NCBI GenBank assembly: GCA_963756925.1
Contig: CAVWPL010000006.1
Location: forward strand, 38,020-102,019
Reading direction: 5' to 3'
Source: an uncultured Actinomycetes bacterium
GTDB lineage: Bacteria; Actinomycetota; Thermoleophilia; Gaiellales; Gaiellaceae
Length of the DNA stretch: 64,000 nucleotides
Part shown: piece by piece, positions 1 through 64,000 of the stretch
Layout: every line of letters begins with the position of its first letter
Position numbering within the stretch: position 1 is the stretch's first letter
The notes under the pieces: model-generated
Told to the model about the DNA's origin: nothing
Database searches by the model: none
Seen by the model: only the letters and a program-made list of their open reading frames with translations
Made by a program: the position numbers and the translations under genes

Positions 1-206
1 GGGTCTACGAACCCACCTGAGCCACCGACCCCGCCACGACGCTCGTACCCCAACCCGGCGATTCCTAAGCCCCATGCAGCGTCGGTTACCGGACGTCGGT
101 GGCCGACCTCGCGTATGCATGTACGACCGACGATGTTCGCCCCGGCGAAAATCCGGTTCTCACTCGCTAGGGTTGAGATCGCATCCACGCGTGACCGGAG
201 GTCGTC

Positions 207-335
207 ATGAGCAAGAGTGCCGACAAGCCGAAGAAGCAACAGAAGAAGAAGCCGCAGAAGACGCTCAAGGAGCGGCGAAGCGAGAAGCGCACCGCCAAGA
301 AGTTCGGCCCTGGCTCTCTCCAGGGCGGTGCATAG
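207..335 (+). CDS. small lysine-rich basic protein (42 aa), hypothetical
   Basis: ATG at 207 is preceded by GGAGG (197-201) with a 5-nt spacer. Own translation: MSKSADKPKKQQKKKPQKTLKERRSEKRTAKKFGPGSLQGGA, stop TAG at 333-335. Below the ORF-track length cutoff. Codons are mostly G/C-ending. Confidence 0.35.
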   Translation: MSKSADKPKKQQKKKPQKTLKERRSEKRTAKKFGPGSLQGGA

Positions 336-827
336 GCCCGACTGAACAGGCTCTCTCCTCTATGTGAGTCGTTTGGCCGAGATAGGCGCGAGAAGCCCGG
401 ACGGATGACAGGACAGCCTCGATCGCGCCTACCCCGACCTGCTCGTGGGGCGCTCATGTCTCCCCGCGCCTCACGGTAAACCTCCGATCTGCTTCCGCGG
501 GACGCGTTCTCCACCTCGCGGCCAAACGTTTCCCGGTTCCTGTCGTCAGGTCCTCCCGCCCGCGAGCGAGTTCGTCGAGGTGTCTCGAATCCCCAGCGAC
601 TTCCTCTGCTCTGGGTGAGGTCGTGTTCCGCCCCGCGCGTCATGCTCGCGCGGGCGGGGTCGGGATCTCCCGACGGCATCCCGACTCCGCCATCACGGCG
701 AATACCCGCATGGTGATGCGGGGCCGGACTCCCCCCTGTTGGCCGCCGACCCCGCTTTCGAGGGTTCTAGCCAACGCTGTCCTGGCCATGCGGTCAGGTC
801 AATCCCGATCCCGTGTCAACCCGTTGA

Positions 828-2528
828 CTACCCGCGGGGGCTCGGCGGCATGCAGATCGAGCTCGGAGGGACACCATTCAGCAGCGTGATCCGCGGCTCG
901 TCGCTCGCATGTGGAATCGCGGCCCCGCCGATGAGGATTCCGAGGAGAAGCAGCCAGATCGCCCCGATGATGCGCGCCCACAGCGGCGTATGAAGCCGCT
1001 CTCGATCCGAGGTCGCACGACCGCTCGGCACTACAGGCTCGGTGTGCATCTCCCAACTCGTCTCGACCGGAGCTACGGCGACCACTGCCGCAGCGACCTC
1101 GCCAGCGACATCCGGTTCCATCGCGCTCGCGGACGCGACGGGCATCGTCTCGACGGCCGCAGGGCTCGGCGCTTGGTGGACCACCGAGACGTTCCCGGGT
1201 TGTGGGCTAACGTCGCCGACACGTCCGGCAAGCCACACGAATCCGGCTTCGTCGAGAGTCCCGACATCGCCGGTCACGTACCAGTCGCCGCGGAACGCCG
1301 ACTTCGTGCTCGCGGGCGCGTTCCAGTAGCCGGCGAAGAGCGACGGCGGCGTTCCCCGGAGCGCGATCTCTCCTTGGTGGCCCGGTGGTAGCTCGTGCCC
1401 GCTGCCGTCGACCACAGCGACCTCGTAGCCGGGGAGCGGGCGACCGATCGAGCCGCGCAGTGGCTCGCCCTCGAGCCCGTGGCCGACGATCACGCCGGTT
1501 TCCGCCTGGCCGTACCCGTCATGAATCAGGAGTCCCGTGCGTTCCTCGACGATCTCGACCAGCACCTCTGGGAGTTGATTGCCTGTGGAAACGAGGCGCC
1601 TCAGCCTCTCGGAGCGGACGCGCTCGAGCCGATCGGACTCGGCCAGGAACGCGTACTCACCCGGTGTGCGACAGAGCGTGGTCACGCCCAGCCGCCCAAC
1701 GAGCTCGATCTCCTCGGTCGGATCGAGTGGCGCCTCGTTGAGCACGATCTGGGCGCCGCAGGCCCATGGCCCGAAGAGGGAGCTCCAGAGTGCCTGAGCC
1801 GAGTTGGCCGGCGCCGAGCACCACACGACGTCACCCGGGCCGGCGTCCAGCCAGTGCTCGGCATGGAGCCGGGCCGCGAACGTCGCCTGGTGTGTGTGTG
1901 TAGCCCCTCTCGGACCGTTCGTGCGCCCCGTCGTCCAGACGATGAGTGCGGGGTCGCTTCCGGACGTGTCCGCCGTGGGGCACTCGTTGGGAAACCGGTG
2001 CGCCAGGGCCTGCGCCTCGTCGACGGTCAGGGCCGTGACCTTCCCTGCCGGCGGATCGAGCCCGGTCACCATGGCTGGCTCGGCGACGACGACCTTCGCT
2101 CCGACCGCCGCGACGCGGATCTCGAGCGCGGCTGTCGGGAGTGCGTCCGAGCACGGCACCGTTACCGCGCCGATCTTGATGCAGGCGAGCACGATCTCGA
2201 GCCAGTCAGGGCTCGCTCCTACCGACACGAGCACACGGTCACCCGGAGAGACGCCGTGCTCCCGGAGATACGACGCCCAGCGCGCGGCGCCGTGCGCTAG
2301 GTGCACGAACGTCCGCGGCTCGATGATGCCGTCCCTTCCGACGAACGTGAGCGCCTGTCGCTTCGTGTCTCGCGCGAGCACCTCGACGACATCGCGGGTG
2401 AAGTTGAACCGGCTCGGGACGCACCAACGCCCGTCGGAGAGGGCAGGAGCGAGCGCGGCGTCGAGCAAGCTCGGGCCATCCCGGCTCGCTTGTGCGCTTC
2501 TGCGCGCGCCGAAGACGACGGACTTCAC
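828..2528 (-). CDS. AMP-dependent synthetase/ligase (acyl-CoA synthetase family) with atypical C-terminus
   Basis: 566-aa ORF with adenylate-forming motifs: WTTGRTNGPRGATHTH, GYGQAETG, GDWYVTGDVGTLDEAGFVWLAGRVGDV. The C-terminal subdomain is short, with PSGR where SGK is usual. It ends in a hydrophobic helix, LWARIIGAIWLLLLGILIGGAAI. Confidence 0.85.
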   Translation of the reverse strand: MKSVVFGARRSAQASRDGPSLLDAALAPALSDGRWCVPSRFNFTRDVVEVLARDTKRQALTFVGRDGIIEPRTFVHLAHGAARWASYLREHGVSPGDRVLVSVGASPDWLEIVLACIKIGAVTVPCSDALPTAALEIRVAAVGAKVVVAEPAMVTGLDPPAGKVTALTVDEAQALAHRFPNECPTADTSGSDPALIVWTTGRTNGPRGATHTHQATFAARLHAEHWLDAGPGDVVWCSAPANSAQALWSSLFGPWACGAQIVLNEAPLDPTEEIELVGRLGVTTLCRTPGEYAFLAESDRLERVRSERLRRLVSTGNQLPEVLVEIVEERTGLLIHDGYGQAETGVIVGHGLEGEPLRGSIGRPLPGYEVAVVDGSGHELPPGHQGEIALRGTPPSLFAGYWNAPASTKSAFRGDWYVTGDVGTLDEAGFVWLAGRVGDVSPQPGNVSVVHQAPSPAAVETMPVASASAMEPDVAGEVAAAVVAVAPVETSWEMHTEPVVPSGRATSDRERLHTPLWARIIGAIWLLLLGILIGGAAIPHASDEPRITLLNGVPPSSICMPPSPRG

Positions 2529-2844
2529 GGCATGTGAGTTATCGGGTCTACCGCGGTACCGACTGAACGGTGGAACGAGTGATCTCGCTGCAGAGACGAC
2601 AAGGGGCCCGGGTGGGCGGGCCCCTTGCTTTTCGTCGACGCAACTTCGGGGTCAGGCGGATCCCGCCTGCGGGGAGAGGAGCTGCGCCGTAGGTCGCGTA
2701 TGTGTTTCACATCGCACTTGCGATTGATAGGCACCCACAGAACTTTCCACAGACCGAATGCCGCAAAGTGGACGAACTCCGTCTCGTTCTTCCACAGGTC
2801 GGGCCGCGCAATGTCACGCACATCCCGGCCCAGGGCCTGCGGGC

Positions 2845-2850
2845 TAGACT
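2845..2850 (+). promoter_or_regulatory. putative -10 hexamer TAGACT, 6 nt upstream of the pdxS ATG (leaderless-type)
   Basis: TAGACT at 2845-2850, spacer ccgcgc, ATG at 2857. No Shine-Dalgarno sequence. The same architecture recurs across the window. Confidence 0.4.
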
Positions 2851-2856
2851 CCGCGC

Positions 2857-3778
2857 ATGGCCGAGTACGGCACCTCCCGAGTCAAGACAGGCCTCGCAGA
2901 GATGCTCAAGGGCGGCGTGATCATGGACGTCGTCGACGCCGAGCAGGCGCGCGTCGCCGAGGAGGCAGGCGCATGCGCGGTCATGGCACTCGAGCGAGTT
3001 CCCGCTGACATCCGACGCGACGGAGGCGTCGCGCGGATGAGCGGACCCGCAGAAGATCCGCGAGATCCAGGAGGTTGTGACGATCCCGGTGATGGCGAAG
3101 TGCCGGATCGGCCACTTCGCCGAAGCGCAGATCCTGGAGGCGCTCGAGGTCGACTACATCGACGAGTCGGAGGTCTTGACCCCTGCGGACATCCAGAATC
3201 ACGTCGACAAGTGGTCGTTCACCGTCCCATTCGTCTGCGGCGCGACGAACCTCGGGGAGGCGCTGCGGCGCATCTCGGAGGGCGCAGCAATGATCCGGAC
3301 GAAAGGTGAGGCGGGGACCGGAGACATCGTCAACGCCGTTACGCACATGCGATCCGTCTTCGGGGCGATCAGGCACCTTCAGACGCTGCGGGAGGAAGAG
3401 CTCTATGCCGCGGCCAAGGAGCATCGCGCTCCGTACGAGCTCGTGCGCTGGGTCGCCGAAAACGGTCGCCTTCCGGTCGTGACGTTCACCGCGGGTGGCA
3501 TCGCGACCCCCGCGGACGCATCGCTCTGCATGCAGCTGGGCGCGGACGGTGTCTTCGTCGGGTCCGGCATCTTCAAGTCGGGCCGCGACGCGCGAGAGGA
3601 CCCGGACGGCTGGATCGAGGACGTCTCACGCCGCGCGCGCGCGATCGTCGAGGCAACGACCCACTTCAACGACGCGAAGGTCCTCGCCGACGTCTCCACG
3701 GGTCTCGGTCAGCCAATGGTCGGCATCTCCGCGAGCTCGCTCCCCGAGGACGAGCGGCTCGAAGTTCGCGGCTGGTGA
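2857..3778 (+). CDS. pdxS: pyridoxal 5'-phosphate synthase subunit PdxS (reading frame broken near 3043)
   Basis: ORF 2857..3309 starts [62 protein letters not shown]. It continues in the next frame as [42 protein letters not shown]... (ORF 3077..3778). This is a classic PdxS/SNZ sequence with a single-nt indel at about 3043-3045. Confidence 0.9.
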
Positions 3779-3795
3779 CGCGCCTTCAGTAGCGA

Positions 3796-4368
3796 TTGGT
3801 GGAGAGTCCGCCACGGATCGGGGTGCTCGCTCTCCAGGGGGCATTCCGTGAGCACTCACGGTCTCTGGCGAGCCTCGGCGCGGAGGTGGTCGAGGTGCGA
3901 AAGCCGGATGACATGGACGATCTCGACGGTCTCGTCATCCCTGGAGGCGAGTCGACGACGATCGTCCAGCTCGCACAGACGTACGGGCTCGACGAGGCGA
4001 TCCAGCGGTTCCAGGGCGCGGTCTTCGGAACGTGCGCCGGCATGATCGTGCTCGACCGCGACCATCTCGGTCTCACGGACATCGTGGTCGATCGGAATGC
4101 GTACGGTCGTCAAGTGTGGAGCTTCGAGGCCGATGTCACGCTCGTCGGCGACGACCTACCGCTGCGCGGGGTCTTCATCCGCGCACCGCGAGTGCGCGAG
4201 CTCGGGCCGGACGTCGAGGTGCTCGCCGAGCACGACGGCGAGCCGGTGCTGGTTCGCGACGGTCGCGTCCTGCTGGCGGCGTTTCATCCGGAGCTCACGG
4301 ATGATCTGCGCGTGCACGCGCTTTTTCTGGACGTGGTGAGAGAGGAGCAGGGTGTCCGGTCACTCTAA
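3796..4368 (+). CDS. pdxT: pyridoxal 5'-phosphate synthase glutaminase subunit PdxT
   Basis: 190-aa ORF with [33 protein letters not shown] (Cys nucleophile) and AAFHPELT. It lies directly downstream of pdxS. Confidence 0.9.
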
Positions 4369-5108
4369 GTGGAGCTCGATCAAGCACAAGAAGGGCGCAG
4401 CCGATGCCAAGCGCGGCAAGTTGTTCTCGAAGCTCTCACGCGCGATCATCGTCGCGGCGAGAGAGGGGGGGCCCGACGCGGCCTCGAACCTCGCCCTCCA
4501 GAACGCGATCGAGAAGGCTCGTTCGTACTCGATGCCGAAGGACAACATCGAGCGCGCGATTGCGAAGGGAGCGGGGGTGGACGCCGACGGGTCGAGCTAC
4601 GAGACGGTCGGTGTACGAGGGCTACGGGCCCGAGGGGGTGGCGGTTCTCGTGGAGACCCTTACGGACAACCGGAATCGCACGGCGTCCGACGTGCGACAC
4701 CTGTTCGCGAAACACGGCGGCAATCTCGGCACGAGCGGGGGCGTGGCGTGGCAGTTCGAACGGCGCGGCGTCATTCTCGTCGGAGCCGACGGAGTGGACG
4801 AGGACGAGCTCGTCCTCGTGGCGGCCGACGCCGGAGCGGACGACGTGGAGCTAGACGGCACCACCTATCTGGTGACTTCCGCACCCGAGGAGCTTCGCGC
4901 CGTGCGCGAGGCGATCGAGGCGTCGGGTCTCCAGGTCGAGTCAGCGGAGCTGTCGATGGTGCCGAAGACGACGATCCCGATCGCCGACGAGGCGACTGCC
5001 CGGAGGGTGATTCACCTTGTCGAGGGGCTCGAAGACGTGGACGATGTGCAGGACGTCTATGCGAACTTCGACATTTCCGAATCGATGCTGGAAACGGTAG
5101 CGTCCTGA
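4352..5108 (+). CDS. yebC: YebC/PmpR family DNA-binding regulator (frame broken near 4610)
   Basis: [32 protein letters not shown]... (frame of 4352) joins ...[39 protein letters not shown]... (ORF 4404..5108). The extra base lies around gtcggtg at 4607-4613. Confidence 0.9.
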
Positions 5109-5112
5109 CCCT

Positions 5113-7042
5113 GTGACGACGGCGGACGTCAAGATGCCCGTGACGGCGGACCGGATCGAGTCGCTGCTCTCTGCGCGCCTTTTCGTCGAGCCGCAGCTCG
5201 CCGGCGGCCGGCTGACCTTCCTCTCGAACCTGTCCGGGCAGCTGAGCCTCTACTCCATGGACAGCCGCGGAGGCGTTCCCGACCCATTGCTCCCGGGGCG
5301 CATCGCGCTGCAGAACCCGGAGCTCATCGGCGGGTACTCGTTCCACGTCGTGCCGGAGCTCGATCGCATCGTCCTGATGATCGACAGCGACGGGGACGAG
5401 AACTACGAGCCCTACCTGATCCCGCTCGAGGGAGGCTTCCCGGAGCCGCTGGCGCCGGAGTCGTTCGTCGGCCACCGCTCGCACCTCGTCGACTTCGATC
5501 CGAAGACGAATACGGCGTACTTCGGTGCCGAGTCGCGGCAGGAGTCGCTCATCACGGCGTTCCGCGTGCAGCTCGCAACCGGCGAAGTCGAGGCGATCTG
5601 GCAGAGCCAGTACGGTGCGATGCCGGCCGCCTGGAGCCCCGACCATTCACGCGCATTCCTCGCCGACTTCTACACGGCCGGCGACAGCGTCATCTACGAG
5701 CCGGATGGCGACAGCCGTCGAATTCTCTACGGCACGCCGATCGAAGAGCGCCGAGAAGGCGTCGAGTACCCGCCCTCGGGCCTCCATTCGGCGCACTGCA
5801 CGGCGAGCGCGAAGGGGCTCCTCCTCGCATCGAGCCTCTTCGAGGACACCGGTACACCCGGCTACCTCGATCTCGCGCAGCCGGGAGAGATCGAGCCGGT
5901 GGCGATCGACGGGCTGCGCCACGATGGCGCGGGTGAGCTCTCGGGGATCGCGCACGTCGAGGACGACCGCTACGTCGTCCAGTACAACGTCGACGGCTGC
6001 TCCTGGGCGTACGAGACACGTCTCGACGAGGCGGGAAGACGGCTCACGGTCGAGCGCGTGCTCGTCGGTGAGGGCGAGCTCGCAGGCGGCGTTCTCCACG
6101 GCCTCCACTACGACGAGGGAAGCGGCGGGTTCGCGCTCTCCTTCTGCACAGCCACGCTGCCGACCCAGCTGTACGTCATCGACGCCGAGACTGCGGCTCC
6201 TGCGCGCAAGACGCGCGAGCGCCCGCTCGGCATCTCGCCTGAGCTCTTGTCCGCGGGTGAGGACGCGTCGTTCGAGTCGCACGACGGCCTCCGCGTCTCG
6301 GCGCGGCTCTACCTGCCTTCGGAGGAGCTCGGATACGTCGGCGAGCGGCCGCTCGTCTACTACGTGCATGGAGGGCCGCAGAGCCAGGAGCGTCCGAACT
6401 TCGCCTGGTTCTCGATGCCGCTGATCCAGATCCTGACGCTCGAGGGATTTGCCGTCTTCGTCCCGAATGCGCGTGGCTCGACGGGGTACGGCCTCGAGCT
6501 ACACCAAGCGAGTGGATCGCGACTGGGGTGGCCAGGATCGGCTCGACCACGTTCATGCGATGACCGAGGTGTTGCCGGGCCACGAGCGCGTGGACGTCGG
6601 CCGCGCCGGCGTCGTCGGGCGCTCGTACGGCGGGTACATGACCCTCATGCTCGCGAGCCGGCATCCGGAGCTCTGGCGGGCGGCCGTCGACATGTTCGGT
6701 CCGTACGACCTGTACACGTTCTCCCAGCGGATCCCCGAGACGTGGAAGCCGTACTTCGCCCTTGCCCTCGGAGATCCGGAGCGCGACCGCGACTTCCTCG
6801 ACGAGCGGTCGCCGAAGACGACGATCGCGGAGATCGCCGCGCCGCTGCTCGTCATCCAGGGTCAGAACGACCCGCGTGTGGTAGAGCGCGAGTCGCACGA
6901 CCTCGTCGAGAGTCTGCGCGCGCTGGGCAAGGATGTCGACTACCTCGTCTTCGAGGACGAGGGCCACGATGTCCTGAAGCTCGGCAACCGGGTGCGCTGC
7001 TACGACAAGATCGTCGGCTTCTTCTCCGAGCACCTCGCCTGA
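5113..7042 (+). CDS. S9 family serine peptidase (prolyl oligopeptidase / dipeptidyl aminopeptidase-like), frame broken near 6497
   Basis: The long N-terminal region looks like a propeller domain and is followed by [10 protein letters not shown]...NARGSTGYG. The frame switches into ORF 6449..7042, which carries GRSYGGYM (GxSxGG nucleophile), QGQNDPRV and EDEGHD. Confidence 0.8.
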
Positions 7043-7050
7043 GGGCCTGT

Positions 7051-7056
7051 TAGGGT
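7051..7056 (+). promoter_or_regulatory. putative -10 hexamer TAGGGT, 7 nt upstream of the GTG start at 7064
   Basis: TAGGGT at 7051-7056, spacer cgcaccc, GTG at 7064. No Shine-Dalgarno sequence. Confidence 0.35.
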
Positions 7057-7063
7057 CGCACCC

Positions 7064-7583
7064 GTGCGTTGGCTCGCGATCCTCTTCGCCCTACTCGCGC
7101 TCGTCGCGGTCGGTGCCGGCTGCGGTGGCGGCGACGACGAGGCGAGTGACGATCCCGAGACCACGGTGACCGACACGGACACCGACGAGACGACGACCGA
7201 CGATACGACGACGGATGACGACGACCGAGACGAGACGGACACCGATAACTCGGGCGACCTTTCCGGCGAGTGTCTCGAGGCCGTGCAGGCGTACTCTGCG
7301 GCGCTCGCGGCGGCCGGCGCCGGCGGCGACACAGAAGATTCGCTCGACGTCTTCCAGGAGTTCGCGGACCAGGCTCCAGAGGAGATCCGGGACGACTTTC
7401 AGGTGCTCGCTCAAGCGTACGCCGAGTACGTCAAGGTCGTGGGTGAGCTCGATCTGCAGCCTGGAGTGGTCCCGAGCGCCGACGAGCTCGCAGGAGCTTA
7501 CGGCGGCGTCGGCGGCATTCAACGACCCGGAGGTCGCTGCGGCGAACGAACGAGTGACCGTCTGGGCCGACGAGAACTGCTAG
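7064..7583 (+). CDS. acidic Thr/Asp-rich lipoprotein, hypothetical (frame broken near 7490)
   Basis: Signal peptide with lipobox: MRWLAILFALLALVAVGAGC. A TD-rich low-complexity linker follows. The C-terminus continues in ORF 7215..7583 as ...ELTAASAAFNDPEVAAANERVTVWADENC. Confidence 0.55.
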
Positions 7584-7641
7584 CCGCTCCTTTCTACGAA
7601 TTCGACTGAGCGGCTCGCGGAGGGACGTCCGGGGCGCACAC

Positions 7642-7647
7642 TACCTT
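7642..7647 (+). promoter_or_regulatory. putative -10 hexamer TACCTT, 6 nt upstream of the ruvC GTG (leaderless-type)
   Basis: TACCTT at 7642-7647, spacer ctgtac, GTG at 7654. Confidence 0.4.
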
Positions 7648-7653
7648 CTGTAC

Positions 7654-8157
7654 GTGAAAGTCCTCGGCATCGACCCAGGGACAGCTGCGTGCGGGTACGG
7701 GATCGTCCACGAAAGCGACGGCCGCCTCCGGGCGGTGCTCCACGGGGAGTGGCGGACGTCCGCGCGAGCGCGTCTGGAGGACCGCCTGCTGACGATCTTC
7801 GCGGGGGTGCAGGAGCTCGTTGCGGAGCATGCGCCCGACGCCGTCGCAATCGAGGAGTCCTTCGTGGGTGCAGACGCCCGCATCGCGCTCTCCGTCGGGC
7901 AGGCGCGCGGCGCCGTGCTCGTCGCCGCAGCGTCCGCCGGCATTGACTGCGCCGAGTACGCCCCTGCCCGCGTGAAGCAGACCGTGTGCGGCTACGGCCG
8001 GGCGGAGAAGGGGCAGATGCAGCGCATGGTGCGCTTGATCCTCTCGCTGGACGCCGAGCCGAAGTCCACGCACGCGGCCGACGCGCTCGCTGTCGCCATC
8101 TGCCACGCACTCGCGCCTCCGCTGCTCGACATTGCCGGACTCGAGGCGGCTGGATGA
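7654..8157 (+). CDS. ruvC: crossover junction endodeoxyribonuclease RuvC
   Basis: MKVLGIDPGTAACGYGIV..., AIEESFVG, QARGAVLVAAA, YGRAEKGQMQRMV, THAADALAVAICH. The stop overlaps the ruvA start (ATGA at 8154-8157). Confidence 0.93.
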   Translation: MKVLGIDPGTAACGYGIVHESDGRLRAVLHGEWRTSARARLEDRLLTIFAGVQELVAEHAPDAVAIEESFVGADARIALSVGQARGAVLVAAASAGIDCAEYAPARVKQTVCGYGRAEKGQMQRMVRLILSLDAEPKSTHAADALAVAICHALAPPLLDIAGLEAAG

Positions 8158-8747
8158 TCTCGCGACTCCGTGGCCGGCCAGCCGGAAGAACGTCCGAGGG
8201 GCTCGTCCTCGACGTCGGGGGCGTCGGCTACCTCGTCGCGGCGACGACATCGGCGCTGCGAAAGGCGGACGGTGCCCGGGACCATGCCGGCGGAGGCGAT
8301 GCTGCCGGAGAGGTCGTCATCGACACGTTCCTGCACGTCCGGGAAGACACCCTGCAGCTGTACGGCTTCGGCGACACGGCCGAGCGGGAGCTCTTTCTCC
8401 GCCTTCTGGGCGTCAGCGGAATCGGGCCAAAGGTTGCGCTCGGGGTCGTCTCGAGCGGATCATCCGCCGACCTCCGTAGGGCCATCGTCGCCGGTGACAC
8501 CGCACGCTTTCAGGCGATCCCTGGGATCGGAAAGAAGACGGCCGAGCGTATCGTCCTCGAGCTCAGAGGCTCGATCTCCGACGCAGTCGAGCCGGGAGAG
8601 ACAACCACGCCGGCGGAGCTCGTCGCACGCGATGCCCTCGTCGAGCTCGGCTACAGCGTCGTCGAGGCCGAGCGAGTGTTGGCGGACGTCGATCCGACCC
8701 TGCCTGCGGAAGAGCGCATCCGGCTTGCGCTCAGGGTGGCAGCGTGA
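8154..8747 (+). CDS. ruvA: Holliday junction DNA helicase subunit RuvA
   Basis: An internal ATG at 8154 within ORF 7986..8747 gives MISRLRGR...VGGVGYLV...TLQLYGF...[22 protein letters not shown]...[16 protein letters not shown]. It lies between ruvC and ruvB. Confidence 0.9.
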
Positions 8748-9754
8748 GCTCGCCGTTTCTCGCACCCGCCCTGCACGAGGGCGAAGAGGAGGTCGAGCGC
8801 TCCCTCCGGCCGCGCAGGCTCGACGAGTTCGTGGGGCAGGAGCGGACGAAGGAACAGCTCGAGATCGCGCTCGAAGCCGCACGAGGGCGCGGCGAGGCAC
8901 TCGATCACGTCCTGCTCGTCGGCCCCCCCGGCCTCGGGAAGACGACGCTCGCGACGATCGTCCGGGAGGAGCTCGGCGTGGGTCTGCGGACAGTCGCCGG
9001 CCCGGCTCTCGAGCGGAAAGGCGACATGGCGGCGATCCTCACGGGCCTCGAGCCGCGGGACGTCCTCTTCATCGACGAGATTCACCGCCTGAACCACGCG
9101 ATCGAGGAGATCCTGTACCCGGCGCTCGAGGACTTTCGGCTCGACATCATCGTCGGCCAGGGAGCAGCTGCTCGCACGCTTACTCTCGATCTTCCGCCGT
9201 TCACGCTGGTCGGCGCGACGACGCGTACCGGTCTGCTCACCACACCGCTGCGCGATCGCTTCGGGATGACGTTCCGGCTCGGCTACTACGAGGCGCACGA
9301 GCTCGCGTCCATCGTTCGCCGTTCCGCGAGCATCCTCGACGTCTCGATCGACGAGGAGGCGGCCGAAGAGCTTGCGCGCCGGTCGCGTGGAACGCCGCGG
9401 GTGGCGAACAGGATCCTGCGTCGTGTCCGCGACGTCGCGGAGGTGCGGCACGCCGGTGCGATCACGCTCGAGATCGCGCGCGAGGCGCTCGAGCTGCTCG
9501 AGGTCGATGGAATGGGGCTCGAGCGCACCGACCGGGAGCTCCTCGAAGCGATCCTGCACAAGTTCGGCGGCGGCCCCGTCGGGCTCTCGACGCTCGCCGT
9601 CACGCTCGGGGAGGAGTCGGACACGATCGAGGACGTCTACGAGCCGTATCTCCTCCAGCTCGGCTTTCTTCAGCGAACTCCCCGCGGCCGCGTGATCACT
9701 GCGCTCGGGCGGGAGCACCTCGGGAGCGATCCGGGTTCGGAAGGGCTCTTCTAG
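8744..9754 (+). CDS. ruvB: Holliday junction DNA helicase RuvB
   Basis: 336-aa ORF with [13 protein letters not shown], Walker [12 protein letters not shown], Walker [10 protein letters not shown] and [15 protein letters not shown]. Confidence 0.95.
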
Positions 9755-9756
9755 GC

Positions 9757-10073
9757 GTGGCAACGCAGATCTGGACGCCCGGAGCCGCGGGTCCGCTCGA
9801 CGAGTTCATCGGTCGAATCACGCGCATGGTGGCCGAGTTCACCGCGGAGCATTCGCTGCAGCAAGCCGAGGTACGCCTCGAGCTCATGGACGGCTCGCGA
9901 CACATGCTGGCGAAGGCGACCGCCGAACCGGGCTTCGGGTTCTTCTCGTTCATCCCGCATGCGGACGATGGAGGCGAGCCTCGATGCGTCGTCGTCCCGA
10001 TCGGCGCCGTGAAGCTGATCGAGATCTCGTCGCCGGATCCCGAGCGGTCGTTCGGCTTCGCCCCCGAACCTGA
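9757..10073 (+). CDS. hypothetical protein downstream of ruvB; 3' end uncertain
   Basis: The segment of ORF 8170..10422 after ruvB reads VATQIWTPGAAGPLDEFIGRITRMVAEFTAEHSLQQAEVRLELMDGSRHMLAKATAEPGFGFFSFIPHADDGGEPRCVVVPIGAVKLIEISSPDPERSFGFAPEPE. This frame has no stop before 10422. A TGA at 10071 would be in frame after a 1-nt indel in the CCCCC run at 10061. Confidence 0.35.
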
Positions 10074-10087
10074 GATGCAGGCAGGTG

Positions 10088-10681
10088 TCAGCCTCTGTAC
10101 TGGAGATCGCGCCAGGACGGGACGGGAGCGAGCTCGAGAAGCGTGCGGCCCCCCTCCGGCTCTGCGTAGCCGAAGTCGCCCGTGTCGTCGATCCAGGAGA
10201 CGTCGAGCAGGCCCTCCTTCACTCGATGGTCGAGCCACGCGCCCCGGAAGACGAGCTTTCGCATCCAGTAGACAAGTGACTCGCCGTCGACGAGCGAGAC
10301 TCGTTCCCAGTGGCGGACGAGGTACAAGCCGAGCCCGCTGCGCGGGTCCTCGATTCGGCCGTCCGCGACCAGCTCGACGAGATCGGCAGCCTCGTCCTCG
10401 TCGAGGTCGTTCGACCCGATGAGGTCGAGCCGCACTGCAGCGGCGGTCACCCGTTGCTCGAAGTCGTCGGCGTTGAACTCGAACCGGTGGCCCAGGAACT
10501 CGACGACGAAGTCGTCTCCCGAGCGATAGTTGGCCGCGAGCACGCGTTTCAGGGTATCTGGAGGTTGCTTGCCGAGGCGATGAGCGAGTTCGCGCTCAAT
10601 CGGCACTCTGGGATTGTTATGGCAGTCGGTCGTGGTCGGCGACCGCTCTCTGGCTCGTCGTGGTGCGCTGCTCGTGACCAC
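10088..10681 (-). CDS. hypothetical protein
   Basis: 197-aa ORF convergent with the ruvB-downstream ORF. The composition looks like a real protein (DFVVEFLGHRFEFNADDFEQRV..., LYLVRHWERVSLVDGESLVYWMRKLVFRG). No family recognised. Confidence 0.5.
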   Translation of the reverse strand: MVTSSAPRRARERSPTTTDCHNNPRVPIERELAHRLGKQPPDTLKRVLAANYRSGDDFVVEFLGHRFEFNADDFEQRVTAAAVRLDLIGSNDLDEDEAADLVELVADGRIEDPRSGLGLYLVRHWERVSLVDGESLVYWMRKLVFRGAWLDHRVKEGLLDVSWIDDTGDFGYAEPEGGRTLLELAPVPSWRDLQYRG

Positions 10682-10697
10682 GTACTCGCTCGAGCAG

Positions 10698-10811
10698 ATG
10701 GCGTACTACACGCCCATCGCCGTCGTCGTGGTCGGCGCGACCGCCGGGATCGTTCTTCTCTGGGTCAAGATCGTGTTGGACTCCGTTCGTCGCCGCCACG
10801 ACGAACGCTGA
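10698..10811 (+). CDS. possible 37-aa single-pass membrane peptide with Arg-rich tail
   Basis: An internal ATG at 10698 of ORF 10614..10811 gives MAYYTPIAVVVVGATAGIVLLWVKIVLDSVRRRHDER. It lies just upstream of recJ. Support is weak. Confidence 0.2.
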   Translation: MAYYTPIAVVVVGATAGIVLLWVKIVLDSVRRRHDER

Positions 10812-10844
10812 TCTCGTCCGAAGCTGTCCCTAACGTCATCCGTC

Positions 10845-12720
10845 ATGGCGGGTGTGTGGACGATTGCCGAGCTCGACGCGTCGGCTGCCGGCGAGCTCCA
10901 GCGAGAGCTTGGGCTGAGTGCGGTGACCGCCGCCGTTCTCACACGCCGCGGATACCACGATCCCGACGCCGCCCGAAGCTTTCTCGACGCCGAGCTTCCA
11001 GGGTACGACCCGTACCAACTCGGCGACATGACACAGGCCGTCGAGTGCATCAGGGCTGCAATCGCCGCCGAGAAGCGCATCTGCGTGCACGGCGACTACG
11101 ACGTGGACGGCATCTGCGCGACTGCGCTTGCCGTGCTCCTCCTCCGAGAGCTCGGAGCCGATGTGGTTTGGCATCTACCGAGTCGCTTCGAGGAGGGCTA
11201 CGGGGTCTCGACGGACACGCTCGAACGGCTTGCTGCCGAGGGAGTGGAACTCGTCATCACCGTCGACTGTGGGATCACCGCGGTGGACGAGGTCGCTGCG
11301 GCGAAGGCACTCGGTCTCGAGGTGGTCGTGACCGACCACCACCGGCCCGGTGCCGTGCTACCCGACTGCCCGGTTGTCGCGACCCGCCCATCGTCCTACC
11401 CGTTTCCCGAGTTGTGCGGAACCGGCGTCGTGCACAAGCTCGGGGAAGCGCTGCTCGGGCCGGAGCACCCCTTTGTTCGCGGCCACCTCGATCTCGTGGC
11501 GCTCGCGACGATTGCGGACGTCGTTCCACTCGTGGACGAGAATCGCGCGCTTGTCGCTGCTGGGCTTCGTGTCCTGGCATGTACGCGACGGCCCGGCCTG
11601 CAGGCGTTGTTCAAGAGCGCGCGGGTCGATGCAGCGGCTATCGACGCGTCGTCGATCGGCTTCCGCCTGGGGCCGAGGATCAACGCGGCAGGGCGGCTCG
11701 GTCGCCCGGACATCGCCCTCGAGCTGATCCTGACCGACGACGACTCCCGTGCGAAGGAGCTCGCGACGGAGCTCGAGGACCTGAACCGTGAGCGGCAGGT
11801 GATCGAGGATCGCATCGTGCGCGAAGCCGTCGCACTGGTCGAGTCGCTTCCCGATCGGGAGCGCGAGCGTCATGGGTACGTCCTTGCGAACGAGGACTGG
11901 CATGTGGGTGTGATCGGGATCGTCGCGTCGAGGCTGGTCGAGCGCTTCAACCGACCGGTGATCCTGATCACGGGCGGCGCGGACGAGTGGAAGGGCTCGG
12001 GTCGGTCCATCGCGAGCTTCGACCTCCATGGCGCGCTCGCGTCGTGCTCCGACCATCTCGAGCGTTTCGGTGGCCACCGCGCGGCGGCGGGGCTGTCGAT
12101 CGACCCGGCCAACATCGAGGCGTTCGCAGAGGCCTTCGCAATCCAGGCCGATGCTGCCCTGGACGAGATCGACGTTCAACCGGTGACCGAGGTCGATGCG
12201 CTCGTCTCGGCCCAGGATCTCACGCTGTCGCTCGCGCAGGAGCTCGCGCGCCTCGCTCCCTTCGGGCTCGGGAACCGCGACGTGACGCTCCTGATTCCCG
12301 CGTGCGAGGCGGTCGTGCCGTCGACGGTCGGTGACGGCAAGCACCTGCGCTTCCGCGTTCGCCAGCACGGCTGGGACGCGGGGAGCGCCATCGCCTTCGG
12401 ACAGGGCGCGCAACTCGATCGCCTTCGTTAGCGAGAGCCGCTTCGACGTCGCCTGTCGTCTGAAGGAGAACCACTGGAACGGGACCGTTGCGCCGCAACT
12501 GGTCGTGCGGCGACTCTTCGATACCCCCGAGGGTTACGACGCGCTGCGCGAGCGGCTCGCTTCGCTTTGGCGGGAGGGCGAAGTTGCCTGGACGCCCGAT
12601 GCGCGGAGGGTCTTCGCGGAGCTCGGGCTCGATGCGTCGCCGGAGCAACGTCGCCAGCTTCTCGAGTCGGAGACGTTCCGTGGGCTGCTCGAGCGAGCAG
12701 CTCTACCTCGGGCCGCGTGA
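10845..12720 (+). CDS. recJ: single-stranded-DNA-specific exonuclease RecJ (frame broken near 12418)
   Basis: DHH motifs: VHGDYDVDGICA, ITVDCG, VVVTDHH. DHHA1 motif: GGHRAAAGLS. The C-terminus continues in ORF 12331..12720 as SRFDVACRLKENHWNGTVAPQLVVRRLF. TAACGT at 10831-10836 lies 8 nt upstream of the ATG. Confidence 0.9.
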
Positions 12721-12895
12721 CCGGAAGGTCAGCCGAGCCCAGGGCGGGAGGGGACGAGCGCGTCCCGCATCGCAACGGCGAGCCTTCTCGCGCGACGTTG
12801 CCGGATCCAGCGTCTGAACGAGTCCATGGGATGCCGAAGTTCGCCGTCGTGCGCACGCTTCCTGCGCTTGAAGCGGTGTGCCGAAGGGCGCTAAG

Positions 12896-12901
12896 TACAC
12901 T
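12896..12901 (+). promoter_or_regulatory. putative -10 hexamer TACACT, 6 nt upstream of the rel ATG (leaderless-type)
   Basis: TACACT at 12896-12901, spacer cagcgt, ATG at 12908. Confidence 0.4.
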
Positions 12902-12907
12902 CAGCGT

Positions 12908-15109
12908 ATGAGCGTCCTCGACGCGAAACGACGTCATGAAGACCTGATCGAGGAGCTGATCGCTGGGGTCGAGTCGTATAACCCTGACGTCGACAAGGAT
13001 CTGCTGCGGCGATCGTTCGAGGCTGCCGAGAGGGCGCACGAAGGACAGTCGCGCCGTTCGGGGGAGGAGTTCATCCATCACCCACTCGGGGTTGCGCACA
13101 TCTGCGCCGACCTTCGTCTCGACGAACAGACGATCGCCGCGGCCCTTCTCCACGACGTGGTCGAGGACACGGGCTCCGACGTCGAGGAGATCCGCTCGGA
13201 GTTCGGCCCCGAGATCGCGCAGCTCGTGGAGGGAGTCACGAAGCTGACGCGGATCAGCTTCCAGAGCCGGGAGCAGGCCGAGGCCGAGAACTACCGGAAG
13301 ATGATCGTGGCCATGGCGCAGGACGTCCGCGTCATCCTGATCAAGCTCGCCGACCGACTCCACAACATGCGCACGATCGAGTACCTCGGCAAGCAGAAAC
13401 AGGCTCAAAAGGCGCGTGAGACGCTCGAGGTGTACGCGCCGCTCGCTCATCGGCTCGGGATTCACGCCCTCAAATGGGAGCTCGAGGATCTCTCCTTCCA
13501 GACGCTGCATCCACGCAAATACGCCGAGATCAAGGCGATGGTGGCCGACCAGCGCGCCGATCGGGAATCGCAGGCCGACAAGGCAGCGGAGATCCTGGGC
13601 GAGGAGTTGCGGAAGACGGACGTGCCCGCAGACATCACGGGTCGCGCGAAGCACCTCTACTCGATCTACGACAAGATGGCGAAGCGCGGCCGGGAGTTCA
13701 ACGAGATCTACGACCTCACCGCGATGCGCGTCATCTGCGAGCGGTCCGGCGAGGACGGGACGCGAGACTGCTACCAGGCGCTCGGGCTCGTGCACTCCCT
13801 CTGGAAGCCGATGCCGGGGCGGTTCAAGGACTTCATCGCGATGCCGAAGCTGAACCGCTACCGCTCGTTGCACACGACAGTGATCGGGCCGGAGGGGAAG
13901 CCGCTCGAGATCCAGGTGCGCACCCGCGCGATGCACGAGGAAGCCGAGTACGGCGTCGCGGCTCACTGGGTCTACAAGCGTGGCCGCGGAGCCAAGGCGG
14001 ACGACGAATGGCTCATCTGGGTCAAGTCGCTCATGGACTGGCAGGCGGACGAGCAGGACCCGGGCGAGTACATGCGCACGCTGCGCACGGACCTCTTCGC
14101 CGACGAGGTGTACGTCTTCACGCCGAAGGGCGAGGTGAAGGTGCTGCCGTCGAATGCGACCCCGATCGACTTCGCGTACGCCGTTCACACCGATGTCGGC
14201 CACCGCACCGTCGGTGCGAAGGTGAACGGGCGCATCGTCCCGCTCCACTATCGATTGAAGAACGGCGACTTCGTCGAGATCCTGACCTCGAAGTCGGGCC
14301 GCGGGCCTTCTCGCGACTGGCTGGCGCTGGCCACGTCTTCACGCGCGCGAAACAAGATCCGGCAGTGGTACCAGCGCGAGACCCGCGGCGAGACCGAGGC
14401 GAAGGGGCGCCAGCTTCTCGACCAGGCGCTCAAGGCCCAGAACCTGCCGTACCGAAAGCTCCAGGGCTCGAGCGTCCTCGCGCAGGTGATTCGCGAGACG
14501 GGGTTCAGAAAGGCCGAGGACTTCTACGTCGCGCTCGGAGCGGGCAAGCTCCAGCCGGGTCAGATCGTCAACAAGGTTCTCCAGCGGCTCAAGACCGACG
14601 AGGTCACCGACGAGCGCGCGATTACGACGAAGCCGCCGCGGACGAGGGCGGTGTCGAGCACACGGGTCGGCATCAACGTGGTCGGTGTCGAGGACGTGCT
14701 CGTCCGCCTCGCGAAGTGCTGCACTCCGGTCCCCGGAGATCCGATCGTCGGCTACATCTCGCTCGGTCGGGGAATCACGGTTCACCGTGACGACTGCCCG
14801 AACGTCAAGGCGCTCCAGCGCAATCCAGAGCGGTTCACCGACGTCGAGTGGGAGGGTGGCGCGTCGTCCGGCTTTCTCGTCCAGATCGCGGTCGATGCGT
14901 GGGATCGTTCGCGGCTCCTGGAGGACGTCGCGCGGACGTTCGCGGAGCACGGGTCGAACATCGTCTCGTACGGAGGCGTCGTTCAGGACGGCATGGCACG
15001 CAACTGGTACACGGCCGAGGTCGGCGAGGTGAAGGACCTTCGCTCGCTTCTCACAGCTTTGCGGAATCTCGAAGCCGTGTTCGACGCCTACCGCGTCACG
15101 CCGTCGTAA
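12908..15109 (+). CDS. rel: bifunctional (p)ppGpp synthetase/hydrolase RelA/SpoT family
   Basis: HD hydrolase motif (HPLGVAHI...LLHDVVEDT), synthetase motif (RAKHLYSIYDKM...DLTAMRVI...YRSLHTTV), TGS domain (VFTPKGEVKVLPSNATPIDFAYAVHTDVG) and a C-terminal ACT-like domain. Start chosen at the internal ATG 12908 of ORF 12878..15109. Confidence 0.93.
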   Translation: MSVLDAKRRHEDLIEELIAGVESYNPDVDKDLLRRSFEAAERAHEGQSRRSGEEFIHHPLGVAHICADLRLDEQTIAAALLHDVVEDTGSDVEEIRSEFGPEIAQLVEGVTKLTRISFQSREQAEAENYRKMIVAMAQDVRVILIKLADRLHNMRTIEYLGKQKQAQKARETLEVYAPLAHRLGIHALKWELEDLSFQTLHPRKYAEIKAMVADQRADRESQADKAAEILGEELRKTDVPADITGRAKHLYSIYDKMAKRGREFNEIYDLTAMRVICERSGEDGTRDCYQALGLVHSLWKPMPGRFKDFIAMPKLNRYRSLHTTVIGPEGKPLEIQVRTRAMHEEAEYGVAAHWVYKRGRGAKADDEWLIWVKSLMDWQADEQDPGEYMRTLRTDLFADEVYVFTPKGEVKVLPSNATPIDFAYAVHTDVGHRTVGAKVNGRIVPLHYRLKNGDFVEILTSKSGRGPSRDWLALATSSRARNKIRQWYQRETRGETEAKGRQLLDQALKAQNLPYRKLQGSSVLAQVIRETGFRKAEDFYVALGAGKLQPGQIVNKVLQRLKTDEVTDERAITTKPPRTRAVSSTRVGINVVGVEDVLVRLAKCCTPVPGDPIVGYISLGRGITVHRDDCPNVKALQRNPERFTDVEWEGGASSGFLVQIAVDAWDRSRLLEDVARTFAEHGSNIVSYGGVVQDGMARNWYTAEVGEVKDLRSLLTALRNLEAVFDAYRVTPS

Positions 15110-15112
15110 CGG

Positions 15113-15757
15113 TCAGGCGAGCGGCCAGCCGGGGAGGTCGCGGAGGGAAGCCAGGTCGTCGTCCGTGCTGGCGGTGTCTGCAAACTCCGGCCTGAGCTCG
15201 AGCGCGCGCGCGAGATGCTCGAGAGATTCGGTCGTGCGTCCGGCGAGAGCCTCGGCGCACGCGAGGTTGTAGAGGGTCGCCGGATGGTCCGGGCGGCGTT
15301 CGAGAGCGGTGGCGAGCTCGGCCATGTATGCGTCGTAGTCGCCGGCTGTGCGATGCCTCTCGGCCGCGAAGTAGTCCTCCCAGGGCGACGGCTCGTACGC
15401 TTGCCCTCTGGGCCCGCCGACTGCGAGGACCGCGGTTCCAGGTTCCTCGGCGCGGGCGTAGCGCTTGACCTCCGGTTCGCGTACGAAGACGACTGTTCCT
15501 GCCGGAGCATCGAGCGACTCCTCGTCGAGGGTGAACGTCGCGCGCCCCGCAAGCACGATGTAGACCTCCTCGTGGCCGAGCGCCTGCTCCGAGTGCTCCT
15601 CGACGATGTCGTCTCCCGCGTTCCGCGCGACGTACGCGTTGATCCCGAACGCACCGATGTCGAGTGTCCTTCGGACGGGTCGCCAAAGGAGCTTGCCGTC
15701 GACAACCGGGATCGGCTCGATCTCATCGAGTGAGAGACTCGTCCAACCCTCGGCCAC
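15113..15757 (-). CDS. cupin domain protein with C-terminal helical (TPR-like) region
   Basis: 214-aa ORF. The cupin-like core is GDDIVEEHSEQALGHEEVYIVLAGRATFTLDEE...AGTVVFV. The C-terminal helical repeat is PATLYNLACAEALAGRTTESLEHLARALEL. Confidence 0.65.
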   Translation of the reverse strand: MAEGWTSLSLDEIEPIPVVDGKLLWRPVRRTLDIGAFGINAYVARNAGDDIVEEHSEQALGHEEVYIVLAGRATFTLDEESLDAPAGTVVFVREPEVKRYARAEEPGTAVLAVGGPRGQAYEPSPWEDYFAAERHRTAGDYDAYMAELATALERRPDHPATLYNLACAEALAGRTTESLEHLARALELRPEFADTASTDDDLASLRDLPGWPLA

Positions 15758-15783
15758 GACGCCGACTGTACCCAGGAACGACC

Positions 15784-15804
15784 GAAGGCCGCTGTGCGGC
15801 CTTC
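15784..15804 (-). terminator. perfect 9-bp GC-rich hairpin downstream of the HtrA-like gene
   Basis: GAAGGCCGC-TGT-GCGGCCTTC at 15784-15804, in the 190-nt gap after the stop of the minus-strand protease gene. No clear U-tract. Confidence 0.4.
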
Positions 15805-15946
15805 GAAAGGTGTTGCCGGTGTCGTTACTTCGCCGTCCGTCTACACGAAAAGCTCCGTTCCTCGGGTCGAGCGCGATCGTTTGCGCTCACTGGTGTCATC
15901 GAACCACCGGCCCGTGAGAGGGACCTGAGACGGGGAGAAGAAGTCG

Positions 15947-17137
15947 CTAAGAAGGACGACTTGCGAGCGTGACCTCGACGGTCTGGCGCTTGCCGTCACG
16001 GACGACCGTGATCGAGACCTTCTCACCGGGACGCTTGGCGTCGATCGCGCTCTGGAGCTCGGCCGAGCTAGAGATCGACTTCCCGTCGATCGCGACGACG
16101 ACATCACCGCCCGAGGGAACCTCTTCTCCGTCGACGGTGGTCGTTCCCGTGGCCGCGCGGAGATCTGCGTCCTCAGCAGGCGTTCCGCTCCTCACCTCGG
16201 TGATGACGATGCCCTCGGAGGTCGCGACCATCGTGATCCCCAGATAGGCATGGTCGACGCTCCCGTTCTCGAGCAGCTGCGCGACGATGGAGCGCACGGT
16301 GTTCGACGGAATCGCGAAGCCGATGCCGACGTTTCCTCCGGACTCGCTCTCGATTTGAGCGTTGACGCCGACGACGCGACCGGTCGTGTCGATGAGGGGT
16401 CCGCCGGAGTTCCCGTGATTGATCGCGGCATCGGTCTGGATCGAGTCGGTGATCGTGAAGTTGTTGGGGGCGGTCATCTGGCGGTGTAGCGCGCTCACGA
16501 TTCCGCTCGTCAAGGTTCCCTCGAGGCCGAATGGGCTTCCCAGTGCCACGACGGCGTCACCGACGGCGAGGGCGCTCGAGTTGCCGAGCCGCAGTGGCTC
16601 GAGCACCGAGGCCGGCGCATCGACCGTCAACACTGCGAGATCGGTCGACGGGTCGGTGCCGACGAGCTTCGCCGGGTAGCTCTTCCCATTCCAGAGCCGG
16701 ACGGAGATCGATCCGGCGCCGTCGACGACATGCTGATTCGTGACGATCGTGCCCTCGCGGTCGAGGACGAACCCCGACCCCTGCGCTTGCTGCTGCTGTT
16801 GATCGCCGAATGAGGACTCCGCCACACCGCTTGCCGTGATCTCGACGACGCCTCTGTGCGACCTCGCGTAGACGTCGGCGAACGAGAGCCCGGTCGTTCG
16901 CGAAGCGGGCTCGGAGCTGTCGACGGTCACTTCCCGCACCGTCGACTCGGGATCGTCGGCGAGCACCGCATACGTCGCGGCGCCGACGCCCGCTCCAAGT
17001 GCGGTTGCCGCGCACAGGGCGGCGGCGATCGTTCCGATTCGACGGGTGCTGTTTGGCATGGGTGACATGGCAGCCGCGCCGGCTAAAGAGTGCCTGAGAG
17101 ACTGGTAAGAACTCACTAAGTAACGCAGTTGCAGCAC
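15947..17137 (-). CDS. HtrA/DegP-type trypsin-like serine protease with PDZ domain (PepD-like)
   Basis: N-terminal membrane anchor: [25 protein letters not shown]. Catalytic triad contexts: [10 protein letters not shown] (His), TDLAVLTV (Asp), GNSGGPLID (Ser). C-terminal PDZ-like region: [22 protein letters not shown]. The start may be the internal ATG at 17068. Confidence 0.85.
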
Positions 17138-17181
17138 CGATCGTCGCGCACAATGCCGCTGATGTCGATGCTTGGCACCTC

Positions 17182-17856
17182 ATGAGAGTCTTCGTCGTCG
17201 ACGACGAGCCGGCCGTTCGCGAGTCGCTCCGGCGCGCCCTCGAGCTCGAGGGCTACGACGTGGAGCTCGCGGGAGACGGCGAGGAGGCACTCGAGCGCCT
17301 CGAGCGCAACGTCGAACCGGACGCCATGATCCTGGACGTTCTCATGCCCGGGATCGACGGGCTCGAGGTGTGCCGGCGCCTGCGGGCGTCCGCGAGCGAG
17401 ATCCCCATCTTGATGCTGACCGCTCGTGCGGAGGTGGATAGCCGGGTCGCCGGCCTCGACGCCGGAGCCGACGACTACCTGTCGAAGCCGTTCGCCCTGG
17501 CCGAGCTCCTCGCACGGCTCCGTGCACTCTTGCGCCGCGCCGCGGGCGACTCCGTCGAGCGGCTTCGGTTCGCAGACCTCGAGCTCGACCCCGGGACTCG
17601 TGAGGTCGTGCGTGGCAGCGATCTCATCGAGTTGACCCGCACCGAATTCTCACTGCTCGAGCTCTTCTTGCGTAACCCTCGCCAGGTTCTGACGAGGTCC
17701 ATCATCTTCGAGCGGGTGTGGGGCTTCGACTTCGGCCCGACGTCCAACTCTCTCGACGTGTACATCGGCTACCTGCGGCGCAAGACGGAGGCGGGCGGGA
17801 GGCCGCGCCTCATCCACACCGTGCGCGGTGTGGGGTACGCGCTTCGCGAGTCTTGA
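17182..17856 (+). CDS. OmpR/PhoB family response regulator (MprA-like)
   Basis: Canonical receiver: [32 protein letters not shown]. Winged helix: [11 protein letters not shown]...[11 protein letters not shown]...[11 protein letters not shown]. Divergent from the HtrA-like gene. Confidence 0.92.
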
Positions 17857-17860
17857 GCCG

Positions 17861-19216
17861 ATGAGCTTTCGCGCCAGGATCGCCATCGCCGCGGCGAGTG
17901 CCGTGGCGCTCGCGGTGATCACGGCGAGCGCCGTCGTGTACCTCGTCGCGCGGGACCAACTGCGCGCTCCGATCGACGAGGCACTCGAGCGGCGCGCCGT
18001 CGAGATCACCCTGCACCCGCCGAGGTTGATCGAGACACCGGATGGCGAGTTGTTCCTGGGGGTGCGCCCCGAGTTCGGCGAGGCGAGAGGCTATGTCCAG
18101 CTCGTGAGAGCCGACGGCGCGGTGATCCAGCCCACAAGCCCGGGCCTCGAGCTCCCGGTCGACGCCGCCGTGCTCGAGATCGCGCGCCGGCAACGGAACG
18201 CGTCGTGGACGGACGCAAGCGTCGATGGGAAGCACCTTCGCGTGTTCACGTTTCCGTTCATCGGCGACTCGGCGGTGCAGATCGCGCGACCGCTCGCCGA
18301 GGTCGACCAGTCTCTCGAACGGCTCGGGCTGTTCTTGCTTCTCATCGCCGCCACCGGCGTTGCCGTGGCTGCCGTGCTCGGCCTCGCCGTATCGCGTACT
18401 GCGCTTGCACCGGTACGGCGTCTCACGGACACCGCCGAGCGGGTGACGCAGACCGGTGACCTCTCCGAGCGAATCGAGGTCGGTGGTCGCGACGAGCTCA
18501 GCAGTCTGGCGGCGAGCTTCAACAGCATGCTCGCGGCGCTCGAGGAGTCCACCCGGGCACAGCGCCAGCTCGTAGCGGACGCGTCGCACGAGCTGCGAAC
18601 GCCGCTCACGAGTCTGCGCACGAACATCGAGGTGCTTGCAAGCGATCGCGCTCTGCCTGGCGGCGAGCGCGGACGCCTCCTCACCGACGTGATCGAGCAG
18701 CTTGGCGAGATGACGACGCTGATCTCCGAGCTGATCGAGCTCGCCCGCGCGGAGCAGCAGATCACCGAGCCCGAGGAGGTGCGGCTCGACCTCGCCGCGT
18801 CCGAAGCTCTCGAGCGGGCACGTCGGAACCATCCGGAGATCACGTTCTCTTCCGCACTCGAGGAAACCGTCGTCAGCGGCGTCCCGTCGACCATCGAGCG
18901 GGCGATCGGCAATCTGCTCGACAACGCTGCGAAATGGAGCCAGGCGGGCGCCGAGGTCGAGCTCCGGGTTTCCGACGGAACCGTCACCGTGCGCGATCAC
19001 GGACCAGGCATCGCCGAGGAGGACCTCCCGTACGTGTTCGATCGGTTCTACCGCGCTCGAGCAGCTCGCGGGATGCCGGGATCGGGCCTCGGGCTTGCGA
19101 TCGTCCGACAGGTGGCGGAGGCGCACGGGGGCGAGGTAGCGGCTGAGCCCGCATCGGGCGGGGGAACGCGAATCACGCTTCGGCTCGACGGGCGGACGCA
19201 GGCGTTGCCTGCCTGA
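17861..19216 (+). CDS. sensor histidine kinase (MprB-like)
   Basis: Two transmembrane segments flank an extracytoplasmic loop and a HAMP-like region. H-box ASHELRTPLTSL, N-box LLDNAAKWS, G-boxes DHGPGI and GSGLGLAIV. Start taken at ATG 17861 within ORF 17828..19216. Confidence 0.9.
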   Translation: MSFRARIAIAAASAVALAVITASAVVYLVARDQLRAPIDEALERRAVEITLHPPRLIETPDGELFLGVRPEFGEARGYVQLVRADGAVIQPTSPGLELPVDAAVLEIARRQRNASWTDASVDGKHLRVFTFPFIGDSAVQIARPLAEVDQSLERLGLFLLLIAATGVAVAAVLGLAVSRTALAPVRRLTDTAERVTQTGDLSERIEVGGRDELSSLAASFNSMLAALEESTRAQRQLVADASHELRTPLTSLRTNIEVLASDRALPGGERGRLLTDVIEQLGEMTTLISELIELARAEQQITEPEEVRLDLAASEALERARRNHPEITFSSALEETVVSGVPSTIERAIGNLLDNAAKWSQAGAEVELRVSDGTVTVRDHGPGIAEEDLPYVFDRFYRARAARGMPGSGLGLAIVRQVAEAHGGEVAAEPASGGGTRITLRLDGRTQALPA

Positions 19217-19314
19217 CCGCTTTTACCGAGTTCTTAGCTCTCTCTAACGACGCTCTCAGCCCACTTTGGTTCGCTGCTACCCGTGTTCTCCGGACTTCGA
19301 CCAAGGAGCCAAGA

Positions 19315-20019
19315 ATGAACAGGAAGACGAAGATCGGAATCGTCGCCGGGACAGCGGCAGCGTTCGCCGTGGCCGGAGGTGGTGCTGCGGTTGCGGGAGA
19401 CGCGCTTTCGCGAGAGGACGAGAGCAAGGCCGTTATCGACGATGCAGCGAAGCAGCTCGGGGTCGAGCCGAGTGAGCTGAGCGCAGCGCTCAAGGAGGCG
19501 TTGCAGAACCGGGTCGATGAAGCGGTCGACGCCGGAACGCTCACCGCCGAGCAGGCTCGGGCGCTCAAGGCGCGCATCGAGGCAGCCGAGGTCCCGCTCC
19601 TCTTCGGAGGGCTTGGAGGTCGAGGATTCGGACCCTCGGATCACGCACACGTGCGCGGCTTCGAAGCAGCAGCATCGTTCCTTGGCCTGACCGAGGCGGA
19701 GCTCCAAGACGAGCTGGCAGAGAGCAAGAGCCTTGCCGACATCGCCAAGGCCGAGGGCAAGTCGGTCGCAGGTCTGGTTCGAGCACTCGTCGCCGATGCC
19801 GAGCAGAGACTCGACGACGCCGTGGACGATGGAAGGCTCACACAGGCGCAGGCTGATGTGATTCGCAACGACCTCGACGAACGGATCACGGCGCTCGTCA
19901 ACCGCGAGCCGGGCTCCGAGCGACGGCTTCGAGGACCGGAGTTTCGTGACCACGGCCTCGGAGGGGCACCCCACCCGTTCCGAGACGGCCCGCCTGGCTT
20001 CCCAGGACATCGCGCGTAA
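19315..20019 (+). CDS. secreted helical-repeat protein, hypothetical
   Basis: AAGGAG lies 8 nt upstream of the ATG. Signal or anchor: MNRKTKIGIVAGTAAAFAVAGGGAAVAG. An L-T-x-(E/A)-Q-A type helical motif recurs: GTLTAEQARALKARIE, GLTEAELQDELAES, GRLTQAQADVIRNDLDERI. It lies downstream of the two-component pair. Confidence 0.6.
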   Translation: MNRKTKIGIVAGTAAAFAVAGGGAAVAGDALSREDESKAVIDDAAKQLGVEPSELSAALKEALQNRVDEAVDAGTLTAEQARALKARIEAAEVPLLFGGLGGRGFGPSDHAHVRGFEAAASFLGLTEAELQDELAESKSLADIAKAEGKSVAGLVRALVADAEQRLDDAVDDGRLTQAQADVIRNDLDERITALVNREPGSERRLRGPEFRDHGLGGAPHPFRDGPPGFPGHRA

Positions 20020-20049
20020 CGCGCCGCGCCTGCCACCACTGCCCGGAAA

Positions 20050-20086
20050 CCGCCTCGATCGAGGGATCGTCCCTCGATCGAGGCGG
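20050..20086 (+). terminator. perfect 17-bp inverted repeat (hairpin) after the 19315..20019 gene
   Basis: CCGCCTCGATCGAGGGA-TCG-TCCCTCGATCGAGGCGG at 20050-20086, 30 nt after the stop codon. Confidence 0.5.
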
Positions 20087-20256
20087 GGTAACTCGTCCGA
20101 GGGATTGCATCCCCCAAAGGCGTGACTACAAGGAGAGGAGGGGAGAGGGGAAGGGAGCCGCGCGCTCGCTTCGGCGGGCGCGCGGTGCATCTCGATCCCC
20201 ACCGGTCGAGCCTGCGCCCCTCCCCCCGGCCTCATTCGGAGGCGATACGGCGAGGG

Positions 20257-20598
20257 TTAGGGCTCCCACTCTTCGCCGCGAGTGTCCCATCCGATCAGGA
20301 CATGCGCGGATACGACGAGGGCGACTTGGGTGAGAAACGCAGCTTCTGCATCTCCGTCGACCCAGAGCTCGCCGACGATCGCACCCTGGAAGACCACTGG
20401 CGTTCGCGTGCGTCGCGGCTCGTCAGGCTCCCCCGCGTGCGGTCCGACAACGAGCTCGCCGTCCTCGAAGAACGCGACTCCTGCCCAGGAGATGCCGGGC
20501 TCCTCGACGAGCACTTGAACGGTCGAGCGGAGAACGTCATCCGCGTCGCCGCCGCGATTGAGTATTCGATCCAGGGCTTCGAGTGCTCGGGTGCTCAC
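20257..20598 (-). CDS. small GAF-like domain protein, hypothetical
   Basis: 113-aa ORF (ISWAGVAFFEDGELVVGPHAGEP...VVFQGAIVGELWVDG), resembling a minimal GAF fold. Its start lies 2 nt downstream of the upstream thioesterase gene's stop (20603). Confidence 0.45.
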   Translation of the reverse strand: MSTRALEALDRILNRGGDADDVLRSTVQVLVEEPGISWAGVAFFEDGELVVGPHAGEPDEPRRTRTPVVFQGAIVGELWVDGDAEAAFLTQVALVVSAHVLIGWDTRGEEWEP

Positions 20599-20602
20599 AA
20601 CG

Positions 20603-21061
20603 TCACTCTTCGAGATCGGCGCGTTCGAACTCGCGGATCAACGCTCGAAACGTCTCGGTGATCGGGGTCGGGCGACGCTGCGCGTAGTCGACGAGGACGA
20701 GCGTCTGCGTCGCCTGAACGAGGAGGATGTCGTCCCGAAGACGATGTGCCGCGAACTCGTAGGTGACGCTCGTCCGGCCGATTCGCGAGATGCGCACGAA
20801 CGCCTCGATCAGGTCGTCGAAGCGGGCCGGGGCGAGGTAGTCGACGTGTGATGCTCGCATGACGAACTCGGAGTCCTCGAGCTGCGCATCGCCGAGGTGG
20901 CGGTGGTACTCCGTCCTCGCATGATCGAAGTAGGGCAGGTAGCGACCGTAGTAGACGACGCCCTGCGCGTCGGTGTCCGAGAACCAGACCCGTGCGAAGG
21001 CTGCGTATTTAAAGGGTGCCCGTCGCTCGGTGACATGACCGAGCTCGAGCGGATCGCTCAC
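20603..21061 (-). CDS. acyl-CoA thioesterase, 4HBT/YbgC family
   Basis: 152-aa ORF with the hot-dog fold signature VWFSDTDAQGVVYYGRYLPYFDHARTEYHRHLG. It overlaps the stop of the upstream phosphomannomutase gene by 4 nt. Confidence 0.8.
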   Translation of the reverse strand: MSDPLELGHVTERRAPFKYAAFARVWFSDTDAQGVVYYGRYLPYFDHARTEYHRHLGDAQLEDSEFVMRASHVDYLAPARFDDLIEAFVRISRIGRTSVTYEFAAHRLRDDILLVQATQTLVLVDYAQRRPTPITETFRALIREFERADLEE

Positions 21062-22422
21062 GTCGCATCCCGAGTGCGAATAACCGACAGGACCTCGTCG
21101 CGCCTCTCTTCCATCAATGCGTGCGAGAGCGCCTCGAGATTCAACCGGAGGAGCGGCTCCGTGTTGGACGGGCGGACGTTGAAGTGCCAGTCGTCGAACT
21201 CCACGGAAAGCCCGTCGAGGTGCGAGATCCTTGCCCCCTCGGCCGTGTAGCGCTCCTTCAGCTCCTGGAGCACGAGCGCGACGTCCGCGACAGGAGTGTT
21301 GATCTCTCCCGTCAGGTGGTAGGCGCTTCGCAACGGGGCGAGGATCTCCGAGAACGTGCGCTCCGACCGCGAGAGCAGCTCGAGCACGAGCAGGAACGGG
21401 ACGACGCCCGAGTCCGCCTGCGAGAAGTCGCGGAAGTAGTAGTGCGCCGAGACCTCCCCTGCGAACGCCGCGCCCTCCTTCCGCATCCGGTGCTTGATGA
21501 AGGCATGGCCCACACGGTTGACGAGCGGCACACCGCCGGCCGCCTCGATCGCCTTCGGAACGGCCCAGCTCGCCCTCACGTCGTAGATCACCTTCGCGCC
21601 TCGCTCCGGCTCCTTCGAAAGCATCGACTGCGCGAGGAGGGCTGTGACGAAGTCGCCCGGGACGAACTCACCGGAGTCGTCGACGAAGAAGCAGCGATCC
21701 GCATCACCGTCGTAGGCCACGCCCAGGTCGGCCTGGCGAGCGCGTGTCTCCCGAACGATGAACTCGCGGTTTTCGGGGAGCAGCGGATTGGGCTCGTGAT
21801 TCGGGAAGGTGCCGTCGGGCTCGAAGTTGCAGCGCGCGACGTCGAGTTGCGGCAAGCGCTGGAGCACCGGACGGAGCATGACGCCGGCCATTCCGTTCGC
21901 CGCGTCGACGACGACGCTCAGCGGCCGGATCTCACTTGGCTCGACGAACGAGAGGACCTTGTCCACGAATCCCGGCCAGATGTCCTCCACCCGAACTTCC
22001 CCGCGACGTGCTGGTGGCTGAGCCTCGGCGAACGCGCGATCGCGGATCTCAGCAAGACCCGAATCGCCTCCGACGGGCAACGCCCCACGGCGAACGAGCT
22101 TCATCCCCGTGTACTCCTTCGGGTTGTGCGACGCCGTGACGCAGATACCGCCGTCGAGCCCGAGTGCGTCGACCGCGAAGTACATCATCTCCGTACCAAC
22201 GAGCCCGATGTCCACGACGTCGGCACCGGCGTCGGCGACGCCGCTCGTCAGTGCGGCGGCCATCGCCGGCGAGGAGACTCTCATGTCGCGTCCGACAGCG
22301 ATCGAACGTGGCTCGAAGTGCTCCACATAGCCACGTCCGATTCGGTACGCGCCGTCTTCGTCGAGCTCCCTCAGGTACAGGCCGCGGACGTCGTACGCCT
22401 TGAAAACCTTGGGGTCGAGCAC
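21058..22422 (-). CDS. phosphomannomutase/phosphoglucomutase
   Basis: 454-aa ORF with FKAYDVRG, active-site loop TASHNPKEYTGMK, metal loop YDGDADRCFFVD, and GEVSAHYYF. Confidence 0.9.
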   Translation of the reverse strand: MLDPKVFKAYDVRGLYLRELDEDGAYRIGRGYVEHFEPRSIAVGRDMRVSSPAMAAALTSGVADAGADVVDIGLVGTEMMYFAVDALGLDGGICVTASHNPKEYTGMKLVRRGALPVGGDSGLAEIRDRAFAEAQPPARRGEVRVEDIWPGFVDKVLSFVEPSEIRPLSVVVDAANGMAGVMLRPVLQRLPQLDVARCNFEPDGTFPNHEPNPLLPENREFIVRETRARQADLGVAYDGDADRCFFVDDSGEFVPGDFVTALLAQSMLSKEPERGAKVIYDVRASWAVPKAIEAAGGVPLVNRVGHAFIKHRMRKEGAAFAGEVSAHYYFRDFSQADSGVVPFLLVLELLSRSERTFSEILAPLRSAYHLTGEINTPVADVALVLQELKERYTAEGARISHLDGLSVEFDDWHFNVRPSNTEPLLRLNLEALSHALMEERRDEVLSVIRTRDAT

Positions 22423-22428
22423 GATCTG

Positions 22429-22434
22429 ATGCTA
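22429..22434 (-). promoter_or_regulatory. putative -10 hexamer TAGCAT, 6 nt upstream of the phosphomannomutase GTG (leaderless-type)
   Basis: The minus strand reads TAGCAT-CAGATC-GTG. The plus-strand atgcta is at 22429-22434 and the start codon at 22420-22422. Confidence 0.4.
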
Positions 22435-22586
22435 GATGGTGATCGCCAGCTCCTCGCGGGTACGGCTGACTCGCCGAGATCCTCGCAAGAGACTAGACAT
22501 CTCCACAGGTCTCTCCGCGACCCACACTTCGGCGTCGCTCCGGCGATCATGGATCCAGGGATGCTCCCGAGGTCGTGTGGCGTTTC

Positions 22587-22592
22587 TACACT
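22587..22592 (+). promoter_or_regulatory. putative -10 hexamer TACACT, 6 nt upstream of the cyclase ATG (leaderless-type)
   Basis: TACACT at 22587-22592, spacer tcaggc, ATG at 22599. Confidence 0.4.
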
Positions 22593-22598
22593 TCAGGC

Positions 22599-25500
22599 AT
22601 GGAGCGAAAGCTTGCGACCGTCCTGTTCATCGACATCGTGAACTCGACGAGCATCGTCACCGGAGCCGATCCGGAGGTCGTGCGGCGTCGTGTGACGCAG
22701 TTCTTCGACACGGTCTCGCACTGCGTGACGTTGCACGGAGGCATCGTCGAGAAGTTCGCCGGCGATGCCGTGCTCGCCGCGTTCGGCATTCCGCAGGCAC
22801 ACGAGGACGACGCCGAGCGAGCCGCAAGAGCGGCGCTCGCAATGCGCACTGCCGTCTCCGAGCTGGGCCTGGAAGCGCGCATCGGAATCGAAGCCGGCGA
22901 GCTGGTGGTCGACGAGTCCGCCGACTCCTCGTTCGTCACGGGTGAAGCCGTGAACATGGCCGCCAGGCTGCAGCAGGCTGCCGCGCCCGGAGAGATCCTC
23001 CTCGGTCCGACCGCACACCGTCTCGCCGCTCCGAGTCTCGTGGTCGAGGACGCCGGGCCGCTCGAGCTTCGCGGGCTCGGCGCGGCGCTCCGCGCCTGGC
23101 GTGTGATCGATGCTCTCGACGGACGGGCACGACCGGTTGGGCCTCGTGCTGCGCTCGTCGGTCGCGAGACGGAGCTCGAACTTCTGGAGAACACGCTTGC
23201 CCGTACCGTCCGCGACGGGCGTTCTCATCTCTTCACGATCTACGGCGAGCCCGGTGTGGGCAAGAGTCGGCTTGCGCGAGAGTTCGTCGACGGCGTCGAG
23301 CGTGCGAGCATCCTGACCGGTCGCTGCCTCCCGTACGGCGAGGGGGTGACGTACTGGCCGCTCGCCGAGATGATCAAGGCCGCAGCGGGTATCTCCGACG
23401 ACGATCCACTCGAAGAGGCGTTCGCGAAGCTGCGGGCATGCTGTGAGGAAGAGACGGTCGCGGATGTGCTCGGGCTTGCTGCCGGAATGCTCGAGGCACT
23501 CGACGGCGAACGAAGCTCGCAGGAGATCGCCTGGGCGGCGCGCGAGGTCATGGAGACACTCGCTGGCGTCCAGCCCCTCGTCCTGCTCTTCGAGGACATC
23601 CACTGGGCCGAGGAGCCCCTGCTCGAGTTGATCGAGCACCTCGCGGACTGGGTGCGGGCGCCGCTCCTCATCGTCTGCCTGGCACGACCCGAGTTGCTCG
23701 ACAACCGCCCGGGATGGGGAGGAGGGCGCGTGCGGTCGACTGCGATCGAGCTGGAGCCGCTCTCCGAGGAGCAGACCGAGCTGCTCGTCGAGAAGCTGCT
23801 CGGGCAGCTCGCGGGGATGTCGGGCGAGCCGCTGCCTGCCTTGCCGAAGGAAGTGCTCGAGCGCGCGGAGGGGAATCCACTGTTCGTCGAGGAGACGATC
23901 CGCATGCTCGTCGAGAGTGACCGCCGCGACGATCCCGATCGGATCCCGGACACCCTGCAGGCGCTCATCGCGGCACGCATCGACCACCTTTCGCCGGCCG
24001 CGAAGACGGTGCTCCAGCGTGCATCCGTGATCGGGCGCGTGTTCTGGGGCGGCGCTATCTCCCATCTCTCTCCCGATCTCGAGGACATCGACGGGCTGCT
24101 CGACGACCTCTTGCTCCGGGAGTTCCTGCTGCGCGAGCCGCGCTCGTCGATCTCGGGCGAGTCGGCATATCGGTTCAAGCATCTCCTCATCAGAGAGGTC
24201 GCATACACAGGGCTCGCGAAGCTCGCTCGCGCGCACCACCATGCCCGGTTCGCCGAGTGGCTCGGGGAGCGCGCGGGTGAAGAGCTGCTCGAGATCCGCG
24301 CGTACCACCTCGATCAGTCAGTCGGGCTGCTGACCGAGCTCGAGGGCGCCGCGCCGGAAGAGCTCACACACGAGACGGCTTCCGCACTTGTGAAGGCCGC
24401 GAAGCGTGCGATCGCGCGGGAGGCGTACGGAACCGCGCGAAAGCTCGGCCTGCGTGCGCTCGAGCTTCGCCCGACGTTGGGCGCCCGGTACGTCGCTGCA
24501 CGAGCGGCATGGCGGATGAACGACTTTGCGACCGTCGAGGTCGAGATGACGAAGGTGCGCGACCTCGCTCATGAACAGGACGAGCCCGTGGTCGAGGCGC
24601 TCGCACTCACCGCGCTCGGCGAGGCAATGCTGCGGCGAGAGGGCGACCCCGCGCGCGCACAGCGGTTCGTCGACGATGCGCTTGCCCTCCTGGAGAACCA
24701 GGACGACGCCACCGCCCAGTTCGATGCACGCGTCGCCGCGGCGTCCATCGGCGCCTGGCGCGGGGACATGGACGCGGCAATCAGGCACATGGAACGGGCG
24801 TACGCGATCGGTGTCGACGCGCGCCGCAAGGATCTCCAGACCATCGCGGCTCAGGCACTCGCGCAGACCCACATCATCCGACTCGAACTCGACGAAGCCG
24901 AGATGCTGCTCACGCGAGCGCTCGAGCTTGCCGGGGAGAGCGGGAGCGTGCTCGCGCGACTGGGGACGACCCTCTCGTACGGCTGGTTCCTGATGGTCAA
25001 GGGCGAGCTCGACGCGGCCGAGACCGTGTCTGAGGAGGTGCGGGCGACGGCGGCTGAGCTCGGTCGGGACTCGACCGTCGCCGCTGCTGTCTTTCAGCTC
25101 GGTCAGCTCGCTCGCCGCAAGGGAGATCACAAGCGCGCCGAGAAGCTCTTCGGCGAAGCGGTCCGCATCACCGCCGCTCGTGGCGACAGAGGGTTCCTGC
25201 CAGAGCGTCAGGCCTTCGCTGCGTTGGCGCTCGTCGACGCGGGCAAGATCGACGAGGCCGAGCGTCTTGCGCTCGAGGCTCGGGCAAGCATCGGTCGCGA
25301 GGACCCGGGCGCCGTCGTGTACACGGGCCTTGCAGTCGGTGCCGTGCGTGCAGCACAGGGCCGCGACGACGAAGCGGAAGAGCACTTCCGAACCGCCCTG
25401 GCGCTGGCCGAGGAGGGTGGGTTCAAGGTGGTCGAGATCGAGCCACTCGAGCTCCTCGTCCGGTTCATGCGCGAGCGCGGGCGGAGCAACGAGGCTGCTT

Positions 25501-25640
25501 CGTACGAGGAGCGGCTTGCCGAGCTCAGTCCGGTGGCGAGTGTGTCCGGAGCCGACATCGACCTCACACGACGAGGCCATCGCCTAGCAGCACGGCGCGG
25601 ATCGCCTGACTCGACTGTTCGTCGGGCGACTCGGAGATGA
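22599..25640 (+). CDS. class III adenylate/guanylate cyclase fused to AAA/STAND ATPase and TPR-like repeats
   Basis: Cyclase domain: KLATVLFIDIVNSTS...GGIVEKFAGDAVLAAFG...IGIEAGELV. P-loop: IYGEPGVGKSRLARE. A long C-terminal helical repeat region follows. No LuxR HTH seen at the end. The last 77 nt overlap the convergent gene. Confidence 0.85.
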   Translation: MERKLATVLFIDIVNSTSIVTGADPEVVRRRVTQFFDTVSHCVTLHGGIVEKFAGDAVLAAFGIPQAHEDDAERAARAALAMRTAVSELGLEARIGIEAGELVVDESADSSFVTGEAVNMAARLQQAAAPGEILLGPTAHRLAAPSLVVEDAGPLELRGLGAALRAWRVIDALDGRARPVGPRAALVGRETELELLENTLARTVRDGRSHLFTIYGEPGVGKSRLAREFVDGVERASILTGRCLPYGEGVTYWPLAEMIKAAAGISDDDPLEEAFAKLRACCEEETVADVLGLAAGMLEALDGERSSQEIAWAAREVMETLAGVQPLVLLFEDIHWAEEPLLELIEHLADWVRAPLLIVCLARPELLDNRPGWGGGRVRSTAIELEPLSEEQTELLVEKLLGQLAGMSGEPLPALPKEVLERAEGNPLFVEETIRMLVESDRRDDPDRIPDTLQALIAARIDHLSPAAKTVLQRASVIGRVFWGGAISHLSPDLEDIDGLLDDLLLREFLLREPRSSISGESAYRFKHLLIREVAYTGLAKLARAHHHARFAEWLGERAGEELLEIRAYHLDQSVGLLTELEGAAPEELTHETASALVKAAKRAIAREAYGTARKLGLRALELRPTLGARYVAARAAWRMNDFATVEVEMTKVRDLAHEQDEPVVEALALTALGEAMLRREGDPARAQRFVDDALALLENQDDATAQFDARVAAASIGAWRGDMDAAIRHMERAYAIGVDARRKDLQTIAAQALAQTHIIRLELDEAEMLLTRALELAGESGSVLARLGTTLSYGWFLMVKGELDAAETVSEEVRATAAELGRDSTVAAAVFQLGQLARRKGDHKRAEKLFGEAVRITAARGDRGFLPERQAFAALALVDAGKIDEAERLALEARASIGREDPGAVVYTGLAVGAVRAAQGRDDEAEEHFRTALALAEEGGFKVVEIEPLELLVRFMRERGRSNEAASYEERLAELSPVASVSGADIDLTRRGHRLAARRGSPDSTVRRATRR

Positions 25641-26398
25641 GCGTCGTCGGCCGCTCGAACCGAGCAAGCGCGTCACGCAATGGTTCGGCTCGAAGCGTTC
25701 CATCGCCATACGGCAGGTGCTTCGTCTCGTTCCGGTTCGCGAACGCGATATCCGAGAAGTGGATGTGGAAGGGCACGCCGGGTTCGAGAACCTCGTCGGT
25801 AGCCGTGAGTGCCTCTATGAACGGCTCGGCGCTCGATGAATGCCCCATCGCTCGTGGCATGCATGTGCGCGAAATCGAGAACGGGGCGTACCCAGCCGGT
25901 TCGGCGCGAGATCTCGAGAACGTCGTCGAGTGAGCCGAAGTCGCGAACGCGACCCATCACCTCGACGCCGAAGGGAACGGCACGATCCTTTCCCTCGAGG
26001 CGTTCGCGGAGCGTCCCGAGCTGATCCACGACCGCGTCGAGGGCCGCCTCGCGGCTTCGTTCCAGCAGGAAGCCAGGGTGGAAGACCACCACCTCGGCCC
26101 CGCTCGCCGCAGCGATGCCAGCGCTCCGGTCGAGCGCGCCGACCGCCGACGCGAACTTTCGGCCGCTCGGCTCGACGTGACCCATGAACCCGAACAACGG
26201 CGCATGGACGGAGAGCGCGATGTCGCTCTCGCGGGCGAGGTCGCCGAGTCGTTCGGCGAACGGGTAGTCCATCCAGAAGCCACTCTCGAAGTCGATCTCG
26301 CAAGCGGCATAGCCGCGCTCGATCAGGAGGTCGATCGCGTGCTCCGGCGACTCTCGTGCCGGCAGGCGAGCCGGACCCACACGGACGATCATGGACAC
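25564..26398 (-). CDS. sugar phosphate isomerase/epimerase-like TIM-barrel protein (xylose isomerase-like fold), frame broken near 25835
   Basis: ORF 25673..26398 (AIDLLIERGYAACEIDFESGFW...LSVHAPLFGF...VVVFHPGF...DFAHMHATSDGAF) continues in ORF 25564..25860 (AEPFIEALTATDEVLEPGVPFHIHFSDI...). Confidence 0.7.
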
Positions 26399-26436
26399 GG
26401 CACCATGCTAGTAGCCGCATGTGATTGGCTCCCCGC

Positions 26437-26863
26437 ATGAAGGCGACCATGCTTCTGGCCGACTACGCCGTCGTCTCGGACGGGAAGCTGACGATCGTCG
26501 GAGGCGGGTGGTCGCAGACCGGGCCCGGAGCCTGCGTCGTTCGGGATCGGGCTCTTGATCCAGGTGCCGTGGGATCAGGCGAATACGCCGCATGCGTTCA
26601 CGGTCGAGCTCCTGGATGCCGACGGTGCCGCCGTCGTTCTCGAGACGCCCGAGGACGAGGAGCAGGCCGTTGCGTTCGGCGGCGAGTTCGAGGTTGGTCG
26701 GCCTCCCGGTCTCAAGCCGGGAACTCCGCTCGATTTTCCCGTTGCGATGAACTCGACCCCGCTTCCACTCGAGCCCGGGCGCTATGAGTGGAGGCTCACG
26801 ATCGACAAGGAAGACCGGCAGGACTGGAGCCTTCCGTTCACGGTGCTGGGCGAGGAGGCGTAG
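26437..26863 (+). CDS. hypothetical protein (frame broken near 26530)
   Basis: MKATMLLADYAVVSDGKLTIVGGGWSQTGPG (frame of 26425) joins PASFGIGLLIQVPWDQANTPHAFTVELLDADG...GRYEWRLTIDKEDRQDWSLPFTV (ORF 26555..26863). Confidence 0.5.
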
Positions 26864-26913
26864 CGCGCTGATCTTCGGTCGGGTTCGTCCGATCGGGAAC
26901 GTACGCTCGAAAC

Positions 26914-27162
26914 GTGTCCCAAGTCCCCACTCGTATCGATCTGCTCGAGCTCGACATCGACGTCCGGCTCTCCGATCTCTGGCGTGAGGCGGTCGACGTG
27001 AGCGACTGGAACCTCGAGGTTGTCGCGGCGTTCATCCGCGCGGCCTATGGAAAGGGGTACTGCGACGCGTTGACCGAGGAATCGCCCGGCGCGCTCTGTC
27101 TGGAGCACGGGTATCGCATGCCCGAGCGCCCAGTGTCCATTCCCCGTCGCGAAGCGGCGTAG
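26914..27162 (+). CDS. hypothetical small protein
   Basis: 82-aa ORF with plausible composition. No family recognised. Confidence 0.3.
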   Translation: MSQVPTRIDLLELDIDVRLSDLWREAVDVSDWNLEVVAAFIRAAYGKGYCDALTEESPGALCLEHGYRMPERPVSIPRREAA

Positions 27163-27229
27163 CGCTTCTTCGGCCGCCCGGTCGGCCGGTTAGCGAGCCC
27201 TTCCGGAGAGCAGCGCCTTCCCACCCGAC

Positions 27230-27235
27230 TACACT
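27230..27235 (+). promoter_or_regulatory. putative -10 hexamer TACACT, 7 nt upstream of the ccmE GTG (leaderless-type)
   Basis: TACACT at 27230-27235, spacer ttcccgc, GTG at 27243. Confidence 0.4.
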
Positions 27236-27242
27236 TTCCCGC

Positions 27243-27653
27243 GTGGCACGCAAGGCCAGCCCTGCGCGGCTCGTGATCGCGCTGTCGGTCGCGGCGGTGC
27301 TCGCTGTCTTTCTGCTGTACACGTCGATCGCAGGCGGCGGGAACCCGTCGATCGCGCCGAGTGCACTCAAAGGACGAACGGCAAAGGTCCAGCTTGCCGG
27401 AGTCGTCGTGGGTCCGGTAGCGGGCGACTCACATGCCGCGGGACTGCGCTTCCGCATGCGTGATATCGGTGGTGATGCGCGGACGGATGTTCCGGTGCGC
27501 TACAGCGGATCGGTACCGGATCTCTTCAAGGCGGGGCGTCAGATCGTGGTCGTCGGACGCCTTCGAGGAGGCGTTTTCGTCGCCGAGCCGGGGTCGATGA
27601 TCACCAAGTGCCCGTCCAAGTACGCACCGAAGAAGAGCGGCGACCCGTCGTGA
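27243..27653 (+). CDS. ccmE: cytochrome c maturation heme chaperone CcmE, CxxxY variant
   Basis: N-terminal anchor: LVIALSVAAVLAVFLLY. OB-fold core: VQLAGVVVG...VPVRYSGSVPDLFKAGRQIVVVGRL. The heme-binding position reads ITKCPSKY instead of the canonical AKHDENY. Confidence 0.8.
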   Translation: MARKASPARLVIALSVAAVLAVFLLYTSIAGGGNPSIAPSALKGRTAKVQLAGVVVGPVAGDSHAAGLRFRMRDIGGDARTDVPVRYSGSVPDLFKAGRQIVVVGRLRGGVFVAEPGSMITKCPSKYAPKKSGDPS

Positions 27654-27676
27654 CGGGTTCCGACTGACGGACCTCC

Positions 27677-29672
27677 ATGGCTGAGCTCGGTCGTGCCGCG
27701 CTCCTCATCACACTCGGTCTCGTCACGTACGCGCTCGTGGCGGGTGCGGCTGCTGCGTATCTCGGTCGCCGGCGACTCGCTGCCTCCGCACAGAACGCGC
27801 TCGTTGCCGCGTTCTTCTCGACGCTGGTCGCCTCCGGCGTGCTCCTGGCAGCGCTCCTGCGACATGACTTCTCGTTCACCTACGTCGCGCGGACGACGAG
27901 CGAAGCCCTTCCGACCGGATACACGATCTCCGCATTCTGGGGAGGACAGGAAGGATCGCTTCTTCTGTGGCTGCTCGTGCTCACCGGCTTTGGCTCGGCG
28001 GCCGTGCGGTTCAACCGACGCTGGGCGCGCGATCTCATCGTCTGGGTCGTGCCCGTGTTCGCTGCGGTTGCGGTGTTCTTCGCATTCCTCGTCGTCGCCG
28101 TGGCGAGCCCGTTTGCGACCCAGCTAGCACCTGCGGACGGCGCGGGCATGACGCCGAGCCTCCAGAACCCGTACATGCTTGCCCACCCACCGCTCCTGTA
28201 CCTCGGCTACGTGGGCCTGACCGTGCCGTTCGCGTTCTGTCTCGGGGCGCTCCTTGCCGGTCGGCCAGACGAGCGCTGGCTCGTTGCGACCCGTCGCTGG
28301 ACACTCTTTGCGTGGTCGGCGCTCGGAATCGGGCAGCTGCTCGGCGCTCACTGGGCGTACGTCGAGGTCGGTTGGGGCGGCTACTACGCGTGGGATCCGG
28401 TCGAGAACGCCGCGCTCATGCCGTGGCTCGCGGCAACGGCTTTCCTGCACTCGGTCATGATCCAGGAGAAGCGCGGAATGCTTCGGGTCTGGAACGTGTT
28501 GCTCGTCATCCTCGCGTTCTCGCTGGCTCTCTTCGGCACGTTCTTGACCCGGTCCGGTGTCGTGAACTCGATCCATTCGTTCACTCAGAGCTCGATCGGC
28601 GCGTGGTTCCTGGGATTCATCGCGCTCGTGATCACCGTTTCCCTCGCGATCGTGTTCATTCGGTTGCCGCTCCTCCGCTCGCCCACGCGGCTCGAGTCAC
28701 CGCATCTCGCGCGAGGCAGCTTTCCTCTACAACAACCTGCTTCTGCTCGCGCTGTGCCTCGCCATCTTCTGGGGGGTCGTGTACCCACTCGTCTCCGAGG
28801 CCGTTCGTGGCGAAGCGGTCGTTCTCGGGCGGTCCTACTACGACTTCTTCCTGAGAATCTTCGGGCTTCCGCTCCTCTTGCTGATGGGGATCGGCCCGCT
28901 GGTCGCCTGGAGGCGAGCGTCGCTCGCGAGCCTCGCGACCACGTTTCGCTGGCCGACCCTCGTCGCGCTCGCGACCGGGGCTGTGCTCGTCGTGCTCGGT
29001 GCCGGGAGCTCGCCTCCCGGGCTCATCGCGTACACGTTCTCGGCCTTCGTGGCGACGACGATATTCATGGAGTTCGCACGCGGTACGCGTGCCAGGAAGG
29101 CTCTAGGAGCCGCTACCTGGCCTCGAGCGTTCTCCGCCCTCTTGGGACGAAACAGGCGACGGTACGGGGGATACGTCGTGCATGCGTCGATCGTGCTGCT
29201 TGCGATCGGGATCGCCGGCTCGAGCGCCTTCGACGAGGTCGCCGAAGCAAGACTCGTACGAGGAGAGTCGATGACCGTCGGCGACTACACGCTGCGGTAT
29301 CGGTCGCTCGACGAGCAGCTTGCGGCGAACGCCACCAAGATTCGTGCGACGCTGGCCGTTACACGCGGCGGTAACGATCTCGGCACGCTCGAGGCGGGAA
29401 AGAACGCGTACACCGTCGAGCAACAGGTCTCCAACGAGGTCGGGATCCGCAGCGACAAGCTGACGGGCGAGGATCTCTTCGTGATCACCGAGCAGATCGA
29501 CCCCGACGGCACTGTCTACTTCCGCGTCTTCGTGAAGCCACTCGTCAATCTCATCTGGCTCGCGGGCGTCGTATTCGTCCTCGGATCCTTGATCGCGCTT
29601 TGGCCGGATGCGCGTGAGCAGCGGCGACTCGTCGAGCGCACGCGCGAGATCGGTCTCCCGGCAACCCGTTGA
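27677..29672 (+). CDS. ccmF: cytochrome c-type biogenesis heme lyase CcmF (frame broken near 28705)
   Basis: Polytopic membrane protein with the WWD motif WGGYYAWDPVENAALMPW. The sequence RLESP... then shifts to SREAAFLYNNLLLLALCLAIFWGVVYPLVSEA (own translation) and continues in ORF 28779..29672. Confidence 0.9.
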
Positions 29673-29983
29673 CCCTGGCGCTCGTTCTGGCCGCGGCGCT
29701 CGCGGTCATCTGTGTCGTCGCGGTAGCGCTGCCGTTCATTCGAGAGCCCGAGCCCGACTCGGATAGCCTGCACGAGCTCGACGAGGGCGAACGACGACGA
29801 CTCGATCTGCTCGAAGCACGCGACCGGTCGCTCGCTGCGCTGAAGGAGCTCGAGTTCGACCACAGGACAAGGACGATCTCCGACGACGACTACCAGTCGC
29901 TTCTCGGCCCGCTACGACGGGAGGCGGCAAGCGCTCTCCGGGCGCTCGAGCGGGAGGGACGTCCGCCGGAGGAGCGAACCTAG
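29669..29983 (+). CDS. small membrane-anchored coiled-coil protein (possible Ccm accessory protein)
   Basis: 104-aa ORF overlapping the ccmF stop. Transmembrane helix LALVLAAALAVICVVAVALPF, then ALKELEFDHRTRTISDDDYQSLL. Family not confidently recognised. Confidence 0.5.
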   Translation: MTLALVLAAALAVICVVAVALPFIREPEPDSDSLHELDEGERRRLDLLEARDRSLAALKELEFDHRTRTISDDDYQSLLGPLRREAASALRALEREGRPPEERT

Positions 29984-31179
29984 TGGGCATGGGACGGCGG
30001 CTCTTGCTCGTCTCCTTCGTCGCGCTCGGGCTCGCGGCTGCCACGCCGGCTGCCGGCCAGGAGGACCCCGGGTCCGAGAAGGCGCGCGTCGATCAGCGGA
30101 TCGCCGAGCTGCAGGCAGAGATCGACGCCGCCAAGGCCGAGGAGGGAGTGCTGACATCGCAGCTCTCGGCTGTCGTGTCCGAGCTGCGGGCTGCGCAGGA
30201 TGCGGTTGACGAGGCACAAGGCAGCCTCGACCTGCTCGAGGGACAGCTTGCGAGCGAGCGGGAGAAGCTCGGGCGGTTGACGACGCTCCTGAAGACGCAG
30301 ACAGCTCGGCTCGTGCGGTTGCAACGCGAGTACACACGAGTCGTCGAGGTGCTCGAGCAACGCGTTCGCGCGGCCTACATCAATGAGCCTCCGGACGCAC
30401 TCGCATTCATCGTCTCCGCATCGAGCTTCGCCGACCTCGTCGACAACTACGAGTTCGTGAAGCGGATCGGCGCGCAGGATCAGCGAATCGCGCTCGAGGT
30501 CGAGACCGCGCGGCAGAAGGCGGCTGACGAGCGACGAGCAACAGCTCGCACACGTGCTCTCACGGCGGCCGTCGTGTCGGTCATCGCCGCGCGGACCGAC
30601 GAAGCGCGGTCCGTTCGAGACCGCCTCGCAGCCGGCAGGGACTCGCTTGCGGCAGCGCGTCGGCTGAAGGAGAGTGCGATCTTCGACGCGCGCCAGACCC
30701 GGGAGGACTACCTCGAGGAGGTCGACGCACTCGCAGCGCAGAGCGCATCTCTTGCCGCGGCCATTCGAAGCGCTCAGACCGGCGCCGGCTCAATCGGAAC
30801 GGGATCACCTTCCTCGGCGGGGCTCATCTGGCCGGTGAGCGGGTCGGTCGTCAGCGGATTCGGTCTGCGCTGGGGTCGGATGCACGAGGGGATCGACATC
30901 GCCGCCTCGACAGGAACGCCCATCTGGGCGGCCGCGGCAGGAACCGTCATCCACGCCGGCTGGCTGGGCGGCTACGGAAATCTCGTGGTGGTCGACCACG
31001 GGAACGGGCTCGCAACCGCATACGCCCACGCGTCGGCAATCCTCGTGAGCGTCGGACAGAGCGTCTCCCAGGGTCAGACCGTGTCGCTCGTGGGCTCAAC
31101 GGGCAACTCCTCGGGCCCGCACCTGCACTTCGAGGTTCGGGTCAACGGCCTCGCCGTCGATCCGCTCCTGTACCTCTAG
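29983..31179 (+). CDS. M23 family metallopeptidase with N-terminal coiled coil (EnvC-like)
   Basis: Signal peptide: RRLLLVSFVALGLAAATPAAG. A long coiled coil follows. LytM motifs: HEGIDI (HxxxD) and GPHLHFEV (HxH). Confidence 0.85.
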   Translation: MGMGRRLLLVSFVALGLAAATPAAGQEDPGSEKARVDQRIAELQAEIDAAKAEEGVLTSQLSAVVSELRAAQDAVDEAQGSLDLLEGQLASEREKLGRLTTLLKTQTARLVRLQREYTRVVEVLEQRVRAAYINEPPDALAFIVSASSFADLVDNYEFVKRIGAQDQRIALEVETARQKAADERRATARTRALTAAVVSVIAARTDEARSVRDRLAAGRDSLAAARRLKESAIFDARQTREDYLEEVDALAAQSASLAAAIRSAQTGAGSIGTGSPSSAGLIWPVSGSVVSGFGLRWGRMHEGIDIAASTGTPIWAAAAGTVIHAGWLGGYGNLVVVDHGNGLATAYAHASAILVSVGQSVSQGQTVSLVGSTGNSSGPHLHFEVRVNGLAVDPLLYL

Positions 31180-31208
31180 GCGACAACCTCCCGAAGGTCG
31201 AGCGAGTC

Positions 31209-31808
31209 CTAGGCGGCGTCGGTTGCGGCTGCCGGGAGCTCTGTCGCGGCGACGAGGTGGAGATCGGGGAGCGCACGCCAGCGCTCGTCGAGGCCGAGTC
31301 CGTAGCCGGCGAAGAGCTCGTCGGGGACCGTGAACCCCACGTAGCGAAGCGGGAGCTTTTCGACCAGGCGACGATACGGTCGGTCGAGAAGCGTCACAGC
31401 TGCCAAGCTCGCAGGGTCACGAAGCGAGAGGGTCTTGCAGAGGAAGTGGAGAGTGAGCCCCGTGTCGACGACATCCTCGACGAGCAGCACGTGCCGGTCG
31501 CGGAGCGGCACGTCGACATCCTTGAGCAAGCGCACGCCTCCGCTTGCCGAACCCCCGACGGCGCCGGTGTACGGAGCAAGCTCGATGACATCGAGCGTGT
31601 GCGGGACCGGGAGCGCCCGAGTGAGGTCGGCGAGGAAGACGACGCTCGACTTCAACGGGGCGACGAGCAGCGGATCGAGGCCGTCGTAGTCCGCCGCGAT
31701 CTCGGCGCCGAGCTCGACCACGCGCGAGGCAATCTCCTGGCGCGCCAGGTAGATGTCGCCGACGTCCCCGTGCTCGGAGGGCATGACATGAGGTGGTCTC
31801 GTGTGCAT
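31209..31808 (-). CDS. hpt: hypoxanthine phosphoribosyltransferase
   Basis: PRPP-binding loop: HVLLVEDVVDTGLTL. Also KSSVVFLADL and YVGFTVPDELFAGYGLGLDERWR. The start may be the internal ATG at 31784. Confidence 0.85.
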   Translation of the reverse strand: MHTRPPHVMPSEHGDVGDIYLARQEIASRVVELGAEIAADYDGLDPLLVAPLKSSVVFLADLTRALPVPHTLDVIELAPYTGAVGGSASGGVRLLKDVDVPLRDRHVLLVEDVVDTGLTLHFLCKTLSLRDPASLAAVTLLDRPYRRLVEKLPLRYVGFTVPDELFAGYGLGLDERWRALPDLHLVAATELPAAATDAA

Positions 31809-31839
31809 GGACTAGACGGTCCAGCTCACGAGATCCGAC

Positions 31840-32208
31840 CTACGACGCCCAGCGCAGGTGATACCGCTGCGCGAGGCGCTCGATGTCGCGCCTGTAGAAG
31901 AGCTTGACCCGGATGTCGGGATAGAGCCGGCGAATCTCGCGGAGCTTGCGGTTCTTGCGCGTTACGAGTGACTGCTTCATCACCGTGACTTCGATGAAGA
32001 GCTCCTGGTCGGGGAGGTAGAAGTCCGGCGTGAACGCGCTGACGATGCGACCTTCGGCGTCTCTCTCGAGAACGAACGTATGCGGCTCGTAGTCCCAGCG
32101 CACACCGTAGTAGTCGAGGATCTTCGCGCACTCGAGCTCGGTGCGATTTGCAAACCGAGGTGGCTCCGGGCCGCAATATGCCTGGAAACCGGTGCTTTCT
32201 ACTTGCAC
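31840..32208 (-). CDS. small PD-(D/E)xK-like (TnsA/restriction-endonuclease-fold) protein, hypothetical
   Basis: 122-aa ORF. The helix-E / PD / E-x-K-like arrangement is ELECAKILDYYGVRWDYEP...FTPDFYLPDQELFIEVTVMK. Assignment is by motif pattern only. Confidence 0.4.
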   Translation of the reverse strand: MQVESTGFQAYCGPEPPRFANRTELECAKILDYYGVRWDYEPHTFVLERDAEGRIVSAFTPDFYLPDQELFIEVTVMKQSLVTRKNRKLREIRRLYPDIRVKLFYRRDIERLAQRYHLRWAS

Positions 32209-32274
32209 CTACGCCAGGGTACCAACCGCCTCGGATGGTACGAGAACGACGCACGAAGCCCCGCTGCGACCTCG

Positions 32275-32280
32275 TAGACT
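32275..32280 (+). promoter_or_regulatory. putative -10 hexamer TAGACT, 6 nt upstream of the first gene of the cDPG-like operon (leaderless-type)
   Basis: TAGACT at 32275-32280, spacer ctgacc, ATG at 32287. Confidence 0.4.
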
Positions 32281-32286
32281 CTGACC

Positions 32287-33093
32287 ATGTCGTCTCGCGC
32301 GGGGGTCTTCAGGATCGCCCAGATCTCGGATCTGCACTGCGGCGGGCCGTATTTCGAAGGGAGCCTGCTCGAGCGAGCGATCGGCGAGATCAACGAGCTC
32401 GAGCCCGACATCGTGGTCTGCAGCGGGGATTTGACGACATTCGGCTTCCGGCACGAGTACCTGACGGCCCGGGAATACCTCGATCGGATCGACTGCGACT
32501 CGCTGGTCGTCGTCCCCGGGAACCACGACTCGCGGAACGTCGGCTACGTTCACTTCGAGGAGATGTTCGGGGAGCGCAACTCGGTGCTGGCGAAGGGTGT
32601 CGTCGCGATCGTCGCCGTCGACTCGAGCGAACCGGACCTCGATCATGGTCAAATCGGGCGCGGCCGGTACCGCTGGATCGAGGAGCAGTTCGCGCGCGAG
32701 CCGGCCGACCTCAGAATCTTCATGCTTCATCACCATCTGCTCCCCGTTCCCGGCACCGGGCGCGAGCGCAACGTCGTCTACGACGCCGGGGACGCCATCG
32801 AGTGCCTCCAGCGCGCAGGTGTCCGCCTGGTGCTGTCCGGCCATAAGCATGTGCCGTACGTCTGGCGGCTCGAGGATCTGTTCGTCGTGAACGCCGGGAC
32901 GGTTTCGTCGCTCCGCCTACGCGGGAAGACAAGGCCTTGTTACAACGTGATCGAGATCGCCGATAGGCAGGTCGATATCTGGCGGCGGCATCCGTTCCAC
33001 GGCCAGGTGAAGCTCGTTCAGTTCTCGCTCGATACGCTCGAGTACGCGAAGTTCACGGGCGCCATCGAGGACGAGGTCACGACCCGCACTTGA
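32287..33093 (+). CDS. calcineurin-like metallophosphoesterase
   Basis: Motifs in order: ISDLH (DxH), SGDLT (GD), PGNHD (GNHD), MLHHH, SGHKH (GH). The stop overlaps the TTG start of the next gene (cTTGAgg at 33090-33093). Confidence 0.8.
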   Translation: MSSRAGVFRIAQISDLHCGGPYFEGSLLERAIGEINELEPDIVVCSGDLTTFGFRHEYLTAREYLDRIDCDSLVVVPGNHDSRNVGYVHFEEMFGERNSVLAKGVVAIVAVDSSEPDLDHGQIGRGRYRWIEEQFAREPADLRIFMLHHHLLPVPGTGRERNVVYDAGDAIECLQRAGVRLVLSGHKHVPYVWRLEDLFVVNAGTVSSLRLRGKTRPCYNVIEIADRQVDIWRRHPFHGQVKLVQFSLDTLEYAKFTGAIEDEVTTRT

Positions 33094-34346
33094 GGGCGCT
33101 CGCAGTCGTCGACGGCGAGCATTACGCATCCGTCGTCCGCGATGCGCTTGCCGGCTTGCCGTACGAGGTGGTCGGTGCCGTCCTCGTCGGTGGTACCGAG
33201 AAGCTCCGAGGCGGTGAGGACTACGGCGTTCCGCTCGCTGACGGGATGGCGGAGGCCATCGAACGCTTTCGGCCCGAGCTCGTCGTCGATCTCTCCGACG
33301 AGCCAGTGCTCGGACCGGTCGAGCGGTTCAGGCTCGCGAGCAGGGTGCTGGCGTCCGGGCTGCCGTACGTCGGCGCAGACTTCCGGTTCGATCCTCCTGT
33401 GCTCGAGGCGTTCGCCTCGCCGTCGATTGCGGTCATCGGAACGGGAAAGCGTGTGGGCAAGACCGCGGTCACCGCACATCTAGCGAGACTGCTGTCGACG
33501 CGGCTCGACGTTGTGGTCGTCGCCATGGGCCGGGGGGGACCGGCACACCCGGAGAGGATCACGGTTCAGCCGACGGTCGACGCGCTCGTCGAGTTGTCGC
33601 GGAGCGGCCGTCATGCTGCGTCCGACCATCTCGAGACCGCAGCACTGGTCGGCGTGGAGACGATCGGGTGCCGCCGGTGCGGTGGCGGACTCGCAGGGGG
33701 AGTCGTAGCGTCGAACGTCGCTGAGGGCGCACGGATGGCCGCTGGGCTCGAGCGCGATCTCGTGATCTTCGATGGAAGCGGAGCAGCGCTTCCCCCGATC
33801 GAGACGGATCGAAGGATCGTGGTCGTCGGCGGCCATCAGAACCCCTCGGTCGCGACGGGTTATCTGAACGAGTACCGGCTTCTCCTCGCCGACCTCGTGA
33901 TCGTGACGATGGCTGAGTCCGACTCGGGTTGGGAGAAGGTGCGAGACGCGGTTCGGTGCGTGGCGCGTGACGGGACCGAGGTCGTCGCTTCCGTGCTTCG
34001 TCCACGTCCGGCGGTCGACGTCAGCGGACGCACCGTGGCCTACTTCGCGACCGCGCCGCCTGCCGCGCACGACGTGCTCCGCGCCCACATCGTGCGTCGC
34101 TTCGGAGCCGACGTCGTGCATGTCTCCGGCAATCTGGGCGATCGAGCGGCGTTGCGTGACGAACTCGACAGCGTCGAGGCCGACGTGTTCGTCGTCGAGC
34201 TGAAAGCGGCCGCGATCGATGTCGTTGCCGAGCATGCGCGGGCTCGGGGGATCGAAGTCGTCCTCGCCGCAAATGACGTGATCCCTCTTCCGGGCGAAGG
34301 TGCACTTGACGAGATGCTGCTGGAAATGGCAGGAATTACGGTATGA
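33090..34346 (+). CDS. cpgS: cyclic 2,3-diphosphoglycerate synthetase-like protein
   Basis: 418-aa ORF. The N-terminus MRALAVVDGEHYASVVRDAL...VGGTEKL and Walker A IGTGKRVGKT match my recollection of the archaeal CpgS family (Methanothermus/Methanopyrus). It is translationally coupled on both sides. Assigned from memory; no search was run. Confidence 0.7.
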   Translation: MRALAVVDGEHYASVVRDALAGLPYEVVGAVLVGGTEKLRGGEDYGVPLADGMAEAIERFRPELVVDLSDEPVLGPVERFRLASRVLASGLPYVGADFRFDPPVLEAFASPSIAVIGTGKRVGKTAVTAHLARLLSTRLDVVVVAMGRGGPAHPERITVQPTVDALVELSRSGRHAASDHLETAALVGVETIGCRRCGGGLAGGVVASNVAEGARMAAGLERDLVIFDGSGAALPPIETDRRIVVVGGHQNPSVATGYLNEYRLLLADLVIVTMAESDSGWEKVRDAVRCVARDGTEVVASVLRPRPAVDVSGRTVAYFATAPPAAHDVLRAHIVRRFGADVVHVSGNLGDRAALRDELDSVEADVFVVELKAAAIDVVAEHARARGIEVVLAANDVIPLPGEGALDEMLLEMAGITV

Positions 34347-35260
34347 GCGAGCGCAGGCACGTCATTCCGCTGCCGTTGGGCGACGAGATTCCGTTCTCGA
34401 AGGGGCTCATGGCGCGAGCGCTCATCGTGACCGGCCTCGATCCGGAGCGTTCGCATCTGATCGCCCGACGCGTGGACAAGGACTTGAGCGAGCGCAATGT
34501 CGCGTCACTCGATCTCGACCGACTCAGTGAGCTCGCAGCCGATGTCATCGGCGTCGACGAAGCCGCGAGAACGGTTCGTCGGCTTAGGAGACTGGACGCG
34601 CTCCAAAGACTCGACGAGCCGCTCCTGCTGCTCGTTGGAGGCGCGACAGGCACCGGCAAGTCGTCCATCGCCACCGAGGCTGCGCATCGGCTCGGCATCA
34701 CTCGCGTTACTTCGACGGACTTCATCCGGCAGACGATGCGCGCGTTCTTCGCTGAGGAGTTCATGCCGTCCGTGCACTACTCGAGCTTCGAGGCGCGCCT
34801 CGCTCTGACGAGAGCCGAGGAAGAAGAGTCGGGCGACGCAGCGATTCTCGGTTTCCTCGACCAGACCCGCAACGTGCTCGTCGGTGTGCAAGCCGCGCTC
34901 GAGCGGGCGGCGACCGAGCGGTGGTCGATGGTGCTCGAAGGCGTTCACCTCGTTCCGGGCATGGTCGCTGCGGAAGTGCCCGAAGCGTTCGTGGTGCAAT
35001 GCGTGGTGGCGATCGAGGACGAGAACCTCCACCGAAGTCACTTCTGGGTTCGCGACTACGCGACCGACGGGCTACGACCGCTCGAGAAGTACCTCGATGC
35101 GCTCCCCCAGATCCGAGAGATTCAGGACTATCTCGTCGAGCGGGCACGCCGACACGACATTCCGGTCATCGTCAACGACTCGTTCGATCATGCTCTCGCG
35201 GAGGTTATGGACCTCGTGCTGCGTCGCGCCGACCAGCTTGTCGGCGCTCCAACAAGCTGA
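34343..35260 (+). CDS. 2-phosphoglycerate kinase-like protein
   Basis: 305-aa ORF. N-terminal domain IPFSKGLMARALIVTGL. P-loop LLLVGGATGTGKSSIA followed by ITRVTSTDFIRQTMR, the pattern I associate with COG2074 2-phosphoglycerate kinase. ATGA overlap with the upstream gene at 34343-34346. Confidence 0.7.
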   Translation: MSERRHVIPLPLGDEIPFSKGLMARALIVTGLDPERSHLIARRVDKDLSERNVASLDLDRLSELAADVIGVDEAARTVRRLRRLDALQRLDEPLLLLVGGATGTGKSSIATEAAHRLGITRVTSTDFIRQTMRAFFAEEFMPSVHYSSFEARLALTRAEEEESGDAAILGFLDQTRNVLVGVQAALERAATERWSMVLEGVHLVPGMVAAEVPEAFVVQCVVAIEDENLHRSHFWVRDYATDGLRPLEKYLDALPQIREIQDYLVERARRHDIPVIVNDSFDHALAEVMDLVLRRADQLVGAPTS

Positions 35261-35288
35261 GCTGCGCGGTCAAGCCACACTCCGTGTC

Positions 35289-35294
35289 TAGACT
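35289..35294 (+). promoter_or_regulatory. putative -10 hexamer TAGACT, 6 nt upstream of the GTG start at 35301
   Basis: TAGACT at 35289-35294, spacer ggttgc, GTG at 35301. Confidence 0.4.
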
Positions 35295-35300
35295 GGTTGC

Positions 35301-35600
35301 GTGGTCACTCGCGAGGACGTCGTCGAAGCCCTGCACGGGGTGGAGGATCCGGAGCTCGGCATGGACATCGTCGAGCTCGGGCTCATGTATGACGTCGAGG
35401 TCGACGGGCCGAGCGTGAAGATCGTCTACAGCCTCACGTCGATGGGCTGTCCGGCGGGAGCGATGATCGCCGACGGAATCGTCGAGGCGGCGCGGGGGGT
35501 CCCCGGCGTCGCCGAGGTCGAGGCGGAGCTCACGTTCGATCCGCCGTGGACACCGGATCGCATGTCGGACGACGCGAAGTTCATCCTCGGCTTCGGCTAG
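35301..35600 (+). CDS. DUF59/MIP18 family Fe-S assembly protein (SufT/PaaD-like)
   Basis: 99-aa ORF with VEDPELGMDIVELGLMYDV...SLTSMGCPAG...LTFDPPWTPDRMS. Confidence 0.8.
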   Translation: MVTREDVVEALHGVEDPELGMDIVELGLMYDVEVDGPSVKIVYSLTSMGCPAGAMIADGIVEAARGVPGVAEVEAELTFDPPWTPDRMSDDAKFILGFG

Positions 35601-35829
35601 CACCACAGGCTTGGGTGCGTTCGGCGATCCTGCCGGCGGGAGCGGGTGGGATATCGAGCGGATCCGTGACGAACCTCGCGGTGCGATCCTGCATGCTTCT
35701 GGATCGCGGTACGTCTTGCGCTCCCTACGCTCGAGCCCGCTGCGACCGCGCCTGATGGACATCCTCTCGCCACCCCATGCCGCCACATCGTCGAACCTGA
35801 GCGTCGTCGAAACCGCGCTGGTTCTGTAG

Positions 35830-36831
35830 CTACGGGCTCTGTTGCTCCGGGATTCCGAGGACGACCTTGCCGAACTGCGCGCCCGACTCGAGACGCTCAT
35901 GCGCCCGCGCCGCCTCTGCCAGTGGGAATACCTGGTCGACGTGGACTCGCGCCCGGCCGTCACGGATGAGCTCGTACGCACCCTCGAAGTCCGTCGCAGT
36001 ACCCATCGTCGACCCGTAGAGCACAAGCTGCTTCCACCACAGGCGGTACAGCCGGGCTGGCGGGCTGTGCCCACTCGTCGCGCCGCACACGACGACTCGG
36101 CCCTCGTACCCGGCAGCCGCAAGCGACCGCTCCCACGTCGCCTCGCCCACGGTCTCGACGACGATCTCGGCGCCGCGTCCGTCCGTTGCCTCTTTCACGG
36201 ACGCGACAACGTCGTCGGTGGCGTGATTCACGACGACGTCCGCACCAAGCTCGCGGGCACGCTCGAGCTTGTCGGGGTTGGACGACGTGACGACGGTGTG
36301 AGCGCCGAGCGCGCGACAGATCTCGAAGGCCGCGAGCGCAACACCGCCGCCGATTCCCCAGATGAGAACCCATTCACCCGCCTCGACGCGCGCCTTCGTG
36401 ACGAGCATTCGGTATGCGGTTTCGAAGACGAGCGGAAAGGCCGCTCCCTCCTCGAACGACAGCGAGTCAGCGAGCGGATAGAGCTGCGCGGTCGGGATGG
36501 CTTTCAGCTCGCAGTACGTCCCGTCGGTGTGCTCGCCGATCACCGTCACGCGACCGTCGTGGACGATCCCAGGATTCACCACGACCCGATCACCGAGCGA
36601 GAAGCCTTCGACGCCATCGCCGAGCGCGGCAACGATGCCGGAACCGTCTGCACCGAGGATCCGAGGCTTGGGAACGGACGGCAGGCCCTTCCTGATCCAG
36701 ATGTCCAGATGATTGAGGCCGGCAGCGCGCAGTTCGACGAGAACCTCGCCAGCTTCAGGAGTCGGGTCGGGTACGTCCTCGTACTGGAGAACCTCTGATC
36801 CTCCGTCGGCGTGGATGCGAACGGCCTTCAC
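35830..36831 (-). CDS. zinc-type alcohol dehydrogenase / quinone oxidoreductase family protein
   Basis: MDR family pattern: KAVRIHADGGSEVL, LNHLDIW, nucleotide-binding loop IWGIGGGVALAAFEI. Start set at the GTG encoding VKAVRIH. The ORF-track start is 36849. Confidence 0.85.
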   Translation of the reverse strand: MKAVRIHADGGSEVLQYEDVPDPTPEAGEVLVELRAAGLNHLDIWIRKGLPSVPKPRILGADGSGIVAALGDGVEGFSLGDRVVVNPGIVHDGRVTVIGEHTDGTYCELKAIPTAQLYPLADSLSFEEGAAFPLVFETAYRMLVTKARVEAGEWVLIWGIGGGVALAAFEICRALGAHTVVTSSNPDKLERARELGADVVVNHATDDVVASVKEATDGRGAEIVVETVGEATWERSLAAAGYEGRVVVCGATSGHSPPARLYRLWWKQLVLYGSTMGTATDFEGAYELIRDGRARVHVDQVFPLAEAARAHERLESGAQFGKVVLGIPEQQSP

Positions 36832-36847
36832 GAGGCAGAATCCTCGC

Positions 36848-37855
36848 ATGACTGCGGCCGAGCTGACGCGGCTTGCGACGGATCTCGGGCTCGAAGTGGT
36901 CGGAGCAGCAGCCGCGAGTCCCTACGAGGACACCGAGAGGCACATCGTGGAACGCCGCGAGAGAGGGCTCTTCGCAGACATGCGATTCACGATGGCCAGA
37001 CCGGAGGTGTCGTGTCACCCCGAGCGGTTGTTCGTTGGTGCGCGCACCGTCATCTCGGTCGCCCACTGCTACTACTCGCGGCGTCCAGCCCCGAAGGCGG
37101 ACGAAGGTTGTCTCCCTCGATACACATGGCGAGACGCGTATGAGGATCTGCGAACCCGCCTGGATGAGCTCGGACGACGCATCGGAGGGCGCTATCGAGT
37201 GCTCGTCGATGCAAACGACCACGTCGACCGCGAGGCCGCCGTGCGAGCGGGGGTTGGCTTCTACGGGAAGAACACGATGGTCATCACACCCTCGCACGGC
37301 TCCTGGGTCGTGCTCGGCTCGCTCGTCACGGAGATCGAGATCGAGGCGACGCCACCCCTCGAGCTCGACTGCGGTGCGTGTCGTCTCTGCGTCGATGCCT
37401 GTCCGACAGGTGCTCTCGACGAGCCCGGCGTGCTGGATTCGACACGCTGTTTGTCGTACTGGACGCAGGCGCCGCGAGCGATCCCCGAGGACTTTCGCTC
37501 CGAGCTCGGGGCAATGGTCTACGGATGCGACATCTGTCAGGACGTCTGCCCCTGGAATCACGGAGTTGAGCGACGTACGGCAGAGTCGGAGCTCGACGGG
37601 GGCGCGCAGCCGAGCGTCTCGCTCCGTGACTGGCTCGAGCAGGACGGAGTCGAGCTTGTGTCCGAGTTCGAGCGCCTATACGTGCCACGCAATGACCCAC
37701 GCTGGTTGCGGCGCAATGCCTTGATCGCAGCAGGAAACGTTGGCTCGAGTGCCCTGGCACCGCTCGTTGCCGCGTATGCCGACACCGACGACGATGTTCT
37801 CAGCGATGCCGCGGGCTGGGCGCTGGCACAGATCGCCGGGAGGTCGGAACCATGA
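36848..37855 (+). CDS. queG: epoxyqueuosine reductase QueG
   Basis: Internal ATG 36848 of ORF 36713..37855. Motifs: GLFADMRFTMARPE, GVGFYGKNTMVI, two 4Fe-4S motifs CGACRLCVDACP and CDICQDVCPWN, and a HEAT-like C-terminus. Confidence 0.88.
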   Translation: MTAAELTRLATDLGLEVVGAAAASPYEDTERHIVERRERGLFADMRFTMARPEVSCHPERLFVGARTVISVAHCYYSRRPAPKADEGCLPRYTWRDAYEDLRTRLDELGRRIGGRYRVLVDANDHVDREAAVRAGVGFYGKNTMVITPSHGSWVVLGSLVTEIEIEATPPLELDCGACRLCVDACPTGALDEPGVLDSTRCLSYWTQAPRAIPEDFRSELGAMVYGCDICQDVCPWNHGVERRTAESELDGGAQPSVSLRDWLEQDGVELVSEFERLYVPRNDPRWLRRNALIAAGNVGSSALAPLVAAYADTDDDVLSDAAGWALAQIAGRSEP

Positions 37856-38508
37856 AGAACGCCGACCGCGAGCTCTTGGCTCTTCTCGTGCACGAGGTGC
37901 GGAGTCCGACGGCAGCGCTCGCCGCGATCGCGACCGCGCTGTCCGATGACCGTCTCGACGACGACACCGTGACCGATCTGATCGCGCTCGCCCTGGCTGC
38001 ATCGAGAGGCATCGAGCGTGTGGTCAGCGATACGGCCCCGGGCTCCCTTCAACTCGAGGACGTCGACGTGGTCCCGCTCGCTGGAGCCGCGGTGGCGAGT
38101 GCAGTACTGAGCGGCGGACACGTTCGAGTCGCGCTTGGAGCCTCGCCGCTGGTTGTGCGCGGTGATCCGATTCGAATTCGACAGGCGATGGACAACCTCA
38201 TCGCCAACGCGGTGGTGCACTCGCCGCACGGCACAGAGGTCGTCGTGGGTGCTGAGCTCGTACGCGGAGCCGTGCGCATCTCGGTCCAGGACATGGGCGA
38301 TGGAATTCCCGAGGAAAAGCACGAATCGATCTTCGATCCAGGAGTGCGCCTCGATCGCCAGGCACCCGGCTCCGGTCTCGGTCTCGCTGTTGCACGGGCG
38401 ATCGCAGAGGCTCACGGAGGGACGCTGTCAGTCCGGTCTTCACCCGGGAAAGGCGCAACCTTCGTGCTTTCGTTGCCAAGCGAGCTGTCTGCTAGCCCGC
38501 AGGAGTAG
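37852..38508 (+). CDS. soluble sensor-less histidine kinase (DHp + HATPase_c only)
   Basis: 218-aa ORF with H-box VHEVRSPTAAL, N-box MDNLIANAVVHSP, and G-boxes QDMGDGIP and GSGLGLAVA. No transmembrane or input domain. ATGA overlap with the queG stop at 37852-37855. Confidence 0.8.
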   Translation: MKNADRELLALLVHEVRSPTAALAAIATALSDDRLDDDTVTDLIALALAASRGIERVVSDTAPGSLQLEDVDVVPLAGAAVASAVLSGGHVRVALGASPLVVRGDPIRIRQAMDNLIANAVVHSPHGTEVVVGAELVRGAVRISVQDMGDGIPEEKHESIFDPGVRLDRQAPGSGLGLAVARAIAEAHGGTLSVRSSPGKGATFVLSLPSELSASPQE

Positions 38509-39079
38509 CCCGCAGCTCGTACTTCCGCACAAGAGCGCCAGTCGCATCGTGCTCGGACAAGTCAAAGTGAGCTGTCGAGCCGTCGATCTCGATGCCGGTC
38601 GTCGTCGCAATTCGCACCGGCATCCCACCTGCGGTCTCGAATACCTCGGTGTACCCCGGCTGCTCGACGGCTACATAGCGCGTTCTCGAATTGGGTTGCA
38701 CCCACGCAAAGCCAATGGGCTCGCCCGTGGCAGACCGACAGCCGGCGATGTCGAGTCGAGGATCCTGCAAACGACCGTCATCCAGGCGGCCGGCGGACGT
38801 TCCACACCAGCGTGGGTCGTTCTCACGAGGGCCAGGGCTGTCGTCGCACCCGTAGAGATCGGAACTGACGGCAAACGTGACGGTCGTGCTCGTCACTCCG
38901 ATCCGTTCGACGAGTGGCGAAGTGGGCTGGTGGTGCGGTTCGCTTGCTCGAAGACAATCCGCCGACAGTGACGGAAGCCTCATTTCGTCGACATCGACAA
39001 CGTGGACACGGGTCAACACGACAGGCCCTGAGACACGATCGAGCGCAGTCGGCGGCTCGCGCAACCGAGAACCGTCCAT
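38492..39079 (-). CDS. hypothetical protein, probably a lipoprotein with disrupted 5' end
   Basis: 195-aa ORF. In frame just upstream of its ATG, and after a TGA, the sequence reads SSIIGSLVACSDSNPSPPSKL (lipobox-like LVAC). This suggests the true N-terminus lies at about 39140 and is hidden by an indel. Confidence 0.45.
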   Translation of the reverse strand: MDGSRLREPPTALDRVSGPVVLTRVHVVDVDEMRLPSLSADCLRASEPHHQPTSPLVERIGVTSTTVTFAVSSDLYGCDDSPGPRENDPRWCGTSAGRLDDGRLQDPRLDIAGCRSATGEPIGFAWVQPNSRTRYVAVEQPGYTEVFETAGGMPVRIATTTGIEIDGSTAHFDLSEHDATGALVRKYELRATPAG

Positions 39080-39186
39080 GAGCTTCGACGGTGGCGACGG
39101 ATTGCTGTCGCTGCAGGCGACGAGCGATCCGATGATCGACGATCAGCGCGCAACGCGACCCGGGACGGCGCCTCGGCTGAATTTGC

Positions 39187-39813
39187 TCAGCTGCTCCAGC
39201 CGGTGCGGCGGACACCGCCATAGCTCGAGTCGCCGCGGTAGGTACGCGTCCAGATGTTCGTTCCGTACGCCTCACCCTTCGCTTCGATGATCTGATCCGT
39301 CCCGTCGGCGTTCTTCGCGTAGATCATCCCAATGTGGTTCTGACTGGCGAAGGCGTCCATCTTGATCGCGGCCGATTTGGTCACGGTCGTGTTTGGCGCA
39401 CCGATCCCGCTCCTGAAGTCGATCGCCCTGTACGGGCCGTGCACGTTACGAAGCATCCCCCACTGGAAGAAGCCGGCACTGCCTGTGTTTTCGGACTCTC
39501 GCCACACCTTGAACGTGAAGCCGGAGCAGTCGCCACCCTCGCCACCCGTGGACGGATTCTCGGTCGGGTCTCCAGGCGAGTCGTCGCGATCGTTGTCGTT
39601 CCAGCAGCCACCTGCCCATTGATAGCCCTCGTGTCGAGCGCGTAGCGCAACCGCGGCGGACCCCTCGCGCGTGATGTACGACGTCGGTGTGGGAGGGGCG
39701 TAGTTGCAGTTGTCGGCGACGAACCGCGTGTGGTACGCGTTCGCCGTTGCCGCAGCGGTGAGAAACGTCAGGACAAGCGAAGAAACGAGAACTGTCACAA
39801 CGCGCGCCATCAT
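39187..39813 (-). CDS. secreted NlpC/P60 family cysteine peptidase
   Basis: Signal peptide: MMARVVTVLVSSLVLTFLTAAATANA. Catalytic Cys context GGDCSGFTFKVW and His context NHIGMIY. The start overlaps the stop of the upstream ORF (ATGA at 39810-39813). Confidence 0.7.
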   Translation of the reverse strand: MMARVVTVLVSSLVLTFLTAAATANAYHTRFVADNCNYAPPTPTSYITREGSAAVALRARHEGYQWAGGCWNDNDRDDSPGDPTENPSTGGEGGDCSGFTFKVWRESENTGSAGFFQWGMLRNVHGPYRAIDFRSGIGAPNTTVTKSAAIKMDAFASQNHIGMIYAKNADGTDQIIEAKGEAYGTNIWTRTYRGDSSYGGVRRTGWSS

Positions 39814-41230
39814 CTAACCCCCAGGTCGTAACGATCGACGAATGCCCCGGTGGACGTGGAACCGAGTTGGTAGAGGGATGAGCCAACGAGCCGGAAGCGG
39901 CTGAGCGGAGCCGTTTCGGCCCAATCTGCGGAGGCGATGGACATCTCCCGAACGAGCCCGTTGGGTCCGAGCACGAGCGCGACGAACTCGTCGCTGACGT
40001 CCGTGTACACACGGATCACGAGCAGAAGTCGCTTGCCAAGTGGTTCTGCGAGCTGTACTTCGGCGACAGGTGTCGCGCTCGTGACTCGCCACGATCGGCG
40101 TACACCGTCGGCGTCGGTGGCGAGCACCCTGATCTCGGCGTTGTGTCGAAGGACGACGATCTCGCCACCTTTCGGAAGGGCGCGGCCCGGCCGGCCGGCC
40201 ATCATCTGGCTGGACGCGGACGCGACGGGAGCTTGCAGTGGCCATGGACATCCACTGACCCGACGGCTGCTGGAGGACGATCGGTCCACCGGGCCCGACA
40301 CGCACCTGCGACGCGCTTCGCTCGCTTGCTTCGACCGTGCCGCGGCTTTCACCAGCGACGCCGAAGGTGCGCAGAAGGGGTCGCTGCCCCTCGTGTGCGC
40401 TCTCGAGGACGTACATGCTTCCGTCTGAGGCAACAGCGAGGTCGGCAATCGTGCCGTCGATGACAATCGGGAATCGCGACCGGGCCTGAGCCTGCTGTCG
40501 ACCAGCGCAGAACGCGCCGGTGCACCTGGTCGAGGACGTGGACGGCTCCGCTCCCGCGCGACATCGAATGACGACGCGCCGATGGGAGGAAGGTTTCGTC
40601 CGCCTTCGATGCCGAGTTCCGCGAGCCCGTCGCCCCAGCGCGCCTCGGCAACTCGTGCGTCCGCGTCGCGGGTGCGATCCGAATAGCGTGCTTGCCGAGT
40701 GACACTTCGACCGGGTCGACCATCCGCACGCTGCGCTGTGGAGAGTCTGCGCCTCCCGGTGGCAGCGTCATCGTCGCACCGGTTGCGCTGCTTTCGAGGA
40801 CGGCGTAGTACGTGAAGCCTTCGGCCGCCTGCGCGATATCCCGCGGCACGACGGCGACGTACCCTCCGTCGACGCCGGTCTCATCGAGTCGAAGCGGCAG
40901 CACGCGGTAACGCCCTCGATCTCCGGGTCGCGCGAGGAACCCGTCCACCCGCGTCGCACGATCGCTCGGGTTGAGCCTCGTCGGCCGGAACGCAGTGGAT
41001 GTCGTATCGAAGCTCTACGGACTCGTCCGGGCTCGTCAGCAGCGGCGGCAGATGCGTTGCGTCGAGGAGGCTCCTCGACCCATTCACGTCCTGCTGACCA
41101 CTCGCGGTAGCTGCGAAGAGAACGAACGCGACACCCGCCGGAATCCCGAGAAGGCCCCGATCGCTGCGGCTATTCCATGCCGGCGGCGGGTTGGATGCTG
41201 GTTCTCAGTGGAGAGTCGCGACGTTGGCAT
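39810..41230 (-). pseudogene. secreted/membrane-anchored repeat (beta-propeller-like) protein gene broken by about 6 frame changes
   Basis: Protein-like segments chain across all three minus frames, in this order:
1. ...GIAAAIGAF
2. IPAGVAFVLFAATASGQQDVNGSRSLLDATHLPPLLTSPDESVELRYDIHCVP
3. ARPGDRGRYRVLPLRLDETGVDGGYVAVVPRDIAQAAEGFTYYAVLES...VEVSLGKHAI
4. DRTRDADARVAEARWGDGLAELGIEGGRNLPPIGASSFDVA
5. GSGAVHVLDQVHRRVLRW...
6. IVIDGTIADLAVASDGSMYVLESAHEGQRPLLRTFGV...
7. GGEIVVLRHNAEIRVLATDADGVRRSWRV...GAFVDRYDLGVR. Confidence 0.5.
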
Positions 41231-41317
41231 ATGAGACAACCAACGTAGCGACGATCCTGGCAGCATCGCGACCAAGCGCACGCGGTCGGCATCGTTCTGG
41301 CGCAGTTCTGCGACGCG

Positions 41318-43330
41318 TTAGGAGCGCACGGACGGAACGCGCAGCAACTCACGCTGAAGGCGCCGCGCCCGACGAGCAACGACCTCACGGAGGCGCACCG
41401 GCTCGAGGACGACGGTCGCGCCGCGGTCAGCGAGCACCTCGGACAGGAGCCAATCCTCCGTCTTGTACGGCACACTCGCGATCGCCGAGCCGTCCGTGAG
41501 GAGCTGCGCTCCGCGTTCGAGCTTCCACCGCGCGACGGCGGGAGCGTGAAGGACGCGTGCGACGCGCGGGTTCCGGAGGTAAGAAGGGTCGAAGCCTTCG
41601 CGAGGTTCGAAACGCTCCTGCGTGAGCTGGGCGGATCGCATGCGGTCGAGACGGAACGTTCGCGCAGCGTCGACGGAGCGGTCCCAGGTGTGGACGCGCC
41701 AAACTGGAAGCTCGCGTTCGATCGTGTAGGGCTCGACCAGGCGACGCGACGGCGTGTCCTCGCCCTCCTTCAGATACTCGAGCTCGACGAGCCTGTGCTT
41801 CTCGGCCCCGTCGCTCAGCACCTTCACGAGAGCCTCCTCGTCCAGAGCAATACGCGGCTCGGGCGTCGCATTGAGATCGAACCGCCCGAATGTCTCTTCG
41901 AGCTTCCGACGCACGCGCCGGAGCTTCGTATGTGCGTCCGCGGCGATCGTGGGGCCGACGTACTCGATCGCAAGCCGGATCGCGCGTGCTTCGAGGGGGG
42001 TCAACTTCGGAGGGCGCCGGAACACATCACCGTACAACTCCTTGTCGACGCGGACGACGCCTTCGTCGTGCTCCGCATAGACCGCGTAGCACCCGCCTCC
42101 GAAGTTGACGAGGTTGAGGAGCGAAAGGTGCTCCTGAAGCTCGTCGAGCGGAATCGTGAAGCTCTCGGCTAGCTCTGCGGCATCGAGAGTTGCCGTCTTC
42201 TCCTCGCCGCATGCAGTGAGGAGATGCGCGAGAAGAGCCTGGAGGAGACCGAACCGCTCCGGGGCGACGGGTCCGGTCGGTCGCTCGGAAACGGGGTGCC
42301 GCGGATCGCTTCGCTTCGGCCCCGCGGGCGCGGGGGCGGCTCCCGTGTGCGACTCGACAAGCTGGGCGAGTCCGTCCGCCACGGCTTCTCGGAGCTCGTC
42401 CGGCTCGAGCGGCACGGCCCTGCCGTTCTGTCGCAGGACCCAGCTTGCGAGCAGATCGACCTGCGCGAACTCCGTCTCGAAGACGCCATCGTCCACCGTG
42501 CCCGCGTCCGCGAGCGTGCGCTCGATCCACCAGGCAGTATCTCCCGAAACCGCGATCCGCGCGGTTGCGACCGCTTCCCCGATCTGCCACGGCCTCGGGA
42601 CTCGGTGCTCTTCGACGTCGAAGTCGACGGGTACCCGAAAGTCGCGTTCGCGGCGTGTGGCAAACCTGATGTCTCCCCGAATTCGTGACACCTTGAACGT
42701 CCTCACCGTGTCGCGTTCGAGGTCGTGCCCGATCACGTACCAGTTGCCGTCGTCGAGACGGAGGGCGTACGGATTCATTGCGCGCTCTCCCGGCCGCGGT
42801 CGCCGGGGGCTCCAGTAGCCGAAGCGCACGGTGCGCTGCTTCGAGATCGCAGACTCGAGCTTCGACAGCCGCCCTGCGAGCTCGGGCGAGTAGTCGGGCG
42901 CGCTCACGCGGACGCGCTCGGCCGTCTCCGTCGGAGGCGCTGTGAATCCGGTGCGACCGAGTGCGAGATTCTGGAGCGCGAGGCGCAAGGGCTCCGCGTA
43001 CGCGAACTTGCCTTCCAGGTAGTACAGCGCGGTCTGCAGCGCCGCGAGCTCGTCATCATCGAGCTCGAGGCGATCGAGAAAGTAGTTCTCGGAGCGAAGT
43101 GTGTAGAGCTCCTCTCCTGTGAACTCGTCGCGTTGAGACTGGAGCGGAACGCCCAGTGCGGTGAGCTCGGCGCGATCCGAGTAGAAGCGCCGCGCAAAGG
43201 CCTCGTCGGACATCTCGCTGTAGCCCTCGACATTCGACTTCACGTCGCGCGCCGTCAGCGGTCGTCGCTCTGCCATGAGGAAAGCGACCAGAGAGAGCTG
43301 TCGGATCAGCTTGTCGGCGTCATGCGACAT
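41318..43330 (-). CDS. fused tandem HTH-WYL-WCX transcriptional regulator (PafBC-like)
   Basis: 670-aa ORF with two consecutive modules. Module 1: KLIRQLSLVAFLMAERRPLTARDV (HTH) ... NPYALRLDDGNWYVIGHD (WYL). Module 2: RFGLLQALLAHLLTA...LDELQEHLSLLNLVNFGG (HTH) ... VEPYTIERELPVWRVHTWD (WYL). This architecture is known for naturally fused PafBC in some actinobacteria. Confidence 0.8.
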   Translation of the reverse strand: MSHDADKLIRQLSLVAFLMAERRPLTARDVKSNVEGYSEMSDEAFARRFYSDRAELTALGVPLQSQRDEFTGEELYTLRSENYFLDRLELDDDELAALQTALYYLEGKFAYAEPLRLALQNLALGRTGFTAPPTETAERVRVSAPDYSPELAGRLSKLESAISKQRTVRFGYWSPRRPRPGERAMNPYALRLDDGNWYVIGHDLERDTVRTFKVSRIRGDIRFATRRERDFRVPVDFDVEEHRVPRPWQIGEAVATARIAVSGDTAWWIERTLADAGTVDDGVFETEFAQVDLLASWVLRQNGRAVPLEPDELREAVADGLAQLVESHTGAAPAPAGPKRSDPRHPVSERPTGPVAPERFGLLQALLAHLLTACGEEKTATLDAAELAESFTIPLDELQEHLSLLNLVNFGGGCYAVYAEHDEGVVRVDKELYGDVFRRPPKLTPLEARAIRLAIEYVGPTIAADAHTKLRRVRRKLEETFGRFDLNATPEPRIALDEEALVKVLSDGAEKHRLVELEYLKEGEDTPSRRLVEPYTIERELPVWRVHTWDRSVDAARTFRLDRMRSAQLTQERFEPREGFDPSYLRNPRVARVLHAPAVARWKLERGAQLLTDGSAIASVPYKTEDWLLSEVLADRGATVVLEPVRLREVVARRARRLQRELLRVPSVRS

Positions 43331-43407
43331 CGAGCTGCGAGCTTACCGTTCGCTTGCCCCCGCCGTTTCGTCGCGGGCAACCAGCGTGCGGGCGCCGGGG
43401 CCGCGAG

Positions 43408-43861
43408 TCAAGCGGCGACGACGACGGCCTGTTCCAGATGCTGGTGCGACGGGCAGTAGTCCCGTCCGGGAAGCGGCGTGCGCTGGCAGGCCTTTCCCTT
43501 ACGTGTCGTCGCATGGCATCGTGCGATGCCACCGTCGAGAAGGCCAGCTTCGACCTGCTGCTCGATGAAACACCGTTGCCGCGCTCACACCTTCCCGTAC
43601 CGACCAGGCGACTCGGGCCTGCGCGGTGATCGGAAAGTAGCGCCTGATATCGGCGAAGAGCGCTCTGTCGGGTCGTGCGAAGTAATGAGGATCGTCTGCG
43701 AGTCGCTCCATCGTCTCCTCGCACTCCTCGAGCACTGCCCGGCGGTACTCGAGCTGCGTCATCGTGTCGACGTAGGGATCGATGAGATCCTTGATGGAGC
43801 GATAAATCGCTCGCGAGTATTGATACATACAGGAGCGGAGCTGTGCAACGTGATCATCCAT
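43408..43861 (-). CDS. hypothetical protein with C-terminal Cys/His motif (frame broken near 43565)
   Basis: MDDHVAQLRSCMYQYSRAIYRSIKDLIDPYVDTMTQLEYRRAVLEECEETMERLADDPHYFARPDRALFADIRRYFPITAQARVAWSVREGV... continues in another frame (own translation) as IEQQVEAGLLDGGIARCHATTRKGKACQRTPLPGRDYCPSHQHLEQAVVVAA, with a stop at 43408-43410. It has more A/T-ending codons than its neighbours. The ORF-track TTG start at 43933 sits 1 nt from the predicted -10 and is unlikely. Confidence 0.45.
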
Positions 43862-43934
43862 CGGCCAGTCGAGCTCTCCTGAGAATCCCGTTTCGTAGCT
43901 CGCAAAAAGCGGAGCGCAGACCCCGCAAGGCAAC

Positions 43935-43963
43935 AGTGTAGCGAGTTTTGGGGCTTGTTACAA
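43935..43963 (-). promoter_or_regulatory. putative sigma-70-type promoter (TTGTAA-17 nt-TACACT)
   Basis: The minus strand reads TTGTAA (43963-43958), a 17-nt spacer, then TACACT (43940-43935). It lies in a locally AT-richer gap upstream of the 43408..43861 gene. Confidence 0.4.
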
Positions 43964-44000
43964 AGTACGCCTTTGCGTCGTCACAACTGACAACTGGAGC

Positions 44001-45002
44001 TCACGGGACGATGCGCCGAACTCCCGCGGATCGGGCGAAGCTCCGAGCGGCCTGGAGTGCGCTCGTTGCCTCCGCCTCCGAGGTGTAGACGCCGGCAAAA
44101 ACCAGCCAATACCCCGGATGGAGACTTGCGTAACGCGACGAGTCGAGGACTCCGACGGACGGAAGCCCATCCTTGCGTGCTTCTCGAGCTCGCGTCATCG
44201 CCGCTCGTCTTCCATCGGACTGTGGAAGTGTGGCGAGCGCGATCGTCCAACCATCCTGCCCCGTGGGCCAGTCGATGATTCCGGCCTGACTATTGCTTGA
44301 GGGCAGCGGGATCGTGTCCGAGGCAGGTGTGCTCGCGAAACCCCCCGTCGCCGTCAGGAGCGCGGTGTTTCCGGCCGTGCCTCCGGTTGCGGCTACCGCG
44401 GCAGCTGCACCGACGAGAGCTACGAGGAGGCCGACGAGCGCTCGTCAGCACCCAGCCGCGTCCGGTCTCGCCCGAGACGACCAAGGGCACCGGGACCGAG
44501 CACACGGAGGCCGCACTCGAGACAGTACTCCTGCCCGGGTCCGATCTCCTCACCGCACTGTGGACAGCTGCGTCAATGCGCCGTGGTCTCGTCGATCCGA
44601 CTCGGGAGGCGCGCCGTCGACCGCACGTCCGCACGCTGCACAGAACCGGGCGCCGAGCAACAGAGGCGCGCCGCAGAGGCAGACCGCCGTGCCTCCACCG
44701 GCGCGCAGGTTGACGGTGCCGTCGAGCAGCGCGTCGATCTCCTGTACGCGCGCCTCGATGGCGATCAATTCCGCGCAGCGTTCGACAACGAGGCTCGCGT
44801 TGAACCGATCGCGCTTGTACATCTCGAGCGTCAGGCCTCCGAGGTCGCGGAGTCGCTCCTCGCGGACCAACAGCAGCGCCTTGCGCTCGCGCTTCAGCTC
44901 GCGAACGGGCGGAACCGTGTACGAGGGCTCAACCCGGCGGTTCCGTCGCCGCCTCTTGCGCGGCGGCGCGCCACCTAGCGATCCTGCCGTCGGGCTGCAC
45001 AT
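44001..45002 (-). CDS. double zinc-ribbon / transmembrane / SPOR-domain protein (2-3 frame breaks)
   Basis: Segments across frames, in order:
1. Coiled coil RELKRERKALLLVREERLRDLGGLTLEMYKRD and ribbon CLCGAPLLLGARFCAACG (ORF 44550..45002).
2. Second ribbon CPQCGEEIGPGQEYCLECG.
3. Transmembrane helix LVGLLVALVGAAAAVAA.
4. SPOR-like end GWTIALATLPQSDGRRAAMTRAREARKDGLPSVGVLDSSRYASLHPGYWLVFAGVYTSEAEATSALQAA (ORF 44001..44198 and its upstream extension). Confidence 0.5.
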
Positions 45003-45021
45003 GGGGGTGTCCGTGCGCTGG

Positions 45022-46449
45022 TCAAAGCTGGAGAACGACGAGTCGCTCCTCGGTCATCTCGCGAATGGCGTAGGCCGGCCCCTCCCGGGTGTTACCCGAG
45101 TCCTTGATTCCTCCGTACGGCATCTGGTCCGCTCGAAATGTCGGCGCCTCGTTCACGGTCACTCCACCGAATTCAAGCTGCCGAGCCACCCGCAGTGCCT
45201 GCTTGATGTCGCGCGTGAAGACGCCGGCCTGGAGTCCGAAGCGTGTCGCATTCGCAAGCGACACAGCCTCGTCGAGCGTGTCATACGGCGAGACGGTGCA
45301 GACCGGTCCGAAGACCTCCTCGCACGAGACCTTCGCGTCTCGGGCGGCATTCCCGATGACTGTCGGGCGGAGCAGCTCTCCGTCGAGCGCTCCTCCGGTC
45401 AGCACGTCTGCGCCCAGGCTGGCGGCCTCGTCGATCCATGCAACCACACGATCGCGTTCGGCGCCCGAGATCATCGGCCCCACGTCGGTCTCCTCGTCGG
45501 CAGGATCACCGACCTTGAGCGCCTCCACACGCGGGAGAAACCGCTCCAAGAAACCGGCATGTGCACTTCGCTCGACGTAGATCCGCTGAACGGAGATGCA
45601 GCTCTGCCCGGCGAAGCTGAAGGCATTCGCAGCCAGTCGTGCTGCCGCGTCATCCAGATCCGCGTCTGCGCTCACGATGACAGGGGTGGCGTTTCCGAGT
45701 TCCAGATTCACGCGTTTTCGAGCGGCTCGCTCGCGGAGCTTCCAGCCGACGGGTGCGGACCCGGTGAACGTGATCAGCTTCACGCGCTCGTCGTCGACGA
45801 GGACATCACCGATCGTGGCGGCAGGCCCACAGATCACGTTGAGCCACCCGCCGGGGAGTCCGGCCTCGAGCTCGAGCTCTGCGAGGAGCAGCGCCGAGAA
45901 CGGCGTCTGAGAGGCCGGCTTCAGCACGACGGCGCAACCGGCGGCGAGCGCGGGTGCGACCTTGTGCGCAACGAGGTTCAGCGGGAAGTTGAACGGTGAG
46001 ATGGCGGCGACGACACCGATGGGCTGTCGAATGGTGAAGGCGAGCTTCCCGTCGCCGGCCGGCGACGCATCCATGGGAACGACGTCGCCGGACAGCGTGC
46101 GTGCCTCTACCGCTGCCATCGTGAACGTCGACACTGCACGCGAAACCTCGATGCGCGCAGCCTTCATGGGCTTTCCCGCCTCGGCGCAGATCGTTCGAGC
46201 CGCTTCATCTGCCCGCTCCTCGATGAGCCGTGCAACGCGGTCGAGGATCAGCGCACGTTGATGAGCGGGCAACGGTTCCGCCATCGCGCTCTCGGCTGCG
46301 TCGATCGCGCTCGCGGCCTCGGCGGCCCCGGCCTTGGCGACTCGGCCAACCAGCTCGCCATCGTATGGAGACCGCACCTCGAGCCATGCCCCCGTCTCGA
46401 CCCACCTGTCGCCGATCAGGAGCGCGCGGTCGGTCGCGACGGTGGCCAT
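45022..46449 (-). CDS. NAD(P)-dependent aldehyde dehydrogenase
   Basis: ALDH family pattern: ISPFNFPLNLVAHKVAPALAAGCAVVLKPAS, FTGSAPVG, ELGNATP, and catalytic Cys context FSFAGQSCISVQR. Start set at the internal ATG 46449 (MATVATD). Confidence 0.88.
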   Translation of the reverse strand: MATVATDRALLIGDRWVETGAWLEVRSPYDGELVGRVAKAGAAEAASAIDAAESAMAEPLPAHQRALILDRVARLIEERADEAARTICAEAGKPMKAARIEVSRAVSTFTMAAVEARTLSGDVVPMDASPAGDGKLAFTIRQPIGVVAAISPFNFPLNLVAHKVAPALAAGCAVVLKPASQTPFSALLLAELELEAGLPGGWLNVICGPAATIGDVLVDDERVKLITFTGSAPVGWKLRERAARKRVNLELGNATPVIVSADADLDDAAARLAANAFSFAGQSCISVQRIYVERSAHAGFLERFLPRVEALKVGDPADEETDVGPMISGAERDRVVAWIDEAASLGADVLTGGALDGELLRPTVIGNAARDAKVSCEEVFGPVCTVSPYDTLDEAVSLANATRFGLQAGVFTRDIKQALRVARQLEFGGVTVNEAPTFRADQMPYGGIKDSGNTREGPAYAIREMTEERLVVLQL

Positions 46450-46581
46450 CGACGAGAGTCTAGATGGGACACTTTCGGGCATCGACGTCGGCGGGTTCGA
46501 GTCGTACGCACACTCGCCGGTTTCGGTCTGATCAACGCAGGGGTCACGATGAGAAGGGCGTTCCGAAAGTCGTCGCGTCTC

Positions 46582-46587
46582 TATGCT
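46582..46587 (+). promoter_or_regulatory. putative -10 hexamer TATGCT, 7 nt upstream of the thiolase ATG (leaderless-type)
   Basis: TATGCT at 46582-46587, spacer ttcgccg, ATG at 46595. Confidence 0.4.
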
Positions 46588-46594
46588 TTCGCCG

Positions 46595-47763
46595 ATGCGT
46601 GACGCGTATATCGTCGAGGCCGTTCGATCTCCGATCGGGAGACGTGGCGGCTCGCTCGCCGGAGATTCGAGCGGACGAGCTCGCGGCCCAGGTGCTGAAC
46701 GGCCTCGTCGGGCGGCTCGATGTCGAGCCCGGCGAGATCGAGGACGTCCAGATGGGGTGTGTGACCCAGGTCGGCGAACAGGCGCTCAACGTCGGACGTG
46801 GCGCCGTCCTCGTCGCAGGTTGGCCCGAAACCGTATGCGCGACGACTGTCGATCGACAGTGCGGCTCGTCGCTGCAAGCGGCGTTCAACGGTGCTGCCGC
46901 GATTCAGGCTGGCCACCTCGACGTCGTGGTCGCCGCCGGCGTCGAGCACATGACTCGTGTGCCAATGGGCTCGAATCTCGGCGACCTCGGCTGGGGTGCG
47001 GTCAACGAGAAGATCGGCGAGCGGTGGCCGATCGTCCCACAGGGCATCTCGGCGGAGGTGATCGCCGAGGAGTGGGGTCAGACCCGGGAACGAACTCGAC
47101 GCCTATTCGCTCGAATCCCACCGCCGCGCTGTCGCTGCGATCGATGACGGTAAGTTCGAGCGAGAGATCGTTCCCGTCGAGATCGATGCTGCGGGTGCGG
47201 TCGTGCTCTTCGGCGTCGACGAGACGCCTCGCCGAGACACATCGCTCGAGAAGATGGCCGGGCTGCAGCCGGCGTTCAAGGAGGGCGGCGTCGTCACCGC
47301 CGCCAACTCGAGCATGATCGTCGACGGCTCCGCGGCGATGCTGCTCGCGAGCGGCGACGCCGTCGAGCGCCTCGGACTCGAGCCTCGAGCCCGATTCGTG
47401 TCGTTCGGACTCTCTGGTGTCGACCCGTATCGAATGCTGCACGGCAACCCTGAGGCGTGCGCGCGTGCTCTCGGAAAGGCGGGCCTGGCCTGGGACGACA
47501 TCTCCGTCATCGAGGTCAACGAGGCATTCGCCTCCGTCGTGCTCCAGTTCCTCTCGGACACAGGTCTCGAGGAACGATGGACAGCGGGAGACGTCAATCC
47601 GAACGGTGGTGGGATCTCGCTCGGCCATCCTCTTGGGGCGACGGGCGCGCGGATCACGGCGACGCTCGTCAACGAGCTGGATCGTCGAGGTGCCCGATAC
47701 GGAATCGCGACGATGTGCATCGGGCAGGGCCAAGCGATCGCAGGGGTTGTCGAGCGACTCTGA
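46595..47763 (+). CDS. acetyl-CoA C-acetyltransferase (thiolase), two frame breaks (about 46662 and 47090)
   Basis: The gene chains across three frames:
1. MRDAYIVEAVRSPIGRRGGSLAG
2. RADELAAQVL...TVDRQCGSSLQA (active-site Cys)...VEHMTRVPMG
3. NELDAYSLESHRRAVAAIDDGKFEREIVPV...NEAFASV...NPNGGGISLGHPLGATGAR...CIGQGQAIA. Confidence 0.88.
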
Positions 47764-47849
47764 GTCGGCACGGATTCGATCAGCTCGTCTGATCGACTTG
47801 TGGAAAGTCCCGACTGGTGCTGATCAACCAGGGCGAGCATGATGCGCAT

Positions 47850-47963
47850 GTGTTCGGGTTGATCGTCATCACGCTCTTGCTGCTCGTGGGGCCACTTGCC
47901 TATCTCGGAGGAGCAGACTCACGCATCGACGACGTCGACCGGCGACGTCGTCAACGCGACTGA
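47850..47963 (+). CDS. possible 37-aa single-pass membrane peptide with Arg-rich tail
   Basis: Own translation from GTG 47850: MFGLIVITLLLLVGPLAYLGGADSRIDDVDRRRRQRD, stop at 47961-47963. It lies in the thiolase-hbd gap. The layout matches the 10698..10811 peptide. Support is weak. Confidence 0.2.
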   Translation: MFGLIVITLLLLVGPLAYLGGADSRIDDVDRRRRQRD

Positions 47964-48008
47964 AGAAGCTCCTGCGTGCACGCTCGCGCGCAGCTAGGAT
48001 CGCGCGTC

Positions 48009-48873
48009 GTGAGCGCGCCAGAGATCCGCACCGTGGGGGTCGTCGGACTCGGCGCGATGGGCGCCGGGATCGCGCAACTCGCGATTCAGGCGGGCTACAA
48101 GACGATCGGCCACGAGATCACCGACGAGCTCGGCGTTGCTGCTCGCGAGCGGATCTCTCACTTCATCGGGCGCAGGGTCGACAAGGCGCAGATGACGGCC
48201 GCCGAGAGTGACGACGCGCTCGGACGTCTGAGCAGCACGACCGACCTCTCCGACCTCGCCGACTGCGATCTCGTGATCGAGGCGATCGTCGAGGACCTCG
48301 AGTCCAAGACGCGTGCTGTTCGGCGAGCTCGAGCACGTCACGAGGACGGACGCGATTCTCGCGACGAACACATCGGCGTTGTCCGTCACCGAGATCGCAG
48401 CAGCGGTCTCGTCGCCTGAGCGTGTCATCGGGATGCACTTCTTCAATCCGGCGCCTCTCATGCCGCTCGTCGAGATCGTCCGCGCCGAGCTTTCGGCCGA
48501 TGCAGCTCTCGAGGCGGCGTACGAGGTCGGAGTGCGCATGGGAAAGAAGCCGATCCGGTGCCACGACACACCGGGCTTCGTCGTGAACAGAGTTCTCATC
48601 CCGCTTCTGAACGACTGCCTTCGGGTGCTGGACGAGGCAAGGATCACGCCGGAGGATCTCGACACGGCCATGACCTCCGGAGCGGGCTGGCCGATGGGGC
48701 CGTGCACGCTCGTCGATCTCGTCGGAATCGACGTTCACGTTCATGCGTCAGAGGCGCTGTACGAGAAGCTGCGCGAGCCCCGAATGGCGCCGCCTCCGCG
48801 CATCGTTGCGATGAGGAACGCCGGCCTCCTCGGACGAAAGAGCGGCCGCGGCTTCTACTCGTACGACGCCTGA
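48009..48873 (+). CDS. 3-hydroxyacyl-CoA / 3-hydroxybutyryl-CoA dehydrogenase (frame broken near 48310)
   Basis: Rossmann motif VGVVGLGAMGAGIA and LVIEAIVEDLESK (frame of 47976) join VLFGELEHV...ILATNTSALS...GMHFFNPAPLMPLVEIV...DTPGFVVNRVL (ORF 48313..48873). TAGGAT at 47995-48000 lies 8 nt upstream of the GTG at 48009. Confidence 0.88.
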
Positions 48874-49075
48874 TCGAGGTCGCTCTCGGAGAGTGGGCTC
48901 CGCGCCCGAGGGAGGAAGCAGACGGGGTGCCGGCGAAGCGTGGGTGGCGGGAAGAAGCCCCAGCACGCCGTCCTGAGACCTCAACCGACCTGCCGCCACC
49001 TTGTGACCGCTAACACTCTCCTTACACGCTTCTCACGGGCGACACACTCACGATCCCGATACTGAGCGTGGAGCA

Positions 49076-49624
49076 ATGCGGAGGCTCATCCTTCTTGTGT
49101 GCCTAGGGGCCGTATCGGCGGTACTCGTCGGTGCTGCCCGTGGCGCAGAGCCTGAGGTGGGCAGGCTGTCCGTCGAGCGCGGCAAGGGCAACGTCATGCT
49201 GGACGTGCGCGGAGCGGTGCTCGGTCGGCTCACCAACGGATCCATCACGGTCACGGACCGCTCGCCGAACGATCCGTACGTGGCGACCGTGACCGGTCGA
49301 CGGTTGGCCGCTCAGCGTCGCCTCGGTCCGGCAAAGGTCTTGTACAGAGGACAGGGACTGCGCTTCCGCATGCTCGGTGGGAGCTACCGAATCGTCATCC
49401 ACGGCTCGGGCATCGCTCTCTCGGTGGTGGGCCGAGGCGTCGTTTCACTCGATGGGGAGCCGCGAGCGACCGGGGACGACGTCGGTGTCTACTCCCTCGA
49501 CAGCGTCGACTGCGGACTCGAACCCCAGAACTGCGAGCCGATTCCCGAGGATCCGCTACGCCTGAAGCTCGAGAACCCCGTCGAGGAGCCCGAGCCAGCT
49601 CGGACGGGGTCGGGCACGAAATGA
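49076..49624 (+). CDS. secreted hypothetical protein co-transcribed with a two-component system
   Basis: GGAG lies 4 nt upstream of the ATG. Signal peptide: MRRLILLVCLGAVSAVLVGAARGA. The beta-rich body contains CGLEPQNC. The stop overlaps the regulator start (ATGA at 49621-49624). Confidence 0.55.
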   Translation: MRRLILLVCLGAVSAVLVGAARGAEPEVGRLSVERGKGNVMLDVRGAVLGRLTNGSITVTDRSPNDPYVATVTGRRLAAQRRLGPAKVLYRGQGLRFRMLGGSYRIVIHGSGIALSVVGRGVVSLDGEPRATGDDVGVYSLDSVDCGLEPQNCEPIPEDPLRLKLENPVEEPEPARTGSGTK

Positions 49625-50323
49625 CGCAACACACGATCTTGGTGGTCGAGGACGAGACGTCGATCGCGTCGTTCGTCGCCGCGTATCTGAGAAACGCCGG
49701 GCTACGTGGTCAGGACGGCAGCGACGTCGCAGGCAGCGCTGATCGATGTCGCCTCCGAGATTCCTTCGCTCATCATTCTCGACCTCAACCTCCCGGACGG
49801 TGACGGCGTCGAGCTGTGTCGCCGGATCCGCAAGAGCTCCGACGTTCCGATTCTGATGCTGACCGCCCGCGACGAGGACGTCGACAAGATCATCGGTCTC
49901 GAGGTCGGTGCCGACGATTACATGACGAAGCCGTTCAACCCGCGCGAGCTCGTGGCTCGCGTGAAGAGCGTATTGCGCCGTGCGGCGCCAGAGCGCCGTC
50001 GCGCAGAGAATGCCGAGCTGGCGCACGGCGAGCTCGTCATCAATTCCGGCAAGCGGGAGGTCTATGTCGGCGACGACGAGGTGCGGCTGGCACCGAAGGA
50101 GTTCGACCTGCTGTGGGAGCTCCTCGACCACAGAGGGATCGTCCTCACACGTGATCAGCTGCTCGAACGCGTCTGGGGCTATACGTTCGCCGGTGATACG
50201 CGGACGGTGGATGTCCACGTACGCCAGATCCGGCGCAAACTGGGCGATGCGTCGCCGATCGTCACGGTCTGGGGCGTCGGGTACAAGGTGGCGTCCGATC
50301 GCACGCCGACCGTGGCCGCGTAA
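49621..50323 (+). CDS. OmpR/PhoB family response regulator (frame broken near 49698)
   Basis: MTQHTILVVEDETSIASFVAAYLRNAG joins VVRTAATSQAALIDV...LIILDLNLPDGDG...LMLTARD...GADDYMTKPF...VDVHVRQIRRKL...VWGVGYKV (ORF 49706..50323). All canonical phospho-acceptor residues are present. Confidence 0.88.
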
Positions 50324-50353
50324 CGACGCAGGAAAGACGTACCCTGGGCCAAC

Positions 50354-51761
50354 ATGCTCGGGTCGCTCCGCTTCCGCCTGACGGCCCTCTTTCTGACCGC
50401 CGTCCTCGTCTTCGGCCTCGTCTCGATCGGATTGGCTGTGCGCCTGTTCCAGGACGTCACGCGCTCCCAGTCCATCAAGGAGCTGAAACGCGAAGCCGAG
50501 GGGCTTGCGGCGCTCTACGCAGAGTCTGCGATCCAGTCGAGTGACGAGGGCACGAAGGCGCCCGAGTTCGCTGCCAAGACACTCGAGCAGGCAACCGGGG
50601 ACGAGCTCTTCTACGTCGGTGCATCCTTGTTCCCAGGGCAACGGTTCGGCCTCGAGCGGATTCTGCGCAGCGCGCTCGGAGACGTGCAGTTGGAGCGCGA
50701 TCGCCTGGTGACGTTCGAGTTCACGCCGCCGGGTGACGACCGCAAGCTTCTCGCGGCGGCACAACCCGTTCGGCTCGCCAGTGGCAGCGAACCGTTCGGC
50801 TGGTTGCTCGTGGCAAAGCCGGTGACGGCGCTTCGGGAGCAGTGGCTGACGCTGCTGGGGCGTCTCGCCCTGGCTCTGGCCGCCGGCGTGGCACTTGCGG
50901 GCGTTCTCTTCTGGTGGCTGTCGCGGAGGCTCACAGAGCCCGTGCTCGGCCTAACCCGCGCGACCGAGCACGTCGCGGCTGGCCGATACGACGTCGAGAT
51001 TCCCCCCGGACGTGGGAGCGACGAGATCTCGTTGCTCACGGATCGGTTCCGGGGGATGGTCGAGAAACTCTCCGAGAACGAGACGACTCAAGCGCTCGTT
51101 CTTGATGTCCGTAACCCACGAGTTGCGCACGCCACTGACGGCGATCCGTGGTCACGTCGAGGCGCTTCGGGAAGGTGTTGTCGCTGGTCCAGATCAGGTT
51201 GCCGGATCACTCGAGATCATTGCTCTCGAGACGGATCGCCTCGAGCGCCTTGTCGGCGACGTCCTCGACCTGGCCAAGCTCCAGGCGCACCGCTTCACCG
51301 TCCGCCACGAGGAAGTCGACATGAGCCGCGTGGTCGATCAGGCATTCGGGGCGTTCACCGAGGAAGCGCGTCGACGTGAGATCGATTACCGCGTCGAGGC
51401 GAACGGCGAGGCACCGGTCATCGTGTCCGACGGTGACCGCGTGCTCCAGGTGATCTCGAATCTGCTCTCGAATGCGTTCAGGTGGACTCCCGATGGCGGC
51501 CGAATCGAGCTCCAACTCGAAGCCACGAACGGCTCCGTCGAGGTCGACGTCGTGGACTCCGGGCCGGGTATTCCGCCCGAGCAGAGGGAGCGCATCTTTC
51601 AGGCGTTCATCTCACATGACATCGACGGCACCGGGCTCGGGCTCCCAATCGCGCGTGAGCTTGCCGTGGCGCTGGGGGGTCGGATCGAGCTCGAGTCGCG
51701 CCCCGGAAGCGGGAGCCGCTTCCGACTCGTCTTGCCCGTCGCTCTGAGCTCGTCGTCGTGA
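50354..51761 (+). CDS. sensor histidine kinase (frame broken near 51082)
   Basis: TM1, an extracytoplasmic region of about 150 aa, TM2 (LALALAAGVALAGVLFWWL) and a HAMP region. The frame then changes into SFLMSVTHELRTPLTAIRGH (H-box), SNLLSNAFRWTP (N-box), and DSGPGIP and GTGLGLPIA (G-boxes). Confidence 0.85.
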
Positions 51762-51921
51762 GGCGCCGACGGGTCGCGTCAGGCCGCCGCAGCGGCGCGG
51801 TCCGCACCGTTCTGCCCGGTGCCGGCCCGCTCGACGATCGCGTCCGCCTGACTGCCTTGTGCGGGGAAACCTGGCCCGAACGTTGTCGGCGGGGCTGACT
51901 CCGGGGTGCTGGAGTCCGGTG

Positions 51922-52320
51922 TTACGGGTTCGTGAGTATCGGGCTCCGATCACGGCGGGCGCGGCGTCATCGTCGTCCTCGGCGACGAGGCTCTCAACAA
52001 GCCCATCGAGCGACGCGGACGTCTCGGCGTGGGCATCCTCGATTCGAGCGAGTCGCCGGTCGACACCCCGCCAACCTGAGCTGACCGAGGTCGACCAAGA
52101 GCGCAAGATCGTCCACGCGTGCGCTCCGCTCTGCGAGCAACTCGCCTTCGATTCGCTCGAGGCGGCGGATTGCCTGATTGAAGAGCCCTCGAATCTCTGC
52201 GATGTGTCGCGCGACCGGAAGCACTTCGCTGCGAAGACCGTCGCGAACAGCGTGTCCGACCTGTGCCGGAATCGACGCCTCGAGCTCGGCGGCAGTGGCC
52301 GCGAGCGCCTCGATCTGCAC
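51922..52320 (-). CDS. hypothetical coiled-coil protein; frame broken, 3' end uncertain
   Basis: MQIEALAATAAELEASIPAQ...RRLERIEGELLAERSARVDDLALLVDLG (ORF 51994..52320) appears to continue as GWRGVDRRLARIEDAHAETSASLDGLVESLVAEDDDD in the frame of ORF 51612..52106. Reading on to 51612 would overlap the kinase gene by 150 nt, so an earlier stop is assumed. Confidence 0.3.
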
Positions 52321-52450
52321 GTCTGGACCGGTCGAGCGCGACGCTCAGGTCGGCAGGGTGCGGGTGCCCATCAGCGGCCGCAGCTATTCGTTGCTTCGCT
52401 CGGTCGAGAGCAGATTCATCCATGGGCGGCGAGGCTACCCTCACCATCGG

Positions 52451-53392
52451 ATGGACACATCTCTCCTCGCCTACGACCTCCCGACCGAGCTCATCGCCCA
52501 ATCTCCGATCGAACCGCGCGACGCTTCGCGACTCCTCGTCTTTCGGAAATCGCCCGGGACGATCGAGCACCGAGTGTTCGCCGAGCTTCCAGAGATCCTC
52601 GGGGGCGAGCTCGCCGTGCTCAACGACTCGCGCGTCGTATCAGGTCGTCTTCGGCTCACTCGCTCGTCGGGAGGTGGGGTCGAGGTGCTTCTCGTCGAGC
52701 GGCTTGACGATGACGGACTGTGGGAGGGTCTTGCGCGCCCGTCGCGCCGACTGCGTGTCGGCGAACGACTCGGCCCTGTCGAGCTCGTCGAGCACCTCGG
52801 CGACGGGCGCTGGGTCGTTCGGCTCGAGGGGGAGCCCACCGGGGACACTCCGCTGCCTCCGTACATCCACGAGCCGCTCCGCAACGCCGATCGGTATCAA
52901 ACGGTGTACGCGAGAGACCCCGGGTCCGCTGCCGCGCCGACGGCAGGACTGCACTTCACGAACGAGCTCCTTCGTCGGCTCGAGCATGTGAGCGTCACAC
53001 TGCACGTCGGTCTGGACACGTTCCGGCCGGTCGACGAGCAGCGCCTCGAGGATCACGTGATCCACGGTGAGCGCTATCGCGTCGAGCCCGATGCATGGGC
53101 GCGTATCGAGCACGCCGACCGCGTGCTCGCGGTGGGGACGACCTGCGTTCGCGTGCTCGAGACCGTCGCACGCACTCACGAGCTCCGCGGTCGTACCACT
53201 GCATTCGTGACTCCCGGGTTCGAGTTTCGGCGGGTCGACGCACTGCTCACGAACTTCCATCTCCCGCGCTCGACGCTGCTCGCGCTCGTCATGGCCTTTG
53301 CAGGAGTCGACACCGTTCGTGAGCTGTACTCGGTTGCGATTGCCGAGCGGTACCGGTTCTACTCCTTCGGTGACGCGATGCTCATCCTCTAG
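52451..53392 (+). CDS. queA: S-adenosylmethionine:tRNA ribosyltransferase-isomerase QueA
   Basis: Internal ATG 52451 of ORF 52178..53392. Motifs: LLAYDLPTELIAQSPIEPRDASRLLV, LPPYI, RYQTVYA, AAPTAGLHFT, LHVGLDTFRPV, TNFHLPRSTLL. Confidence 0.9.
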   Translation: MDTSLLAYDLPTELIAQSPIEPRDASRLLVFRKSPGTIEHRVFAELPEILGGELAVLNDSRVVSGRLRLTRSSGGGVEVLLVERLDDDGLWEGLARPSRRLRVGERLGPVELVEHLGDGRWVVRLEGEPTGDTPLPPYIHEPLRNADRYQTVYARDPGSAAAPTAGLHFTNELLRRLEHVSVTLHVGLDTFRPVDEQRLEDHVIHGERYRVEPDAWARIEHADRVLAVGTTCVRVLETVARTHELRGRTTAFVTPGFEFRRVDALLTNFHLPRSTLLALVMAFAGVDTVRELYSVAIAERYRFYSFGDAMLIL

Positions 53393-53467
53393 CGGCGTGG
53401 TACCTCCCGCGCGTTGTCACGGTTTCGTCACGATCACGATCACCATGCGTGAAGAGTTCGCCGATAG

Positions 53468-55080
<1,613 letters not shown>

Positions 55081-55095
55081 CCTGGCGCGCCGACA

Positions 55096-57873
55096 GTGAA
55101 TCGACGCTCATCCCTTCTCGTTGTTGGGTTTCTCGTCGCCGCACTCATCGGCGTGGCGCTGCTCGCCGTCCCCGGGTCGCCGATTCGCCAGGAGCCGACG
55201 CTAGGGCTCGATCTCCAGGGCGGCCTGGAGGTCACCCTGCAGGCGGTTCCACCTCCGAATCGAGACCTGACCCAGGAAGACCTCGATCGCTCGGTCGAGA
55301 TCATGCGGAGCCGCGTCGACCGACTCGGTGTCACTGAGCCCGAGATCCGTACGCAAGGCGACGACCAGATCGTCATCCAGCTGCCGGGGATCAGCGATCC
55401 GGAAGCCGCCGCGGAGATCATCGGCAAGACCGCGCAGCTCGAGCTCTACGATCTCGAGACCTCGCTCACGGGACCGTCGATCTCCATCCAGGGCCAGCCG
55501 GTGGAGTTCGCGTCGCTGTACGACTTGCTCGTTCGAGTCCAGGCCCAGGCGTCGCAGGGTACGCCGGACGCCTACTACGTCTTCAACTCCAAGACGAAGC
55601 GCATCGTCGAGGGGCCATTCGACGAGAAGAGCGAGGCCGACAAGGTTGCCGCGAAGCGCCCGGACGTGCGGGAGGTTCTCGCTGTCCCGGAGGGCATGGT
55701 GGTGGTGACGTGCGGGGTCGGCGCCGTCGTCTGCCCCGGTGCCGGGGGAGCCGGCGTCGCCCCGGATCGGACGTACTACTACCTCTTCAAGTACGACCCG
55801 CCGGACATCCCCCAGATGACGGGTGAGGATCTCAAGCTCGAGGGCACGCGCGCGGACTTCGATACCAGCCCCGGGGGCGGCGGTCGCGCGATCGTGAGCA
55901 TGGAGTTCACGGGTCGCGGCGCGGACAGGTTCGAGCAGATCACGCGGGACGAGTGGACGCGCGGGCGACTGAAGCAGTCTCCGCAGCACTTCGCGATCGT
56001 CCTCGACCGCGAGATCCGAACGTTCCCACAGATCGACTTCACGGACTCGAGCCTCGCCGGCGGTATCGGCGGCGGCAGGGCCCAGATCGAGGGTCTCGAC
56101 TCGTTCAACGAGGCCAAGGAGATCGCGATCGTGCTGCAGACGGGCGCCTTGCCCGTCAACTTCGAGACGCTCGACCGGACCGACATATCCGCGACGCTCG
56201 GACAGGACTCGCTCGATGAAGCGAAGCGCGCCGCGATCGGCGGCCTCCTGCTCGTCGCGATCTTCCTCCTCATCTTCTACCGCGTCCTCGGCCTGGTGGC
56301 CGTCGCGGGACTCGTCATCTACGCGGCGTTCCTGTACGCGACGATTCTGCTCTTCAACGTCACGTTGACGCTGCCCGGCTTTGCAGGGCTCGTGCTGACG
56401 TTCGGCGTCGCTGCCGACGCGAACATCGTCATCTTCGAACGGATCAAGGAGGAAGTACGCGCCGGTAGATCGGTGCGTGCTGCGATTTCACAGGGGTACA
56501 AGAAGGGGTTCGCCACGATCGTCGACGCGAACGTGGTGACAGCGATCACGGCCATGGTGCTCTTCGCGGTCGCAACGGCGAGCGTTCGGGGCTTTGCGCT
56601 CATGCTGTTGATCGGAACCGCCCTGTCGATGTTGACCGCGGTCCTCGCGACGCGCGCGATTCTCGCGCTGTTCGGCGGCTTCGGCTGGCTCGAGAACCCA
56701 AGGGTCATGGGTGCTACCGGTCAGGGGATTCCGAGCTGGATGCGCCTCGACTACATCGGCATGCGCCGGATCTGGTTCGCCTTCTCGGGACTCGTCGTCG
56801 CGATCTCGATCGGGGCAATCGCCGTGAACGGCCTCAATCTCGGCATCGACTTCGAGGGCGGAACGCAGATCACGTTCCGAACACCGCAGCCGACCGCACT
56901 CGAGACGGTGCGCCAGGAGGCGGCCGGGATCGGTCAGGCGGGCGCGGTGATCCAGGGGCGCGGCACGTCCGTAGACGACAAGTACACGAGCTTCCAGATC
57001 AGGACGGAGTCGCTGACGGTCGGGGAGCAGAACCTGCTCCAGGACGACCTCGCGCAGGCGGTCGGTGCGACGGCGTTCGGTGCCAAGAACGTCTCGGAGA
57101 GCTTCGGTCGGCAGATCGCGAACTCGGCGCTCTTCGCCATCTTCGCGAGCTTGCTCCTCATCGTCATCTACATCTCCGTGCGGTTTCAGTGGAAGTACTC
57201 GATCGGCGTCCTCGTTGCGCTCGCGCATGACGTGATCATCACCGTCGGTGTCTACGCACTCACGGGGCGGGAGGTCACGACTGCCACCGTTGCCGCGGTT
57301 CTCACCGTTCTCGGGTACTCGATCTACGACACGATCATCATCTTCGACCGTATCCGCGAGAACGTTCCGCTGATGCGCCGTGCGTCGTTCCGCGTGATCG
57401 GGAACGTCTCGCTCTGGGAGGTTCTGCCACGCTCGCTCGCGACGACGTTCATCACGCTGCTACCTGTCGCTTCTCTCTGGGCCTTCGGTGGTGACACGCT
57501 GAAGGACTTCGCGTTCGCACTGCTGGTCGGGATCGGCTTCGGTGCCTACTCCTCGATCTTCCTCGCCGCCCCGCTGGTGGCGGTTCTCAAGCAGCGCGAG
57601 CCGGAGTTCGCCCGACGGCGGGACGATCTCGGTGCGCTCGAGGGTGTTGCTTCCGTCGGTGGAACGCTCGCCGCGGAGGCCGAGGAGATCGCGGCAGGTG
57701 GAAATGGCTCCGGCGACTCCGAGCAGATTCTCGACGAAGAGGAGCTCGAGCCTCTGCCAGCGCCGGCGCCCCCAACCGGTCTCGGCTCGCCCGCGCCGAC
57801 GGCGGCATCATCGTCCAAGCGAGAACGTCGTCGACAGCGGCGTGCCTCGAGGCCGCATGGCCGATCGCGCTAA
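55096..57873 (+). CDS. secDF: fused protein-export membrane protein SecDF
   Basis: 925-aa ORF. SecD-like N-terminus LGLDLQGGLEVTLQA and first 6-TM block. A second periplasmic domain and 6-TM block (SecF-like: GIDFEGGTQITF...YDTIIIFDRIREN) follow. The C-terminal tail is basic. Confidence 0.92.
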   Translation: MNRRSSLLVVGFLVAALIGVALLAVPGSPIRQEPTLGLDLQGGLEVTLQAVPPPNRDLTQEDLDRSVEIMRSRVDRLGVTEPEIRTQGDDQIVIQLPGISDPEAAAEIIGKTAQLELYDLETSLTGPSISIQGQPVEFASLYDLLVRVQAQASQGTPDAYYVFNSKTKRIVEGPFDEKSEADKVAAKRPDVREVLAVPEGMVVVTCGVGAVVCPGAGGAGVAPDRTYYYLFKYDPPDIPQMTGEDLKLEGTRADFDTSPGGGGRAIVSMEFTGRGADRFEQITRDEWTRGRLKQSPQHFAIVLDREIRTFPQIDFTDSSLAGGIGGGRAQIEGLDSFNEAKEIAIVLQTGALPVNFETLDRTDISATLGQDSLDEAKRAAIGGLLLVAIFLLIFYRVLGLVAVAGLVIYAAFLYATILLFNVTLTLPGFAGLVLTFGVAADANIVIFERIKEEVRAGRSVRAAISQGYKKGFATIVDANVVTAITAMVLFAVATASVRGFALMLLIGTALSMLTAVLATRAILALFGGFGWLENPRVMGATGQGIPSWMRLDYIGMRRIWFAFSGLVVAISIGAIAVNGLNLGIDFEGGTQITFRTPQPTALETVRQEAAGIGQAGAVIQGRGTSVDDKYTSFQIRTESLTVGEQNLLQDDLAQAVGATAFGAKNVSESFGRQIANSALFAIFASLLLIVIYISVRFQWKYSIGVLVALAHDVIITVGVYALTGREVTTATVAAVLTVLGYSIYDTIIIFDRIRENVPLMRRASFRVIGNVSLWEVLPRSLATTFITLLPVASLWAFGGDTLKDFAFALLVGIGFGAYSSIFLAAPLVAVLKQREPEFARRRDDLGALEGVASVGGTLAAEAEEIAAGGNGSGDSEQILDEEELEPLPAPAPPTGLGSPAPTAASSSKRERRRQRRASRPHGRSR

Positions 57874-58187
57874 CGGTCGCGGGCCACTCGAGACGCTGAC
57901 GCTCGCCGGAGTCGGCGCCCTCGCGCTCGCAGCGGGACGCGCGGATCAGCATTGCGGACGAGCTTGCACGCCGACTCGGTGTCGAGCGCGACGACGTGCG
58001 GGCCGCACTGGGCGACGTGCTGGAGAGCTGGCGCGCCGAAGCGCGGCGCCTCGGGGATCAGACCGGGGACGTAGCCGGCAGGTTCGCCGAGGAGCTCGGG
58101 GTCGCATCCCGGCAGGTCGTCGAGGAGCTCGAGCTCCGAGTCGCACAACTCGAGCACCGGCTGAAGCTGCTCGAGCGCTCGTACTAG
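57857..58187 (+). CDS. phasin-like small helical protein (frame broken near 57947)
   Basis: MADRANGRGPLETLTLAGVGALALAAGRADQ (frame of ORF 57542) joins IADELARRLGVERDDVRAALGDVLESWRAEARRLGDQ...ELELRVAQLEHRLKLLE (ORF 57996..58187). The start overlaps the end of secDF by 17 nt. Confidence 0.45.
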
Positions 58188-58220
58188 GGCCGCGCTACCG
58201 TCGCCCCTACAATCGGGGCC

Positions 58221-59891
58221 ATGGCCGCCCCCGAGGTGAAGCCTCCGCGGAGCCTCGGACGGCTCTCGGAGATCGCGCAGGTCGCCGCTCGACACGGGTT
58301 CGGCTACTTCTTGCGCAAGTACCGCCTCGGGGATCTGCTTCCCGGAGGCGAGCGCGCGGACGTAGAGGTCTCTGCATCGGACCGAGGCCGGCGCCTGCGG
58401 GAGATGCTCGACGAGCTCGGTCCGACCTTCGTCAAGTTCGGGCAGTTGCTGTCGACGCGACCCGACGTCGTTCCGCCGGACATCGTGGCGGAGCTACGGG
58501 GCCTCCAGGACGACGTGAGCCCCGTCGGCTTCAACCAGATCCGAGACGTGCTCGAGGCCGAGCTCGACCTCACCGTCGAGCGTGCATTTCTCGAGTTCGA
58601 TGTCGTTCCGATCGCATCGGCGTCGATCGGACAGGTGCACCGGGCCGTGCTTCCGGACGGCCAGGAGGTAGCAGTCAAGGTGCAGCGCCCGGCGGCGCCG
58701 GCGCAGATCGAGGCCGATCTCGGTCTGCTCTATCAGGCGGCGAAGCTCCTGCGTGAGCGTGTGAAGGCCCTCGAGTTCGTCGATCCCCGAGAGCTCGTCG
58801 ACGAGTTCGCACGTTCGATCCGGCTCGAGCTCGACTACGGCCACGAAGCGCGCAACGCGGAGTCGTTCTATCGCAACTTCGCCAACGACTCGCGCGTCGT
58901 CGTTCCACGTGTCATTCGCCAGTACTCATCGGCGCGCGTGCTGACGCTCGAGTACCTCCACGGGACCAAGGTGGCCGACCTCGACCTCGAGTCCATGCGA
59001 CCCGACGAGCGACGCGACGTCGTCACCCGAATGGCGGACACGTGGATGACGATGGTCTTCCGTCACGGTTTCTTTCACGCGGACCCACACCCGGCCAACA
59101 TCTTCATCCTCGACTCGGGAGAGCTCGGCCTCGTCGACTTCGGCCAGGCCGGGAAGCTCACCGGCGACGACATGGCGCATCTCACCAGGCTCTTCGTCGA
59201 CGCGGCGACGGAGAACGTCGACGCGATTCCCAGACGGCTCCGCGAGCTCGGTGTCCGCTATGCGCCCGAGCGAGAACAGGAGTTCCGGCAGGAGCTCCAG
59301 GTCCTCTTCGACCGCTACTACGGAACGCGGCTCTCGGAGGTCGATCCGATCCAGATCATTCGCGAGGGCTTCCAGCTCATCTACGCACTCAATCTCAAGC
59401 TCCCGTCGCGGTTCGTGATGCTCGACAAGGCGATCGCCACGCTCGCTTCGGTCGGCCAGGAGGTGTATCCCGAGTTCAACGTCTTCGAGGTCGCGAAGCC
59501 ATACGCGCGGAGACTGCTGACGGAGCGCTTCCATCCGCGGTTCCTCGCGCAGCAGGCTCGTACGGAGGCAATCGCGCTAGGTTCGATTGCGCGAGATCTC
59601 CCGTATCAGGTGCACGACATTCTCGAGCGTCTTCGCGACGGGACGTTCCAGGTTCACATCGAGAACCCCGGGATCGACCAGATCGACGAGCACATCGACC
59701 AGGCGTCGAACCGGCTCTCGGTCGCCCTGGTCGTCGCAGCCGGACTTCTCGGGTCCGCCATGGTCGGCGTCTTTGCGAAGGACGGCCCGCATGTGATCGG
59801 CCTCCACTTGCTCTCGTTCATCGGGTTCGTGATCTCAGGTGTCTTCGGCGTCTGGCTCATCTGGGGCATCCTGCGTCACTCGAGGCTGTAG
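58221..59891 (+). CDS. ABC1/UbiB family atypical kinase
   Basis: LGPTFVKFGQLLSTRPDVVPPDI, ASASIGQVHRA, VAVKVQRP, HGFFHADPHPANIF, GLVDFGQ. Two C-terminal transmembrane helices. Confidence 0.88.
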   Translation: MAAPEVKPPRSLGRLSEIAQVAARHGFGYFLRKYRLGDLLPGGERADVEVSASDRGRRLREMLDELGPTFVKFGQLLSTRPDVVPPDIVAELRGLQDDVSPVGFNQIRDVLEAELDLTVERAFLEFDVVPIASASIGQVHRAVLPDGQEVAVKVQRPAAPAQIEADLGLLYQAAKLLRERVKALEFVDPRELVDEFARSIRLELDYGHEARNAESFYRNFANDSRVVVPRVIRQYSSARVLTLEYLHGTKVADLDLESMRPDERRDVVTRMADTWMTMVFRHGFFHADPHPANIFILDSGELGLVDFGQAGKLTGDDMAHLTRLFVDAATENVDAIPRRLRELGVRYAPEREQEFRQELQVLFDRYYGTRLSEVDPIQIIREGFQLIYALNLKLPSRFVMLDKAIATLASVGQEVYPEFNVFEVAKPYARRLLTERFHPRFLAQQARTEAIALGSIARDLPYQVHDILERLRDGTFQVHIENPGIDQIDEHIDQASNRLSVALVVAAGLLGSAMVGVFAKDGPHVIGLHLLSFIGFVISGVFGVWLIWGILRHSRL

Positions 59892-60007
59892 GCGGTCGGT
59901 TATCTGCACTGAGGTGGGTTCACGGGCCAGGTTCGCCGCGGACGGGTGAGGAAGGCTTGTGACGAATCCGCTGCAATGGACATCTGGCGGACACCCTGAT
60001 ACGCGGC

Positions 60008-60013
60008 TAGCGT
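60008..60013 (+). promoter_or_regulatory. putative -10 hexamer TAGCGT, 7 nt upstream of the ATG at 60021
   Basis: TAGCGT at 60008-60013, spacer cgcgggc, ATG at 60021. Confidence 0.35.
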
Positions 60014-60020
60014 CGCGGGC

Positions 60021-60692
60021 ATGCCGAATGCCGTCCTCGTTGCCGAGCCAGAGTCGGCGACGCGTGAATATCTCGGCCGGCAGCTGAGCGATGACGGCTT
60101 CGACGTCCTCGGAGCTGCGCGTAGGAGCGAGGCGCTCGACCTCGTCGAGCGGGCACGTCCCGATCTCGTGCTCCTCGCCGAGCTCGACCTGTGCCTGCGG
60201 CTGCGGCGTGGCGAGCCGGGACGGAGTTGGGATCGAAATGTCCCCGTGATCCTCCTTGCGCCGACCTCGGATCCTGTCGAGCGCGTGCGGGCGCTCGACC
60301 GCGGAGCGGACGACGTCATGGGGCGACCCTTCGCCTACGAGGAGCTCCTCGCGCGCATTCGGGCGCTTCTGCGACGGAGCACGGCGACCTCTGCCGAGGT
60401 ACTCGTGGCCGGTGACCTCACCATCGATCGACGCACGCGACGGGTCGTCGTGCGCGACGCGATGGTCACGCTCTCGGCGAAGGAGTTCGACCTGCTCGCT
60501 CGCCTCGCCGTAGAGCCGAGCCGCGTCTTCACGAAGGAAGAGCTCCTGCGTGAGGTCTGGGGCTTCCGTGCCCTCGGGCGCACGCGTACGCTCGAATCGC
60601 ACGCGTCGCGCCTCCGTCGCAAGCTGTCCGTCGCTTCGGGCGACCGCTTCGTCGTCAACGTCTGGGGCGTCGGATATCGGCTACTCGAGTAG
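60021..60692 (+). CDS. atypical (phospho-acceptor-less) orphan OmpR-family response regulator
   Basis: The winged helix is intact (SAKEFDLLARLAVEP...LESHASRLRRKL...VWGVGYRL). The receiver positions are substituted: VLVAEPES for the DD pair, DLVLLAEL for the phospho-Asp, ILLAPTS for Thr, and GADDVMGRPF for Lys. Confidence 0.8.
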   Translation: MPNAVLVAEPESATREYLGRQLSDDGFDVLGAARRSEALDLVERARPDLVLLAELDLCLRLRRGEPGRSWDRNVPVILLAPTSDPVERVRALDRGADDVMGRPFAYEELLARIRALLRRSTATSAEVLVAGDLTIDRRTRRVVVRDAMVTLSAKEFDLLARLAVEPSRVFTKEELLREVWGFRALGRTRTLESHASRLRRKLSVASGDRFVVNVWGVGYRLLE

Positions 60693-60765
60693 CCGCCGCA
60701 TCGCGGCGGGTATCTCCGACTTGTCGTTCGCTCTGGCGAGATAACGCGGTGGACGATGCTCTGTT

Positions 60766-61329
60766 CTACCCCAGAAGCGCGCCCTCGAGCTCGAGCAGCG
60801 CAGTCTTGCGCTCGAGCCCACCCGCGTAGCCGACGAGGCTTCCGCTTGCACCCACGACTCTGTGGCAGGGGAGCACGATCGGGATCCTGTTTCGGTTCAT
60901 CACGGTGCCGACGGCACGCGCTGCTCGCGGTCGTCCAACTCGTGCTGCGAGCGCTCCGTAGGTGGTTGTCTCGCCGAAGGGCACCTTGGCGAGCTCGCTG
61001 AGCACGGAGACGGTGAACGGAGCGAGGCCGCGAAGGTCGAGCCTCATGTCGAAGACCTGACGACGTCCGGCGAAGTACTCGTCGAGCTCGCGTCGCGCCT
61101 CGTCGACGCTCCGCGGGGAGCGGAGAACCGCGGGACCCGCGATTCTCGCGAGCCGCTCGAGCTCCTCATCCGCGCGTTGCTGGAACGAGATCGCAGCCAG
61201 TCCGTCGTGCGACACCGCGACGAGAAGCGGTCCGACGGGCGAGTCCAGCACGTCGTATCCGACGTCGACGAGACCGAGGCTCAGAGCCGCCTCGCGGAAA
61301 CGACGATCGACATCCGGCGAAATGGTCAT
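60766..61329 (-). CDS. ogt: methylated-DNA--protein-cysteine methyltransferase (O6-alkylguanine alkyltransferase)
   Basis: 187-aa ORF with an N-terminal Ogt-type domain, then TTYGALAARVGRPRAARAVGTVMNRNRIPIVLPCHRVV (PCHR active site). Confidence 0.88.
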   Translation of the reverse strand: MTISPDVDRRFREAALSLGLVDVGYDVLDSPVGPLLVAVSHDGLAAISFQQRADEELERLARIAGPAVLRSPRSVDEARRELDEYFAGRRQVFDMRLDLRGLAPFTVSVLSELAKVPFGETTTYGALAARVGRPRAARAVGTVMNRNRIPIVLPCHRVVGASGSLVGYAGGLERKTALLELEGALLG

Positions 61330-61790
61330 TCGGCAATCCTCCTCTTCCGAAGTCTCCGCACACCTGTTGATGTTGCTTGGCGCGCGGCATCAGCGCTCGA
61401 ATCCAGCGCATGCGCGATTTGCTCGTACGAGAGGTCGTACCCGTATCGGAGCACGACAGCGGCGCGCTCCTTCGGTGGCAGCCCGTCAGTCAGCGGAGCG
61501 AGCTCCGCATACGCCGGCGAGCCATCCTCGGATCCGTCCTCGACGAGCTCGCTCGTCGGCTTGGTTCGGCGCATGGTGTCGATCGCGACGTTCCGTGCGA
61601 TCGTCAGCACCCACGCCTTCAGGTGCTCGTCGTGCGTCAGGCGTCCGTACGCCTGGAGCGCCCGCAGGAACGTCTCCTGGAAGGCGTCGTCGGCCCGGTC
61701 GCGGCCCAGTTTGCTGCGTAGCAGCCGCATGACGTCGACACGATGCTCGTCATAGAAGCGCTCGAACGGGGGGAAGGACACCGACTGCAT
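61326..61790 (-). CDS. ECF-type sigma-70 family RNA polymerase sigma factor
   Basis: Internal ATG 61790 (MQSVSF...) of ORF 61326..62156, preceded by AAGGGAGAAG. Region 2: DDAFQETFLRALQAY...AWVLTIARNVAID. Region 4: LPPKERAAVVLRYGYDLSYEQIAHAL. The stop overlaps the ogt start (ATGA). Confidence 0.85.
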   Translation of the reverse strand: MQSVSFPPFERFYDEHRVDVMRLLRSKLGRDRADDAFQETFLRALQAYGRLTHDEHLKAWVLTIARNVAIDTMRRTKPTSELVEDGSEDGSPAYAELAPLTDGLPPKERAAVVLRYGYDLSYEQIAHALDSSADAARQATSTGVRRLRKRRIAE

Positions 61791-61828
61791 CTTCTCCCTT
61801 GAACGCGGAGGGCGGCTGATTTGTGAGC

Positions 61829-62649
61829 ATGTCACCTGTGAGATGTGCGGTTGTCGGTCATGTCGAGTGGGTGGAGTTCGCCACGGTCGAGCGCGTGCCG
61901 CTCCCGGGGAGATCGTCCACGCTCGGGATACCTGGGAGGATGCTGCCGGCGGCGGTGCAGTCGCAGCGGTGCAGTTGTCGAAGCTCGCGGAGTCGGTGTC
62001 ATTCTTCACGGCGCTCGGCGATGACTCACTCGGGCATCGCGCCAAGGAGGAGCTCGAGGCTCGCGGGATCGCCGTGCACGCGTCATTCGTCGAAGCTCCG
62101 CAACGTCGCGGGTTCACATACATCGACGAAGCGGGCGAGCGGACGATCACGACCATCGGCCCACGACTTGCGCCCCGCGGCCACGACGAGACGTTGCCCT
62201 GGCAGGAGCTGGTCGGATGCGACGCCGTCTACTTCTGCGCAGGAGACGTCGACGCACTTGCTCTGGCGCGCCGGGCACGAGTCCTCGTCGCAACGGCTCG
62301 CGAGCTCGGGGCGCTCAAGCGCATGTCGATCGAGGTCGACGCGCTCGTCGGGAGCGGATCCGATCAGGCAGAGCTCTATCGTCCCGGCGATCTCGACCCC
62401 GAGCCGCGGCTGGCGGTTACGACCTCGGGTGCGCTGGGTGGCTGGGCTCAGCCGGGCGGACCATTCTCAGGCGGTCCTAGGCCGAGCGTCGTTGTCGATT
62501 CGTACGGTGCGGGAGACTGCTTCGCCGCCGGTCTGACGTTTGCGCTCGGTACGGGCCTCGAAGCCTCCGAGGCCCTCGCGTTCGCAGCGCGCTGCGGAGC
62601 CGGGGCGCTGGCAGGCCCCGGCGTGCACGCCGAGCGCATCGTGCCGTAG
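61829..62649 (+). CDS. PfkB family carbohydrate/nucleoside kinase (frame broken near 61908)
   Basis: MSPVRCAVVGHVEWVEFATVERVPLPG joins EIVHARDTWEDAAGGGAVAAVQLSKL... and ends with the PfkB signature DSYGAGDCFAAGLTFAL. The break lies in a GGGG run. Confidence 0.75.
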
Positions 62650-62721
62650 GACGGACCAGGACCTACAGTCGCACCCGCGCCGGTCGGGGCCGGGTGGCCA
62701 AGGGCGCCGTCGTGCCCCGTA

Positions 62722-62777
62722 TGGGGGAAAAGGGTTGCACGGTGGGGGAAAGTGGAGTAACGTGGGGAATCGTGGGA
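62722..62777 (+). promoter_or_regulatory. phased MraZ-box direct repeats in the mraZ/dcw promoter region
   Basis: GTGGGG (62742), GTGGAG (62752), GTGGGG (62762) and GTGGGA (62772) are spaced exactly 10 bp apart. TGGGGG at 62722 is in the same phase. They lie 50-100 nt upstream of the mraZ ATG. Confidence 0.7.
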
Positions 62778-62824
62778 GACGTCCCGACCCCCACCACCTG
62801 GTTTCACACCACTCATTGGCTCAT

Positions 62825-63256
62825 ATGTTCTACGGCGAGTACGACCACTCAATCGACGAAAAGCACCGGCTCACGCTGCCGGCCCGCTTTCGCCATTCGC
62901 TTGCCGGAGGCGTCGTGCTGGCGCGCGGGATCGAGCGGAACGTCGACGTGTATCCGAGCGAGACGTGGCACGAGAACATGGCGCGGATCGCCCAGCTCGA
63001 CTCGCTCAACCGCGAGGCTCGTGAGATGAAGAGGTACGTCTTTGCCGGCGCCGCGATGGCGGAGCTCGATGGACAGGGGCGCGTGCTGATGCCGTCTCAC
63101 CTGCTGGAGCACGCGCGTCTCGAGAAGGACGTCGTGGTGATCGGGGTGCACGACCACGTCGAGATCTGGGAGCGAGCCGCCTGGTCGGCTCACTTGAGCG
63201 CGATAGAAGGGAGCGCGGGAGATGTTGCCGAACGTCTTGCGGACAAACGCAGCTGA
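62825..63256 (+). CDS. mraZ: division/cell wall cluster transcriptional regulator MraZ
   Basis: Internal ATG 62825 of ORF 62540..63256. MFYGEYDHSIDEKHRLTLPARFR and a second SpoVT/AbrB-like half, LDGQGRVLMPSHLLEHARL...IGVHDHVEIW. Confidence 0.92.
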   Translation: MFYGEYDHSIDEKHRLTLPARFRHSLAGGVVLARGIERNVDVYPSETWHENMARIAQLDSLNREAREMKRYVFAGAAMAELDGQGRVLMPSHLLEHARLEKDVVVIGVHDHVEIWERAAWSAHLSAIEGSAGDVAERLADKRS

Positions 63257-64000
63257 CCACGTCCCCGTCCTCACAGACGAGGTGCGTCAACTCCTCGCCG
63301 TCGAGCCCGGCGAGACCGTCGTCGACGCGACATTCGGGGCGGGCGGCCATTCGCGCCTCCTCGCAGACGATCTCGAGGGTCGGGGAAGCTCGTCGCGATC
63401 GACCGAGATCCGACCGTGCGCCCGTACTACGACCGGTTGAAGGCGTGCTCGCGCGGTATCCAGACACGTTTCCTCCGCGGGGATTACGCCGTGGTCATGG
63501 GGCAGCTCGCCGGGAACGGGGTGAAGGTGGACGCCGTGCTGCTCGACCTGGGTCTGTCGTCGATGCAGGTCGACCGGCCAGAGCGGGGCTTCTCGTACGC
63601 GACCGATGCGCCTCTCGATATGAGGATGGACGCCTCCGACGAATTGAGCGCCGCGGATGTCATTGCAAACTGGAGCGAGCAAGAGCTGGCGGCGATGTTC
63701 CGGACGTACGGGGAAGAGCGGTACGCGCGCCAGATTGCGCGCGGAATCGTGCGCCGCCGGGACGAGAGCCCGATCGAACGCACGGGCCAGCTCGTCGACG
63801 TGGTCAGGGCCTCGATCCCCGCCCCGGCACGCTTCGGCGAAGGACATCCGGCCAAGCGCGTGTTCCAGGCGCTCCGGATCGAGGTCAACCACGAGCTCGA
63901 GTCTCTCGAAGCCGGGTTGCCTGCTGCCTTCGAGATGCTGCGCCCCGGCGGCCGTCTGGCGGTGATCAGCTTCCATTCGCTCGAGGACCGCATCACGAAG
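63222..64000 (+). CDS. rsmH: 16S rRNA (cytosine1402-N4)-methyltransferase RsmH, 3'-partial, frame broken near 63384
   Basis: HVPVLTDEVRQLLAVEPGETVVDATFGAGGHSRLL (ORF 63222..63440) continues, by own translation, as GKLVAIDRDPTVRPYY...LLDLGLSSMQVDRPERGFSY...PLDMRMD...EERYARQIARGIV...HPAKRVFQALRIEVNHELESL...GGRLAVISFHSLEDRITK. It runs off the window end. The break is in a GGGG run. Confidence 0.88.

Follow-up and report, generated by a model that had tools for sequence, protein, structure and literature searches.

Cyclic 2,3-diphosphoglycerate (cDPG) has been stated to be exclusive to hyperthermophilic methanogens (PMC10690619), whose biosynthetic pathway (M. fervidus; PDB 8ork and 8oru) employs two enzyme families that recur in the locus described here as ORF2 and ORF3. 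The turnover of the compound is known from M. thermautotrophicus, in which a membrane-bound cDPG hydrolase activity, inhibited by K+ and by phosphate, converts cDPG to 2,3-diphosphoglycerate (2,3-DPG) and shows active turnover of cDPG pools (van Alebeek 1994 and Sastry 1992, cited in PMC1224877); the review that cites this activity names no gene for it (PMC1224877). A more distant homologue of the cDPG synthetase (CPGS) is the arginine synthetase ArcE (TK2200 of Thermococcus kodakarensis), an ATP/ADP-dependent enzyme that is widespread in bacteria and whose similarity to CPGS, the outgroup chosen by its authors, they call low (PMC11032458). For ORF1, the third protein of the locus, the closest described enzymes are those of the class III phosphodiesterase type (Rv0805, CpdA/Icc and GpdQ), with which it has a fold and five metal-binding motifs in common. 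A functional analogy to a synthetase-hydrolase module is provided by the ppk-ppx operon of E. coli, in which a polyphosphate kinase and an exopolyphosphatase, and thus the synthesis and the hydrolysis of a phosphoanhydride store, are co-transcribed, although neither its protein families nor its product is related to those considered here, and the likeness goes no further than analogy.

The locus resides in the window (the whole 64,000-nucleotide stretch of DNA that was analyzed) and differs from the methanogen pathway in that its host is a high-GC bacterium, its genes overlap in an operon with a third gene, and its product is a predicted one. The sequence-only reading had described three ORFs joined by short overlaps behind a -10 hexamer, and each of these features is found in the sequence (Table 1), as are the motifs that it quoted (GTGKRVGKT in ORF2; PFSKGLMARAL, the P-loop GGATGTGKSS and TDFIRQTMR in ORF3). 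In related loci, the distance between ORF1 and ORF2 is -4 nt in 58/81 cases and -1 nt in 10/81, and that between ORF2 and ORF3 is -4 nt in 70/81. A TANNNT hexamer (TAGACT, TACACT or TATGCT) is positioned 6-8 nt 5′ of the ORF1 start in essentially all of the approximately 80 Gaiellales-like loci, where the intergenic sequence around it diverges, and is also present in one further divergent clade. Given this conservation across 81 related loci, the overlaps and the hexamer exceed what is expected by chance. A generic scan of positions 31700-35700 for sigma-70 and terminator consensus sequences gave no match, and so the putative promoter is to be read purely as a phylogenetic footprint.

Table 1. 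Features of the three-gene locus and of its upstream region (positions are those of the window)
Feature	Position	Strand	Remarks
ORF1, metallophosphoesterase	32287-33093	+	268 aa; ATG start at 32287
ORF2, CPGS homologue	33090-34346	+	418 aa; TTG start
ORF3, 2-phosphoglycerate kinase (COG2074) homologue	34343-35260	+	305 aa
TTGA	33090-33093	+	ORF2 start (TTG) overlaps ORF1 stop (TGA), 4 nt
ATGA	34343-34346	+	ORF3 start overlaps ORF2 stop, 4 nt
-10-like hexamer TAGACT	32275-32280	+	6 nt 5′ of ORF1 ATG; leaderless-type
Divergent intergenic region	32209-32286		78 bp; contains the ORF1 -10
Second leaderless-type -10, TACCCT	32216-32221 (plus-strand coordinates)		Putatively serves the minus-strand gene 31840-32208; from sequence and conservation
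CTCGGAYG motif	32230-32237		Within the 78-bp intergenic region; conserved across Gaiellales-like loci

Judged from its sequence and its predicted structure, ORF2 is a genuine member of the cDPG-synthetase family, as the sequence-only reading had proposed. The M. fervidus synthetase (8oru/8ork) is its sole match in a phmmer search of the PDB (E=5.1e-86; query residues 3-414 on chain residues 6-448; 42% identity over 412 aligned columns), so that no preference for an unrelated P-loop family is apparent. The AF2 model (pLDDT 88.7) displays the two-domain fold, including the N-terminal domain that other structures lack, and is matched by Foldseek to 8ork/8oru with a TM of 0.84-0.85 (E=6e-41, 446 columns), whereas the next fold, that of LpxK, reaches a TM of only 0.44. 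In the M. fervidus enzyme, K145 and R146 touch 2,3-DPG, E45 is provided by the partner subunit, and T150 and D208 are Mg ligands. Eleven of the 12 named ligand residues are identical in ORF2, among them E37, K38, K120, R121, K124, T125, D179, E370 and K372, whereas P335 could not be matched to a proline in the numbering used. ORF2 also conforms to the CPGS Walker A pattern GTGKRxGKT, and its homologues bear the CpgS_N domain (PF27272). Among 62 sequences from every bacterial lineage sampled, ten of the 11 mapped ligand residues are invariant (E45, K46, K145, R146, K149, T150, D208, T353, E404 and K406, in CPGS numbering); E305, an adenosine contact, is kept in ORF2 but variable across the family. 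ArcE has arcB and arcC as partners rather than a 2-phosphoglycerate kinase (2PGK), whereas ORF2 retains the 2,3-DPG ligands and adjoins a 2PGK gene. The identity to CPGS and the 2PGK linkage, set against the published description of ArcE, suggest indirectly that ORF2 belongs on the CPGS rather than the ArcE side.

Immediately 3′ to ORF2 is ORF3, which by sequence comparison is a full-length 2PGK homologue, in agreement with its earlier assignment to COG2074. Its best families by far are the 2PGK models of NCBIfam (NF008994, E=1.6e-77, 261.1 bits versus an equivalog cut-off of 603; NF003259, E=6.2e-76, 255.7 bits versus a cut-off of 343), and its residues 15-298 span positions 14-294 of 306 in NF003259, with the N-terminal domain included. 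Because both scores lie below the equivalog cut-offs, ORF3 is regarded as a homologue and not as a certified equivalog. The family also holds mevalonate-3-phosphate 5-kinase and the plant protein LPA1, and a search for a solved structure of any of its members found none. An ORF3-type gene occurs directly 3′ of the CPGS gene in all 78 Gaiellales-like loci with flanking sequence, as well as in every divergent bacterial locus with enough downstream flank.

Upstream of ORF2, ORF1 is predicted from profile and model comparisons to be a soluble calcineurin-like metallophosphoesterase. It matches Pfam Metallophos (PF00149) with 73.4 bits (cut-off 21.5; E=4.3e-20) and contains all five of the motifs attributed to it from sequence alone (D15xH17, G47D48, G78N79H80D81, H148-150 and G185H186xH188), which are >80-96% conserved among 29 family members. 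Its AF2 model (pLDDT 79.6) resembles more than 100 metallophosphoesterase structures at E<=1e-3, with Rv0805 as the best PDB match (TM 0.66, 22% identity). Rv0805, CpdA/Icc and GpdQ are its best sequence and structure matches overall, yet with an identity of 17-22% and a TM of 0.6-0.7, and ORF1 is set apart from them by a fixed operon partnership with cpgS and 2pgk, by scores far below the equivalog cut-offs, and by invariant residues of its own. The latter comprise the subfamily-specific basic residues R125, R159, R161, K187 and R212, of which K187 sits inside the GHxH motif, and a PGTGRER loop. No close characterized relative of ORF1 was found, and no transmembrane segment was detected in the protein (maximal Kyte-Doolittle 19-residue mean, 1.18). 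Assignment to an anti-phage defense phosphoesterase was considered and rejected: the match to DS9_1 is partial (74.3 bits versus a cut-off of 420), and PADLOC returns only PDC-S10 for ORF1, at 31 bits.

The module is not peculiar to a single bacterium. Public genome and metagenome data contain homologues in at least 402 species-level genomes and in at least 8000 protein clusters, and the records of the relatives are Gaiellaceae, Gaiellales, Thermoleophilia or Actinomycetota MAGs. Conservation of the three-gene arrangement in related genomes, which the sequence-only reading had put forward as a check, is borne out: the trio is intact, with ORF1 directly 5′ of CPGS, in all 79 Gaiellales-like genomes, and ORF1 precedes CPGS in 32 of the 62 assessable divergent bacterial loci. 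These 32 loci represent about 10-11 CPGS lineages at 55-60% identity, and the contigs that carry them have a GC content of 42-74%. In the Gaiellales-like context the trio lies between hpt plus a gene of unknown function and a sufT-like gene, and elsewhere between thrB and rho, such that the three genes stay together while the flanking genes change. Distances co-vary with those of CPGS for both ORF1 (rho 0.62) and 2PGK (rho 0.65), and when archaea serve as the outgroup, every deep bacterial branch shows the layout that includes ORF1. Among the three genes, conservation is highest in ORF1, which surpasses CPGS in 99.6% of the pairs of loci (medians of 58% and 47%); for an accessory hydrolase, to outdo the biosynthetic enzymes in this respect would be unusual.

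The description of the operon as archaeal-type holds for the enzymes but not for their arrangement. In three Methanobacteriales genomes (Methanothermobacter, Methanobacterium and M. fervidus), neither a phosphoesterase nor a 2PGK gene was found beside cpgS, whose neighbors are instead UPF0058 and a RimB-like gene. Since the Methanobacteriales examined lack such an operon, the arrangement is a bacterial one. ORF1 is likewise not beside CPGS in 30 of the 62 divergent bacterial loci, which fall into at least 3-4 clades, and this, together with the three archaeal loci, implies that an adjacent ORF1 is not obligatory for the pathway.

Taken as a module for the synthesis and turnover of cDPG, the locus would operate as follows, a reading that is somewhat favored overall. 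The trio would be transcribed as one mRNA, probably leaderless, and its translation would be coupled. ORF3 would phosphorylate 2-phosphoglycerate with ATP to give 2,3-DPG, and ORF2 would use a second ATP to close the intramolecular pyrophosphate ring, releasing ADP and phosphate and yielding cDPG, a reaction demonstrated with the M. fervidus enzyme. For these two steps of synthesis the support is good at the level of sequence and structural model: the homology is strong, the ligand residues are conserved and the gene linkage is obligate. ORF1, as a soluble binuclear metallophosphoesterase, would most likely convert cDPG to 2,3-DPG and/or dephosphorylate 2,3-DPG, thereby setting the size of the pool or mobilizing carbon and phosphate; the considerations behind this role are gene linkage and enzyme chemistry, from which we infer it. 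Metallophosphoesterases include hydrolases of pyrophosphate bonds, such as LpxH and ApaH. The reaction proposed for ORF1 is that of the M. thermautotrophicus hydrolase, yet the latter is membrane-bound, and ORF1-like genes are absent beside cpgS in the three archaeal genomes. The lack of a membrane segment in ORF1 weakens the claim that the two are the same enzyme, though not that they catalyze the same reaction. A synthetase and a hydrolase that are translated together would also be prone to futile cycling if the latter were not regulated.

It could also be that ORF2 and ORF3 make cDPG while ORF1 is not a catabolic hydrolase at all, serving rather as a structural or regulatory partner of the synthetase or as a repair or proofreading enzyme that clears a toxic or mis-phosphorylated by-product, for instance a released pyrophospho-intermediate. 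Its standing as the most conserved member of the trio and its coupling 5′ of CPGS are more in keeping with a stoichiometric partner than with a catabolic enzyme that the cell can do without, and the invariant basic residues and PGTGRER loop suggest a specific polyanionic ligand. However, the intact metal-binding motifs argue for catalysis, the pathway genes have no ORF1 beside them in the archaea and in roughly half of the divergent lineages, and cDPG synthesis is not known to involve a complex or a repair function, so that this alternative seems unlikely. Still less credence is given to the possibility that ORF1 is a class III cyclic-nucleotide phosphodiesterase of the CpdA, Icc or Rv0805 kind that merely shares an operon with genes for cDPG. 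Although JGI labels its cluster mates as 3′,5′-cyclic-AMP phosphodiesterase, Icc or CpdA, its nearest solved structure is Rv0805, and both the CpdA equivalog (NF008359; E=4e-11) and SpdA (E=1e-10) models detect it, the CpdA match covers residues 36-188 only and reaches 42.8 bits of the required 225, that to SpdA reaches 41.3 of 400, and the identity to Rv0805 is 22% at a TM of 0.66. Moreover, linkage to cpgS and 2pgk is kept in about 11 lineages and two contexts with co-varying distances, and no ORF1-like copy away from cpgS was found in 160 loci or in the window, all of which makes a cyclic-nucleotide role quite improbable.

A further alternative concerns the product itself, in that the bacterial ORF2 and ORF3 may have diverged in substrate and make some other phosphorylated or cyclic-pyrophosphate compound. 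Neither superfamily is monofunctional, as ArcE and LPA1 illustrate, and ORF3 falls under the equivalog thresholds. In the literature searched, no report was found of bacterial cDPG, of the three-gene operon or of a gene for cDPG hydrolase, and the genome paper on Gaiella occulta treats compatible solutes without mention of these genes. On the other hand, the contacts of the M. fervidus enzyme to 2,3-DPG, Mg and the ATP phosphates are invariant in all bacterial lineages sampled, the degree of identity between ORF2 and CPGS contrasts with the low similarity reported for ArcE (PMC11032458), and the obligate pairing of ORF2 with ORF3 corresponds to two consecutive steps of a known pathway; a different product is accordingly considered improbable.

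Gaiellales and other Thermoleophilia relatives are mesophilic bacteria of soil and water, which renders a thermoprotective role of the predicted cDPG doubtful; in mesophilic soil Thermoleophilia it would more plausibly be an osmo- or desiccation protectant, or a store of phosphate and energy. Only tentatively can the cDPG module be extended to the proposal that the ORF1-type gene is the cDPG hydrolase gene lacking since the early 1990s, and that cDPG, made and degraded by one ancestral three-gene bacterial operon, is a regulated solute or phosphate/energy store in abundant mesophilic soil Actinomycetota, comprising the Gaiellales and at least 10 further lineages. If the module is active, cDPG biology would reach into the mesophilic Bacteria, and the view of the compound as a thermoprotectant would need rethinking in favor of desiccation, osmotic or oxidative protection or of phosphate and energy storage, conceivably with relevance to soil organic-phosphorus pools. 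ORF1 would then offer a specific gene to clone as the hydrolase candidate, and mesophilic, high-GC enzyme variants would be at hand for the production of cDPG, which is under development as an industrial extremolyte. Automatic annotation already covers thousands of the genes of the trio and gives ORF1 the name "cAMP phosphodiesterase", and the present comparison flags this as a systematic mis-annotation, in which hundreds of ORF1 orthologues carry that name without equivalog-level support.

The three overlapping ORFs and the TAGACT hexamer named in the sequence-only reading are all present in the window (see table). ORF1 encodes a calcineurin-like metallophosphoesterase (MPE), ORF2 a homologue of cyclic 2,3-diphosphoglycerate (cDPG) synthetase (CPGS) and ORF3 a homologue of 2-phosphoglycerate kinase (2PGK). 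The 4-nt overlaps are kept across Gaiellales-like loci, as is a TANNNT hexamer 6-8 nt upstream of the ORF1 start, and the persistence of these elements amid diverging intergenic DNA supports the prediction that the trio is a leaderless, translationally coupled operon. A generic scan of positions 31700-35700 for sigma-70 and terminator consensus sequences gave no match, and neither Rfam families nor tRNAs were found anywhere in the window. The window holds no paralogues of the trio, and none of the three proteins contains a membrane-spanning segment. Recent horizontal transfer or contamination was rejected in view of matching GC content (65.4% in the cassette, 66.5% in the window), bacterial flanks and synteny in 80 metagenome-assembled genomes (MAGs).

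Coordinates of the cassette, its signals and associated features (L-numbers are homologous loci from other genomes or contigs)
Feature	Position	Strand	Details
ORF1	32287-33093	+	268 aa
ORF2	33090-34346	+	418 aa, TTG start
ORF3	34343-35260	+	305 aa
TTGA start/stop overlap, ORF1/ORF2	33090-33093	+	4 nt
ATGA start/stop overlap, ORF2/ORF3	34343-34346	+	4 nt
TAGACT	32275-32280	+	6 nt upstream of ORF1 ATG
CTCGGAYG motif	32230-32237		between two divergent leaderless-type promoters
Gene for 122-aa protein	31840-32208	-
TACCCT, leaderless-type -10 of 122-aa gene	32216-32221 (plus-strand numbering)	-	7 nt before start
sufT-like gene (DUF59, SUF-associated)	35301-35600	+	GTG start
TAGACT	35289-35294		6 nt upstream of sufT-like gene
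Zinc-dehydrogenase gene	35830-36849	-
queG-like gene	36713-37855	+
ccmF (cytochrome c maturation)	27668-29663	+	frameshift at about 28702/28704
ApgM-like gene	L129:6640-7824 and 17 further loci		NF003242 441 bits vs cut-off 426; TIGR02535 429 vs 446
Gene of ~735 aa with glycosidase domain	L146:731-2923, L152:4686-6911; also L114, L127, L140, L144, L153, L156
Fructose-6-phosphate aldolase gene (fsa/talC)	L136:10264-10959, L152:10340-11008		between 2pgk and rho
Archaeal cpgS neighbourhoods	L081, L082, L083: about 5550-8040; L084: 4554-6492

The earlier assignment of ORF2 as a CPGS is borne out by both sequence and structure comparison. Among PDB sequences, cDPG synthetase is the sole match, with the M. 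fervidus entries 8oru and 8ork aligning over the full length (E=5.1e-86, 42% identity) and 9sxb at E=3.3e-80. The last of these was considered as a possible bacterial CPGS but is instead archaeal-like, being ~48-50% identical to Methanobacteriales and 62% identical to a representative within the archaeal-like part of the tree. At the ligand residues named in the M. fervidus structure paper (PMC10690619), ORF2 is identical at 11 of 12 (E45, K46, K145, R146, K149, T150, D208, E305, T353, E404 and K406, in the numbering of the M. fervidus enzyme); for the twelfth, P335, there is no matching proline under the numbering used. Ten of these 11 mapped residues are invariant in 62 sequences drawn from all sampled bacterial lineages and two archaea, the exception being the adenosine contact E305. 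The AlphaFold model of ORF2 (pLDDT 88.7) superposes on 8ork/8oru with TM 0.84-0.85 (E=6e-41), compared with TM 0.44 for the next-best fold, LpxK. Pfam and NCBIfam profile searches matched no model to ORF2, and its database homologues bear PF27272 (CpgS_N). A distant CPGS homologue, the arginine synthetase ArcE, is widespread in bacteria (PMC11032458), but sequence identity, ligand-residue conservation, fold and linkage to 2PGK favor placing ORF2 on the CPGS side.

ORF3 had been matched to the 2PGK family (COG2074), and two 2PGK models are by far its best families (NF008994, E=1.6e-77; NF003259, E=6.2e-76), with the match spanning profile positions 14-294 of 306. It nevertheless scores below the curated equivalog cut-offs of both. 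The family also holds mevalonate-3-phosphate 5-kinase and plant LPA1, so membership alone is no proof of substrate, and our search found no solved structure for it. Bacterial COG2074 homologues, from Thermus and Deinococcus, were already noted in 2005.

By homology and linkage, ORF3 would convert 2-PG to 2,3-DPG, which ORF2 would cyclize with ATP to yield cDPG, ADP and phosphate; we consider it quite likely that this synthesis core makes cDPG. The compound has been stated to be exclusive to hyperthermophilic archaeal methanogens (PMC10690619). A literature search found nothing relevant that joins cDPG synthetase or diphosphoglycerate with Gaiella or Actinobacteria, and the Gaiella occulta genome paper, which covers compatible-solute genes, leaves cpgS and 2pgk unmentioned. 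ORF2 homologues form at least 8000 clusters at 90% identity, several of them from Gaiellaceae or Actinobacteria MAGs, and many already bear the name cDPG synthetase at JGI or NCBI. The genes for cDPG synthesis are thus already auto-annotated in bacteria, and the pathway here is a bacterial variant of a known one. What is new is a widespread bacterial operon, suggested to be ancient, with a specific and very conserved phosphoesterase partner.

The extent of this distribution is apparent at several depths. Exhaustively searching the 50%-identity representatives yielded 267 clusters at E<=1e-30, and when one genome was scanned for each GTDB species, at least 402 contained a relative. The best 80 of these are all MAGs of Gaiellaceae, Gaiellales, Thermoleophilia or Actinomycetota, and in them CPGS is immediately preceded by an ORF1 homologue in 79 of 79 loci with enough flank and immediately followed by an ORF3 homologue in 78 of 78. 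The expected conservation of the three-gene arrangement among related genomes is therefore found. The surrounding order (M23 peptidase, hpt, a 122-aa unknown gene, the trio, a sufT-like gene, zinc dehydrogenase and queG) is itself syntenic, so linkage in these close relatives alone could be phylogenetic inertia. In four of the loci (L065, L071, L073 and L074), insertions part the trio from its neighbors while the trio itself is unbroken.

More divergent loci were obtained by scanning metagenome contigs with nine divergent high-GC representatives; this yielded 80 loci, with CPGS at 39-60% identity to ORF2. CPGS is followed by 2PGK wherever downstream flank exists. An ORF1-type phosphoesterase sits directly upstream of CPGS in 32 of the 80 and is absent from 30 whose upstream flank is 900 nt or longer; in the other 18 the flank is too short to judge. 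When CPGS is clustered at 55-60% identity, the 32 ORF1-containing loci fall into about 10-11 groups; their contigs have 42-74% GC, and the low-GC examples are bacterial, as judged by the presence of rho, prfA and sppA. Gaps between ORF1 and CPGS are short, mostly -4 to +59 nt. Because the cassette in these lineages lies within a hom-thrC-thrB ... rho-prfA region, a context different from that of the Gaiellales, the trio moves as a unit.

The phosphoesterase is the best conserved member of this unit. Homologues in divergent loci are 53-64% identical to ORF1, compared with 42-51% for CPGS and 34-45% for 2PGK (in one closer locus, L162, the ORF1 homologue is 76% identical), and of 446 locus pairs, 99.6% show higher conservation of ORF1 than of CPGS. 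Pairwise distances of ORF1 track those of CPGS (Spearman 0.62) about as closely as the 2PGK distances do (0.65), a descriptive measure only, since the pairs are non-independent. In a neighbor-joining CPGS tree rooted on archaeal sequences, the ORF1-containing layout occurs on all deep bacterial branches and the MPE-less layout occupies at least 3-4 derived clades. This quick distance tree suggests that the trio was ancestral in bacteria and was then repeatedly lost or relocated.

Several features accompany the divergent cassettes. Of the 30 MPE-less loci, 15 have an ApgM-like gene directly upstream of cpgS; it scores against models of cofactor-independent phosphoglycerate mutase (NF003242) and a proposed homoserine kinase (TIGR02535). 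A role as dedicated 2-PG supplier was considered for it but is less likely. The gene fills the slot of thrB in the hom-thrC-thrB-rho cluster and never occurs together with thrB, so that substitution for ThrB is the simpler and probable explanation. Upstream of the cassette in eight divergent loci is a gene of ~735 aa with GDE_N_bis and MGH1-like domains, the latter a mannosylglycerate-hydrolase-like glycosidase domain, placing a second enzyme type tied to glycerate-derived solutes beside cDPG genes. Two lower-GC bacterial loci carry a fructose-6-phosphate aldolase gene. Long representatives that resemble MPE-CPGS-2PGK fusions (protein clusters P0410, P0414 and P0518) proved to be frameshifted gene calls, and such chimeras in public metagenome protein collections may pass for natural fusions.

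The archaeal arrangement is different. The M. fervidus enzyme has its closest relatives among Methanobacteriales, and these include the mesophilic genera Methanobacterium and Methanobrevibacter. Neither a phosphoesterase nor 2PGK was found near cpgS in the three archaeal loci examined (Methanothermobacter, Methanobacterium ferruginis and a contig identical to M. fervidus). A RimB-like gene (PF05618) comes after cpgS in Methanothermobacter, Methanobacterium and M. fervidus, and UPF0058 precedes it in the first two, a neighborhood conserved among these archaea. The operon is thus a bacterial arrangement of archaeal-type enzymes. The sequence-only reading, which had called the operon itself archaeal-type, stands for the enzymes and is corrected on their organization.

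ORF1 belongs to the calcineurin-like metallophosphoesterases (Pfam E=4.3e-20), with an intact metal site and, as had been noted, all five motifs. Its model (pLDDT 79.6) is nearest to Rv0805, GpdQ and purple acid phosphatases, at TM 0.6-0.7 and no more than 22% identity, and it is without a close characterized relative. At 90% identity the exact sequence falls into a cluster with 891 members, which JGI labels 3',5'-cyclic-AMP phosphodiesterase, Icc or CpdA. ORF1 scores only 42.8 bits against the CpdA equivalog cut-off of 225, and the cAMP phosphodiesterase label is probably a mis-annotation. A role in anti-phage defence was likewise rejected (partial match of 74 bits against a cut-off of 420; PADLOC, 31 bits). 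Basic residues specific to the subfamily (R125, R159, R161, K187 and R212), together with a PGTGRER loop, are invariant and would suit a polyanionic substrate.

ORF1 may open the cyclic pyrophosphate ring of cDPG by hydrolysis, remove a phosphate from 2,3-DPG, or both, in which case the three genes would constitute a synthesis and turnover module. Linkage to cpgS-2pgk, the intact metal site and the invariant basic residues with their loop argue for such a function. Enzyme precedents do so as well: metallophosphoesterases include the pyrophosphate-bond hydrolases LpxH and ApaH, and the ppk-ppx operon of E. coli co-expresses the enzymes that make and hydrolyze a phosphoanhydride store. On the other hand, co-expression here risks a futile cycle, and roughly half of the divergent loci lack ORF1, as do the archaeal ones. 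The activity known from archaea, described in M. thermautotrophicus as inhibited by K+ and phosphate, is membrane-bound (PMC1224877), whereas ORF1 has no membrane-spanning segment. Moreover, accessory hydrolases seldom exceed the rest of their operon in conservation, and this high conservation keeps alive the alternative that ORF1 is a partner or repair enzyme of the pathway. On balance, the hydrolase role is a tentative proposal, to which we give somewhat less than an even chance. The literature search found no gene assigned to cDPG hydrolase, and a review citing the M. thermautotrophicus activity names none (PMC1224877). The ORF1-type phosphoesterase is a testable candidate for this enzyme.

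Other observations concern the neighborhood. In the window, ccmF is split, with Cytochrom_C_asm (N-terminal) and CcmF_C (C-terminal) in different frames, and is an intact 668-aa ORF in three related loci (L001, L002 and L008); the split reflects either a sequencing error or a pseudogene. On contig CAVQVJ010000002.1 the entire region occurs twice in inverted orientation with the same neighbors (L021 and L022), probably through a fold-back assembly artefact rather than a real duplication. The 122-aa protein, which matches no Pfam, NCBIfam or PADLOC family, is 59-92% conserved, syntenic and encoded divergently from ORF1 in all Gaiellales-like loci. The CTCGGAYG motif recurs in most of these loci at a varying distance from the ORF1 -10. 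Farther downstream, the called zinc-dehydrogenase and queG-like genes are divergent and overlap by ~137 nt; with an internal ATG near 36848 as the queG start, their start codons would stand back to back with zero intergenic space. A second TAGACT precedes the sufT-like gene, so starts of the leaderless type seem to be common in this genome.
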